Below are positions 1 to 64,000 of a stretch of DNA of 64,000 bases, piece after piece. This DNA is from Octopus vulgaris. Its lineage: Eukaryota. Numbering within the stretch: the first letter of the stretch is position 1; each line of letters opens with the position of its first letter. A program made the position numbers and the translations under genes. The notes under the pieces were generated by a model. The model saw nothing but the letters and a program-made list of their open reading frames with translations, was not told the origin of the DNA and did not search any database. The stretch covers positions 146,878,001 to 146,942,000 of the forward strand of contig OX597818.1 of NCBI GenBank assembly GCA_951406725.2, given 5' to 3'.

Positions 1-130
1 ACCAGACCTGATAAGGTTTCTACAGCTGGATGCCCTTCCTAACACCAACCACTCCGAGAGTATAGTGGATGCTTTTTACGTGCCACCAGCATGGGAGCCA
101 ATCAGGCAGCACTGGCATCGATCATGCTCA
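1..130 (-). repeat. RTE-3'UTR-related short interspersed repeat (partial)
   Basis: tacagctggatgcccttcctaacaccaaccac...tttttacgtgccaccagc is the reverse complement of the sequence at 39860-39930 and relates to the 3' UTR repeats of the RTE LINE at 27.8-28.0 kb. Confidence 0.7.
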
Positions 131-422
131 AATATCTGGTGAATATGGAGGGTGGGGTAACACTTCCCAGCTGAGCTGCAACAATTTTTGTCTGGTTCCC
201 AAAGCATCAGGTACCGAAAATGAACTTTCTTATCTTCCATTTTAAAGGGTTACAGAATTAACACAGGTTATAGGAACATAAACCTTCTTCCACGAAAAGA
301 TAGCTTAAACTATGCTCTAAATGGAGGTGTATTCGAGTCCTATTTTATAGACTCTACCATGTTCTAAAATAAGTCGAAAGGTAAGCTACTATAAATCGGC
401 ACAAATTTTCCGGACAACCCAA
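131..422 (-). mobile_element. Non-autonomous mariner deletion derivative, truncated copy
   Basis: One TIR (aaatcggcacaaattttccggacaacccaa) followed by TA at 423-424. Minus strand reads MEDKKVHFRYLMLWE joined to the QKLLQLSWEVLPHPPYSP region. Near-identical to 57040-57328. Confidence 0.85.
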
Positions 423-589
423 TAATTTCAGTAACAAATCCACTTCTAATGCCATTGAACATTTTTAGTTCGATATTGAAGGAAAAATAGGTAGCATATA
501 TACAGTGGTGTTCAGTTAGTTGTAGAAATCTGTTGAACTGATCAGGGAATTAGAATTATCAGCATATGATTAACAAGTTTATTTCAACT

Positions 590-790
590 AATGAAAGAAC
601 CTGTACATAGTCACTTAACCTGCTAAAGAAAAATAGCCAAATCTCTCTCGAATCAAACCCTACCATCTTTGAAAAGAAAAACTAGAATCTTAAACTATAT
701 TATCCAGGGGAGCAAAGACAGACTTGTTACCACAGGAATCTCTTTTGTCATTAGTCCATTTAATCAAGTCTGGTCTGGGGTTAAATAACA
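590..790 (-). repeat. Old short interspersed repeat (family C: ttgtttagccccaggtcagccctgat...tatttctagcagg)
   Basis: The same degenerate ~200 bp sequence recurs at ~1210-1395, 8200-8330, 9440-9840, 19310-19490, 20720-20880 and 46938-47130. Confidence 0.55.
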
Positions 791-1944
791 CCAGCATTAC
801 AAATTTATTTCTCTCGACAAAATAATTAATTCTTCTCACATTAGGTTATAATTCTGAAAACTAGGTTACCTGCTGTTTCTTGTAAAGAGCCATAATATTC
901 CAGCCAAGGAAATTTTTTTTTTTTCCTCATACATTCTGACATTCGAGAAAATAAGTTCTACAAACTACTGTCATTGATGAAAGTATTAACATTTCCAAAT
1001 TTCACCTAATCACCTGTATTATAAGCAGCTTTTAATCAAAGGTGTTGTGTAATCACCTTATACACAAGCAAAATATCCACCTAGTAGTGGTGATGGTGGT
1101 AGATGTTTACATAAACTGAGTGTTTAACTTGGGATTGGGTGTTGCACATCAATCCATATATGGAACTTATCAGAGCAGCTGCAGAATAGACTGAATAACA
1201 ATGCAGGTAGCTTTATGCAAATGCTAGAAATAACAGTCAAATCTCTTTTCTTATCCCACACAATGATCATAGAAAAGAACAAGTTGTTCATGCTCTGGAT
1301 TCGTCGACTGTGGCTAAAAAAACAGGATGGTCACATTTGGAATGCTTATAATCATTAGTCTGCCTGATCAGAGCTGATTTTAGACTAAAAAACAATTATT
1401 GGTTACCTTTTTTCATTGTGATAGCTCAAATTGTTTAGCATCCACCCAGAGGGTAAAAGATATAATATAATCACTCTCACTTTGAAATATACATCCAGAT
1501 GTTGCACAGACATGACTCTTTGAGCAAATGTATAGCCTTGAGATGACCAAAGCCTTGCGAGTGAATTTGGTAGATGGAAACTGAAAAGAAGCCTCAGTGT
1601 GTGTGTGAGTATAGACAGTATCATGTCCAGAGGGAAGATTTATCAGTCAATTTGGCAAATAGAAACTGAAAAGAAGCCTCAGTGTGTGTAAACAGTATCA
1701 TGTCCAGAGAGAAGATTTATCTCTCTTCCCTACACTATGGAAACTGAAATTAAGTTCTCATTCAAGGAAGGCCAATGTTTTATTAAAAGTTTAGCCTTTT
1801 TTTATAAGATTTATAACTTAATAAATATAATTATCCATTAATTGATAATACTATTAATTGTTTCAAAATTAAGTACAAGGTTAGAAATTTTTAGGAGAAG
1901 CAGGGTTTAGTCAGTACCATCAACTCCAGTACTTGACTGGTCAA

Positions 1945-2265
1945 GCATAGATGTGTGGTAAGAAGCTTGCTTCCCAACCACATGGTTCCATGTTCAGTCC
2001 CTCTGTGTGGCACCTTGAGCAAGTGTCTCCTACTATAGCTTCAAGCCGACCAAAACCCTGTGAGTGTGTGTCATTGTTTGTCCCCGCATCACTGCTTGAT
2101 AACCAGTTTTGGTTGTGTTTACATCCCTGTAACTTAGTGGTTTGGCAAAAGAGACTGATAGAAAAAGTACTAAGCTTAAAAAATAAGCCCTGGGGTCAAT
2201 TTGTTTGACTAAAACCTCTAAAGATGGTACTCTATGGCCACAGTCAAATGACTGAAACAAGTAAC
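1945..2265 (+). mobile_element. tRNA-derived SINE, family A
   Basis: Head gtgtggtaagaagcttgcttcccaaccacatggttcc-ttcagtccc (pol III A/B-box-like), body ccttgagcaagtgtct, tail cagtcaaatgactgaaacaagt. Many copies in the window. Confidence 0.8.
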
Positions 2266-2289
2266 AGAGTAACCTAGGAATGAGGTGTT

Positions 2290-3330
2290 AGATTCCTGAA
2301 GGACGCTATCTTGTCTGTCTCTTCTGCAGGTGAGAATGTTGAAGTTGTTGACTGTTTCACTTGACTTGGCAGTGTGATCCAAAGCAGCATCAGCTGTGAG
2401 TACAAAGCCTTAAAAAGACTTAAAAATGTACTGGTGCAGTTGTGAACTTCATTGGACAAGGGTGTTTGGTGCTGTTACTATCTGAGAGGAAGGACATAGG
2501 TTCAGGTCTTAAGGCCTCTGGTCTCCCTGACTTGCTCTCTATTTGCAAGACTTGGACAGGAACTACCTGAACTCTTCTGGTACCAGGATGTTTTGTAGGA
2601 TTGACATGTCCCTTAACCTCTTAGGGGTCATTGAGGTGCTGCAGCCATGTAATGTATCTAAAATAAGAAAGTCCGATTAAGTCCATCCCTCTCCAGGCTA
2701 AACTCATTTCAACAGCTGAGTGTATGGGAGCAACCTGAAATGAAGTGTTTTGTTCAAGAACATAGTGGTTTGCCCGGTCCAGGGATCAAAACCACAATTT
2801 TATGATCACGAGTCCAATACCCTAACTACTAAGCAATGTGCTTCCACTAGTGGTAGTCATTTCTACAGTTGAGAGGACTGGAAAAATGTGAAGTGAAGTG
2901 TTTTGCTCAAGAACACAACACATCACCCAATCGAGGAAACGAAACCACAATCTTACAATCGTGAGTTCAACACCCTAACCACTAAGCCACGCACCTCCAC
3001 TTCATATAATTATGGGTTACCATTAGTCAGATTTCACATCCAACCAACAATTATACTCAGAGACTGGAATGCATCCTGTTACTTGTACGATTCAGATGCA
3101 TCAGTTCAGATAGTTCGGTCATGTTGCTCAATTTTCCAAATTGGATCCTGTGTATCATGTTTGCTTTTCCGAGGATCCGCCTGGGGTAACACCTTGTGTT
3201 GGTCAACCACATGTCACATGATCACAACAGATGAAGAAATATCTTGCAGAGATTGGAAGTGACAGCAAAGCTGCTTGAAAGGTTACTCAGGATGACCTGA
3301 ACCATTACTGACAAATGGCACATGCCCCCC
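2290..3330 (+). pseudogene. Decayed RTE-type LINE ORF2 3' portion, interrupted by SINE pieces at ~2640-3000
   Basis: Reads GENVEVVDCFT*LGSVIQSS...SLDKGVWCCYYL...VQVL, then SDFTSNQQLYSETG...FGHVAQ. These are post-RT motifs of RTE-clade LINEs (F.YLGS, L.WFGHV). Confidence 0.6.
2690..3000 (-). mobile_element. Two fragments of a tRNA-head SINE related to 13265-13595
   Basis: ctcatttc..cagctgagtg...gtgttttgctcaagaacacaacac...ccctaaccactaagcca occurs twice and matches 13460-13595. Confidence 0.7.
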
Positions 3331-4100
3331 CATACCTGACCTAACCCTGGAAGGATGAAGGACAAAATTGACGTCAGTGGGATTTGAACTCAGAATATAA
3401 AGGGCTGAAACAAATACTGTACAGCATTTTGTCCAGTGCTCTGATTCTACCAATTTACCTCTTTGATTTTATACAACTGATAATGCAAAATTATTTTGGC
3501 CTGTTTATCACTACAATTTTTTAAAAATTCTTTGTTCAGTTCATATGTTTATTCATCAACTTCAACTCATTTGCAGTCAGAATAATGAAAACAGTAACTC
3601 ATTATTGTCTGAATTCTTCAAATGTCACTCTTCAAAATACATACCATTCCTCCTTCTCAATTCAGCGCACAATATTTGTGATTCAGTTGAATTGTTGTGA
3701 CATAGTTCTTTTGATCTTGTCAGTTTGATGTGTACCTCATAAACAAATTCCTTTTTGTGTGTGTGTCTTTGTGAGTATGTGTGTGGAAACAAAGAAAAGA
3801 TTAAATAAATATAAGCTAGAGTCATTAACATGAAGTTTTAAAATGTTAACATAAACCTTTTGCTATAATTTATATGTAACTCACACCTTCAATTGGTACA
3901 CATACATACACTCGTACATAAAAGCATACTTATATATACATGCACAACCATACGAGTGTGTGTGTATATTAGTTCCATCAACATACTTTCAATCTGTAAT
4001 ACTGTATTATTAATGCAATTCAAATATTGAATCTGTCGTAAATTAATTTTGACTGAGAAAAAAATTAGCTATTATGGATACATGTGTGGCTGAGTGAGTA

Positions 4101-4325
4101 AGCCGGCAACCAAGGGAGCAAGCCGGCAACCGAGGGAGCAAGCCGCCTTCTAGAAGGACCACAGCATGATTGACAATATATTTACTCTAACACACCTGCT
4201 TGAGCAAGCGAATGAGTACAAGCTGCGTCTTTGCGTTGCGTTTGTAGACTGTGAGAAGGCCTTCGACAGCATCGAAACGAATGCAGTGATGAACTCACTG
4301 CAGGGGCAAGGAGTCGAGGTGCAAC
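4101..4325 (+). pseudogene. RTE-clade reverse transcriptase fragment
   Basis: REQAAF*KDHSMIDNIFTL...LCVAFVDCEKAFDSIE...LQGQGVE (RT motifs Q.GF, F.D..KAFDS). A 20-bp tandem duplication sits at the 5' edge. Confidence 0.75.
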
Positions 4326-4339
4326 GCTTTCAATTCTTA

Positions 4340-5223
4340 TTTCATAACATTAAATCAAACCCAAAAGCCTTCTTTCATTACGCGAAAGAAACAGCCTCAG
4401 TACGCTGCAAGATAGGACCCCTCTTCCAAAAGGATGGCTCCCTCACAGATAGTCCAACTAAGATCAGTGAGATACTGAATGACCAGTTCAAACAAGTGAA
4501 CAAACCAGTGGACTTCTTTGCTGCCTCACCTATAACCAGCGAGGTAGTTATGATGGAATACATTAACATTAGTGAAGAAGATATACTACTAGCCATAGAT
4601 GAAGTGGACACAGACTCAACTGCTGGTTCTGATGGTTTCCCAGAAATCCTCCTCAAATTGTGTAAGCATGCCCTGGCAAAAGCCTTCCAGATTTTCTTCC
4701 AGAGCTTTCTTGCAAATGGCAAACTGCCAAGCATGCTGAAGGAGGGAATAATATGCCCAATCCATGAAGGGGAAAGCAGAGAAGATGCCAAAAGCTATAG
4801 GTCTGTCTCTCTGACTTCACACATCAGCAAAGTCATTGAACGGATAGTAGAGGGAAACTAATCGCATTTCCAGAATCAAATACTGTGTGTGATCTTGGAA
4901 TAGAAATGAGCAACAATACCTCATTTCACACACAAATCAAGAAAATGGCAGCAGTATCCAGAAGACTGGCCGGTTGGATTCTGAGAACCTTCCGGACAAG
5001 GTATCAAGAAACTATGATGACACTATGGAAGTCATTTATCCTCAGCCAACTGGACTACTGCTCTCAGCTATGGTCACCTTATACTACAAGGACGATAGCA
5101 GAGCTTGAAGCAGTCCAGCGACATTACACAAAGAAAATTGCATCTATGAAACAATTGAGTTACTGGGACAGGTTGAAAGAGCTGCGACTCTATTCCCTGG
5201 AACAAAGGTGGGAGAGGTATGCA

Positions 5224-5272
<49 letters not shown>

Positions 5273-5470
5273 AAGATACGGGAAGGACTGGTACCAAACT
5301 TTGGAATAAAGAGCTATACCAGACCACAACGATGTACTGCAATAGCTTGTGGTTTCAAGGGCCCACAGCTGTTTAACTGTCTGCCAAATCATCTGAGGAG
5401 CTTCCATGGAGTGGATGTAGATATTTTCAAACATGAACTTGACCTCTGGCTTGCCAAGATCCCAGAAAGC
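4340..5470 (+). pseudogene. CR1-group LINE ORF2 remnant with most of the RT core deleted
   Basis: NIKSNPKAFFHYAK..IGPL..SEILNDQF, AGSDGFP, YRSVSLTSHISKVIERIV, then a jump at ~4860-4885 to CDLGIEMS...LDYCSQLWSP...LEAVQR...RLKELRLYSLEQR. A (TA)n tract is inserted at ~5228-5270. Confidence 0.8.
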
Positions 5471-5499
5471 ATGGAAAGCAGACATTAAATGATGATGAT

Positions 5500-5705
5500 A
5501 TATATATATATTTTTATACATATATATATTTTTTATTCATATATATATATATTTTTAAACATATATATATATATATTTTTATTCATATATATATTTTTTA
5601 TTCATATATATATTTTTTATTCATATATATATTTTTTATTCATATTCATATATATATTTTTATACATATATATATATATATTTATATATATATTTCTATT
5701 TATAT
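5500..5705. repeat. AT-rich compound minisatellite (tatatatattttttattca-like units)
   Basis: Directly visible degenerate tandem units. Confidence 0.85.
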
Positions 5706-5749
5706 AAAGTACGTAGATAGGCAGAGAAATCACAAATCCCTTCAGGTCG

Positions 5750-6111
5750 ATGTGTTGGGCCTCACATAAGCAAAGTAGCTGAGTTCCTTTCAAGAGTTGG
5801 GCCTCACAGAGGCAATGACTGAGACCATTGGCATTATGTCATGCTTGAGAAGACCCATCAAGCCAAGCAAACTCGCAGATGTGGTAGATGCTGGTGTCAT
5901 GAAAATTGGCACCTTTGCTGGAGTCATGAAAATGGCACCCATGCTGGTGGCACGTAAATGCAGCCATTATGCTCTCAGAGTGGTTGGTGTTAGGAAGGGC
6001 ATCCAACCATAGAAAATCATACCAAATCAGACTGGAGTCTAGTGCAGCCTTCCAGTGTACCAGCCCAGTGAAACCATCCAACCCATGCCAGCATGGACAA
6101 CGGATGTTAAA

Positions 6112-6115
<4 letters not shown>
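5750..6115 (+). repeat. RTE 3' end / 3'UTR-related repeat
   Basis: ttgggcctcacagaggcaatgactgagacc (LGLTEAMT, RTE C-terminus), then ggtggcacgtaa repeats and the aacccatgccagcatggacaacggatgttaaacgat terminus. Confidence 0.7.
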
Positions 6116-6146
<31 letters not shown>

Positions 6147-6406
6147 TACACACACACTCATTTATTCGATGTCAGTTTTTCTATGCAAGCACTGCTTAGA
6201 AGAATACTTATCACTGAGGCATTGTTTTATGATGACCAAATGCCCTTCTTAGTGCCAGCCTTTAACTGTTTTTCAAGTAGAGAAGCTTACATTTCAATCC
6301 TCTTCAAGAATGCAGGGCTATCAATTTAACAAGTGTGTTGAAAACATAACTCCATCAGCTCAACTCTGCAAAACATAAGCATTCTCTCTCTCTCTCTCTC
6401 TCACTT

Positions 6407-6467
<61 letters not shown>

Positions 6468-6559
6468 TATACACAGTTTTCAAACAAGAGCATAGTTCTA
6501 TAAAAATGCCAGCAGAATACAAAGAAAAAAATATATATTCCCATAAATTTATTATTAAT

Positions 6560-7260
6560 GCTGGAACACAAGAGTTGTCTCAGACTCAGATAGATTGGAA
6601 ATATGGATGAAATTCCTTTGACTTTTGATGTGCAGGCTAATCTAAATGAAAATGTAAAAGAGATAAGAGCAGGGACTGTTAAAACCATTGGGCATGATAA
6701 GGTTCACTACACAGCAGTTTTAGTTGGATGTGTTGATGAGACCAAACAACTGCCTCAGTTAATTTTCATGGTAAAAGCAATTATCAAAGAAAAACTGCCA
6801 AATGGCATTCATGTTATTGTACAATCCAAGAGATCAATATATGAAGGAGGCAAGATATGGTTGGTAAAAATATGGTCCAAGTGTCCCGGTGGTCTGCTAT
6901 GAACATAATCACTGCTCATATGAGATCAGTGTAATGCTCACAAGTCTGAAAGCATCAAAATGCTAGCAAAGAGGCTAAACACACTGCTGACAATAATTCC
7001 TGGTGGTCTGTCTTCCCAGTTACAGCCACTAGATATCAGCTTAATGAGCACTTCAAGAATGTCATGAGTGAGCAATTGAATAAATGGATGATGGAGAGGA
7101 GTTGTGACAGGAGGCCAACCGGAAAGATGAAACACCTGTCAATATGAGTGTCAAGGAATGCTGAACTTGTGATCTGATATTAAAACTAAAGTTATCCTTA
7201 AGTCTTTTAAAACATATGGTGTTATTAATGTTATAGATGGTAGTATAGACAACTTTTTGA
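6560..7260 (+). pseudogene. pogo/Tigger-like (DDE_1) transposase fossil
   Basis: MDEIPLTFD..KTIGHDKVHYTAVL..KQLPQLIF..WLVKIWSKCPGGLL, then DQCNAHKS..IIPGGLSSQLQPLDIS, with in-frame stops. Confidence 0.85.
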
Positions 7261-9439
7261 ATGAGACTGACAATAATGATAAAGATTCTTCTTATAATGA
7301 TTCAGAGCTTGATTATGAATTCAGCAATGAAAAGTTGTCATGACTTGAAAAACGAATACTATATTTTTAACTATTTTACTAGTAAAGGATTTTAGAGATG
7401 CACAGACTTTTGTAATTTTTATTTCCTTACCTGAAATTTTAATTTGTCTGATTTGTACCAAAGAACTTCTTTACTTTTTCTTATCAAAATAAATATAGAC
7501 TTTGATATACATATGCTTGTCTCTACAAATAGAACATATTCTTCATCGCTGTGATTTGGATAAAATCAAAAGACAGAGATTATAAATACTGCAGCCAATT
7601 AAATGAGTTGATGAGGGTTTATTGTATTAGAAGGTATCTGCATATTTATCAGGTTATTTATTAAAACATTGATGATATAATGACTGATAACTGGCTGGGG
7701 TTGGCTGAGACCTATTCACACAATTGAACTGTGTCTGATGGTTCATTGTCATCTACCTGGGATGGTTGACAGAAGTCATTGTCAGACACCACTATCTTGT
7801 AGGAGATCAGCAGCAGCAGATGTGGTATGATCACCATGGTGTGTTGTATGAATAATTTCAGAACAGTTTTGTACTACAATGATGCCTCACAGCTAACCCC
7901 CAGGTAGGTGAGCCTTGTCTGGCAATTTCACTCAACAACAAACATGAGCACTCCAGTTTTGTCTGATTAGAAATTTAGCATGTGCCCACTGACCTCTGCC
8001 CCATTATGTGGACAGGGCTTTAATGAGTATCAAAATTTTTTTCCTAGAATTATAATTTCCAAACTACCCAGTATGCATCTTCTGTGATGCAGCGTCTACC
8101 ATGCAATAGAATGTGATAGATGTGATCAACTAAAACCCTAATGTCATTAAAAAAGAAGGTGGTGGATAATTATTTCAAAAAAAAAAAAAGACTGATTGAT
8201 GAAAACTTAAATGTTGTTGATCATAGATCTGATTCATCAATTCTGACTTGGGGCTAAGCAACAAAGGAGTAAATAAGGAAGCCTCTATGTGTCACTTAAT
8301 CTTTTAGCCAAATGTCTCTTAAACTGCTCCTGTATGGCTGCAGTTCAGTGATTGAAATATGTAAAAGAATATTACAAAACAGAATCCAAAGAGATTGGTA
8401 GTGGTCTACATTGGCCAGATTTTCACTTTGCCATGCTAGCATGAGTTAAAACTGGAAGTTATTTTTTGGCAAGATTTTACAGCTAGATATTCTTTCTGTC
8501 ATCAATCCACACCTGTTTTTCTGGTGTGGTATTTTTATATTTAACAAACCTTTTAAAGCACAGAGGGACCCTTGATAATGTTGACATCAGCACCATTTTG
8601 CTCACACAGTAACAAAAACAACATGCAGATATTCGCTCACGCACACACACAATGGACTGAAATACAACTTCCACTCCCAAATTCATTCACAGGGCATTGG
8701 TTGAACTGAGGTAATAGTAGAAGACGCTCGCTTAACAACGTGACTCAATCCAAAATGATGTCATTTCCAGCAAACTTCTTTAACATAGCCATGTTTATGC
8801 CTATATTTCTGTTTGTTGAATGTTCTCAAAACTCAAATTAGATCAGACACCATTGAAGTTTGTTTATTGTTTTGCTCTCTTCAGTCTTTCATGTTCTGTC
8901 ACTGAAAATAAAAATAAGTCATGTAATTAAGTACTTCTCTTTGCAGGGAAACAGTTCTAGGTTCAATCTTACTGTGCACTTACTGGGCTGTTATCTGCTG
9001 TTGTAGCCTTGTGCATTGAGTTCCATTTTGTAGATGGAAATTGTGAAGAAGCCTGCCTTGTGCATGTATACAATGGGTGTCTTATGGATGGATCGATCAA
9101 TTGATCAGTATCTGTTTTTATGTTTACTGGTGTGTTAAGATGTGTCACTTTATCAGTATCTTAGTGATCCATTATAAAGATGGATAAAATAAGTATCATG
9201 CCAACATATGTACTGAGTTTGATATAATCATCTAAAACTCTTCAAGTTGCTACCCCAGCATTGTTTCAGTCCAGTGAGAGAAGTTCATCAAATCGAATAA
9301 ATCCTTCCACTGGCCTCAAATGGCTCATAAGAAGCTTAGGTTCACCAGATAAGAACTATATCTTCCACATTATCTTGAATAAATATTCCTAATGGTAGTG
9401 TACAGAAATGCATAAGATAGAGTTTGCTACCCAAAAGAG

Positions 9440-9840
9440 TCAGTGCCATTGCTCAACCTGCTAGAAATGGCTGTCAAATCTCCCTTAAACCATGTTATTA
9501 AGTCATTATAAAGGAGCATGTTGGATAATGTATTCCATAGTATTTAACTATATCTGGAAAGACTGATTGGTCAAAGTTTAAATGCTGTTGATCATAGGTC
9601 TGCTTTATCAATCCTGACTTGGGGCTAAAGAATAACAACCAAAGAGTAAATTAGGGAGCCACTTAATCTTTTAGAAATAGCAGCCAAACGTCTCTTAAAC
9701 TACATTGCATTAAAAGAGTGATGCATTGGACAATATAGTCCATGATACATATTGAAAAAGTGGGAATGATATTGATTTGAGTGTGTTTGATTGTAGGACT
9801 TCAGAACTTAGGTGAACCTGGGGCTAAAAAGCAACGACAA
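9440..9840 (-). repeat. Two head-to-tail copies of family C repeat
   Basis: The ctgctagaaat-gc...ctgacttggggctaaa unit is repeated at ~200 bp spacing. Confidence 0.55.
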
Positions 9841-10999
9841 AAGGCTAACCTATCAGCTGGTCATAGATTCAAATCATTACCACTCATCCAGTTTGCTTCT
9901 ACTGACTATAAAAGCTTACCTGATCTATAAAATCTGCTTAGCTTTCTCTTTAATATTTAAAACTACATTAATTATACTTTAATTACATCCAGGTTTGCTG
10001 TTTTATTTTCTAAATAGCTGAGTGTAGTTCTATAAATTAAGCTGATAATATGAGGAACATTGTTATTTTAATGGTAAATATATATGTGAAATAATATAGG
10101 TTAATGTTATGACAAAGTTATCAACCTTCAAATATTGTTAATAGCAGAAGAGGTAGGAGTGTGAGTGTTGGCAGAGATGGTAGTACACTAGCCTAAATTC
10201 TTTATATAGTAGTATCACAGTTTAGCCCTATATTCAAATGAGTTCAAATCCTTCCTAATGTTTTAATTTTATGCTCCTGCTTCAAATCAATAAAACAAAT
10301 GTCAAGAATATACCGAGGTCAATTCTGTTAATTACATGACTTCCTGTTCAAAAATTGGCCATGTTCCTAGTCTGAGGAAATCAATATTTGTTGTAAGAGA
10401 GTTGTTATTTTGGCACTGAGTGAGTATTGTCTAATTGGTACAATAAATACTAGATATTTCATGGCACTCTTTATCATAGAAAAAATGGTAGAATTGATTA
10501 TCCTTATAAAAACACAAAATTAAATTTTGGTCTATGGCAGATGTGTAGTTTAACTCCAATAGGTATCTATTCACTTTGTTTTCCATCCTAAGAACATTTT
10601 TCTCCCCCCCCCCACCTTTTTTACCTAATATACTGTGAATTTATATCTACATTTTCATTCAAGCAGATTTGTAAAAGACAAATTAGTTACTTTAGTGTAA
10701 ACAATATCACAGTCATCGTGGTGTCTGGTGCTTGGCAGATATAATAATAAATGATAATAATGAAATTATTGTATACAGTGCTCAGGTGCACCACAACTGC
10801 TCAGGTGCAGCCACAATATGTGGCTTGATTTCCGTGGATGTTTGTTTGCCCGTTTTCCCTCCAAAGGGCTTTTTTTTTTTTACCCGGTATATTGCAAGCC
10901 ATTTCTTATAGCTACATTTGCATTTGAGCAGCTTCATAAAAACCGCAAGACTTATTTTCATATTTTTTTGATGTTTCTAAATTATGATCTAACTATAAA

Positions 11000-11640
11000 C
11001 AAACTTCAATTATTTTGTAATTTGCTACTGTACTGCAAATATTCCATCTCAATTTTCTTTTTAATTTAAGTTTTTCAATAAGAGAATATTTCTACAGCCC
11101 TCTTACACAGACTGTACATAGCTTTAGAAATTAGTCCCCAAAATAAGGTTTTTTTTTAAAAATAATCAATAACCTATTCAATATTATAGAATTTTCAAAG
11201 AATTTAAGATAATCTAATCTATCACCCATTCTACAATATGGTGTTCAGTTTACTTTGCCTTTCATTCATTATCTTTTGATAAATATTGATTTCGTTTTGG
11301 AAAGTAGACAAATCGATCTCTTTTGACATTGATAAATTTATAACTCACACAGCTGATACAGACTGAGAAATACTTGAGTAGAAATAGTTTGGTGAAACCA
11401 GAGCTTTAGCAAACAAGGTCACTCAAGGTAGAGACACAGAGGAACGTCATTCAAAATGTTAAAACATGCTGATGAGGTTGACATGAGCTTTAGCCTTCAA
11501 ATCATGCTTGGCTAAGTGTCTAGCTGGATATATCATAACTGGGCCATACCTTGGTTTGTATATTATTCTATAAACAAGAAGACCTACATTTTTATTTTGC
11601 TTTATAAGGGGTGTGGCAAATTTGCAGAGTTATTAAAGAG
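11000..11640 (-). pseudogene. Possible Penelope-like GIY-YIG region fossil
   Basis: Minus strand gives CISCVSYKF...RFVY, resembling the CVIYKF.C...YIG.T motif. Heavily decayed. Confidence 0.3.
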
Positions 11641-12039
11641 TTGAATGAATTGACTCTGCAAAGAATCTCTTATCTATTTATTTAGAGGGACAAGCAAGAT
11701 GTCTTTGCAGTATCAGTTCTAGCTCTCTGCATTCTGACAACAATACCGACAATGACTCTGGTGCCTTGCTGTATCAGCTCAACTTTGTTGCCTTTCCCTT
11801 AGATAAATATTAGTGGCAGGGAGAGGGGAGACTTGCATCTAAAATACCTTACCCAGGCCTCTATGCATATGTACAGACAATATAAGAAGTTATTAGCATA
11901 GGGGTTCTGCAAAAAAACTGGATGACCAGCCCTTGATTGACCAAAGAATTTCTCAAGTCCTGATTCCTTGAGATAGTCTATGATAACTACATCAGTTCCA
12001 TCTCATTATGAAAGACTAGGTTGCTTGGTTTACATACTC

Positions 12040-12252
12040 TTTTACTCGTTTCAGTCATTTGACTGCGGCCATGCTGGAGTACCGCCTTTAGTTGAACAAA
12101 TCGACCCCAGGACTTATTCTTTGTAAGCGTAGTACTTATTCTATCGGTTTCTTTTGCCAAACCACTAAGTTATGGGGACGTAAACACACCAGCATTGGTT
12201 GTCAAGCGATGTTGGAGGAACAAACACAGACACACAAATATATACACACACA

Positions 12253-12292
<40 letters not shown>

Positions 12293-12466
12293 CACATATA
12301 TAGGATGGGCTTCTTTCAGTTTCTGTCTACCAAATCCACTCACAAGACTTTGGTCAGCCCAAGGCTATAGTAGAAGACACTTGCCCAAGGTGCCATGCAG
12401 TGGGGCTGAACCTGGAACCATGTGGTTGATAAGCAAGCTACTTACCACACAGCCACTCCTGCGCCT
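12040..12466 (-). mobile_element. tRNA-derived SINE, family A, near full length
   Basis: Reverse complement of 51908-52310, with an internal (TA)n/(CA)n tract. Confidence 0.85.
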
Positions 12467-13014
12467 ATGCAAGGACATCTGCAACGTCCTTGCAAATAAA
12501 TTTTAATTCTTTCCTGGCTTTCATGAAAATGAGTTTAACTTCATTCTCGAGAATAAGAAGAAAGCATTTACCAAACTATGAAACCTTGTTGGATGTGAAA
12601 GGTGCCCACTGTCTCAACCAACTAAGATTCAACAAAATCTGATATCTACTTAATCTTACTAGGTTTTTAGGCTTATCTTTATTACATTAATTCAAAGAAT
12701 TAGCGACCCAATTTCCATCAAACCATACATGTACATTTCAATCTCTGCAAAAAAATGTTGTCCAAGATACACTTTATCTGTAAAAGCAACTGATCCCTTA
12801 TGAATTCTTCTTGATCACAGATCTGCTCAACCAAGGCTGAGTAGATCTATGATCAAGACAACAATACATACTCCATGTATTCAGAGAGTCTCTGGTTTTG
12901 TATTAATTAGTTTATATTTTATTTCAAGCACTTACTTTTCACCATTTCAAATTAATGAATCGGTTATATTTCCATTTCAAATTAATGAATTGGTTATATT
13001 TCCTTCCAGTTTCT

Positions 13015-13250
13015 ACTGTTGACCCCTCTGTCCAGCATTCGCCATGATAGATCACTAGCCACTACACCTTCTTTATTTTCTCTCCTTGTTTCTTTCTGTG
13101 TTCCTTTCTGTGGAAGAGCGTAGGCTCGAAACGTTAAAGACTTTTTCACTTCCCGAGCATTAAAGACTTTTTCACTTCCCGAGCATTAATACATCTGTTT
13201 GTTGTCTACACCACCTATCTTCGTCTTTTGTTTTTTGTGAATTCTCCCTA
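13015..13250 (+). mobile_element. Penelope-like pseudo-LTR remnant with minimal hammerhead-like motif
   Basis: ctttCTGtgGAAgagc-gtag-gctcGAAAcgtt-aaag at 13104-13139, followed by a 25-bp tandem duplication. Confidence 0.5.
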
Positions 13251-13264
13251 CATATATATATATA

Positions 13265-13595
13265 AAGGTAAAGACCCCCTTCGGTCATGAATGACCATGG
13301 GATTGCACCTAGAAAGTTACCCTCCTAGACACAAGTCCGGGCAAGGTTTTTTATTGAAGACCAGCAGTCGCCCATGCATACCAGCCTCCCCTCTCCACGC
13401 CACCAGTGTTATCCAAGGGAAAGACAAAGGTCGATAAAGCTTGGCACCAGTGACGACGCAACTCATTTCTACAGCTGAGTGAACTGGAGCAACGTGAAAT
13501 AAAGTGCCTTGCTCAAGAACACAACACGCAGCCCAGTCCGGGATTCGAGCTCACAACCTCACGATCGTAAGCTCGACGCTCTAACCACTGAGCCA
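13265..13595 (-). mobile_element. Young tRNA-derived SINE with CORE-like body
   Basis: Minus strand tggctcagtggttagagcgtcgagcttacgatcgtgaggttgtgagctcgaatcccgg has clear A and B boxes, then ttcttgagcaaggcacttta. CpGs are retained. Confidence 0.85.
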
Positions 13596-14809
13596 AATCA
13601 GAAAATCAAAATATGGTTTCAGATTCTAATGATTGTTAAAATCGAAGTAAATTTGATTCGGTTGGAACACAACTCCTAATCTTGATTCAATGATAACATA
13701 CCTAATAATCTTGGTCCATTAAAAACTTGTCCTCTAGTCTTCATTCAGCAGGAATTTATCCTCTAGCATGTTAGATGAGATGTCTTATGGTGTTTGTTCC
13801 AATTCTCTGTGTTCTGAATTCAAATCCTGCCGTGGTCTACTTTATTGATAGGTTTGACACCTCCATCACCACCACCACCATCTGACACTTTAAGATCCTT
13901 AAGTAGAATCTGCTCTGTTGTAAGCATTCAATCTCTGATGCAAGAATCTCATGCTCCCACCTTCTCGCTAGTATCAGAGGCCTTATGAAAGGTTCATGGG
14001 TGCTTCCACTTCACTAAAACATATATTTTTAAAAATAGAGCACTTTTTGGACATCAAAATCTTGTTTACCTTATTTCATATGGTTAATTACTGGTTCCAC
14101 TTTTTATCATACCAGTAATATTCAGTATGGCAACAAGATGACAATGTAGGAAATTAGTCACTGTATTTATGTATAATTTGTTTAATCTTTTATTGGATTC
14201 AGTGTCTGGACTATGGCTATGCTGGGGCACTACTGTCAAAACTTTTAGCTGATCATATCATTCCCTGTAATTCTATTACCAGCTACAATATTTTTTATTT
14301 AATTAAATTGCTAATTACATTTTCACACAAAGGGAGACATCTCAACACACTCATTAACATGTACATAGTTAAAAATCATACTGACTGTACTATCCAAACA
14401 TGAGACAAGATACAGCTCACATATAATTTTTGTAGTGGTTAAATGATATTTAACTCTCACTGGATTGGCTCCTACTTTATTGATTCAACCACTAAGCAAG
14501 CAATACATACTAGTATGTGGGGGGTGCATATTACTTACAACAGAAACCTGCAGTGACTATAACAGAATAACAGGCACTCAAATTCATATATAACTATATT
14601 TTTAAGTTTATTCTAAGCTTGAAAAAAAAAACAATCAGTAAAGAGTTAAGTGAATTTAAAATTTGGTAAACTGACTTGGAATTGATATACTTAACAGTAA
14701 ATATGTTAATAGTATGTTGGTATGTCCATAAAATGTTTTAGCTGAAAACTCTCCATAAAAGGTGAAATTATTTCAAATCTTGCTAAAATGTCTTTATTAT
14801 TATTATTAA

Positions 14810-15245
14810 GATGGCAAACTGACAGAATCATTAGAGAAATAAGAATGCTTTGCAATATTTGTTCTCATTCTTTGCATTCTTAGTTCAAATCTCACTTAGG
14901 TCAACTTTGACTTTTATCTTTTTGAGACCAATAAAGAACCAGTTAAGAACTGAGGGTCAATGCAATCAACTAACCCCTACCCTTCAAAATTGCTGGCTCT
15001 GTGCCTAAATTAGAAACCATTATTTCAATCCTTTCTATTATTGGCACAAGTCTTGAAATTTCGAGGGAGAGGAACAGTCAATTACATTGACCCCAGTGCT
15101 TAACTAGTATTATTTCATCAACCCCAAAAGGATGAAAGGCACAGTCAAACTCGGCAAAATCTGAATTCAATAAATGAAGATAGGAAAAATGCTGCTAAAC
15201 AGTTTGTCTGGCATACTAACAAATCTGCTAGTTTGCTGCCCGAAA
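14810..15245. mobile_element. Two family B SINEs in tail-to-tail inverted orientation
   Basis: ggcaaactgacagaatcattag...gagttcaaat...tttatcttttg (plus, to ~15020), followed by the reverse-complement copy ending gctagtttgctgcc. Confidence 0.75.
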
Positions 15246-17549
15246 ACCATAATTATAATGGTTTCATTATTTCTTTACTTTATGCAAACTGCTCCAAATC
15301 TCACACAGATGCCTCAAGTAACAGCAAGTTAGACATTTTACTAATTATGAGTAGCAATGATATATTTCCAGAAAAGGGGACCAAATACTGAGAATTAAGA
15401 TTTTATTAAAAGTATGTTGTGATATTTGAAATTTTGAAAGATTTTTGAAGATTCAGATATTCTCAGTTAAAAGCATTTTTTCTTGGGATGTGGGCTGTTT
15501 CCATGAAAAAACTATTTTGTATTTCTAATATTTTTCAGTTTCATGCTATTTGATCGTTGCATTTAAGAGTGCTATTTGGTATAATCTCCAAAGCTTCAAT
15601 GATCACATGCACAGTTGATGTTCTCAGGTATCACATTTTAGAAACTTCACTTTCAAGATTCTTGAATTTATTTAACTTTTCAAATGTTTTCACAGATGTT
15701 GCAGTTTGATGGGGTTTCTATATCCCTGAGCATATTATTAAGACAGTAAGCAGCATTTCTTATTGCTCTTTGTTTTGAGTTCAAATACCACTGCTATTTC
15801 TTGCAGATTGAGTGACTGTGTGGTGTTTCTTTTGTTGGCTTGGCTTGTCAGAGTGTAACACATGCCATTGACTAAATAAGAACCATGGAATTTTTTGCCA
15901 GCTGATACCCACAAGTTAAAAGCAAAATGAGGAGCATCTGTTTTGTCAACTGAACTGCAAGAAATAGCAACTAAATCTCCCTTAAAACATTCTGCACCAT
16001 TTCCAAAGAATGTGTGACACATATAATGTAGTCCTAGACACTTGTAAAAAAGCCAAAAATACAAGGTGTAATAATCACAGCTAAAATGTTTCGATCATAC
16101 ATTTGCTTGTTCAGGGGTGACCTAGGGCTGAACAGCAATAGTAGCAATTAGTCATGACTCCTCAGCTTGAGTTTTCAATTAGCATTAATTTCAAAACCAC
16201 TTGATTACGAGTACTTTTAGCAATATCCTGAAAGCACAAAGAGCTGAATCTAACAAAGCAACATGTAATACTAGATATAATTTAATTGACAATATACTTG
16301 TCTATTTGTCATCTCTAATATCTGTCAATATTAAGCATCTATTAGCATTGATGTATATATTTTTTCAATTTTTTTTTCCTCATCTTAACAGAAACAATTT
16401 CACCATCCAGCCATCTCAGCCAATGCAATTTCCAAGAGCAGCAAGGCAGTATGGCAGTTTAGTGAAAGTGTAATCCATTTTGACAAGTCTACATTTCAAC
16501 ATTATCATTGAATAGATTGGTGGAGCATCTGACAAAATAGCTTGCAGTATTTAGTTGTGTTTTTTTTTTATATTCTGAGTTCAAATCCCACTAGGTTTGA
16601 CTTTGCCTTGCATCCTTCCAGGGATCAATAAAATAATTTGCCAATAAAGTACTGAAGTTGATTCATTCAACTGAATGTGTCCCTCAAATTTGTGTTCTTG
16701 TTGTCTATATTAGAAATCAAGAATATTATTGGCTAAATAGAGTGAATGGTATAAATTGCAGGCCGCTGGTTGAAATACTGTGTAACATTTAGTTGTGACT
16801 CCTTTACATTCTGAGTTCAAATCCTATTAGAGTCAATTTTGTCTTTCATTCTTCCAATGTCAGTAAAATAATTGCTGAGGAAGTTCTGGAGTCATTTTAA
16901 ATGGTTGTAAATGTCATTTCCTTGCTTTGAGTATTTGAGCCTTTGTCAGAAATAACTATTGCTACTAACCAGATCAAGATTCCTTTAATACTCTACCAAA
17001 TTAACAAATGTAATTAAGCAAGTTTGACCATTTTTAGTATAGCCAGTTTGACCCAACTTTTACTGCAGGTATAAAACATCTTCCATCATACATCATTCAT
17101 GTTACATGTCTGTATCTGTGCAGCCACCACATCTACTAAACATTGAGAAATACCTTTGATATTCAGTCACTTTCTAAACAAGCATTCAGTCTTTCATGTA
17201 ATAAATAAAATTCAGTCCATGGTGGTTGTCAATGCTGTCAAAAGCTATTCAGTGAAATAAAGAATTTAGATATGTTCTTATGATATGAATGGGATGTAAC
17301 TTCTCAGGTTTCAAGCAAAATCCCTTTGCCAGAAAGATAGCATTTTATATTGTTATATTTTTCATTAAATTTGTGAATTTTATGAGTCGATGTATTTCAA
17401 TATATTTATTGCCAGCAGCTTCAAATTTCTACACTCATTGCTTTTACTTCCCTATCTCACAGATCACACTCCTAATATGTATTATCAAGTTAGTCTTTTC
17501 TTCACAGTGGAAAAACCCTACATCAACAGCTAAGATAATGCTTCCTTAA

Positions 17550-17769
17550 CCCTTTTATTACCATATTTCTGTTGAGATGCTCTGTATTTCTTTCAATTAA
17601 TTTTAAATATAACAAAGGATTTAATAAAATAACTTAGTTATCATTAAGCTAGTATTAGGAATATAAATTGTGACTAAGGTTTAGTGGAAGATTTTAATTC
17701 AGAACTTCTGAAAACAGGAAATTTGTACTACAGAGCCAAGGGCAGTTTCAGGCAGGTTGGTATCAAGAG
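17550..17769. mobile_element. piggyBac-type MITE
   Basis: TTAA at 17546-49 and 17770-73, CCCTTT left terminus. Homologous to 23445-23657. Confidence 0.75.
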
Positions 17770-18667
17770 TTAAGCTTCACTTTGTTCTTATTGTAATTAT
17801 TATTTTCTCTAAACACCTTAACAGCAGTGTTTATAGTACCTAAGATGATAAGCAGAATGGAGTAACTCCATAAACAGAACGGAGCTACCCACTTGATCAA
17901 CACTGTCTTAATGTAGTGAGTGGTATCTATATAACACAGCTAAATATAACAAAGCCCTAATTTGCAGTGTAAGGCTCAACAGATTTTTCTACTTTCTGCT
18001 GCTGAGTATTACATGAATATCTGCTATGATGACATTTTTTAGCAGTGTTGTATGGTGATGCTTGTCCCAGGGTGTGTCACTCTACTGATCCTACTACCTT
18101 GGCATAACTCTTTTACTCTTGTACCTCTTTCTGGAACATTGCCTTGAAGGATTTAGTCAAGAGAGTACAAGAATGACAGTGGCACTTATTCTATTGTGCT
18201 CTCTCTCATGCTCCCTCTCTCCTCTCTCTCTCCTCTCCCTCTCTCCTCTCTCTCTCCTCTCTCTCTCCTCTCCCTCTCTCTCTCTCTCAGATGCTAATTT
18301 ACAAAGATGTACATATGCACTCATACATGCATACACAATGAGTTTCCATACAGTTTCCCCTCTACCAAATCCACTCATGGTCTAGAGCAATACGAGAAGA
18401 AACTTGCCCAAGCTATCACACTGTGATACTGAACCCAACACCATGTAGTTGCAAAGTGAATATGCTAACCATGCAGCCAAGTGTAAATATTCAAACTTTG
18501 AGGTTTTTCTGTGCACATACAGCAAAAAGATCTGTAAACTATAAATGGTTAATAGTGTCTGTGTTGCTCAGCCATTAACAAAACATTTTGGTAAAGTATG
18601 TAAAAGTGTTCAGGTTTTATTCATTGTGTTTAAATTTTTTACAAGATGTTTTTCCAATCAATGTAGG

Positions 18668-18831
18668 TGCAGGTGTGGCTGTGTGGTAAGAAGTTTGCTT
18701 CCCAGTCACATAGTTCTGGGTTCACTCCTGCTGTATGGTATCTTGGGCACATGTCTTCTACAATAGCTTCAGGCCAACCAAAACCTTGTGAGTGAATTTG
18801 GTAGGCAGAAATGGAAAGAAGTCCATCGCGC

Positions 18832-18882
<51 letters not shown>

Positions 18883-19070
18883 ACCACCACTTGACCACCA
18901 GTGTTGAAGTGTGTACATTCCTGTAATTTTGCTATTTGGTAAAAGAGGCCAACAGAATAAGTACTAAGCTTTAAAATGTAGTAAGTAGTGGGATTCATTT
19001 GTTTGACTAAAAGTGCTTCCAGATGTTGCTTCAACCTGGCTGCAGTCATGACAAAAAAGCAAAACAGTAA
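18668..19070 (+). mobile_element. tRNA-derived SINE, family A
   Basis: Same head, body and tail as the other family A copies, with internal (TG)n. Confidence 0.8.
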
Positions 19071-20526
19071 CATTCAGTTGTGTTTTTGAGGGTGAGTGGA
19101 ACATCTGCAGTGGCAGAAAATCAGATTATTTAAACCTGGAATAGAGTGAGGGCTAAATTTGGCCAATATATGTTTATGTATTAATATAGTTTCTACTACA
19201 ACTATAGAATATATTTCTGTTTCTATTGCAACACACATATTTTTGCTTATTTTTATATTTTGCTTCTTTTTTATTTTTATATTTTTATTTTTATAAATAA
19301 ACTTTGTATTGTTGTTTAGCCCAAGGTCAGCCCTGATGAAGCAGACCTATGATCAAAGGCAATCCAGTCATTTTATGTCTCTAAGCTATTACATTTTCCA
19401 ATGTATTTTTTTTTTTTTATTTAGAAGAGTATGATTTGAGGGCGATCTAGTGACTCTTCCTAGTACATCTAACAACTAAATAATAGCTCCCTTACCCTCA
19501 TTAATGCATTATATTATTTCACAAAAAGGGTGAAGAGAAATGTGGTTACATACATGTACATACACATTTTCTATAAAATATTTTAACATAAAATTCAGTT
19601 GAGATTGTATTTGAACAACAGGTTTTATGGTCATTTAAGACATTACAGCAAAAATTAATATTTTCTAAACAATATTGAATATTGCTCACCAACTTACCAA
19701 GTAGTTTGTTTAAAAAAATTTATTATAAATTCATTAAAATCAATTTATGGCCACCTTAAAATGTAATAGGTTATACATTTTATTTGAATAGTAACCATAT
19801 TTTATCTTCAAAAAATATTTAATGGAGAAACTAAAATAGCAAATTCTAATAACAAAAAAATGTTAATTTAAGCCGATTTTAGTATTTTTATCATCATGTT
19901 TTTTCCAAAATCAAATATGCTATTTGTCCCCCAAGAAAGATCTCAAAAACTTACTGCATGTCCTTGAGAAAGCTTAGTTTTCAAAAGCCAATTTTATCTC
20001 CAGAGAAGGATTATTTCTGTTAAACTTATCATGTCTCCATACTGTACAAAAGGAAGGAAAAAAATGCAGACTATAAGTGATCAATAAGATTTCTATTCTT
20101 TTATTCTTTCAACCTTGAATTTTTAGTCAATCATATGAAAGGCAAAGTTGATCTCATTGTGATCTGAATTCAGAGCACAGAGTGTTGCAACAAATACTGC
20201 ATTGCACACTTGGCTGTCAAAACTTGCATCTGTAACTGTTCTTCCTTTTAAATATTATTTTAGAGTCTTAATCATAGCCTCATCTTTATAGTTATTATGT
20301 TATTCTTTTGTTAGTGTTGAACTTAGGAAATGATCTTAGATTCAATAATTTTACTCCAGCAATGATTTGGAAAAATATTCATTTGCTTAACTCTTTTGAA
20401 TTCACTGTCTGACACCTCACTTGACTCTTTTGATATGAAAAACCAAATACAATATTTTCATATTTAAATTAAATCATTCCTTCATAATTTTATGTAAGAA
20501 CCTTTTCTTTGTTTTTTAATTTACAT

Positions 20527-20672
20527 AGGTCATGGACAACCTGCAGATCACAAAACTTTCTAAATGGGGTAGCTAACAAAAAATAAGTTTGAATATTTTG
20601 GTAGTGAAGCCCACCTAATGATGAGCCCATGCCTGATGCAGCCTCCCTCTCAAAAATGATTGCCCATTCCTG
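20527..20672. mobile_element. Possible hAT-type MITE remnant
   Basis: Imperfect inverted ends taggtcatggacaac / attgcccattcctg, with a similar gcccatgcctg motif internally. Confidence 0.35.
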
Positions 20673-21732
20673 CTTTGTCATATATATATCAGTTTAGTAT
20701 ATCAATAAATAAATGAGTCAATGAGAGACTCTGCATGATTACTCAATATATTAGAAATAATAGTCAAATATCCCATAAATAATGAGGTAATATAAACTTA
20801 AATACTCTAAGTGATGATTAGAATCTTTTTGACTATAGGTCAGCATGACTAGAATTGAACTGAAATTAGACAACAGCAATAAAATGAAAAAGTTTTCGAT
20901 TTTTTTTTTTCTTTTTTAATCCCTTGTTCAGGTGGAACAGATGTGCCCATAACCCTTTTTAGAGTCTCTGAGCCTGGTGAGAGAGAGAGAGGAGATATGT
21001 GACTCAAATGCTTTCAACAGAATGAAGTTTGCTGAAAATACCCAATGGCTAAGTAACGGTGTTAATCCGGGCAATGAATTAAGCCTCCTACCAAAATAGG
21101 CCACAGAACAATTTGGATTCAGGATTCAAAGAATCTAAACAAATACCACAAAACATAGAATAGAATATTCTAACAGTTCCTCTTGTCCACTACCTTGACC
21201 TAATACCTTCTTTATCAACCCCAAAAGGATGAAAGACAAATTGACTTTAGTGGGATTTGAACTCAAAATGCAAAGATCCAGAGCAATACTGCAAGGGATT
21301 ACATTTGATGGTTTAATGCTTCGGACAATTCATTATGTTTCACTAAATCCTAAATTCCGTTTTTTTTTTTTCCCCAAATTCATTAAAACATAATATTTGA
21401 ATAAATTTGATCCGTGAAAAGGTTAATGCTGTCAGGGTGATGATTTTTCTGACTAAATAACTATATTTAGTTTTGAATCTACATTTTGAGCTCATTACTG
21501 TGCCTATCCTGGTTTTAGAATGGATATACAGTATCCCTGCATTGTTGTAAGAGGCTATTAAACAGACTGGTACTAAAAAGACATATGGTTGTAAAAATCA
21601 ATTTTTGATGAAATCAGTAACAGTAATACATAAGGGTTTGATTCATTCAACTTTATTCCTTCTCTTAGAAGTATTGGACTTTTCCCTAACAAAAAGTATT
21701 ATTAACATGATGAATGCAACTGGAAAAGGGGA

Positions 21733-21935
21733 TTGGCAGAATTGTTAGAGTATTGGACAAAATGCCTGGTATTTTTTCTGGCCCTTTACAGTTAGAGTTC
21801 AAATCCTGCCAAAATCAATTTTGCCTTTTATTTTTCCTCCTTCTGAGATCGATAAAGTACCAGTTAAGTAATGGGGTCAATATAATTGACTAACACACTC
21901 CCTTAAAATTTGGGTCTTTTTGCCTATCTTAGAAA
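21733..21935 (+). mobile_element. SINE family B
   Basis: ttggcagaattgttagag...gagttcaaatcctgcc...ttttgcctttt...gataagtaccagtt...ggggtcaatataattgact. Confidence 0.75.
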
Positions 21936-23444
21936 CAATTAGTGTGAGGAATATCCCTGGCTTGTTCACTCTTTATGATCAATATTTGCTTGATATAAGA
22001 ATCATTCAATGATATGATAGACTTGTCAGCCTGAGACCATTTATGAAAACTGGTTCTAACATTAGTAATTTCAATCTTCAACAAGTGTCTTTAGCAGATA
22101 TATTTTTTTTTCCTTTATGAAACGATCAACACAACCACCCAACCTGAATTTAAATGAGTTGTGATAAGCTAAAGTGAATGCAAAATGATAGGGAAATATC
22201 AAAAATGTTCAACATCACTCAAATCTTATGAATTCCTCAAATTAATGCCTGCTTGTCATGGAATGCATTAATGTCATATTTCATTCCTTTCAGAGATTAA
22301 GATATTAAGTGCATTTAAATGCCTGTCATGTCATCCCTGCAGTAGTCACTCTAGGATATGCATAAGCTACACAAATTTTACTGCACTTTTACTGCAATTA
22401 TATCGTCTTACGCAGTCAAAAGATTAATTTTAAACATTCTCCTTAGAATAGCATGCATTGACATAGATAGAAATTTTCAAGGAAAGATTTTCAAAAAATT
22501 TACTTTACAATGAATTGCTCAGTTGACCCTATTTTGTAACTATTCATAAAGCAAAGCTCTGTCTGAAGAGCAATACCAAGTTGATGAAATTTGTTACAAT
22601 TTTAATTAAGCAATTTTTGACAACAAATCACAACATATCTTCAAAGGTCTCCATCTCCTGTCATTGCATCTGCAGGGCCCAATGTACCTTGCTTATTCTA
22701 TCTTTCAGTCATGGAGGCTTTTTAACTTTGAGTTACAAGGCAACGTCACTAGTGCTGGTACCATGGAAAAGGTATCCAGAACACTCTACACTATAAGGTG
22801 GTTAACAAATCAAGCAGAAACAATGCAAGGATGGGGAGGACTTCTTAGGGGACTACCAAGAGGGCTGAGAGTGACAATGGAAGGTTGAGAGGACTATCAA
22901 GAACAAGACAAGCTCTAAGATTGTGCCTTTAAAAAATGCACTCAGTACACTCTGTAAAATGGTTGGTGTTAGGAAGGGCATCCAACTTTAGAAGTCATGT
23001 CAAAACTAGCATTGGAGCACGATGCAGTCTTCCAACCTATTGGATCCTTTTGAACCATCTAATCCATGCCAGCACGGAAAGCGGTTGTCAAATGAGGATT
23101 AGCTACATGAATGCAGTTCTGTCTCATTATATCAGTTTAATTAAATATCTTTTGCTTCTATTCATCATTTAATTTAGTTGATTAATTCCTCTATTTTATG
23201 GATGCTGTTATCACCAGCATCTTCATTGATAATGACATATTTGTGTTTGTTCTACAGTAAATATTGCATCTTTACACTGTTTGGCTTTATATCATGTTAT
23301 CAGCCATTAAACATTTTAAGTGCTTATTCCCCATACTGACATTGTTTCCATTTGAAAACTCTTCTTTTCAATTCTATCTTTTGTCTTTACAAATATATAA
23401 AACTTGATAAACTAAAAAGTGTAATTGATGTTAGACAGGTTTAA

Positions 23445-23657
23445 CCCTTTCGTTACTGTATTTCTTTTGAGATGCTCTGTGTTTCTTTCAATTACTTTAA
23501 TATAACAAAGAATTTAGTAAAATTATTTGGTTATCATTAAGCTAATGTTAGGAACATAAATTGTGACTAAGGTTTGATGGAAGATTTTAATTCAAACCTT
23601 ATGAAAACAAAACATTTGTACTCAGAGCTGGTTTCAGCCAGGTTGGTAACGAAAGGG
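23445..23657. mobile_element. piggyBac-type MITE
   Basis: TTAA at 23441-44 and 23658-61. Perfect 12-bp TIR ccctttcgttac/gtaacgaaaggg. Confidence 0.85.
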
Positions 23658-25354
23658 TTAAGTAAAGAGTCTGTGTTCATTGCGTATCCAAGAACTTGGA
23701 TCAGTAATGTGGTTTAGTCTTAATCAACGTGCTATTAGCAGGAGTCTCTTCTTGGTAACATTTGAGGTAGAAAAAACTCCAGCAATTGTGATGCAAACTA
23801 AATCCACTCAGTTTTTCAACCTCAGGCACCACAATACTGTGGCAGTAACAATAGTTATAAAAACAATGGTACATGTATCCAACATTGAAAATAAATTTAT
23901 TTTCAATACCAAGTTAGAGCAGACATTGTGCATCACTGTGAATGTATGGAAACAACTGGATGCAGAGTTTTGTAGTAAATAGAAGAGCAAAGGATGAAAT
24001 AACAATTCAATTGTACCACTTTGTCTTGACCTTTCTCAGGCCTTTGTTTACCTTTTTTTATTCAGAGTTTCCAATAATAATAACAACAAGCATCACAGTC
24101 TGTAACCCAAAGCACAATATAAGTATTCACACAGAAACACATGCATACATATACATACATGCACACACACACACAAGCTAGGTACAGTTTGTCTACCAAA
24201 TTCACTCATAATTCATTTTCTTGGAGCTATAGTGGAAGACATTTACCCAAGATGCTCCACAATGTTAATAAATTCAAAACCACGTGGTTGGTAATGAACT
24301 TTTAACCTCCCAGCCAGACTTTGGCCTAACTAACTTTACGAACTACACAGTGATACATACATACACACATATGAGAGAGAGGCAGACAGACAGAGAGATT
24401 AAAAGGTATTATATTAGATAAATTAATTTATAAATATACAGACATTTTTTACTGAATTGTGTAAAGCTTCAAATATTTCTAGATGTTATTACTTTTACAG
24501 CTTTGTTTAAAATTCTAAATCTCAAAGAATTTTCCAAATATTAGCTCATCTCAGGGTAATGAGTTATGATTCTGTTTTAAGAACTGAAATGGGTGAAAAT
24601 TAGGTTAAGAAATATTTTTCCGTACCTTTTAAGCATTTGCAGAATATAAAGCAAGTGTGATGACATTGACAATTTATAGGTAACATCTGCATTTCGTACC
24701 CACCATCAAATTCCTTTAATAATTTCAATAAGATTGATTCTCACCACAAATGTACTTATTTTCTCAGTACTTTTTTTTTTGTACTTTTCATTGTTTGGTC
24801 AAGAGGAAAATACAGTATTCATAACCTTTTGATATCTCTCAAATATTGGATGCGATTGATGTAACTTATGCTTAGTTTCAATGTGTGTAAGTCAGCAAGA
24901 AAATGTTGGCTGGTAAGGAAATTCCAGACAGTTGACATTTTGAATAGGTTGGATAAAGTGGTCCATGTAGTGCCTAAGCAGTGAGACACTAAGCAGGAAA
25001 GACATGAGGAAGAGAGAGAGAGAGAGAGAGAGGGAGAGGTTCTGAAAGTGGTCTTGGGTGGAGGAGGTTGTACACAATTAGATAAATTGTCAAAACAAAA
25101 CCTGTCATAATAGTGTTAGAACAGGTGAAGTGGTGACAACATTTCTATGGAGAGTTTATTCAAGTGTAACAGTCCTCATTTCAGCCACCGCTGAGGAAGA
25201 CTGGTTAGAGTTGGTCTCCTTCATTGTGGTCCTTTTTGGGGGCCTGAAATCTTTATCCTTTGACCATCAGTCCAGCATGCTATCGGCTCTAAAACTGTGG
25301 ATCCCATTAGAATAATTAATTATATAATATATATATATATACATATATATATAG

Positions 25355-28017
25355 AGAGATTAGTAGTTAGCGACTTCAGGATCAGAGCTAAATGGTTGCC
25401 CAGAAGAAGACCAGCTTGGAGGAGAAGGATCTGGAAGCTTAAAGATCCTGCAAATGGACAGAGATTTAGAGACGTACTACTCGAAGTTTTCGATGACATA
25501 GAAGGGGATATAGCTTCACATGTGGAAGAAAACTGGAGGTTTCTAAGGGACATTCTGCTGACAGCCACTGACCAGATCTGTGGATGGAGCAAAGTCCCAT
25601 CTCGACCCAGGGTAACGTGGTGGTGGAACAATGTGGTTGACAGGGCTATTAGACAGAAGAAACAGGGTTGGAGGGACTGGAAGAATGGAAGTAGCAGGGA
25701 ATTGTATCAGACTGCCAGAAGGGAAGCTAGGAGACAGGTTTATTTAGCCAGAGGGGAAGCAGATAAGAAAAAAAATTTGCCAATGTTCTGCGCCGTGAGG
25801 ACCAAAGACTTGAGGTATTTCGTGTTGCAAGACAGTGTGTGAGAGAGAATCATGATGTGGTAGGAGAGAAATGTGTCCACATGGATGATGGTTCACTTGC
25901 GCTAAATGAGGATACAAAGAGAGAAGTTTGGAGATGCCACTATGAAAGGTTGCTGAATAAAGAAAATGAATGGGATAAAGAGAGTCTGCAAAATGTCGAC
26001 CCAACAGAGGGACCAGCTATCTGAGTTGACAGTCCTTTGGTAGTTAAGGCAATTAGAAGCATGAAGACAGGGAAAGCCCCAGGCCCATCAGGAATTACTG
26101 CAGAGATGCTCAAAATATCTGGCAGTGTCGGCCATAGCCTAGTCACCCATATAGTTAACCAGGTGATACATGAAGGAGTCATACCCAATGACTGGTGTAG
26201 CAGCATAATAGTCAACTGCTACAAAGGTAAAGGTGACGCCCTAGATACAAATAATTACAGAGGCATCAAGCTGTTGGATCAGGTAATGAAGGTTACGGAG
26301 AGGGTCATAGCCCAACTGATTAGGGAGAGAGTCAACTTGGACAAGATGCAGTTTGGATTCGTGCCAGGGAAAAGCACCACTGATGCCATATTTCTGGTGA
26401 GACAGCTGCAGGAGAAATACCCAGCCAAAAATAAACCTCTGTACCTGGCTTTCGTTCACATGGAGAAAGCCTTTGACAGGGTCCCCCGATCCCTTATCTG
26501 GTGGTCAATGAGGAAACTAGGGATAGATGAATGGATAGTGAGAGCTGTACGAGCCATGTACAGGGACGCTGTTAGTAAGGTGAGGGTTGGCAACAAGTAC
26601 AGTGAAGAATTCCGGGTAGAGGTAGGGGTCCACCAAGATTCAGTCCTCAGCCCCCTCCTATTTATCATAGTCCTGCAAGCAATAACGGAGGAATTCAAGA
26701 CAGGCTGCCCCTGGGAGCTCCTCTATGCTGATGACCTTGCCCTAATTGCTGAGTCACTATCAGAACTGGAGAAGTTTCAGGTGTGGAAGCAAGGATTAGA
26801 ATCGAAGGGCCTAAGAGTCAACCTAGCTAAAACCAAAGTTCTAATAAGTAGGAAGGTAGACAAATCACAAACAGCCTCAGGTGGCCCTGCTCGATCTGTA
26901 GAAAAAGTGTAGGTAGAAACTCTATAAGATGCACCAAGTGTAAGCTATGGACACACAAGAGGTGCAGCAATGTCAAAGGAAGGCTAACTAGGAAAATAGT
27001 TTTTGTATGTGACAGATGCTCGGGAGTAATAAACACTGAAAATACGCCGAGACTATCTTCCGCCACATTCCAGGGAGAAAAACTAGAAGTAGTTGATAGC
27101 TTCCATTACCTAGGTGACCAAGTCAGCAGCGGGGGCAGGTGTGCTGAAAGTGTAACTGCTAGAGTAAGAATAGCCTGGGCAAAGTTCAGAGAGCTTTTAC
27201 CTCTGCTGATGACAAAAGGCCTCTCGCTGAGAGTAAAAGGCAGATTGTATGACGCATGTGTACGAACAGCTATGCTACATGGCAGTGAAACATGGGTCGT
27301 GACTGCTGAGGATATGCGTAAGCTTGCAAGAAATGAAGCCAGTATGCTCCGATGGATGTGTAATGTCAGTGTTCATACTTGACAGAGTGTAAGTTCTTTG
27401 AGAGAAAAGTTAGACCTAAGAAGCATCAGTTGTGGTGTGCAAGAGAGACGTTTGCGCTGGTATGGTCATGTGGTGAGAATGGATGAAGATAGTTGTGTGA
27501 AAAAGTGCCACACTCTAGCAGTTGAGGGAACCTGTGGAAGAGGTAGACCCAGGAAAACCTGGGACGAGGTGGTGAAGCACGACCTTCAAACTTTAGGTCT
27601 CACCGAGGAAATGACTAGAGACCGAGACCTATGGAAGAATGCTGCGCGTGAGAAGACCCGGCAGGACAAGTGAGGCTATAATCCCGTGGCCTACACCTGG
27701 GATGTAACCAGCCCATCTATGCATTCCTTTCCTTCTTGGGACACAAAACTCCACTTGTGAAGACCTGTTGAGGCAAGTGAAAATCAAAATCGTAACCTAT
27801 CAACATCAATGGAATTTGTAGTTCTGATACCAGTGCCGGTGGCACGTAAGAGAACCATCCGAACATGGCCGTAGCCAGCGCCGCCCGACTGGCCTCCGTA
27901 CTGGTGGCACGTAAAAAGCACCATCCGATCATGGCCGTCTGCCAGCCCCGTCTGGCACCTGTGCCAGTGGCACGTAAAAAGCAGCCACTACACTCATGGA
28001 GTGGTTGATGATGATGA
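25355..28017 (+). mobile_element. 5'-truncated RTE-clade LINE (disrupted ORF2 plus repetitive 3' UTR and (GAT)n tail)
   Basis: RT motifs KAPGPSG, NYRGIKLL, QFGFVPGKSTTDAIF, EKAFDRVPR, GVHQDSVLSPLLF, YADD (~26724), FHYLGD, LRWYGHV, GRGRPRKTW. Frameshifts near 25770 and 26875 and stops at ~26022 and ~27380. Confidence 0.95.
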
Positions 28018-28765
28018 TATAATATTGCGGTGATGGTCAAAATCTAAACTATATCTAGTTCTGATTAATCTGGTCTGATGAAGATTATACAATGTCAACA
28101 ACAACAATAGAATGGTTAGCTTGAGTAAACATTGATTTAACTCATTCATGTAAAGTACTTAAGATAGTAGAGAGCAGTAGATTCAATATTTTATATCTAA
28201 AATTTTAATCTGCAGAGAGAGGGGTGGGAGCAGGGGGGGGGTGGAAAGAAACAGACAATGAGCTAGGGAAACATCAAATTAACTTAAAGTTGATGGATAG
28301 TTTTGTTGGTTTACATAGTAACCAAGATTGCTTTTTCTCTCATAAGAATATATATATAGGTTTTCATTGGTTGCTTGCCGTATGCCAATACAAAACATTT
28401 GATCAGATCAGAATTAGCTTTGTTCAAGGAAAAGTTTAGCTTTTTTCTAACCATGTACTTTGGTTTATCTAGATTACTGTCAGAATTATCAGTTTATTCT
28501 AAAACATATGTCTAGAATGTAGGATAAAAATTTTGGTGAATAACCTTATCAGTCTGAACGATTGCCAGCCATGGCACCATGAATCTTCCTGGAGTTGAAC
28601 TGAACAATTTGAAGAATGGAAATTGAAAGCAATTTGATGAGTCCTCCCAGAGCAGCAACTATTGTTGGGTATGAGTGAGCATATGCAAACCTCTGTGGTT
28701 AGAGCTTATTGTCGAAAAGTTTGTGGAATGTTTTTGAGATGCTTTTTGCCAATAACCATTATTAT

Positions 28766-28962
28766 GGAGTAAAGATAATTTGCCAACATAACATGGCAGT
28801 CCTGGTTTAGGACGAATGCTCCTGTAAATTTAGCCCCAGGAGACATTGTCTCCAGTTGGCTATATGATACGATCCTAAACCAGGACTGCCCTGTTATGTT
28901 GGCAAGTTATCTTTACGCCAAAGTATTGCTGCTGAATATCTCACATAGTGAGATTTACAAAT
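28766..28962. mobile_element. Family X foldback insertion: 48-bp inverted arms + 42-bp tail, flanked by a 15-bp direct repeat
   Basis: Arms 28765-28812 and 28873-28920 (about 3 mismatches). aataaccattattat occurs at 28751-65 and 28963-77. Confidence 0.8.
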
Positions 28963-29217
28963 AATAACCATTATTATACTCAAATGGAGTTCAGTAAGAA
29001 TTTTGTTTTTATCTGTTTGCTATTTTTTAATATAATAAAGTAACAAATAGCTATTAAATTTAGATACATTTTGAGTATTCCATTTATTTAAATCTATTTA
29101 GATAGTCTTGTTGGCATTGTATCAAGAACAAATATATTTGCAATATACTGGAATAAAATGTTTGCCCTGTTTTGAAATATGTTTCTTTATTGGCTCTGCA
29201 AATTTTAAGCTATTACA

Positions 29218-29306
29218 AACACACACACACACACACATGCACACATTCACACACACACACACACACACACGCACACACATACACACACACACACATGCAT
29301 GCACAC

Positions 29307-29339
<33 letters not shown>

Positions 29340-29392
29340 TGCGCACACACATACACACACATGCACACACTCACATGCACACACACACACAC
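29218..29392. repeat. Interrupted (CA)n microsatellite
   Basis: Directly visible. Confidence 0.95.
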
Positions 29393-29676
29393 AATTACAA
29401 AGAAAAATTTGACAGTGATTTTGAACTTTTACTGATCATTGTTTTTATCAGTCTGCTGACAACTATTGGCAAAACTTCAAAGTTACTATCAAACATTTCC
29501 TTGTAAAAGTACAACTTATACATTACTTAAATCTGTTGAGTTTCTCTCAATGAATGCCTGACTGTCTTCGTGTATAAATTTACATACAACACACACCACA
29601 CATACACACATATATATGTACATGATAGATAGATACATGTATCTGTATGTTTGGGCATGTATGTATATTACAAATA

Positions 29677-30690
29677 CAGGATGTTCAGGCTAAATTTGAA
29701 AGTTTGCACAAAAGAAAAACACAATATTCCATCCAAAAATAAAAGTATTTTAGAAAATCAAGATATATCAACTAGATTATGGTTGGGAGATAAGTTAACA
29801 CAAACCAGACACCCTCAGCTCCCACCACAGCTTCAAGACAGCTCCTAAACCTAGTGCTAGCATTCCTTACTGTATCCTTTGGGAGATCTTTGAACACTTC
29901 CTTGATCTTAGCCACTAACTCAGCCTTGGTGTTACAGGTACAGTGGTTGGTGTCTTTTAGTAATCCATTATATTACAATTGAGGGAATTAGGAAGCCAGA
30001 AAATGGGTTTAGGAAAGTTATGGAAATTTTCTGACAACCACTTCTGACTCTTTCGGGAGATCTGGCAAGGAGCCTTGCAGCAAAAAATGGGTCTGGGAAA
30101 GTCATAGAAATTTTCTGACAACCACTTCTGACTCTTTCGGGAGATCTGGCAAGGAGCCTTGCAGCAAAAAATGGGTCTGGGAAAGTCATAGAAATTTTCT
30201 GACAACCACTTCTGACTCTTTCAGGAGATCTGGCAAGGAGCCTTGCAGCAACTAGCTTCTCCAGTCAGGATTTGATTGCAGTCTCCAACAGCTTCATGTA
30301 GCAGTCTGAAATGAGCCTAAGGGCCCTGTAAGGCAACATAATATCACCATCACTAGAAACACACCCAAATACCATAAGAATTTGGGGGAACTTGGTTTCA
30401 TGATGTCCATGTCATGTTTTACTGCCTTCACAGAGCACTGATCAGCAGTCACGATGTCGATATTTTGATGCCGAGCATGAATCAACATGATAGAAGTAAC
30501 TCTCTTTCAATATTCAGAGGGCTTCCAGTCCCCTATGTCAGCTGACTTTTTCCCAACTGCAACTTTAATCATTATATTCTTTAATGCGATGCCGTTAACT
30601 AATGCATCAAGCTGCTCCAGTACCTTGTCCGATATCCTGCCAGTAGAATTTAGTGAAAGGGGGAAAAACTGCACAGAAGCTAATTTCATA
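29677..30690 (-). pseudogene. maT/DD37D-like Tc1-mariner transposase fossil
   Basis: Minus strand APCQISRKSQKWLSENF..FWLPNSLNCNIMDY (cf. WPPNSPD.NPLDY), then KAELVAKIKEVFKDLPKDTVRNASTRFRSCLEAVVGAEG. A TIR-like ta|caggatgttcaggctaaatt sits at 29677. Confidence 0.7.
29999..30250. repeat. Three tandem 84-bp units
   Basis: The atggg..ggaaag unit anchors at 30003, 30087 and 30171. Units are near-identical. Confidence 0.95.
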
Positions 30691-30949
30691 TTTGTGCATG
30701 TGTGTGTGTGTGAGTGTGTGTGAATTCCAATGAAGTGTGTACCAGACATATACTGAATTAAATTATCAAATTGTCTCGCTTTTTATCAATTAATTTTGTG
30801 TGATCACAAAAATTGTAATATTGATATGTTTTTTCCTAACTTTGACCCAGTTTTCTCCAGAATTTTAATTACTCATTTGCTATACATTTAATCATTGTCT
30901 TTTGTTTTGTTCATCATCATCAACATAAACATTATCAGTTATTTTTGTA

Positions 30950-33000
30950 TAATTTAATTGTTTGATAAAGAAATGGCAGAATGCCAACCTGGAAGATCTT
31001 CCTTGGGCATTTCTATTTGAATTGAACATTTTCTTGCCTTATTCCTAGTTTACTATGGAATTGACCACAACCAACCTAGAATTTCTTTGTACAGACCAGT
31101 TCTGTGTTTCACAGGAAGTGACACAAGCCATTACATTGCTTTAGTAAAACTGCTTCCAGCCACATCTTTATTGAATATTTTAACTGATTCGACATCGTAA
31201 TACAAGCTATGTAAGATGGATAGGAGGCTTTTAAATTTTGATTCTGCATTCTTATATGTACTATATCTTCACAAGTATTTTTGAATAAGTTATCCTTCAA
31301 GTTTTCTTTAAAATAACCTTTTTCTCTTTTTTTTTTTTTCAAAATGTATTCTAGTTCATACAAGATTTCATAAGAAATTGTATAAGATGGAATGACAGCA
31401 TTTAAGTTTTGAGTTTACATTCTCATTTAGTGTGTTAACTGTTCACCTGTCCTGTATATCACATGATATACAGGAATATATTTCCCTAGCATCTATACAT
31501 AATATTTGATACACATTTCCAGTATTTTTTCCAATTAGCAGAGTAACTTCAGACTTCTAAAAAGAAAGTTTTATATTACCCAGAACATGTTAACTAAAAT
31601 TCTGAAAACAAACATGGACATTAAGGACAAACTTATGAAAATGCTATGGACAAGCAGTGGATAAGCAGTTATTAGTGTATTGAATAGTATACTTTGCAGC
31701 CTTTCTGTGGTTTCAAGAAAATTACCTGTCTAGGTTGTTCGATTGGCAGAATTGTTAGAATGTTATATGAAATTCCTCATAGTATCAGTCTGGGCTATCT
31801 TTGTTCTGATAACAACACTTGCATTTCCCTTGATCAGTGTTTCTGTTGAGAGAGGAAACTTCCATGCATGAACAAATGTTAGTCCTCAAGATAAGCAGCT
31901 CCGAACAGAAAGGGTCATATGCCCTATGAGGATATATCAAGATGCTATCAAAGTGGATTTCAAAACATTTTCATTGTGTGCATAGCTTTAGGCATACAAG
32001 TAAATATACATTAAATATTGTAAGAATATAAAGATCAAAACGAAAAGAATATTTCCAGAATTGTTTTTGATATGGTATACATTTCTTGTAACACTAGCTT
32101 ACGTAAGGTTTATTAAGCTATATGAGTAGTATTTTGTGCAGGTCTGAAGTAGACAGTTCACTTTTAAGACTGGTTTAAGAAAATAATTACTTTTTATAAT
32201 TGGCTTTGAAGAGGAGCAGAGCTCATAGCTCATGCTGATCCTTACATATGAGTTAAGTCAATACAGTTAATGTCTATTTTGATCTTCTAACAGATTCCTC
32301 ACTGACCCTTCCACACAATCTTTCTGGAGAGAAAGTATAGAGAAAAGTATTTTATATAGTTTGTTTAGATTAGGTGAAACACAGTAGATGCAGTGATGCA
32401 GGTACATCAAAGGTATTCAGATTGGTTGGTGTTGTATGATGTTTTTGAGTTCAAAAGAGCTAAAGCAATTATTGTAGCAATGAAAGAGAAAGCGGAAGAA
32501 TAGAAGACATCAGTGGATTAGTGAATGTAAATATGTTGATAATTGAAGACTTGCTCATCAGATAAACGGCCTGTTTTGGATATGTTTGTAAATGGCAAAG
32601 CACCATCACAGACCAATGCTCTAACATTCAGTACATATCCATTGATGGAAAAAGAGCTTACCAAAAAAGTTAGGTTTATGCCTTGAAAGTAGATTGAGTT
32701 TATTTTCTTAATATATAGTTTCTAAAAATATAACTGACCTATCTTGGATCAAATAATAAAACATGAATTCAGGACCCAAACAAGACCGTTTTTATAGATA
32801 CAACCATTTAATGTAACTTTTTAATTATAGAATCCCACTTTGAAAGCAAACTGATGTATCCTTATAGAATAGCAAATATCAGTCTCAGTGGCAGGAGTAT
32901 ATTGTTTGAAAACTTTCTAAACTGTTCCCTAGATGATGTCATTCACCAGTAAACTGTTTTCAAACAGTTATGTCAAAACCTTTCCCTTTTAAATGTAATG
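30950..33000 (-). pseudogene. Possible ancient Penelope-like RT fossil
   Basis: Scattered minus-strand remnants in the expected order: FTN.PL (~32510), AMSS.PL.AN (~32215), F.KP (~31715), LIHCLVH (~31655), KGY (~31320). Very decayed. Confidence 0.35.
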
Positions 33001-33947
33001 AAATAACTGTGAGCTATTACATTTAGATGCCATTTTTATAGCTCCATTTCATTTGCAAAGAGATGAAAGATAAGATCTAAAGTCACATACAAGTTTCTGA
33101 CTTTAATATCATAAAACATTCTAACCTAGATGTGAAGGTCTAAATGTATTGTTTGTCATCGGCTCTGTTTAAATTGGAAAACATTCTCATTGTTATGAGC
33201 TCAGTTTTTGATGTATGTAAGTAAATGCACATTAAATTAAATATTGCTGGTGAGAATATAAAGATCAAAACAAAAAGAAAGGGGGAGGCAAATACATTCC
33301 AGAACGTTTATACAGTTGTAGTAGATAACAGCAATTGAGATTTTTTACTATTCTTTTTTTAATCAAATAATCAAGAAGAATTTACCAACAGAAACGGTCA
33401 TCAAGCAATCAGTGCTTCAGACTAGGTAATCATTTCAGCTTTTTAACACATCTTTAAATATTAGAAAACAGGCTCCATGAAAAATACACCGAATGTAGAA
33501 ATGAATGGTTCATAAAAAAAGGTAAAAGGTTGCAGGCATGGTTGTGTGGTTAATGAGTCTGATTTTCAGTCACGTGATTTTAGGTTCAATTCTGGAACTG
33601 CCCAATGTCTAGTAAGTAGAATTTGGTTGACAAAAACTGTCACCTCCTCCTTTCCTGATTTTCTTCTCTGCACTGGTTCAATATAATTTATTTTATCAAA
33701 TTTTTGTTCCCATATTTAAGATGAGGGCCACCTCACTTCCAAACTTGATTCCTTCATGGTAATTTCCTTTAATTTAAATATAGGAATCTTTCATTTTAAT
33801 ACTTCAGACTTGATATTCTATCTATCAACATTGCTTGTTTTTGTTTCAGTCTGAACATTTTCCCAACATAACAGCTTGGAGAATTTCTTGGCTCTCCGAT
33901 AAAGAAATTCAAAGTAGTTGCTGGTATTGATTTCAGCCAACTAAATT

Positions 33948-33988
<41 letters not shown>

Positions 33989-33991
33989 TCA

Positions 33992-34049
<58 letters not shown>

Positions 34050-34269
34050 TCATCATGTGTGAGTCTGTGTTTATCATCATCATCATTTAATGTCTGTTTT
34101 CCATACTGGTATGAGTTAGACAGGTTGACAGGAGCTGGCCAGACTCCAATTGTCTGTTGTAGCATGATTTTTATGGCTGGATGTGCTTCCTAACACCATC
34201 CACTTTATGGAGTGTGCTGGGTGCTTTTTATGTGCCACCAGCATGGGCGCATTTTATGTGGTGCTGACA

Positions 34270-35625
34270 TGAAATCAGAGAGAGCAAGCTATTGGATGTC
34301 TCCATGCTGCGCAGCTTCCATGGATCATTGCTAATGACTTGAACTGCAGTATTTGGACAATTGAGGGGCTGAGGGGATGATACAATGCCACAAACAGCAC
34401 GGAGGATCATCCATGCAATGACTGATCGAGGGTCACAATGGCACATCAAGATCGTCACCTTCATCATCAGCACTTGCAGGACTGATTCTGGAGGGCAACA
34501 GAATCAGCTAGGCAGATCATAGGGAGTCACCATAGAACTATTTGTACAGAGATGGCTCACTGCTAGCCGAAACCTTTCAATCTATCTTGCCAATGTCTGG
34601 CTAGGGGCCCCATCCTCACAGATTGTCATCGATGGGTATGTCTGCTGTGGGCTCAAAAACATCAGAACTGGTGACGTCAGCAATGGATGACTGTAGTCTT
34701 CTCTGACAAAAGTTGATATTGCATTTCTGTGGCAGATGGCAGAGATAGGGTTTGGAGAAGAAGAGGTGGACGTCATGCTGATGGCTGAGTGGTGGAGAGA
34801 GACTCATGGGGAGGACAGAGCATCATGGTAAGGGGCGGGATTGCACTCAACCAGAAACTTGGACCGGTGGTCTTCCAAAACAATGGTCAAGGCCAGGGCT
34901 ATGGAGTAACCACTGCTCGCAACATTGACCAAGTGTTGAGGCCTCACATAGTGCAATACTTTGCCCATCATTGGAATCATGTGTCCCAACACAACACCTG
35001 TGCCCATACTGCCAGGCTGACAACAGACTTCCTCCAACAGCACAACATCCAGACACTGCCATGCCCTGCCCTAAGTCCGGATTTGAACTCCATAGAGCAC
35101 CTGTGGGATGAAGGCTAAATGACATCTCTCCAAGGCTGACAACTGCAATATAATGTGAAATAATTCTTTTGGGGAATGGTGGATCTCAGAGCAGATGATG
35201 TAGCTATAAATAGAGGAGTTAAAAAACCCTTTGGATAGGAAAAGTTGAAGGTTGTCCATGGAATTCAAACCCACATCTCCTGTAAATACGACAGACTTTG
35301 CAGCATTAGCCTATATCAATCCTTCACTGTAAGTTTTAATATCCCCATGGCCTTCATCAATCGTTTGGGGGCATTCAATGTACATAAGATGCCTGGCGAT
35401 AATCAATGCTAACAGTGGTCACATGAGATATTGAATTCATCTCATTGGATCCAGGATATTCCGTCATCACATGACACCATGTGACGTCAAACATGTTTCA
35501 GGAAATGACGTTTTATCATTAGGAAAGAACGGTTTCTTAATTAGCACTCTTTAATCAAAGCTATGGCAGTCTGTTAATAAACCGTTTTCTATTTAGTATG
35601 TGTGTGATGTTTCTTTTGTGGTTCA

Positions 35626-35628
<3 letters not shown>
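34270..35628 (+). pseudogene. Tc1-like (DD34E) transposon fossil with right TIR
   Basis: REQAIGCL, QWMTVVFSDKS, DGRDRVWRRRG, GGQSIMV.GGI, PALSPDLNSIEHLWDE, then after an insertion IPMAFINRL..SMYIRCLAIINANSGHMRY*. TIR-like gtttcttttgtggttcagtg ends at 35628. Confidence 0.85.
35152..35326 (-). repeat. tRNA-like short element, copy 1, inserted in the Tc1 fossil
   Basis: Homologous to 35987-36168. Minus strand has a B-box-like ggtttgaattcc. Confidence 0.65.
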
Positions 35629-35687
<59 letters not shown>

Positions 35688-35986
35688 AAGAAAGAGAGAG
35701 AGATAGCTACAGAAATGATGTTGGAAGATTAAATAACAATAACAAAATATTGGAAAAATTTTTTTTTTTAATATATATATATTCCAAGTGAAATACACTT
35801 TCACAAACGCTTCAGAGAACAAGAGAAGTGAAAGAAAAATAGTTTTGGTAGAGCAATGTTAAGCATATGCTTGTTTATCATACACATGTAAATCAATTTA
35901 GAACTTAACCACAAACAAGCTATTTCAGTACTAAACTCTGTGTGTGTCTGTGTGCTGACACCATAAGAATATATAAACTTCAATAG

Positions 35987-36168
35987 AATGTGAAATAATT
36001 CTTTTGGGAATTGGTGGATCTCAGAGCAGATAGAGCTATAAGTAACAGCATATAGATAGAGGGGTTAAAAAACCCTTTAAGAAAAGTTGAAGACTATCCA
36101 TGGAATTCAAACCCACATCTCCTGTAAATATGACAGACTTTCTTCCATTGGCCTAAAGCAGTCCTTCA
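35987..36168 (-). repeat. tRNA-like short element, copy 2
   Basis: Minus strand gaaggactgctttaggccaatgg...gtgggtttgaattccatggatagtcttc: A-box, B-box and paired ends. Confidence 0.65.
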
Positions 36169-37814
36169 AATCTATCTGTCCATTTTAGAAAATTTATTCT
36201 TACCAAATAAGAATGGTATGTTGTTGATATTATAAGAATTTATAAGCTTCAAAGGGACCTGAAATGAGTTTTTTCTGTTTTTTTTTTTTAACGATGTTTC
36301 TTGAAACAGATAAAAGTATAAGTAATAGCATGTGAATATTGAGTTGTGTGTGTGTTTGTATCTGTGTATGTATACCTGTGTGTCTGTGTGTTTTCACATG
36401 TATATTTGTATGTAAATGTGTAAAAGAAAAATAGGAAACTGACGATCACATTAGTATTTCAAAGATTCCTTTTCTTGACAGATTAACTTTGCCTTCATAC
36501 CACTGCTCTCATTTCCTTTTTACCATTATTCATTGTAACTTTTCTGCTGTGTTTTATTACTTTTTTTTATATTATGTACAAATATATATATATAAATTTT
36601 CTTTTTATATTAATTTATATTTATACCAGGAATGATAATTTGATTTTCAGATTTAGAAAATATAGAGTAGTGTTACATTGATACTTTCCTAAGTGTAGGG
36701 TATTTCTAGGGCTGGAATAAAATCCCAAATTTGTAGATGGAGGGTTCTTTCCTTACTTGAAACCTCAAATTTTGGTCGAGTTAGCATTACCATTGTAATC
36801 TGTGGCATGTGTTGAGCAGTTTAAGCCTGGCATAGCCCACTCCTGCCCTAGTTTGAACACAGCTAATTTCTTTCAAAGAGACAGGTAGATAAATTGACCT
36901 TGGTACTTGACTGGTACTTCTTTTATTGTCTCCAAGAAAGATTAACAGCAAAGCTGACCTGAGCAAGATTTGAACTCAGAGCACAGGAGTACAGCATGGC
37001 TTCTATCTAATGCACTAATGATTCTGCCTACTTATTACCTAAACGGTGGGACTATATGCGATTGATCCTAGTATATACCTAGTTGTTATTTCATCATCCC
37101 TAGAGGAATTAAAGCCATTGTAGACATCTATTTACATTTGAGATTATTTGTAGGCAGATTAAATCAACCCCAGTAAATGACTGGTACTTTATTTCTTTCT
37201 TTTTTTTTTTTTTTCAAAATCCTAGAAATTTTCAATGGACAGAATTTGAACTCAGAACGTAAAGGGATGTAACTAAATACCACAAATCCTTCTGTCATCC
37301 AGCACTCTGCGATAATAATGACTCGTTAACTTGAATGTGGACAAGCATGGAAGGAAGCTCTTGTATTCATAAACACAGTGAATTTTTAATACTCAAGAGA
37401 ATTTAGCACTATACCACTAACTTGTTTCGTATTAAACTACAAATATGTTTACATAAGACAATTCTGGACTTGTCTTTTTGTAATTATCTAATAGTATTGT
37501 TTGACTGTTTTATTTTTATTGGTTTGTTATGAGTTCTTTAGTTTGAAAGATGTTTGAGTTTTTATTTTTTTGCCCCCCCCCCCCACCACCATTTGAAATT
37601 GGATATCTTTCCTTTGTCAATTTATCTGATGGGAAGTATTACCAAGGTTTCAGTAGTTAAGCACATGCACTCACGTACACATTTTCATGCCTGCAAAAGC
37701 ATCAAGATGTGTGTGCGCACATGCACACACACACAAATACACATTCATGTTGCTATACGTTCATATATGCATATTAATATATATATATATATACAAGTAT
37801 AAACATATATACCT

Positions 37815-38044
37815 ATTTCTTTACTACCCACAAGGGGCTAAACACTGAGAGGACAAACAAGGACAGGCAAACGGATTAAGTCGATTACATCGACCCCAGT
37901 GCATAAATGGTACTTAATTTATCGACCTCGAAAGGATGAAAGGCAAAGTCAACCTCGGCGGAATTTGAACTCAGAACGTAGCGGCAGACGAAGTACGGCT
38001 ACGCATTTCACCCGGCGTGCTAACGTTTCTGCCAGCTCGCCGCC
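37815..38044 (-). mobile_element. Young SINE family B
   Basis: Minus strand ggcggcgagctggcagaaacgttagcacgccgggtgaaatg...gagttcaaattccgccgaggttgactttgcctttcatcctttcg. CpG-rich. Confidence 0.85.
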
Positions 38045-38100
38045 TTTTATATATATACCAATGATCAGAATGTCGATTGTGTGTGTGTGTATATATATAT

Positions 38101-38154
<54 letters not shown>

Positions 38155-38159
38155 TTTTT

Positions 38160-38610
38160 TTTTTGCAACTATAACATGGTTATTCAACAAAGAACTACAT
38201 TACTACATTTTAACCCCAGGGAAATGTCTTTTCCAGTTGGTTAACAACACACTATGTTCCAATGTATAGTGAGTAAGGGAGTAAATCACTTCTCGCCAGC
38301 TTGGCAAAACCTTCGTCGGTACAGAACACTGCTAGAGATGGCAGTCACTCATCCCTACTCACAATATATAAACAGAGAAGTGGCAAACAGTCACTGATCT
38401 CATAAGGAGCAAAATAGCTTGCTCTAAAATCTCTAAATGAGATATGAGTGGTAATAATACTAGACAGTAATGTTTTTTCTTGTTCTATATTTTTGCAACT
38501 GTAAGATACCTGTTCAATAAAGAACACAGTTACAACATTTTAACTCCAGGAAAACGTCTTTTCCAGCTGGTTACTGATACTCAATCTAACACTGATATAT
38601 TGTGAGTAAT
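38160..38610. repeat. Older, degenerate family X copies (two direct, one short inverted piece)
   Basis: cattttaaccccagg..aaatgtcttttccagttggtt at ~38206 and ~38536. Hairpin head aaatctc-taaat-gagatat at ~38427. ccctactcacaatat at ~38353 is inverted. Confidence 0.55.
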
Positions 38611-38662
38611 ATATATATGTGTGTGTGTGTGTGCCTGTGTTTATATATATATATATATATAA

Positions 38663-38694
<32 letters not shown>

Positions 38695-38872
38695 GTATAT
38701 GTTCTATGTATGTATATATATATATATATATATACACTCACACACACATAGACACACATGCACTGTCAGAATTTGAAGCATGTAATCAGTGGTATGGATT
38801 TGTATGCTTGCATGTATATGTGTATATGATTTTATATGTGAGTTTATATCAACGTGTGTGTGTGTGTATGTG

Positions 38873-39000
38873 TATGGTTCCGGGTTCAGTCCCACTGCAT
38901 GGCCCCTTAGGCAAGTGCTTTCTACTATAGCCTTGGGCCAGTCAAAGCCTTGTGAGTGTATTTGGTAAACGGAAACTGAAAGAAGCCCACCGTATATATG

Positions 39001-39031
<31 letters not shown>

Positions 39032-39240
39032 GTGTGTTTGTGTGTCTGTGTTTGTTCCCCCAACATTACTTGACAACCGATGCTGGTGTGTTTACATCCC
39101 CGTAACTTAGCGGTTCGACAAAAGAGAAACTGATAGAATAAGTACTAGGCTTACAAAAGTAAGTCCTGGGTCGATTTACTCGACTAAAGGTGGTGCTCCA
39201 GCATGGCCACAGTCAAATGACTGAAACAAGAGATTAAAAG
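38873..39240 (+). mobile_element. SINE family A, 5'-truncated
   Basis: atggttccgggttcagtcccactgc...ccagcatggccacagtcaaatgactgaaacaag. Confidence 0.85.
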
Positions 39241-39267
39241 AGAGTATATATAATCAATATAATCAAG

Positions 39268-39455
39268 GAGGGAAATGGAAAAATAGAGTTCACGAGAATC
39301 TTTATTCATCAGAATGATCGTTTCGACTCCTCCTTCGTTGGTCCCTGATGCAATGGAGGATGCAGCACAACTAGTTGTATAGTATCCCACTCGCAAATGT
39401 TCAATATTGTTGTGATGAATAAAGATTCTTGTGGACTCCACTTTCCATTTCCCTC
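39268..39455. repeat. ~44-bp inverted repeat enclosing a Penelope-pLTR-like core
   Basis: gagggaaatggaaa..gagttcacgagaatctttattcatca / tgatgaataaagattcttgtggactc..tttccatttccctc. Minus strand has cgaagg..gtcGAAAcgatc followed by AATAAA. Confidence 0.7.
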
Positions 39456-39630
39456 ATTCATTATAAACTCAACAAACACTGTAGAATTCTTGAGGTAGAT
39501 TCAGTGACACTTGTATAACTGTAGAAGACATTAGGTAATTAGGTAGCCTAAACAGTGAAAGTGCTTTAATCAGCATACTACCAATTGTATACCTGAAGTT
39601 CAGATAAAATATATATATATATACATATAT

Positions 39631-40044
39631 AAAATCAAAATCGCAATTGATCAACATCAATGGAATTTGTAGGTGTGATACCAGTGCTGGTGGCACGTAA
39701 GAGAACCACCCGAACGTGGCCGTAGCCAGCGCCGCCCTGACTGGCCTCCGTGCCAGTGGCATGTAAAAAGCACCATCCGATCGTGGCCATTGCCAGCTAC
39801 ATCTGGTCCGTGCTGGTGGCACATAAAAGGCACCATCCGATCGTGGCTGTTTGCCAGCTTCGTCTGGCACGTAAAAAGCACCCACTACACTCACAGAGTG
39901 GTTGGTGTTAGGAAGAGCATCCAGCTGTAGAAATATTGCCAGATCAGACTGGGCTTGGTGCAGCCTTCTGGCTTCCCAGACCCCAGTAAAACCGTCCAAC
40001 CCATGCTAGCATGGAAAGCAGACGTTAAACGATGATGATGATGA
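39631..40044 (+). repeat. Solo 3' UTR of the RTE family with complete (GAT)n end
   Basis: Closely matches 27781-28005, including the ggtggcacgtaaaagcaccatccga tandem units, and continues to gacgttaaacgatgatgat. Confidence 0.9.
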
Positions 40045-40045
40045 T

Positions 40046-40255
40046 ATAGTTAATCCAAACAAGAAAGCACAAAAAAGCACAACAACATGAGGGTGTGGAA
40101 CAAATATAGTATTATTGGACGCTCAGGAAAGAAGGGAAGAAGGAGGGTTTAACGTTTCGAGTGGAGCTCTTCGTCGGAAACATAGGAGAAGGAAAGATCC
40201 AGAGAAGGGAAGACAGAGGAAAAAATCGCCAATGGTACACATGCGGTCACAAATG
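40046..40255 (-). mobile_element. Penelope-like pseudo-LTR remnant with hammerhead-like motif
   Basis: Minus strand gtttCCGACGAAgag-ctcca-ctcGAAAcgtt-aaac at 40147-40181. Confidence 0.55.
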
Positions 40256-40360
40256 AGCCAAATATTTTTACTACTATTTATTGTATTTTTAGTGTAATTA
40301 TTTTTGAAAGCCTTACATTTACCTTTACGGTTAGGATTGGGTTTTTTCCAACACAAAACA

Positions 40361-40417
<57 letters not shown>

Positions 40418-41334
40418 TGAAAGAGAGGTACACATACATATATGCTTGCTAATTTCAATCCCTATTAACTTAGCTAGACTACTTTCTTTGAATTCCCATT
40501 TGAAATGCTTACATTATGTATGATCCATCAACTGATTAAAGGACATCATTTTATTTGCAAATAACAATATGAACTGCAATACTGTGCTGGTAAAAAATTA
40601 AATAGAATTGTAGCATGATCTCTAAAAAACACCCACCACTTCTGGGTTGTACAATTTGTCAGTGTTTCAGTATATTTCATAGCAGCAGACATTGATATAT
40701 AGTTAAGAAATCTGCTTTGCAACTGTGTGATTTCAGGTTCAGGACAAGTGTCTTCTACTACATCCCCAACCTAGTTAATGCTTTGTGAATGGATTTGACA
40801 AATGGCAACTGCATGGAATTTGTATGAGCATATATGTCTGTCTGTTTGTCCTTCCACCACTTGACAACTGGTGTAGGTCTACAGTTCAGCTACAAGAAAT
40901 TGAAAAAAATACTTGACTTAAGTCTTGGGATTGATTTATTTGAATAAACCCTGTAAGGTGGTGCCACATCATAGCTACAGTCCTGTGGTTGTAACAAATA
41001 AAAAAAAATTATTCATATTACTTCCAGGGAGCAATACCATTGGCTACAGTTCTTAAATGGGCCTGTCAGTGGTTTATTTCCAGTAATGAGTAATAAAGGA
41101 TTTTCAGTGCTTAAAGCATGGTGTTAAAATTCAAAAGCGTTGGAGTTTTAGCTATGCATCTTGGTAGGACAACTACCACAGAGTGTAACTTTATTTAAGA
41201 TCCCCAGTTTGTCAGTTTTCTTACTTTTACATCATTTGTTGACATGATATTGCCAAACAATATATTTATCCAAAGGGCTGAAGTACAATTTCCATCTCCC
41301 AAATTTTACCACAGCAATCACCAGGCACTGACGC

Positions 41335-41520
41335 TGGGCAAATTGCTTAACAGGATTTCATCTGTCTTCATGCTCTGAGTTCAAATTCTGCCAAGGTTGA
41401 ATTTGCCTTTCATCCTTTTGGGGTCAATAGAATAAGTACCAGTTGAATACTGGGGTTGATATAATCAACAAGCTCCCCTGCCACAAAATTTCAGGCCTTG
41501 TGCCTATAATAGAAAGGATT
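41335..41520 (+). mobile_element. SINE family B with (ATT)n tail
   Basis: ctgagttcaaattctgccaaggttgaatttgcctttcatccttttggggtc...tgtgcctataatagaaaggattatt. Confidence 0.8.
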
Positions 41521-44380
41521 ATTATAATTATTATTATTATTATTATTATTATTATCGTTATTATAGACGTTTCACAGTATACAATATTGTGAGGTTTTTG
41601 ATAGAAGATATTGTGTCTACCAGGGGTTTGTACTGTTTGTCAAGTCACAACAAGGACCTCAGACAGACACTACTTTACGCAATATGTGTGCAGTTCCAAG
41701 TAATGCTGACTTTTGCAATACATCTAGATTGTAGGGTATTTCTAATGTTTTCAGATGTTTTTTTTTTTTCAGATTGGGTGGTATTGAACCAATGCTCCGA
41801 CAACAATAGGGATAACCTTTATGTTTGACTCTCGTAGCTGCCACATCTTAGCAATCTCAATTCTCGGGTCTCCATATTTACCAACCTTTTCTCTTTCTTT
41901 CATGATATGTTGATCTCTTGGCACTGCTACGTCGATTATTAGGTACTCTGGTTTGTCCCTCCTAAAGGTTACTATATCTGGCCTTCGGTGTTCTTACACT
42001 TTGTCGGTCTGGAAATCCCAGACGATTTTTGCCTTCCCCTTTTTGTCCATTACCTTTTCCAGTGTATGTTGGTACTAAGCACCTATAACCTCATATCCAT
42101 ACTTATGGCATAGTAGCCAGTGGAAGTTTTGGGTTACTTTGTCATGTCTATGCTTGTACTCTTTCTCCGCAAGACTTTCACCAGCACTAACAATGTAAGT
42201 TACACTTTCAACCCTCTTCCCACACATTCTGCAGAGGTCCAGTGCACTTGCTTGGTATATGTTCTTTTTCACTGAGTTGGTATTCAATGCCTGGTCCTGG
42301 GCCGTGATGATTAGGCTTTCAGTATTCTTTTTTAGGTCACCCTTGTTGAGCCACCATGATGCTTCCTGGTCTTTTAATTTGCTGGTTTCACGGTGGAACT
42401 GACCATGTAATTCCATACAGAGTAGGGATTCTTCTCCCTTTGTTGGCTGTTCTTATTCAGAATTCATGAGCTCTCTCAAGTCCATTTTTGTTAACTCCTT
42501 CTGCACCATCAGCATACTCTAGCAGGTCTTCTTTGCTGTTTGCTAAATATTCTGCCATGTTTCTTCTTTCATTGTTGATGCACTCCCGTAAGCTAATCAG
42601 CCCCTGTCCACCCTTACCTCTCCTCATGTAGAGCTTGTGTACATTTGCCTAAGGGTGGAGGGCACCAAGCATTGTCATTGTATTTTGAGCAGTGTGATCA
42701 AGGTGATCAATCTCTGCTTGTGTCCATTTCAGGATGGGTGCATTATAGCGAACCACAGCAACCACCCTTATGTTGATGGCAGTCACAAGGTTCCTTGAGT
42801 TGATCTTCGATTTCAAGAGAAGTTTGAGGTGCTCAAAAGATGCAGTGGTGACCTTGTCTTTCATTTTTCTTTGCAAGATATTGTCCAGCTCCAGGATCTC
42901 AAGGTACTTGTACCCATCATCATCAGGGTCTTCCAATCTCTTTCTGTTTGGCAATTTTATGCCCCTACAATTTACTCTTTTTCCCCTGCTTCAAAGTTAT
43001 CAACACACATTTCAAGATACCGAATTCCATCCCTATATACTTGCTGCACATTTGCACAGTCTCAACCAGCCTCTCCATTTCAGGCTCTGTTTTTGCAAAC
43101 AGTTTCAAATCATCCATAAAGAGAAGGTAGTTGAGACAAGGTTCGTTCTTTCTCAGCTCATAGTGCACACTGATTTTATGTAGGACTACAGAAAATGGGA
43201 TCAAGGCTATAACAAATAACAGAGGTGAACAAGAGTCTCCTTGCAAGATACCTCTTTTGATTGTTACCTTGGCTAAGTGCTGGTTGTTACAGAAAAGTCA
43301 CATTTTCTAGGCATGCTGTTCTTAATCAGTGCACATGCATTCTCAGCTATTACACACATGTCCAGTATTTCCAAAATCCACAAATGCAGCAACATGCCAT
43401 AAGCCTTTTTGGAGCCTATCCAGGCCATGCATAAGTTTTTTTGGTACCGTTTACAGTTTTTCATTATAACCTTGTCTATCACAAGGTTATCCTTGGTGCC
43501 CTTGGATCCTTTTCGGCATCCCTTTTGCTCTACAGGCAGAAGATTGTTTTCTGCAAGGAACATATATATTTTCCCTGTGAGTGTACCTGTCAATACTTTC
43601 CATACGAGGTGAAGACAAGCAATGGGTCAGTAATTGCCAACCTCACTGCCATTTGACCAATCTTTCATTGACAATGTTGTTCTTCCTTCTACCATCCACT
43701 CCGGAACTGTACCGCTCTGTAGGCAATTGTCTAATTGCAATACAAATCTCTTGTGTATTGACCTAAACCACTTGAGCCAGTAGCCCTGAATTCTATCTGG
43801 TTCTACTGCTTTCCAGTTTGGTAGTTTTGATATCTGTGCAAAGACATCTTCCGTTGTTATGTGCACATGGTCCTGTCATGGAACATCCGTGTAATAGAGT
43901 TCAGATCTCGTGGAATGAATCCACTCAGCTCTGTGGTTCTGCGAAACTTCTTGCCCCCAGATTTTATTCCAAAATTGGCAGGTTTCTTCTGCTTCAGGAG
44001 GTGTATTATCTTCTGTGTTTCTTCCTAAGCCCTTAAAAACTGCCTCTCGTTGTTTGAGAATAACTGGTTTTGTTGGAACTGCAATATGCAGTCAGTGTAG
44101 CCCTGCACCTTGAATGTTTTAGCCCCCACACGTTGTTTTAGGGTTTTGATAACAGTTTTTGAACCCTTTCTTTTCTATTTGGTAACTTACATCAAGATAT
44201 GCCCTTGCACTTTCTTTTTCATTTTCCATTGCCCTTTTGACCACTCTTTTGTGTAACTCAGATCTTTACTTAAAGTTAGAATATCACCTTCATTTCTCCA
44301 TTTCCACCTTGGCTCCTTCTGTCCATCTACTTTCCTCTCTTTCTTTCCAACTAGTTCACCTTCTAAAATTGAAGGGGTAT
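41520..44380 (-). mobile_element. R4/Dong-clade non-LTR retrotransposon (RT, CCHC, RLE), 5'-truncated and disrupted
   Basis: Minus strand EPRWKWR..LSKDLS, PNWKAVEPDRIQGYW, EQKGCR..GTKDNL, QGDSCSPLLF, LLFMDDLKLFA, CRMCG..HRHDKV, RRPDIV..IIDVAVP..EKVGKY, LQKSALLGTAHILRKV. The 3' end runs into (TAA)n. Confidence 0.92.
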
Positions 44381-44390
44381 TCTTATTATT

Positions 44391-44835
44391 AAGGCAGTGA
44401 GCTGACAGAATCGTTAGCTTGTCAGGTGAAATGCTTAATGGTATTTCATCCATTTTCACATTCTGAGTTCAAATTCCGCCAAAGTTGACTTAGCCTTTCA
44501 TCCTTTTGGGGGTCGATATAGCAAGTACCAGTTGAGCACTGGGGTCAATGTAATCAACTTATCCCCTCTCCCAAAATTGCTGGCTTTGTGTCAAAATTTG
44601 AAACCATTATCATTATTATGGCAGCAAGCTCACAGAATTATTAGCATGCTGGGTAAAATGCTTAGCGGTATTTTGACTGTCATTATATTCTGAGTTCAAA
44701 TTCCACTGGGGTCACCTTTGCTTTTCATCCTTACAGGGTCAATAAAATAAGTACCAGTTGAATTCCACGGTTGATGTAATCAACTAGACCCCTCCCCCAA
44801 ATTTCAGACCATGTGCCTATTGTAGAGAGGATTAT
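44391..44835 (+). mobile_element. Two tandem SINE family B copies
   Basis: ggcagtgagctgacagaatcgttag (44391) and ggcagcaagctcacagaattattag (44619), separated and flanked by ATT repeats. Confidence 0.85.
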
Positions 44836-44842
44836 TATTACA

Positions 44843-45497
44843 TTCTGGGTTCAGTACTACTGCATGACACCTTGGGCAAGTTGTCTTCTACTGACCAATA
44901 CCTTGAGAGTGGAATTGATAGATGGAAACTGAAAGAAGCTCGTATGTATGTATGTATGTGTGTGTTTGTCCCACCCCCACCACTTGACAACCAGTGCTGG
45001 TGTGTTTACATCTGTATAACTTCGCAATTTGGCAAAAGAGACTGATAGAATATGTACCAGGCTTAAAAAGAAAAAGTCCTAGGGACAATGTATTTGTCTA
45101 AAATATTCTGAAAGGCAGAGCCCCAGCATGGCTGCAGTTTAATGACTGAAACATATAAAAGGTGTGTGTGTGTGTGTGTGTGTTCTATCCTTGACTTGAC
45201 ATCATGTGATGGATGCAAATGAACACACCATCATACAGATGATGCTGTTTATTTCTAGCCGTCTATAAAAGACAGATCCATGTCAGCATCTGATTCATAT
45301 AAGCATGGAAAAGTAGGTGTTGAACCAATGATGATGATAACATAACAGAATTATGGTAAGAAGCTTGCTTCCCAACCATATGGCTCCAGGTTCAGTCTCA
45401 CTGTGTGACACTTTGGGCAAGCGTTGTCTACTATAGCCTCAGTCCAACCAAAGGCTTGTGAGTGGATTTGTTAGACAGAAACTGAAAGAAGCCCATC

Positions 45498-45553
<56 letters not shown>

Positions 45554-45770
45554 CTTAGTGCCTGTGCTTGTCCCCCCATCACTGCTTGACAACCAGTGTT
45601 GGTATATTTATGTCCCTGTAACCTAGCAGTTTGGCAAAAGAAACTGCTAGAATAAATACTAAGCTTTAAAAAATATTTCCTGGGGTTGATTTGTTTGGCT
45701 AAGCCTCTTCAAGTTGGTGCTCCTGCATGGCTGCAGTCAAATGACTGAAACAAGTAAAAGAATAAAAGAA
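44843..45770 (+). mobile_element. Cluster of SINE family A copies
   Basis: Copies at ~44843-45165 and ~45353-45770. Confidence 0.8.
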
Positions 45771-46955
45771 CCTGGTTTTCCAAGACTCTCAAGGATTAAC
45801 ACAGGTTTTCTAAAACCTAAAATTATATTTCTAAAAATCCATAGCACGTTTAATACTGGTTTTGTTTGAAGAAACTTTTTGTGATAATCAATATTGTAGC
45901 AAACTTATTTGTCAAAGAAAAAAAAAAATTCAATGATAATCAAATTAGCAACCCATCCTATGAAATGTAATCTTTTTTTTTTTTTTTTTTTTAATGGGGG
46001 CGTGTGGTTATTAGCTTTGAAGATGATTAAACAGTATGTTGGCTGCTATCACTTTCTGTAATATTATATATATTTTTAGAATGTATAATTATAAACAGTG
46101 CTAATATAATTTGTCTGAGAACTGATTTGTCAAAACTTAATTATTTGATTTTATTTACAATTTTATGTTGTTTCTTGCCTAAATGAAATAAATATACACT
46201 AATTTTTTTTTTTGTAGTAACAATTAATATAAATTGAATCTTTTATTATTATTTTATAATAAGCTTTATTCTTTATTTTATAATAACTTTATAATAGTGA
46301 ATGATATAAATTAGATATTTCGTTTTGATACATTTTCTGAAACTAAATTTTTTGTCTCATAGCATAAATACCGACAATCTATTTTATTTAGTGTTTTTTG
46401 CTATCCATACTAGTATTAGCTTGCTACAGTAACATGAAACAATGAAGTATATAGAGTAGAAAAAATATATGTATTTCAATTATATAAGCTTCATCAATTT
46501 TGATTACATGGTACAACCAATTGTGCTTTGTTTAACCATAAGCTGAGTGTGATTAACTTATCACTAAGTCTTGCTTAAGTAGAATGAAATTTAACAAGTA
46601 TAATGAATCCCACCTTGATACCACCTTTTGCCGAATGTTTAAATTTTAATTATTAAATCCCTAATATATAGTAGATATCTTTAACATCAAAGCAGTAAGA
46701 AATTTTAAATTAACAAATCACAGTTTAAACTTTATTGTATTTGAGTTTAACTTCTTACTGTAATACAAGAACTGTAAAAAAACAACAATTGTACAATTCA
46801 GTTTTGGTTAACTGCTGATGTTTTGGTAGAAGATGGTTACCCACTGTATCAGGCAGTGGAAATGGACCTGGAACATCATAATTCCAAAGTGAATCGGTTA
46901 ACATTCAGCCAAGTCAATACCCATTACACAGTAGATATTGTTTAGCCTTGGGTTA

Positions 46956-47209
46956 GCTTTGTTAAACAGGGCTATAACCAAAAGCATTTAAGCCATAATC
47001 ATCCCTTCTTTGTTTCTCAAGTAATATGACCAGGACCACCTGGATATATCTCCTTCCCTTTTTAAGATGATAAGGTATGATTTGAAGGAGAATTGGCTTC
47101 TATTTCCAGTAGGTGAAGCAATCCTCTAGAACAGGAATGTCAAACATACAGTCCAAAGGCTGTATCTTGCCTGTTCAATATCATATCTGACTCCCAGCTC
47201 AATTTTATA
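46956..47209 (+). repeat. Left arm of 254-bp inverted duplication
   Basis: Reverse complement of 49614-49867 with one mismatch seen. Confidence 0.95.
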
Positions 47210-49299
47210 AAAACAGTTTTTATCATTTTTAATTTTAAAATATTCTGTGAAATGGGCAGAGTCAGCCCAACTAATAGTGATTCTGATTGGTAAAATCAGT
47301 ACGAGAGAATTTTTTATTTCAACCCTTGGAAGAAACACTTTTTCCATATGCTAAGAGATGTGACTTGTTTTCCTTCAGTTTGTAAAGCCACATTGAGCCA
47401 AACTTTTTTTCTTTCAAACTTACCCACAGATTCTAGTGACATGATTGTTATTGAAAGGTTTGGAGGCTGAAAAGGTGCATGCTTTCTCTCAAGCATCAGT
47501 CTTCGAAAGAACTGGATGCATATATTTCAGCAATTTTTATCATCAATATTACACCATAAACTCTTTCCTATCAAGATTGCATGGGTATATGTGTGCGTCT
47601 GTGTGTGTATATATTCATATATATATATTATGTAGATGAGTTTTACCTAGACATTTTTGCACATAAACTTTACTAATACTTCATATACCTTCCATATTTT
47701 ATTAATAAAACTGTAATGTATATTGATCCCCTTATTCATTTTCATTATCTTACATTACAAATTGTGTATTTAAGAATAATTGTCCTTATCTGATCCACAA
47801 GATATAGTTATGTTTCACTCTAACTTGCAAAGCCAAACAAGCTTGACACTCCTGCTCTGGATGCTCCACACATTTTTAAGCTTAGGTGTAACTTTATAAT
47901 TTATACTCTTAGTCATACAATAACCTTCAAAATCACCATTTAATCCTAAATGCAACAGCTTTGGCAGTGCCTAATATCAGCTCAGAGTTTAATAGTTATC
48001 TCCTCATTCTAGTCTTAAGCTTTGTCATATTTAGTCTTCTTTTAGAATGATTAAAGACTTGGATGTTCTTTAATCATCAGTAAAATGATTTGTAAATCTT
48101 TTTTTTTATATATTTTATTTTTCTTGAAAATTTCAAAATTTGAATGTATTCTCTAGCTGTTATATCAGGAAATTTCACATAAATGTATTTTCTTTTCTTT
48201 TTTAAATATGCTAGAAAGTTTTCTGAAATCTTTTTATAAGGGCTTTGAAACTACTAATTTTGAATCAATTTGCAAGCATGTTTTATGATATCATAAAAGA
48301 GAGCTGCTGGATCACTTCAAATAAGTATGGTAATGTGTTTCCAAGTTGTAGCATCATAGGGGAAATGTGGCTATAAATGGTGCTAATTTATTTCCTAATC
48401 CTGCCAGCAAGATCATTCAAAAATATTATTAGCGTTCAAGGGCATCAAAGCTATTTCCAGTTATGCACAATGATATTGACTTCACTTACCTACACTATTT
48501 AGATCTTCTCTTAAATCAATCCTTTTACAATATGACTAGCACATGGACAATTGTCATTTTCTCTTTATCAATAAATATAAAGCTTTGGAGTTTAATAAAA
48601 TCCTTATTGATTCCTTACTGAGACACATAGCCGAACAATCACGAGAGAGGAAAGAAATACATGAGTGTCTTTCAAAAGTGTGAATGTAGCACATTTCATT
48701 CATTCTTCGTTTTAACATTCATTTTTCAATGTTAGCATGGATTAGATGGAGAGATATCTGAAGCAAGATTATTGTGACTAAATGTTCTTCCAGTCATCAA
48801 CCCTTACCTCTCTTTCAAGTGAGGGATATTGTTAGTCCAGAGAAATTTGAAAGAACAGAGATGATTTTGCTAAGAGAAATTTTAACATGTGTTACCACTT
48901 AACATACTGCTACAAATAGTGATATTCGTAGCTGTAGTTCAGTATAGATTTTAACATTCATACAGACAAGCATGCACATGTACGTACACACACACACACA
49001 CACACTTGTTGGTGAACAAAGAAGTATTCAGCACATTTAGTTGGAGTTATCATCATCATCATTGTTTAACATCCGCTTTTCATGCTGGCATAGGTTGGAC
49101 AGTTTCACTGTGGACTGGCAAGCCAGGAAACTGCACCAGGCTCAAGTATTTAATAACAGGTTGCTTTAGTTAAACATTCCTTAAAGTTTCATGGGAACAG
49201 AACATGTCAACATCATCAGGTGCATGGAGTCAGAGTAGAAAGTAATTTAAAAAAAAGCTAACTGAGAATATTTTAACATCTATTAGTTCAAGTCTCAGT

Positions 49300-49520
49300 T
49301 GCATTTTAGCTATCTTACAATATCAGTTCTTTCATTACATACTACATGTGGTAGAGCAAGCAAGGTGCTGTTGTCAGCCAGCATTCTGTTGGATATGACA
49401 TTTCAGCAACAAGAGTTACCATTTCAGACTGCTGAAGTACAGGCACTTTTTCACATAAGCAAAGTCAGCAATTCTGGTATCACAAGGAGCACCCTTGACA
49501 GGGCCTATCCTTGCTCATCT
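49300..49520 (-). pseudogene. Possible LINE RT fossil
   Basis: Minus strand QGCSL followed by MLADNSTLLA (cf. QG..LSP / YADD..LLA). Confidence 0.35.
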
Positions 49521-49613
49521 GAAGTTCATAAAAGTTATTTTTATAGTCCCAGTGTTTCGAAATGAAGCAGGACAGGGTGTTAGTTTTTCTTGTCCTAAGG
49601 ACAAGGTCCATCC

Positions 49614-49867
49614 TATAAAATTGAGCTGGGAGTCAGATATGATATTGAACAGGCAAGATACAGCCTTTGGACTGTATGTTTGACATTCCTGTTCTAGAGG
49701 ATTGCTTCACCTACTGGAAATAGAAGCCAATTCTCCTTCAAATCATACCTTATCATCTTAAAAAGGGAAGGAGATATATCCAGGTGGTCCTGGTCATATT
49801 ACTTGAGAAACAAAGAAGGGGTGATTATGGCTTAAATGCTTTTGGTTATAGCCCTGTTTAACAAAGC
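49614..49867 (-). repeat. Right arm of 254-bp inverted duplication
   Basis: See 46956-47209. Confidence 0.95.
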
Positions 49868-50258
49868 AGTGCATATTTTGCATAAATCTTCATTTTGAAG
49901 TCATTAGTTATTATACCCATGATGCCATCAGCTGATGTGAGATGACTCTATAAACAACAATCTTTGTAGGACAAAATCCACCCAATTGGACAATTGGTGA
50001 GAATCCAAAAATCACAGGTTCAAGTGGAGGGCATGTCTTACCTAAGCATGAATAGCTAGCCTTGCACAAACTACATGGGTTCTTGAGAAATGCTGGCTAA
50101 TTAGTGGTCAGAAAGCTCCTAGTCATATTAGTGGTAACATCTTGATTGCAAGGAGGATTAAACCAGATTACCTTTCTCTTTGTAAGTCTGTGGGTTTTGG
50201 GATAGCAGTGTGTGACCCTCCTTATACACTAACTGTGAGTAAATCCACCCTGGACTTG

Positions 50259-50487
50259 TACTTGTTTAAAGTAGGGTGAAGCTCTGTTGAAGATCTCTCT
50301 GTCTACCAATAAATTGGAGATTCTCCTATTGATACTTGTGAGTGGGGTTCTAATTAGATTCCTAATTACACACACACACACATGATGAATTTCCTTCAGT
50401 TTCCACTTTCAAATTCCCTCACAAAACACTGGCCAACCTGGAGCTATAATGGAAGACTTTTTTTCTTTTTTGTCAATTCACTTAAAA
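50259..50487 (+). repeat. ~230-bp local direct duplication, copy 1
   Basis: Highly similar to 51485-51721. Confidence 0.92.
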
Positions 50488-51484
50488 AGTGCAGGCAATG
50501 CTTTGCAGTAAAGAAGTTTTCTTCCTAATCACTTGGGTAAGTGTCTTCTACTATAGCCTCAGGCTGGCCAAAGCCTGGTAGGTGAATTTGGAAAATGGAA
50601 ACTAAAACAAGCCTGTCGTGTGTGTGAGTGTGTGCGTGTCTGTGTACGTGTGTGTGTGGGTGTATGTGTGCACACGCGTGCATTTCTGTCTCTTTGTCTT
50701 TACATGGTGTGATAGTTGTAAATGAGCATCAAGTGAGGTTGTTTACAGGATCCTGTGAAAAACATGTTTGATCTTGAGAAAATAGTACCTCACTTGGAAG
50801 CAGGTGAGGGGTAGTAACAGGAAGAATATCAGAATGTAGGAAGTTTGCCTCAATAAATTGTATTTGAGATAAACAAAAATGAGAAGTTGGACATTGAAAC
50901 ATCGATGATGATGCAAAAACAAGTAAAAAAAAAGACGAAAAACATTAGCTTTTGTCTTTTGTCTTTTTTTTTTGTACTCTTTCATACTTTTACTAATTTG
51001 TTTTTGGGCAGTGGCTATACTGGAGCAGTGTCTGCAAGGTTTTTAGTTAATTATGTTAAGCATCATCAATGAGAAGGGCAGAACAAATTGGGACATAAAA
51101 ACAAGGATTGGGAAAGATGAGGTTGCCTTTAGACCTATCTGGAAATCTCAAACCTTGTCTGTCGATAAACACAGCTCAGAATCTGTAACCTGAGCCTGAA
51201 GATGGTTCTGTTGTGAAACATGACACATCACAAAGTTCTCCATCGAAAAATTTCAAACATTTGTAAACAGGTGTCTCAAGTACATCCGTCAGGTGAGATT
51301 GTAAGACTGACTTACAAACAAAACCTTGTGGAAGAAAGTGAGCCAACACTCAAAACCCAAATCAAGAGATTTGGCCAGGGCACATGCTACGAAAACCTGC
51401 TTCCAACATTACAAGGCAAACCATCTAATGGATACCCTAAGGGAGACAGGAGTATGGCAAACCAAAAACGGTATGGAAAAGGTC

Positions 51485-51721
51485 TACTTGTTTATAGTAG
51501 GGTGAAGCTCTGTTGAAGATCTCTCTGTCTACCAATAAATTGGAGATTCTCCTATTGATACTTATGAGTGGGGTTCTAATTATATTCCTAATTACACACA
51601 CATGCACACACACACACAATGAATTTCATTCAGTTTCCACTTTCAAATTCCCTCACAAAGCACTGGCCAACCTGGAGCTATAATGGAAGACTTTTTCTCT
51701 TTTTTGTCAATTCACTTAAAA
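51485..51721 (+). repeat. ~230-bp local direct duplication, copy 2
   Basis: Highly similar to 50259-50487. Differs by a few substitutions and (CA)n length. Confidence 0.92.
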
Positions 51722-51907
51722 TTGTTACGTTTGGGGACGACTGCAATCCACTGCCAAAGGTTATGACAGACAGATCACTTGTTGTCACCCTATGCTCTAT
51801 ATGGAATCAAGGAAACTGAGAATTTTTATTCAAAGTGCCTACTTGTTTTGCAATACCACATTATACACATGCAAATATACACACATACATGCAAATATAC
51901 ACGCATA

Positions 51908-52310
51908 TAGGCGTAGGAGTGGCTGTGTAGTAAGTAATTTGCTTACCAACCACATGGTTCCTGGTTCAGTCCCACTGTGTGGCACCTTGGGCAAGTGTTT
52001 TCTGCTATAGCCTCAGGCCAACCAAAGCCTTGTGAGTGGATTTGGTAGACGGAAACTGAAAGAAGCCCGTCGTATATATGTATATATATGTGTGTGTGTG
52101 TATGTTTGTTCCCCCAATATCACTTGACAACCAAGGCTTGTGTGTTTACGTCCCCATAACTTAGCAGTTCAGCAAAAGAGAAACCGACATAATAAGTTCT
52201 AGGATTACAAAGAATAAGTCCTGGGATCGATTTGCTCGACTAAAGGCAGTGGTCCAGCATGGCCACAGTCAAATGACTGAAATAAGTAAGAGTAAAAGAG
52301 TAAAAGAGAG
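51908..52310 (+). mobile_element. SINE family A, full length
   Basis: ggcgtaggagtggctgtgtagtaagtaatttgcttaccaaccacatggttcctggttcagtccc...gactgaaataagtaagagtaaaagag. Confidence 0.88.
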
Positions 52311-52784
52311 TCACACAGACAAATATTAGATGGACGCATGAGCCTATGCAGTATAATTTCAGTTCATCGAATAAGCATTTAATTATTGAGAGTGCAATGA
52401 CTTGGTAGGTAGTGAGTATTCTGACTCTCTGTCTCTGGGAATTAAACTGACAGAAGGAATAGACCTCTCAAATAAACCACCAAAAGAAAATATGAAATAT
52501 TTAAAATTATCTTATGGGGCATACAAGCATCTAGATATTCACCATGTCAGTCACTGTTGAACTAAAGACAGTTACTCATTTAGCCACACAATATGTAAGT
52601 TGCTTGCATCATTAGTGTAAATGGTGTGTGTATGCGAGTGTGTGTGTACACACACACACACACACTCAAACTTGTATCCAGTACATGCTGGCCACAGAGG
52701 AAAGTCTCTGCAATTTTGTACAAACACGTTAGGTTGTTAGGTATATTAATCTATTCCTCTGCCTTTCTCTCTCTTTCTGATATA

Positions 52785-53180
52785 TCTTTATATATAAAAG
52801 TGAGGTTGTGTGCTGTCTATCTCCTATGATTTAGATTCCTAACTACTCCCACATTTTGCAGTGCAGTTTAACCAAAACCGGGTATCTTATAGTCGTGATT
52901 CATATCGAGCCCTTCTGGGTATTAGCGCGCGTCTACGATGAGACGACGATTTTAAAAAACATTTACCATCAATTTTTCCCATTTTTAATGCATTTTTGGC
53001 ATATATAAGGGAAGTAACTCTCTAAAAATTTATTATTAAATCTCAGAACGTAAAAAGCTACAGTAACACCCCACCCTTTGTGGTTAGCCATATTGAGATG
53101 GCTATTATACTTTACATCTCTAAAAATGCTTATATAGTTATTTCCCTTACAAACCCGAGCAACGCCGGGCGATACTGCTA

Positions 53181-53181
<1 letters not shown>
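52785..53181 (+). mobile_element. Non-autonomous Helitron
   Basis: 5' TC(tttatatataaaag), 3' GC hairpin cccgagcaacgccggg (53154-69), then CTAG. Inserted between A and T with no TSD. Confidence 0.88.
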
Positions 53182-53216
<35 letters not shown>

Positions 53217-53222
53217 ATATCT

Positions 53223-53389
53223 TTGCACCATCTCCCTCTCTCTATCTCTTTGCTCTCTCCCTTTCTGTCTCCCGCTCTCTGTCTCTCAGCTCTATCTTCC
53301 CCTCTCTTTGTCTCTCAGCTCTATCTTCCTCTCTCTATCTCTGTCTCTCAGCTCTCGCTCGTCTCCATCTCTCTCTTTGTCTCTCAGCT

Positions 53390-53420
<31 letters not shown>

Positions 53421-53629
53421 AGCTCTCTCTTCTCTCTCTATCTCTGTCTCTCGCTCTCGCTCGTCTCCGTCTCTCTCAGCTCCAGCTCCCCCTCTCTCTC
53501 TCTCTCGGCTCCAGCTCTCTCTCTCTCGGTTCCAGCTCTCTCTCTCTCTCTCGGTTCCAGCTCTCTCTCTCTCTCTCGGTTCCAGCTCTCTCTCTCTCTC
53601 GGTTCCAGCTCTCTCTCTCTCTCGGCTCC

Positions 53630-53669
<40 letters not shown>

Positions 53670-54151
53670 TCCCTCTCTCTCTCTCTCTCTCTCTCTTAGT
53701 TCCAGCTCTCTCTCTCTCTCTCTTAGTTCCAGCTCTCTCTCTCTCTCGGCTCCCTCTCTTTCTCTCTCTCTCGGCTCCAGCTCTCTCTCTCTCTCTCTCG
53801 GTTCCCTCTCTCTCTCTCTCTCTCTCTCTCAGCTCTCTCTCTCTCTCTCTCTCTCGGTTCCAGCTCTCTCTCTCTCTCTCGGCTCTCTCTCTCTCTCTCT
53901 CTCTCTCTCGGTTCCAGCTCTCTCTCTCTCGGCTCCAGCTCTCTCTCGGTTCCAGCTCTCTCTCTCTCGGTTCCAGCTCTCTCTCTCTCTCTCTCTCGGT
54001 CTCCAGCTCTCTCTCTCTCTCGGTTCCAGCTCTCTCTCTCGGTTCCAGCTCTCTCTCTCTCTCTCTCTCGGTTCCAGCTCTCTCTCTCTCTCTCTCTCTC
54101 CAGCTCTCTCTCTCTCTCTCTCTCGGCTCCAGCTCTCTCTCTCTCGGTTCC

Positions 54152-54187
<36 letters not shown>

Positions 54188-54425
54188 TCCAGCTCTCTCT
54201 CTCTCTCTCAGTCTCCTCTCTCTCTCTCTCTCTTGGCTTCGGCTCCCCCCTCTCTCTCTCTCTCTTGGCTCTCTCTCTCTCTCTCTCTCTCGGCTCAGTC
54301 TCCTCCTCTCTCTCTCTCTTGGCTCAGTCTCCTCCTCTCTCTCTCTCTCTCTCTCGGCTCAGTCTCCCCCTCTCTCTCTCTTTCTTGGCTCAGTCTCCTC
54401 CTCTCTCTCCTCTTTCCCTCTCTAC
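53223..54425. repeat. 1.2-kb compound (CT)n satellite punctuated by cggttccag/cggctccag
   Basis: Directly visible. Confidence 0.95.
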
Positions 54426-54584
54426 TAATTAACTGCTAAAAGGTAACATTAGACAATATGTCACTCGTGTCTGTGTAATTCATTTCATTACAATTAAAAT
54501 AACAGTTAATCAGGATATAAAACTGTTCAAAACACTGACAAAATTATTCTGGTCATTTATGTCTACAAAGAATGTCTCATTTAC

Positions 54585-54647
54585 TCAGGATTCGTTTCAG
54601 TTTTGTCAACTCTGGATGCATAAATAATATTTCTCCATAAATGTAAT
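54585..54647 (-). CDS. Candidate 63-nt internal exon of an unidentified minus-strand transcript
   Basis: Acceptor ttttcttttgtcttcatttccag and donor GA|gtaaat. Two frames are open (YIYGEILFMHPELTKLKRIL or LHLWRNIIYASRVDKTETNP). Confidence 0.35.
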
Positions 54648-55949
54648 CTGGAAATGAAGACAAAAGAAAATTTCTTTCAATGGAATCAATGCTTCTCTGC
54701 AATGATGAGACTTTGTCAACATTATTTCTTTCTTTTACTTTTCGTTTTTTTTTTTATTGATTGACATTATGGTAATCATATTGCTTGCTTTATTGAGGAT
54801 TCTTTCTAACAGTAAGATTATGTAAAGTAAGTATATATAACAGTAAGAAATATAAAGGCTTAAAGTAATCATATTTGGGACCATTGAGATTACATTATTG
54901 CCACTGACTAAACCAATGGTTCTCATTCTATTTGACTTTGTAGTGCACCAGGTATGAGGAAAAAAAGTGGTCACTAAGGATACTTTACCCGGAGAGATAA
55001 AAATGACTGATACACTTTGCATGAAAAGTTTAATAATAAGAATGTTTTAAAGTTAAAAATCTTGAAAACATATGGAAAATAATTGCTTGTCTTTTGTGAT
55101 TTTTTGTTTTTTTACTAAACATATTTGTGTGTAAGAAAATTATTCAAGATGCTCAACATTCCATCCATTCATTCATTGATTACAATTCCTAGAAGGGTCA
55201 AAGGAGTAGAGTTCTCAGATACCTCTTCCATAGGGTCTTATCAAAAGCAATTACCATTACACTTTCCTGCTGGATCCCCAAGTGTGACCAGTTGAGACTA
55301 TCATGCTCTTGGTCTACCCCTAGTTCTCCTGTCTTGCTGTTCTTTCCTGTGACATTCTAACCACATGTCCATAAACCTAAATTTTATATTTAAAAATCCA
55401 CTGTACACCTGGATACTTTGTGCTGCTCCATTTTAAAACCACGAGAACAAACTATTTGACTGTGTCCCATGATCTTTACTTCTTGGTTTAGAGATATTAT
55501 TTGTCAGTTTGACTTATGATTTGAATGACACATTTAGTGAGCTGGTGAATCATTCTGATGTCATAAAGTGAAACATGTGAAAAACGCTGGAGCTGATTAT
55601 CTTCTGGTTAGCTTGTATCTCTAAAGATCCTGAATTCATCAAAATAATATGAAGAATAAATAAGTGAACCTATTGTTTTTATCTAGTCAGTCAAGAAGTC
55701 ATTCACACAGTCTCTTGTAATTATTTAACTCTTACATTAGATTTTTCAAATCAAAGACTGACATAGTTTTCTTAGCTGTAATCTATTGCCAGCTCAGAGT
55801 TATTTTTTCATTACTTAATGTGTCATTGTGGAGGTGTGTGTCTTAGTGGTTTGGCTGTTGGATTCATAGTTGTTAAATCATGGGTCTAATACCCTGGTCA
55901 GGCAGCATGTTGCGTCCTTGAGTCAGGGACTTCAGTTCATGTTACACCA

Positions 55950-56500
55950 ATCATCATCATCATTTAACGTCTGTTTTCAATATTGGCATGGGTTGGACAA
56001 CTTGACAGAAACTGGCATGGTCAGGGGAAGTACTAGGTTCTGTTGTCTTTTGCCTTGGTTTCTACAGCTGGATGCCCTTCCTAATGCTAGCCACTTTACA
56101 GAGTATACTGGATGCTTTTTACAGGTCACCATCACCAGTACTTTTTATATGGCACCAGTCCCAGTGTTTTTTATGTGGCACCAGCACCCACACTAATGCT
56201 TTTTTGTATTCGTTTTAGGATCTTGAGTCTGTTGTGGTGGGCAGGTCATCTTGAATACAGCAATGTACTGCATATCTTGGTCCTGTCGTCTCCTTTGTAA
56301 GGCTCAGTACTTTGAGACTAGCCTTCAGTATTTCATCCAATGTCTTCCTGGGTCTTTCTCTTCCACAACTTCCCCCCCACTTAAAGTGATTGACACTTAT
56401 TTGTGCAACCTTCCTCACCTCTCTCTATCTCATTACCAAATCAGTACAGTCTCCTCTCTTGCACGCTGTATAATTCATTTTGCCTAATGACTTCATCAAG
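55950..56500 (-). mobile_element. RTE LINE 3' end (C-terminus + UTR + (GAT)n)
   Basis: Minus strand GSCGRERPRKTLDEILK..LSLTKE matches GTCGRGRPRKTWDEVVK..LGLTEE at 27.5 kb. Confidence 0.75.
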
Positions 56501-56765
56501 AAACAAAATAGTTAATCAAGTATCATTTCTCCTCTTATTTCCTTCTACTTCTTTCTTTCTTACTCTTTGACAAAAGGTTTGCCTGAAATATTAGTCTACC
56601 TTTTCCTTCTTTCAACATATAATTCACTGTGCACAACTTTGTGGGTGTTTTTACATTTTCTCCATCACCTTTTGAATTTTTGTCTACCTGTTGTAACCTC
56701 TCAAATTTTTCAATTGTCCATCTCTTATTTCCCTCATTCGATTTGTGCAGTTTTACTTATATATA

Positions 56766-57328
56766 TTGGGTTGTCTGGAAAGATTATACCGATTTATAAA
56801 GGAATGAAAAAGGTCAATAAATACTTGCCATTACATTTTAATCAGCCAAATATGAGCCATTTTGTTGCACAATGCGTCCCCATCTTTCCTTTAACTTGAA
56901 AATACCCTCTTCCCAGAACTGAGGTGGTTTCATGACAAAGAATTCATCAAGGTATCTTTTTATGTCATCCAAGGAATTGAAATTTTTACCATTAAGACTA
57001 TTCTGCAGAGACCTGAATAAGTGGAAATCTGAAGGAGCAATATCTTGTGAATATGGAGGGTGGGGGTAACACATCCCAGCCGAGCTGCAGCAATTTTTGT
57101 CTGGTTCCCAAAGCATCAAGTGCCGAAAATGAACTTTATCTTCCATTTTAAAGGGTTACGGAATTAACACAAGTTATAGGAACATAAACCTTCTTCCACG
57201 AAAAGATGGCTTAAACTATGCTCTAAATGGAGGTGTAGTTAAATCCTGTTTTATGGACTCAACCATGTTCTAAAATAAGTCGAAAGGTAAGCTACTATAA
57301 ATCATCACGAACTTTCCGGATAACCCAA
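56766..57328 (-). mobile_element. Complete 563-bp non-autonomous mariner (internal deletion)
   Basis: TA flanks, ~30-bp imperfect TIRs ttgggttgtctggaaag / ctttccggataacccaa. Retains MEDKVHFRHLMLWE and HPPYSQDIAPSDFHLFRSLQNSL..GIFKLKERW. Confidence 0.92.
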
Positions 57329-59281
57329 TATATACACACACACATATTCATGTACAGAACAGTATGTACAGTTTCTGTCTATCTACTCACTCACCAGTAG
57401 TTAGAAAATATCACATCCCTTGGATAGATGGCTACCAAACTGTTGTGAATTCTGTTGAAGAAGATTTGAGCATTGCATTTTAAAATTCATAAAATCACTT
57501 GTAAAACACTTTGTCTGTTCTCTGCTTACACTAGTTGGCTGAATCTCTTTTCAGTACCTTTACTGTAGCTGGATGACATATGTGAGTGAGTGTGGTGTGT
57601 TTGTGTTGAAGATGCCAAACAGATGCTTGATAATAAAGCAGTCCCTTTAACGTCTTAATGTCAGCTGCAATTCCTAGTTAATTATCTTGTTCTAATCACT
57701 TAAAAATGTAATCATGAGTAATTAGACGAGGTGAAGTGCTTTAAAAATTTAGACATTTGCATATTATTATTATTACTACTATTATTATTATTATTATTCT
57801 CAGAAGGGAGTTTTACATTTGGAAGCTGATTAAGAATGATTGATCTTTCTTGGGCTAAATTACATAAAAGGTTGAAATGCTTTGAACAGGAAAAGCTTCA
57901 TGGCATTAGCATAAGTCAACAGTCACCCTTTCAAAATTGCTTCATTTCCTTTTAAAAAAGATAAATATTGAGTATTGATGATATTTAAACAAAAATATGC
58001 AATGAAGGAATATTTCATTAAAGAATACAAAACTATTAGCAAATTAAATTTTCTTTTTTTATATATTAAAATTTCAGCTTGCTTCAAGATAGAGAACATT
58101 TATAGAAAATTTATATTAAAAAATTGAGACTTAAATATTGATTATTGTTATAATTATGGTTAAATTATTTTTTAATTATCTTGATTATTTTAACAAATTT
58201 TTTTTAAAATTTTTCTTTAAGATTTAGTGTAAACAGAATTTTTAACAGCTTCAGAGCATTGATCATTATAATTTAGTATCAGTGTGAAGTTAATTGAAAT
58301 TTTAGCATGCTAACTTAATGTATGACAGTATTTTACTTTAATTAGTTTGAGTTACCAGTTCAAATTTCACCAGAGTCAAACTTGTCTGTTATCCTCAGCA
58401 AATTGGTTGATTTGTTAGTTTTAGATAGATTGCCTCTTGGAATTTCTTTCAAAACTCTAAGACTTATGACAATAGCTAGAGGAGTGAATTAACAATAGCT
58501 ATCACTGAACAATAAGATCATATGATGGAGACAGAGATGCAGGAATATATGTCAGTGCCTCACTTGTATATCTGTCTGTCCATTCAAAGATTATGATGGT
58601 GAAGGAAATTTTACATTGTAAGAATAATTCAAATCTCTCGTCAACCTTTGCATTCTGTCTTCCAGAGTGGATAAAAATAAAGTACCAATGCACAGCAGTA
58701 GATAATCTGAAGAATGTCAGACTGGTAACTTTATGGCATTTGTTCTAGGTCTTTGTGTGATCTGAGTTCAAATCTCACTAAGACCTACTTGAGTGATAGA
58801 TCTAATCCATCATCCTGCTTAACACCACCTCCTGACACTTTGGGTGCCATTATTAAATTCAAGCCATGACTCCAGTTTGAGAACATCTTGCTCTCTCCCA
58901 CTACATTTGGAGGTCCTATAAAGGGTCATAAGTACTCCCTTCTCTCCTAGCTAAAAGTTTTTAAAACATGTCTTTTCTCTAAACTAAAAATCTCTTTTAC
59001 AAATATTAGCAAGATGCTCAGTCAAGTAATATGCTCTAAACTGACAATTGTTTCCAAGCACAGGCCTGGGATTTGGAGAAGAGGAATAGTTTCAATCCCA
59101 ATACTTGACTGGTATTTTATTTTACCTACAAAGAAAAGATAAAGGTAAAATCGATCTGAGTAAGATTCAAACCCAGAATATAAAATCAAAACAAATATCA
59201 CAAGACATACAGCAAATTTTTCTTTCAAAACAGATTGTTTGATTGTGTATATTTGCTGGACTTCAGCAAAACAAAAGCATA

Positions 59282-59925
59282 ACAACGTAAGGTGTACTAG
59301 CCATCTGAATGTGGCTAGCCACTGGGGGTGGGGTGTTACTGATGCTTTTAGCCCCAGGCGATCAACGTCACCAGATGGACTTTAGACACAACATTCCAGT
59401 GCCCTTGTGTTATTTGCAAAGGGAGGTCATCCTCCCTCGAAAACCTAAGTGCTACATACGGACTATAGTTTCAAGGTAATTGCCTCTCGTCAACGCATGG
59501 TAAACACTGGTTTTCGATGAAGGAGACCCTCTGCAAATAATAATAAAACTGTCTGAAAGCATTAATGCTTTCAGACAGTTTTTCTAAATCAGTGACTGTG
59601 GTTGCTGTGAAAAACGTTAAATATTATTTGCAGAGGGTCTCCTTCATCGAAAACCGGTATTTACCATGCGTTGACGAGAGGCAATTACCTTGAAACTATA
59701 GTCTGTATGTAGCACTTAGGTTTTCGAGGGAGGATGACCTCCCTTTGCAAATAACAAAAGGGCACTGGAATGTTGTGTCTAAAGTCCATCTGGTGACGTT
59801 GATCGCCTGGGGCTAAAAGCATCAGTAACACCCCACCCCCAGTGGCTAGCCACATTCAGATGGCTAGTACACCTTACGTTGTCGAGTGGTACTGTTTATA
59901 TCTCGTTCAGAGATTTATTAATCCT
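59282..59925. mobile_element. Family X giant foldback: 261-bp inverted arms, nested 38-bp palindrome, 43-bp tail
   Basis: Arms 59282-59542 and 59622-59882 (about 4 mismatches). aaaagcataa occurs at 59273-82 and 59926-35. Confidence 0.92.
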
Positions 59926-60009
59926 AAAAGCATAATAATCCAACAGGAAACCTCATAATTTATGAGTAATTTATAATTTACATAGTTTGTACAAGCATGG
60001 CTCTGCTGG

Positions 60010-60390
60010 TGCAGGTGTGACTGGCTGCATGGTAAGAAGTTTGCTTCCCAACTGCATGGTTTAAGGTTCAGTCACATGGCATGGCACCTTGGGCAAGTGT
60101 CTTCGACTATAGCCCTGAACTGAAAGAAGCCTTTTGTATGTATTTATTACAGTTTCTTTGCCTTGGCATTGCAAGACAGTTGTGAATGTCCTGTCATACA
60201 AGCAGTGTTCTTCATTTCTAATCTTCTATGCAAATATGTCTAACCATGGGAAAATATTACATTTCTTGGAAACAGGTATTGGTTGATGATAATAAGGGCA
60301 CCTGACCATAGAAAATTTGCCACAAGAAAGTTTGTCCAACCTATGCAAGTGGGTGTTAAAATGAAGATGAGGATAATGATGATAATAGTT
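60010..60390 (+). mobile_element. SINE family A variant
   Basis: ggtaagaagtttgcttcccaac..ggttcagtc..caccttgggcaagtgtctt head with an alternative tail ending in gatgat. Confidence 0.65.
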
Positions 60391-60692
60391 ATACTGTTTG
60401 TTTGGCAAAAAACAAAAATATCTTAATCTCTTACAGGCAGCCTCGAATAACTGATTTTAAATCCAATCTCGGTCAATGGGTTTTAAAATAGATAATTGAA
60501 GATTACGTATGAAAGCTGCTTGATATCCCTAAAATGATTAAATGACATATCGTAAATCATACAAGCAGCAGTCCTGCTAATCTCGTTCGTATTCTGATAC
60601 AAGCTTTCAACAATTAGTAGTTTTGGACTACTACAATTTTTTTTATATATTATACTACCCATTTGTTGGAAAAAAAAACACGTTTTACAAAA

Positions 60693-60807
60693 ATGTCGAT
60701 TGATTCTTGTGAAATACCTTGTGAATTCCCTGAAAAGGCGATTCCAAATCCAGAAATACCATGTGACATTCCAATGCCACCAAAAGAGAGAAAGCCAAAG
60801 AAAAAAA
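60693..60807 (+). CDS. Probable first coding exon of an unidentified host gene (MSIDSCEIPCEFPEKAIPNPEIPCDIPMPPKERKPKKK, phase 1)
   Basis: caaaaATG start context, 38 open codons of non-repeat sequence, canonical A|GTAAGT donor. CpGs are locally retained upstream. Confidence 0.6.
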
Positions 60808-60892
60808 GTAAGTTTGTAAATTAAAAAGAAAAATTACATTTATAAATAGAACAATTTCTATAGACATTTTTTCTTTTATAACTTGTTTTTCT

Positions 60893-60906
60893 GTTTCTAT
60901 AGTAAC
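60893..60906. promoter_or_regulatory. X-box (RFX-type site) GTTTCTATAGTAAC
   Basis: Fits the GTHNYY-AT-RRNAAC consensus and lies 85 bp into the putative first intron. Confidence 0.45.
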
Positions 60907-61759
60907 CTGAACTTTTGATGCTTGTTTTCTTTTTCTCTTTTTTTTTTATAACTTAGACAAATGGTTAGTGTTTATGCAAAGGATTTTCTAACTGGATACT
61001 AAGGAGACTAGTAATATTCTGGTGCCAGAATTTTGGTAGCCATTTTCTTCCTTTCACTTTTGTCAAAAACACTTGAAGGGAAAGTAAGAATTTCACAATT
61101 TTCCATTTTACTTATCATTCTACCCTGAAAAACATGGGGTCATTGAATCTAGTCAAAAGAAACTAATAATTTAAATGTCCTTTGCATCTATCTCTTTAAA
61201 CCCAGGTATCTGAATAATTTTCTTTAAAATAGATTTCATTAATTCTAAAATTAACCGTCTCTTCTCTCATTTTCCAAAATTTTTGAAATTAAAAATTAAC
61301 TGATATGAATTAAAATCTCCACCCAGAATCATACATGTGTATATTATTTGTCATATGTGTATGATAAAATTCTTAGCTCCAAACTCTAGACCTTGAGTCA
61401 CTACTGTTGCTCCTAAGCTAATAAAAATTATACATACACATGCATATATATATATATATATTTAAAAGTTCGCAAAAATACTTGGTAGAGCCACAATATT
61501 TTAAAAAATTTCTTCTAAATGTTATTAACTATTTAAAATATCTTTTTGAGAAACGATGCTATGAACCATTTGGAAAGAAATTTTCATACTGTGTAATATG
61601 AAAACTTCCTTCTAAAAGGTTTGTGGCATTCTGTTCCTGAAAAACAATTCTTATAAATAGTTAATAACTTTTAAGAAAATCTTTGTTCATATATATCTAA
61701 AGGATGCAGTTTCACTTTCAGTTTCTCTTTGCTACATCAAGCTCTTGATCTATGCATTC

Positions 61760-61804
<45 letters not shown>

Positions 61805-61825
61805 CAGCACTTTACTTTTAAAGCA

Positions 61826-61910
61826 CTGATGAAGCTATAGGGTGATACTCAAGCATTCAACTATAAGTGCATTGCCTCTAATAGCAGAAACAGCTATAAA
61901 CTAATAAAGT
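61826..61910 (+). ncRNA. Degenerate type I hammerhead ribozyme-like motif (Penelope pLTR type)
   Basis: CTGATGA-agctat..(long loop)..atagc-aGAAAc-agct-aTA, followed by AATAAA. Confidence 0.45.
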
Positions 61911-62043
61911 TCTTAACATAATGGTTTATTCCTTTGTAAATCCAATTTCTTATTACCACTCTGTATTCAACAGACACTTCACTTTGAAGCATATATATTG
62001 AGTTCTAACACCAAGTTATTAGCATCACTATGCCTAAGCATAT

Positions 62044-62077
<34 letters not shown>

Positions 62078-63225
62078 TTTTTATTTCATTTGGGCACCGT
62101 GACACTAAAAAGTATTTGGTAGAATTCAATGTATACATATGCTTTAGCATTAGGCACACACACACACACACACACATACAAGTTTAATTTTTCATTATTT
62201 GAGAAAAAGATTTGGTGCTTATGTTTTCTAAGTGTGAATCAAACAGAAATTATCCCTCTTATTATTAAATGATGGGTGGAGAGTATTTCAACGTTTTTGT
62301 CTTTCATGTTATTTGCCATCTTTCACTCATTGAAATATTTCTGGAGATCAGAATAGATTTATTGTAAAAGGCTAATTTCCACAACATAATTACTAAAGTT
62401 CACTCTACAAGGTCAGGCAATGAGTTCAATGGCTTTTGGCTTATTAATAAATACAAAACAGTCAGTTGATAATCTCAGTTAATTCTATTAAATAAAAACA
62501 AATATTACTTAAAAGAAAGAATAACAAACAAAATGCATATATATATATATATACACACATACTGCTTATATTTTGTTCTGTAAGCATCTATGTGTGCATT
62601 CAGGTATGTTTGTATATTTGTGTGCATATATGCATGTATGTGTGTGTGTGTGTGTATATATATATATTAGAGAGAGAGAGAGAGAGCGCAAGGTAAAGGT
62701 TGTAAAGTTTGCAAGGACACTTTGAAGTTTTTCTGGTCATTGACTTTTTCAAATGTCGGACAGACAAACTGATGATGTGAACAAGTCAGCAAAACTGCAA
62801 AGTCAGTGTCAACTTTTTCTTTGCATAAATAAATATGATACTCAAATATATTGGGTGATCATTCGGTTAATGTTTAACTGTTTTTATATATAAGTATACA
62901 TAAGGACAAACATTAACACACACACACACTGCCATTATCATCATCATCATCATCATTTAATATCCCTGTTCCATGCTGGCATTGTATTCCAGGGTCTGCT
63001 TTGGTACGGTGTCTCTGACTGAATGCCCTTTCTAATGTCAATTGCTTTGCAGCGTATACTGGGTGCTTTTGTTTTGTGCCACCAGCAATCTACAAATCCA
63101 AGGAGTGGGTTGCTACATTCCTATGTTAGATGAAGATTAAGGCATGAAAGGAGACAATGGTGTAAAAGCAGTTTCTTATTGTAGAGTATCTCCATGGCAA
63201 TTCACTTTTAGGAGAGAGAGTGAGA

Positions 63226-63793
63226 ATGAGTTGGTGGTAATCACCACAGAAATAGATAGTAATGATGAGGCATCCAGGTGGCACCTGACGGTGTGAGGTG
63301 AGTAGTATTGAGTTGATGCTGAATACTTCATCTTTTGAGGCAAATTCATACATTGTTTAGGGAGTAGAACTGGCCCCAAGCAAGGCTTTTCTTCAATTTA
63401 AAAATCTTCAGGAACAAACATCACTTAATTTTTATTTCTATTATATGTTGCATGCCATGGCTGGTCATAGCTGAAATAGGCAAAACATTTAATGAAAAAT
63501 TCCTTGATGGAATAAAGGCATGTGTGTCCATGTCGGTGGTCACTTCCCTGAACATCTACTGCAAGAGGTGCCCATCGTTTCCATATCAGTGCAAAAGAGT
63601 GTAAGTCCCTAACAGGACTGAAAACATCCATGCTGTTTTGAGAGAACAGTTAAATGATGTCAACACTCGAAATAAAGATGCCCCCAGTATGTGTGCATGG
63701 ATGGATATGTGTGAGTTGGTGGTATCTTTAAAGAACTAGTTAGTAATGATGAAGTATCCAGGTGGCACCTGAAGGTACAAGGTGAGTAGTAGT
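63226..63793. repeat. ~85-bp diverged direct repeat (63226-63309 and 63711-63793) in a probable old retroelement remnant
   Basis: gagttggtggta...tagtaatgatga.g.atccaggtggcacctga.ggt...aggtgagtagta occurs twice. Confidence 0.6.
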
Positions 63794-64000
63794 GGGTAAG
63801 TGTTGCAAAAGTGTATGGGGTGGAGAGATAGGGGAACTGGGCAAGAGGCGTAAAGATTAGGAAGGGTTGAGGGGAGGAAATGCATGAGATGAAGAAGTTA
63901 GAGGGATGCTAGCTGTAGGGTAGAAATGATGATACAGTTGAGAGAGGGAGCAGAAAGATGACATGTTTGGGTAGGCTGCAGGAGCAGGGTAGAGAAACAG

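What the first reader, a model, noticed from the sequence alone, without database searches (positions are those of the whole stretch)
28751..28977. A second, diverged insertion with the same architecture defines a foldback-forming family (family X)
Seen: 48-bp inverted arms, a 42-bp unpaired tail with hairpin atctcac-ata-gtgagat, and a 15-bp direct repeat aataaccattattat on both sides. It shares ordered landmarks with the 59.3 kb element: gtaa.g start, subterminal hairpin (tgcca..tggca here, tagcca..tggcta there), tttagccccagg and ccag.tgg, and a tail agt..tgctg..atatctc..gagattta. Two independent insertions with the same truncated-inverted-arm + ~43 bp tail + variable-length TSD layout point to a mechanism rather than chance. 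Known parallel: Penelope-like elements form inverted partial pLTRs with a short terminal tail. Alternatives are a Crypton- or Helentron-associated element. I cannot assign it from sequence alone, and it may be undescribed.
Basis: partly seen in the sequence, partly recalled or inferred. Interest (0 to 1): 0.8.

Follow-up and report, generated by a model that had tools for sequence, protein, structure and literature searches.

The report
Penelope-type inverted insertion with tail
This 197-base hairpin-shaped insertion is real and belongs to a highly repeated family; it is most likely an ordinary stump of a Penelope-like jumping gene, whose known signature is a mirror-image piece, a short one-sided tail and a duplicated target site.

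Summary
Confirmed: an exact 15-bp direct repeat (28751-65/28963-77) around a 197-nt insert with 47-nt inverted arms (44 of 47 paired) and a 43-nt tail. It is not a symmetric foldback. It is a 109-nt inverted piece joined head-to-head, over 2 shared bases, to a 90-nt direct piece that carries the tail. Contigs of four runs show a high-copy family that continues inward, with variable junctions, and this insertion shared by a genome about 3-5% diverged. The 59.3-kb element is a distant sister (52 of 101 columns identical), has the same layout, and carries a type I hammerhead motif in both arms. A third, unreported copy (53030-53116, 11-bp direct repeat) has the inverted piece joined straight to half a tail. 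Inverted 5'-truncated copy, 30-40-nt tail, variable target duplication and hammerhead are the published marks of Penelope-like element (PLE) insertions; two internal priming sites explain the tail in a lizard PLE. Helentron, Crypton and MITE readings fail on tested features. Not shown: a link to an RT/GIY-YIG gene, since no genome is held. Verdict: new member of a known kind, low interest.

The parts
28751..28765 (+). Left copy of 15-bp direct repeat (inferred target-site duplication; 13 of 15 A/T)
28766..28874 (-). Element A, inverted 5'-truncated segment (109 nt), starting at the arm/tail boundary; the family continues inward beyond 28874 in other copies
   Evidence: loose ends behind 28874 in 4 of 4 runs
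28873..28919 (+). Element A, direct 5'-truncated segment (47 nt, the right arm); shares 2 bases (28873-28874) with the inverted segment at the junction
28920..28962 (+). Element A, one-sided tail (43 nt) with hairpin at 28938-28954; the family tail runs on to about 28967 or a few bases more, overlapping the start of the right direct repeat at 4 of 5 bases
28963..28977 (+). Right copy of 15-bp direct repeat
59273..59282 (+). Element B, left copy of 10-bp direct repeat (right copy 59926-59935)
59283..59925 (+). Element B: inverted segment, 38-bp perfect central palindrome (about 59545-59582), direct segment, 43-44-nt tail; arms identical at 257 of 261
59665..59709 (+). Type I hammerhead motif in B, direct segment: stem I 6 bp, stem II 4 bp, palindromic stem III; two conserved C positions read T
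59455..59499 (-). Same hammerhead motif in the inverted segment of B
53019..53029 (+). Element C, left copy of 11-bp direct repeat (right copy 53117-53127)
53030..53116 (.). It splits a host hairpin (arms 53006-31 and 53124-49)
   Evidence: (blastn E=8.5e-13 to B)

Best explanation
The element is two truncated pieces of the same repeat end, joined head-to-head between a 15-bp direct repeat with a 43-base tail on one side, and it is most likely the stump of a Penelope-like retrotransposon inserted by target-primed reverse transcription. Shown: the anatomy, the high copy number, variable inner junctions, a boundary fixed to within about 2 nt in 3 of 3 window copies, A/T-rich direct repeats of 10, 11 and 15 bp, and a hammerhead motif in sister element B. 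Inferred, by analogy with the Anolis PLE studied in vitro (PMC11167929): a GIY-YIG/RT protein nicks both strands of an A/T-rich site 10-15 bp apart. One nick primes cDNA at the tail end of the RNA; the other primes about 43 nt further in, at the arm/tail boundary. Both cDNAs stop early and are joined over a few shared bases, which gives inverted piece + direct piece + tail + target duplication. If the first cDNA stops inside the tail the product is element C; if it passes the second site the product has inverted arms (A, B), which would need a second RNA or displacement of one cDNA. Whether the template is the end of an autonomous PLE or a small non-coding hammerhead RNA that borrows PLE protein is open.
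For: Anatomy and chance controls. Summed contig depth over 28778-28804 is 8,669 / 158,693 / 406,704 / 194,678 against 14.7 / 8.9 / 8.7 / 7.6 on the left flank, from 231-2,078 laid contigs per run (the tool warns that this is not a copy number). Loose ends: before 28765/28768 the consensus begins with the reverse-complemented tail and then decays (agreement 0.42-0.69), which fits a mix of ends with and without tail; behind 28874 the family goes on inward in 4 of 4 runs; behind 28967 contigs leave into A/T-rich sequence of low agreement (0.52-0.56) in 3 of 4 runs among the rows shown. Of 11 joints listed, 4 skip from the inverted piece to the tail at different places; 3 of these land in the distal tail like element C and 1 keeps about 10 nt of direct arm (tables 5 and 5c). 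A hammerhead descriptor hit only B's two arms in the window; 60 shuffled windows gave a mean of 0.05 relaxed and 0 strict hits. Its form (helix I 6 bp, helix II 4 bp, short palindromic helix III) is the metazoan type I form in PMC4209133. Two hairpins keep all 25 of 25 pair cells across A, B and C, with one double change each. By eye, the inward loose-end consensus of family A is collinear with B at 59398-59430. Literature: inverted 5'-truncated copy plus 30-40-bp tail (PMC8557442); 8-10-bp TSDs, 31-bp tail, palindromes at the inverted junction (PMC3846280); both strands cut and extended, A/T-rich target, tail = stretch between two RT start sites (PMC11167929).
Against: No RT or GIY-YIG gene could be tied to the family: no genome is held, and 0 of 150 window reading frames hit a GIY-YIG profile. 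No hammerhead lies within element A itself; it is cut short of the place where B has one, so the hammerhead argument rests on a modest A-B homology (blastn E=0.034, nhmmer E=0.84; unrelated tiles score up to 152 against 159 for B). B's hammerhead has T at two positions given as C in PMC4209133, its monomer fold is not the minimum-energy fold (z=+0.85), and Rfam lists no hammerhead among 86 matches up to E=5. The tail (43-48 nt) is a little longer than the published 30-40. No empty site was seen in 4 of 4 runs laid, so the target duplication is inferred. Each joint rests on one contig per run, and at least 1 of the 6 opposite-strand joints (28767/28918) is only a switch between the mirror arms. 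The covariation score was reached by 88 of 500 shuffles.
Confidence: 0.85

Rival explanations
1. Twin priming by an ordinary LINE (RTE, CR1/L2 or Dong/R4 type) acting on a SINE-like RNA produced the inversion and the variable target duplication.
For: LINE RT fragments lie in the window, one about 2 kb upstream (Pfam RVT_1 at 4154-4858, 26025-26909, 42968-43297). Variable 10-15-bp duplications fit LINE chemistry. Element C has non-overlapping segments.
Against: LINE twin priming (recalled, not read here) gives non-overlapping segments with a variable second priming site; here A and B overlap by 47 and 261 nt, and the second site is fixed to about 2 nt in 3 of 3 copies. No poly(A) or simple-repeat 3' end. 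Hammerhead in B.
Confidence: 0.05
2. A Helentron-associated non-autonomous element (HINE/DINE-1 type) with subterminal inverted repeats and a 3' hairpin, moved by rolling-circle transposition.
For: HINE subTIRs lie 2-4 nt from the 5' end and 38-60 bp from the 3' end, with a palindrome 8-35 bp from the 3' end (PMC4067079), which resembles element A taken alone.
Against: HINE subTIRs are 12-15 bp; here the arms are 47, 261 and 0 nt. HINEs make no target duplication and are flanked by T runs (PMC4067079); here three different direct repeats of 10, 11 and 15 bp flank the copies.
Confidence: 0.04
3. A MITE or foldback DNA transposon with terminal inverted repeats.
For: Long inverted arms, no coding capacity, high copy number.
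Against: The inverted repeat is not terminal: it stops 43 nt short on one side. Duplication length varies (10, 11, 15). Element C has no second arm. Inner junctions vary between copies.
Confidence: 0.04
4. A tyrosine-recombinase element (Crypton, or DIRS with an extended right inverted repeat).
For: DIRS elements have non-identical inverted repeats with a one-sided extension (recalled).
Against: Crypton terminal direct repeats are similar across all copies (PMC8969392); the three repeats here are unrelated host-like A/T-rich sequences of different length. DIRS make no such duplications (recalled). No recombinase hit among 150 frames.
Confidence: 0.02

Closest known systems
Endonuclease-positive Penelope-like element insertion units (Penelope/Poseidon, Neptune, Nematis; Pen2a_Av and Pen3a_Av of Adineta vaga; PMC3846280, PMC8557442; passages seen)
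   Same: Inverted 5'-truncated copy next to a direct copy, one-sided tail, short variable TSD, palindrome at the inverted junction (38 bp in B), hammerhead motif near the 3' end.
   Different: Only 90-360 nt of the end are present in each segment; no ORF seen; tail 43-48 nt against 30-40; TSD up to 15 bp; clade cannot be assigned.
PAc (Poseidon_Ac) of Anolis carolinensis (PMC11167929; parts 1-2 of 4 of the text read)
   Same: Two fixed end points about a tail length apart, A/T-rich targets, hairpins beside the end points, hammerhead upstream.
   Different: In PAc the ORF starts at hammerhead stem II and runs through the tail; B has stops in all three sense frames. No sequence comparison with PAc was made.
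Non-LTR retrozymes (PMC7229834, passages; bioRxiv 10.64898/2026.07.22.740005, part 1 of 5)
   Same: Non-coding, a few hundred bases, type I hammerhead of canonical helix lengths, low GC; proposed to be non-autonomous PLE derivatives.
   Different: Retrozymes are defined by head-to-tail tandem repeats; A, B and C are head-to-head single insertions with a tail.
HINE/DINE-1 (PMC4067079, passages)
   Same: Inverted repeat 38-60 bp from the 3' end plus a 3' hairpin.
   Different: Short fixed subTIRs, no TSD, T-rich flanks.

Membership tests
Penelope-like elements (EN+) | Inverted 5'-truncated copy joined head-to-head to a direct copy | tested here: met
   A and B; C has the inverted piece plus part of the tail
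Penelope-like elements (EN+) | One-sided 30-40-nt tail | tested here: met
   43 nt (A), 43-44 nt (B); family tail to about 48 nt; slightly longer than published
Penelope-like elements (EN+) | Short target-site duplication of variable length at A/T-rich sites | tested here: met
   15, 10 and 11 bp; 13/15, 8/10, 9/11 A/T; no empty site seen, so duplication is inferred
Penelope-like elements (EN+) | Type I hammerhead motif in the pLTR | tested here: inconclusive
   Present in both arms of B with two C-to-T departures; A is truncated before that position; no Rfam hit
Penelope-like elements (EN+) | Linked ORF with PLE-type RT and GIY-YIG endonuclease | not testable with these tools
   No genome held; none among 150 window frames; pattern scans of collections gave one chance hit
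Penelope-like elements (EN+) | Partial tandem (direct pLTR) arrangement | tested here: inconclusive
   Not in A, B or C; a 105-nt direct repeat 330 nt apart at 38160-38594 is weakly similar to A
Non-LTR retrozymes | Head-to-tail tandem monomers of 150-450 bp, each with a type I hammerhead | tested here: not met
   A, B and C are not tandem; other genomic copies could not be examined
Non-LTR retrozymes | Expressed as small circular RNA | not testable with these tools
   Only contigs were served
HINE/Helentron | No target-site duplication; T-rich flanks | tested here: not met
   Three different 10-15-bp direct repeats against PMC4067079
HINE/Helentron | Fixed 12-15-bp subterminal inverted repeats | tested here: not met
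   Arms of 47, 261 and 0 nt
MITE / TIR transposon | Terminal, symmetric inverted repeats and fixed TSD length | tested here: not met
   43-nt asymmetry; TSD 10, 11, 15
Crypton | Short terminal direct repeat similar in all copies | tested here: not met
   Three unrelated repeats against PMC8969392

The most novel reading that the evidence does not exclude
The family is not debris of an autonomous PLE but a dedicated protein-free hammerhead RNA of about 330-360 nt, a retrozyme that spreads as head-to-head single insertions instead of tandems and has reached many thousands of copies by borrowing PLE protein. Its spectrum of products, from inverted piece + half tail (element C and 3 joints) to fully overlapping arms, would then be a natural record of two-site priming at the two nicks and let the unsolved step of inverted-pLTR formation be read from genome data.
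Probability: 0.25. Interest if true: 0.45.

Novelty: new member of a known kind. Interest (0 to 1): 0.22.

Why it matters
As it stands it is a correctly classifiable repeat: a high-copy family that tools would easily mislabel as a MITE or an unknown foldback. Its use is as data. How PLEs make the inverted copy and the one-sided tail is only partly worked out (PMC11167929 leaves the later steps unvalidated; PMC3846280 proposed self-priming), and a family with very many short copies, some stopping inside the tail, allows the two-nick, two-start-site model to be tested by counting junctions. It would not surprise a PLE specialist.

Tried and rejected
Own genome: none held, so no copy census and no extension to an ORF. 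Rfam at E up to 5: 86 matches, all below gathering scores, none a ribozyme; miRNA-type hits on A and B only reflect the hairpins. Exact-pattern scans: metagenome contigs gave 1 locus, L001, a 20-base chance match beside an unrelated ORF; viral contigs 0 in 3 scans; prokaryote genomes 0. Pfam on 3 short frames of A and B: 1 weak hit below cut-off; Pfam on 150 frames of 68 aa or more that passed a complexity filter: RT, PHD and DDE fragments, no GIY-YIG. Expression: no RNA holder listed. Empty site: no joint skipping the insert in 4 runs laid of 24 listed; no second copy of C's host element in the window. Fold z-scores of the tails and of B's 3' end were not significant (-0.13 to -1.22); only A's inverted segment read as sense was (z=-2.93). 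A promoter/terminator scan of 53100-53200 was uninformative. Four short motifs were absent from the one supplementary file held for PMC8557442, a metadata sheet; its consensus-sequence file and the Zenodo library of PMC13282606 could not be seen, nor Dfam or Repbase. A paper search for Penelope + twin priming + inverted + GIY-YIG returned 0 papers; octopus + Penelope + hammerhead returned 5, of which 4 were listed, none describing such a family by title or start of abstract. An earlier count said 7 opposite-strand joints; the table lists 6.

Full report
Setting. The window is A/T-rich animal DNA full of microsatellites, SINE-like repeats and broken LINE and DDE frames. The common interspersed repeat in it resembles an octopus SINE as I recall it; this label comes from no call, and the run search gave only coded organism names. 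No whole genome is held.

The observation. A window-wide scan for the layout found this element (A), the 59.3-kb element (B) and one microsatellite-anchored hit, against 1 hit in 10 shuffled windows. The A-B relation is real but distant: 52 of 101 aligned columns, above 1000 of 1000 shuffles for the left segments, yet only E=0.034 by blastn and E=0.84 by nhmmer, and unrelated tiles come close to B's score (152 against 159). The tails alone are not convincingly alike window-wide. They are best called sister families.

What element A is made of. I laid 4 of the 24 listed runs (X3 and X11 of organism A, X4 of B, X17 of F; all contigs) on 28400-29200 at 80% likeness. Summed depth on the arm is about 600 to 47,000 times that of the flank; the tool warns that this is no copy number, but it shows a highly repeated family. 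In 4 of 4 runs the family sequence goes on inward past 28874, so the left part is a 109-nt inverted piece, and the right part (28873-28962) is a separate direct piece; they share 2 bases at the joint. Outside the left arm, loose ends begin with the mirrored tail and then lose agreement (0.42-0.69), as expected if some ends bear the tail and others do not; I could not count the two classes. The tail of the family runs to about 28967 or slightly beyond, matching the first bases of the right direct repeat at 4 of 5. Of 11 joints listed, 4 join the inverted piece to the tail at different places, 6 change strand (one is merely a switch between the mirror arms; others may be inner junctions of other copies) and 1 goes back; each rests on one contig per run. 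No joint shows an empty site. A contig of X17 bridges the right junction by 45 bases, and its flanks differ at 13 of about 395 and 14 of about 283 bases, so the insertion is older than the split of those two genomes; this fits the 3 differences between A's own arms.

The sisters. B has 261-nt arms with 4 differences, a 38-bp perfect palindrome at its centre, a 43-44-nt tail and a 10-bp direct repeat. A hammerhead descriptor hit B's two arms and nothing else in the window; shuffles gave 0 strict hits in 60. The motif has helix I of 6 bp, helix II of 4 bp and a palindromic helix III that pairs between two copies in a co-fold, the metazoan type I form said to work as a dimer (PMC4209133). Two positions that the paper gives as C read T, and Rfam does not call it, so activity is doubtful. 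The inverted piece starts within about 2 nt of the same position in A, B and C. Two hairpins in the shared region are kept with one double change each, which three sequences cannot make significant (88 of 500 shuffles).

Mechanism. Shown: two truncated copies of one end, head-to-head, with two fixed outer end points about 43 nt apart, variable inner end points, and variable A/T-rich direct repeats. Inferred: two nicks 10-15 bp apart each prime reverse transcription, one at the tail end and one at the arm/tail boundary; the short cDNAs are joined over shared bases. The orientation fits: the top-strand nick at the end of the left repeat would lay down antisense sequence starting at the boundary, which is what the left piece is. 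The Anolis PLE protein cuts and extends both strands, prefers A/T-rich DNA, is predicted to be a dimer, and starts at two sites whose spacing is the tail (PMC11167929). C and three joints look like early stops inside the tail. Overlapping arms need a second RNA or strand displacement; self-priming, proposed in PMC3846280, remains possible for B with its central palindrome.

Comparison with known systems. Inverted 5'-truncated copy, 30-40-bp tail and hammerhead are listed as PLE features in PMC8557442 (12 of 24 passages), with 8-10-bp TSDs and junction palindromes in PMC3846280 (12 of 13 passages) and the 34-37-bp repeat in PMC2377424 (passages). It works like a PLE insertion; membership lacks the one decisive test, the linked RT/GIY-YIG ORF. 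HINEs share the offset inverted repeat and 3' hairpin but make no target duplication (PMC4067079; passages). Cryptons carry the same short repeat in all copies (PMC8969392; passages). Retrozymes are tandem by definition (PMC7229834, passages; bioRxiv 10.64898/2026.07.22.740005, part 1 of 5, which argues they derive from PLEs). If the host is an octopus, PLEs are plentiful there: 6.83% of the O. vulgaris genome in 190 families, with an old expansion (PMC13282606; passages and one supplement row; also PMC8967140, passages). Those libraries, Dfam, Repbase and the figure supplements of the cited papers could not be searched, so the family may already have a name.

Earlier scan notes. Look-ups by sequence and by genome found nothing. 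Word look-ups found the same layout read as PLE insertions in other genomes; these are unchecked AI notes, and I took from them only the pointer to PMC3846280.

Verdict. A real feature, most likely a truncated Penelope-like insertion (0.85); new member of a known kind; interest 0.22.

Noticed in passing
window 53030-53116: Third insertion of the B family with an 11-bp direct repeat, made of an inverted piece joined to half a tail.
   Followed up: yes
window 53006-53181: The host of element C has a hairpin restored when C is removed, then a GC-rich hairpin and CTAG before a TA microsatellite, like a Helitron 3' end (seen by eye; label recalled).
   Followed up: partly
window 38160-38264 and 38490-38594: 105-nt direct repeat, 330 nt apart, 75% alike; each copy weakly resembles A's inverted piece (1 and 0 of 1000 shuffles, but unrelated tiles score nearly as high), with a degenerate hammerhead-like core on the minus strand near 38290-38320 seen by eye only. 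Possibly a distant tandem, retrozyme-like relative.
   Followed up: partly
window 46956-47209 and 49614-49867: 254-nt inverted pair, 99.6% identical, 2.4 kb apart, with no other copy in the window; recent inverted duplication or assembly artefact.
   Followed up: no
window 59545-59622: B's centre is a 38-bp perfect palindrome, and the inverted piece lacks about 39 nt that the direct piece has just beyond it.
   Followed up: partly
window 4154-5376, 25264-27673, 42075-43875, 34789-35118, 56838-57155: Broken LINE frames (Pfam RVT_1; one with a PHD finger), a DDE_3 fragment, and a mariner-like fragment recognised by eye.
   Followed up: no
window 29960-30264: Short tandem coding-like repeat of about 28 codons, three copies.
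   Followed up: no
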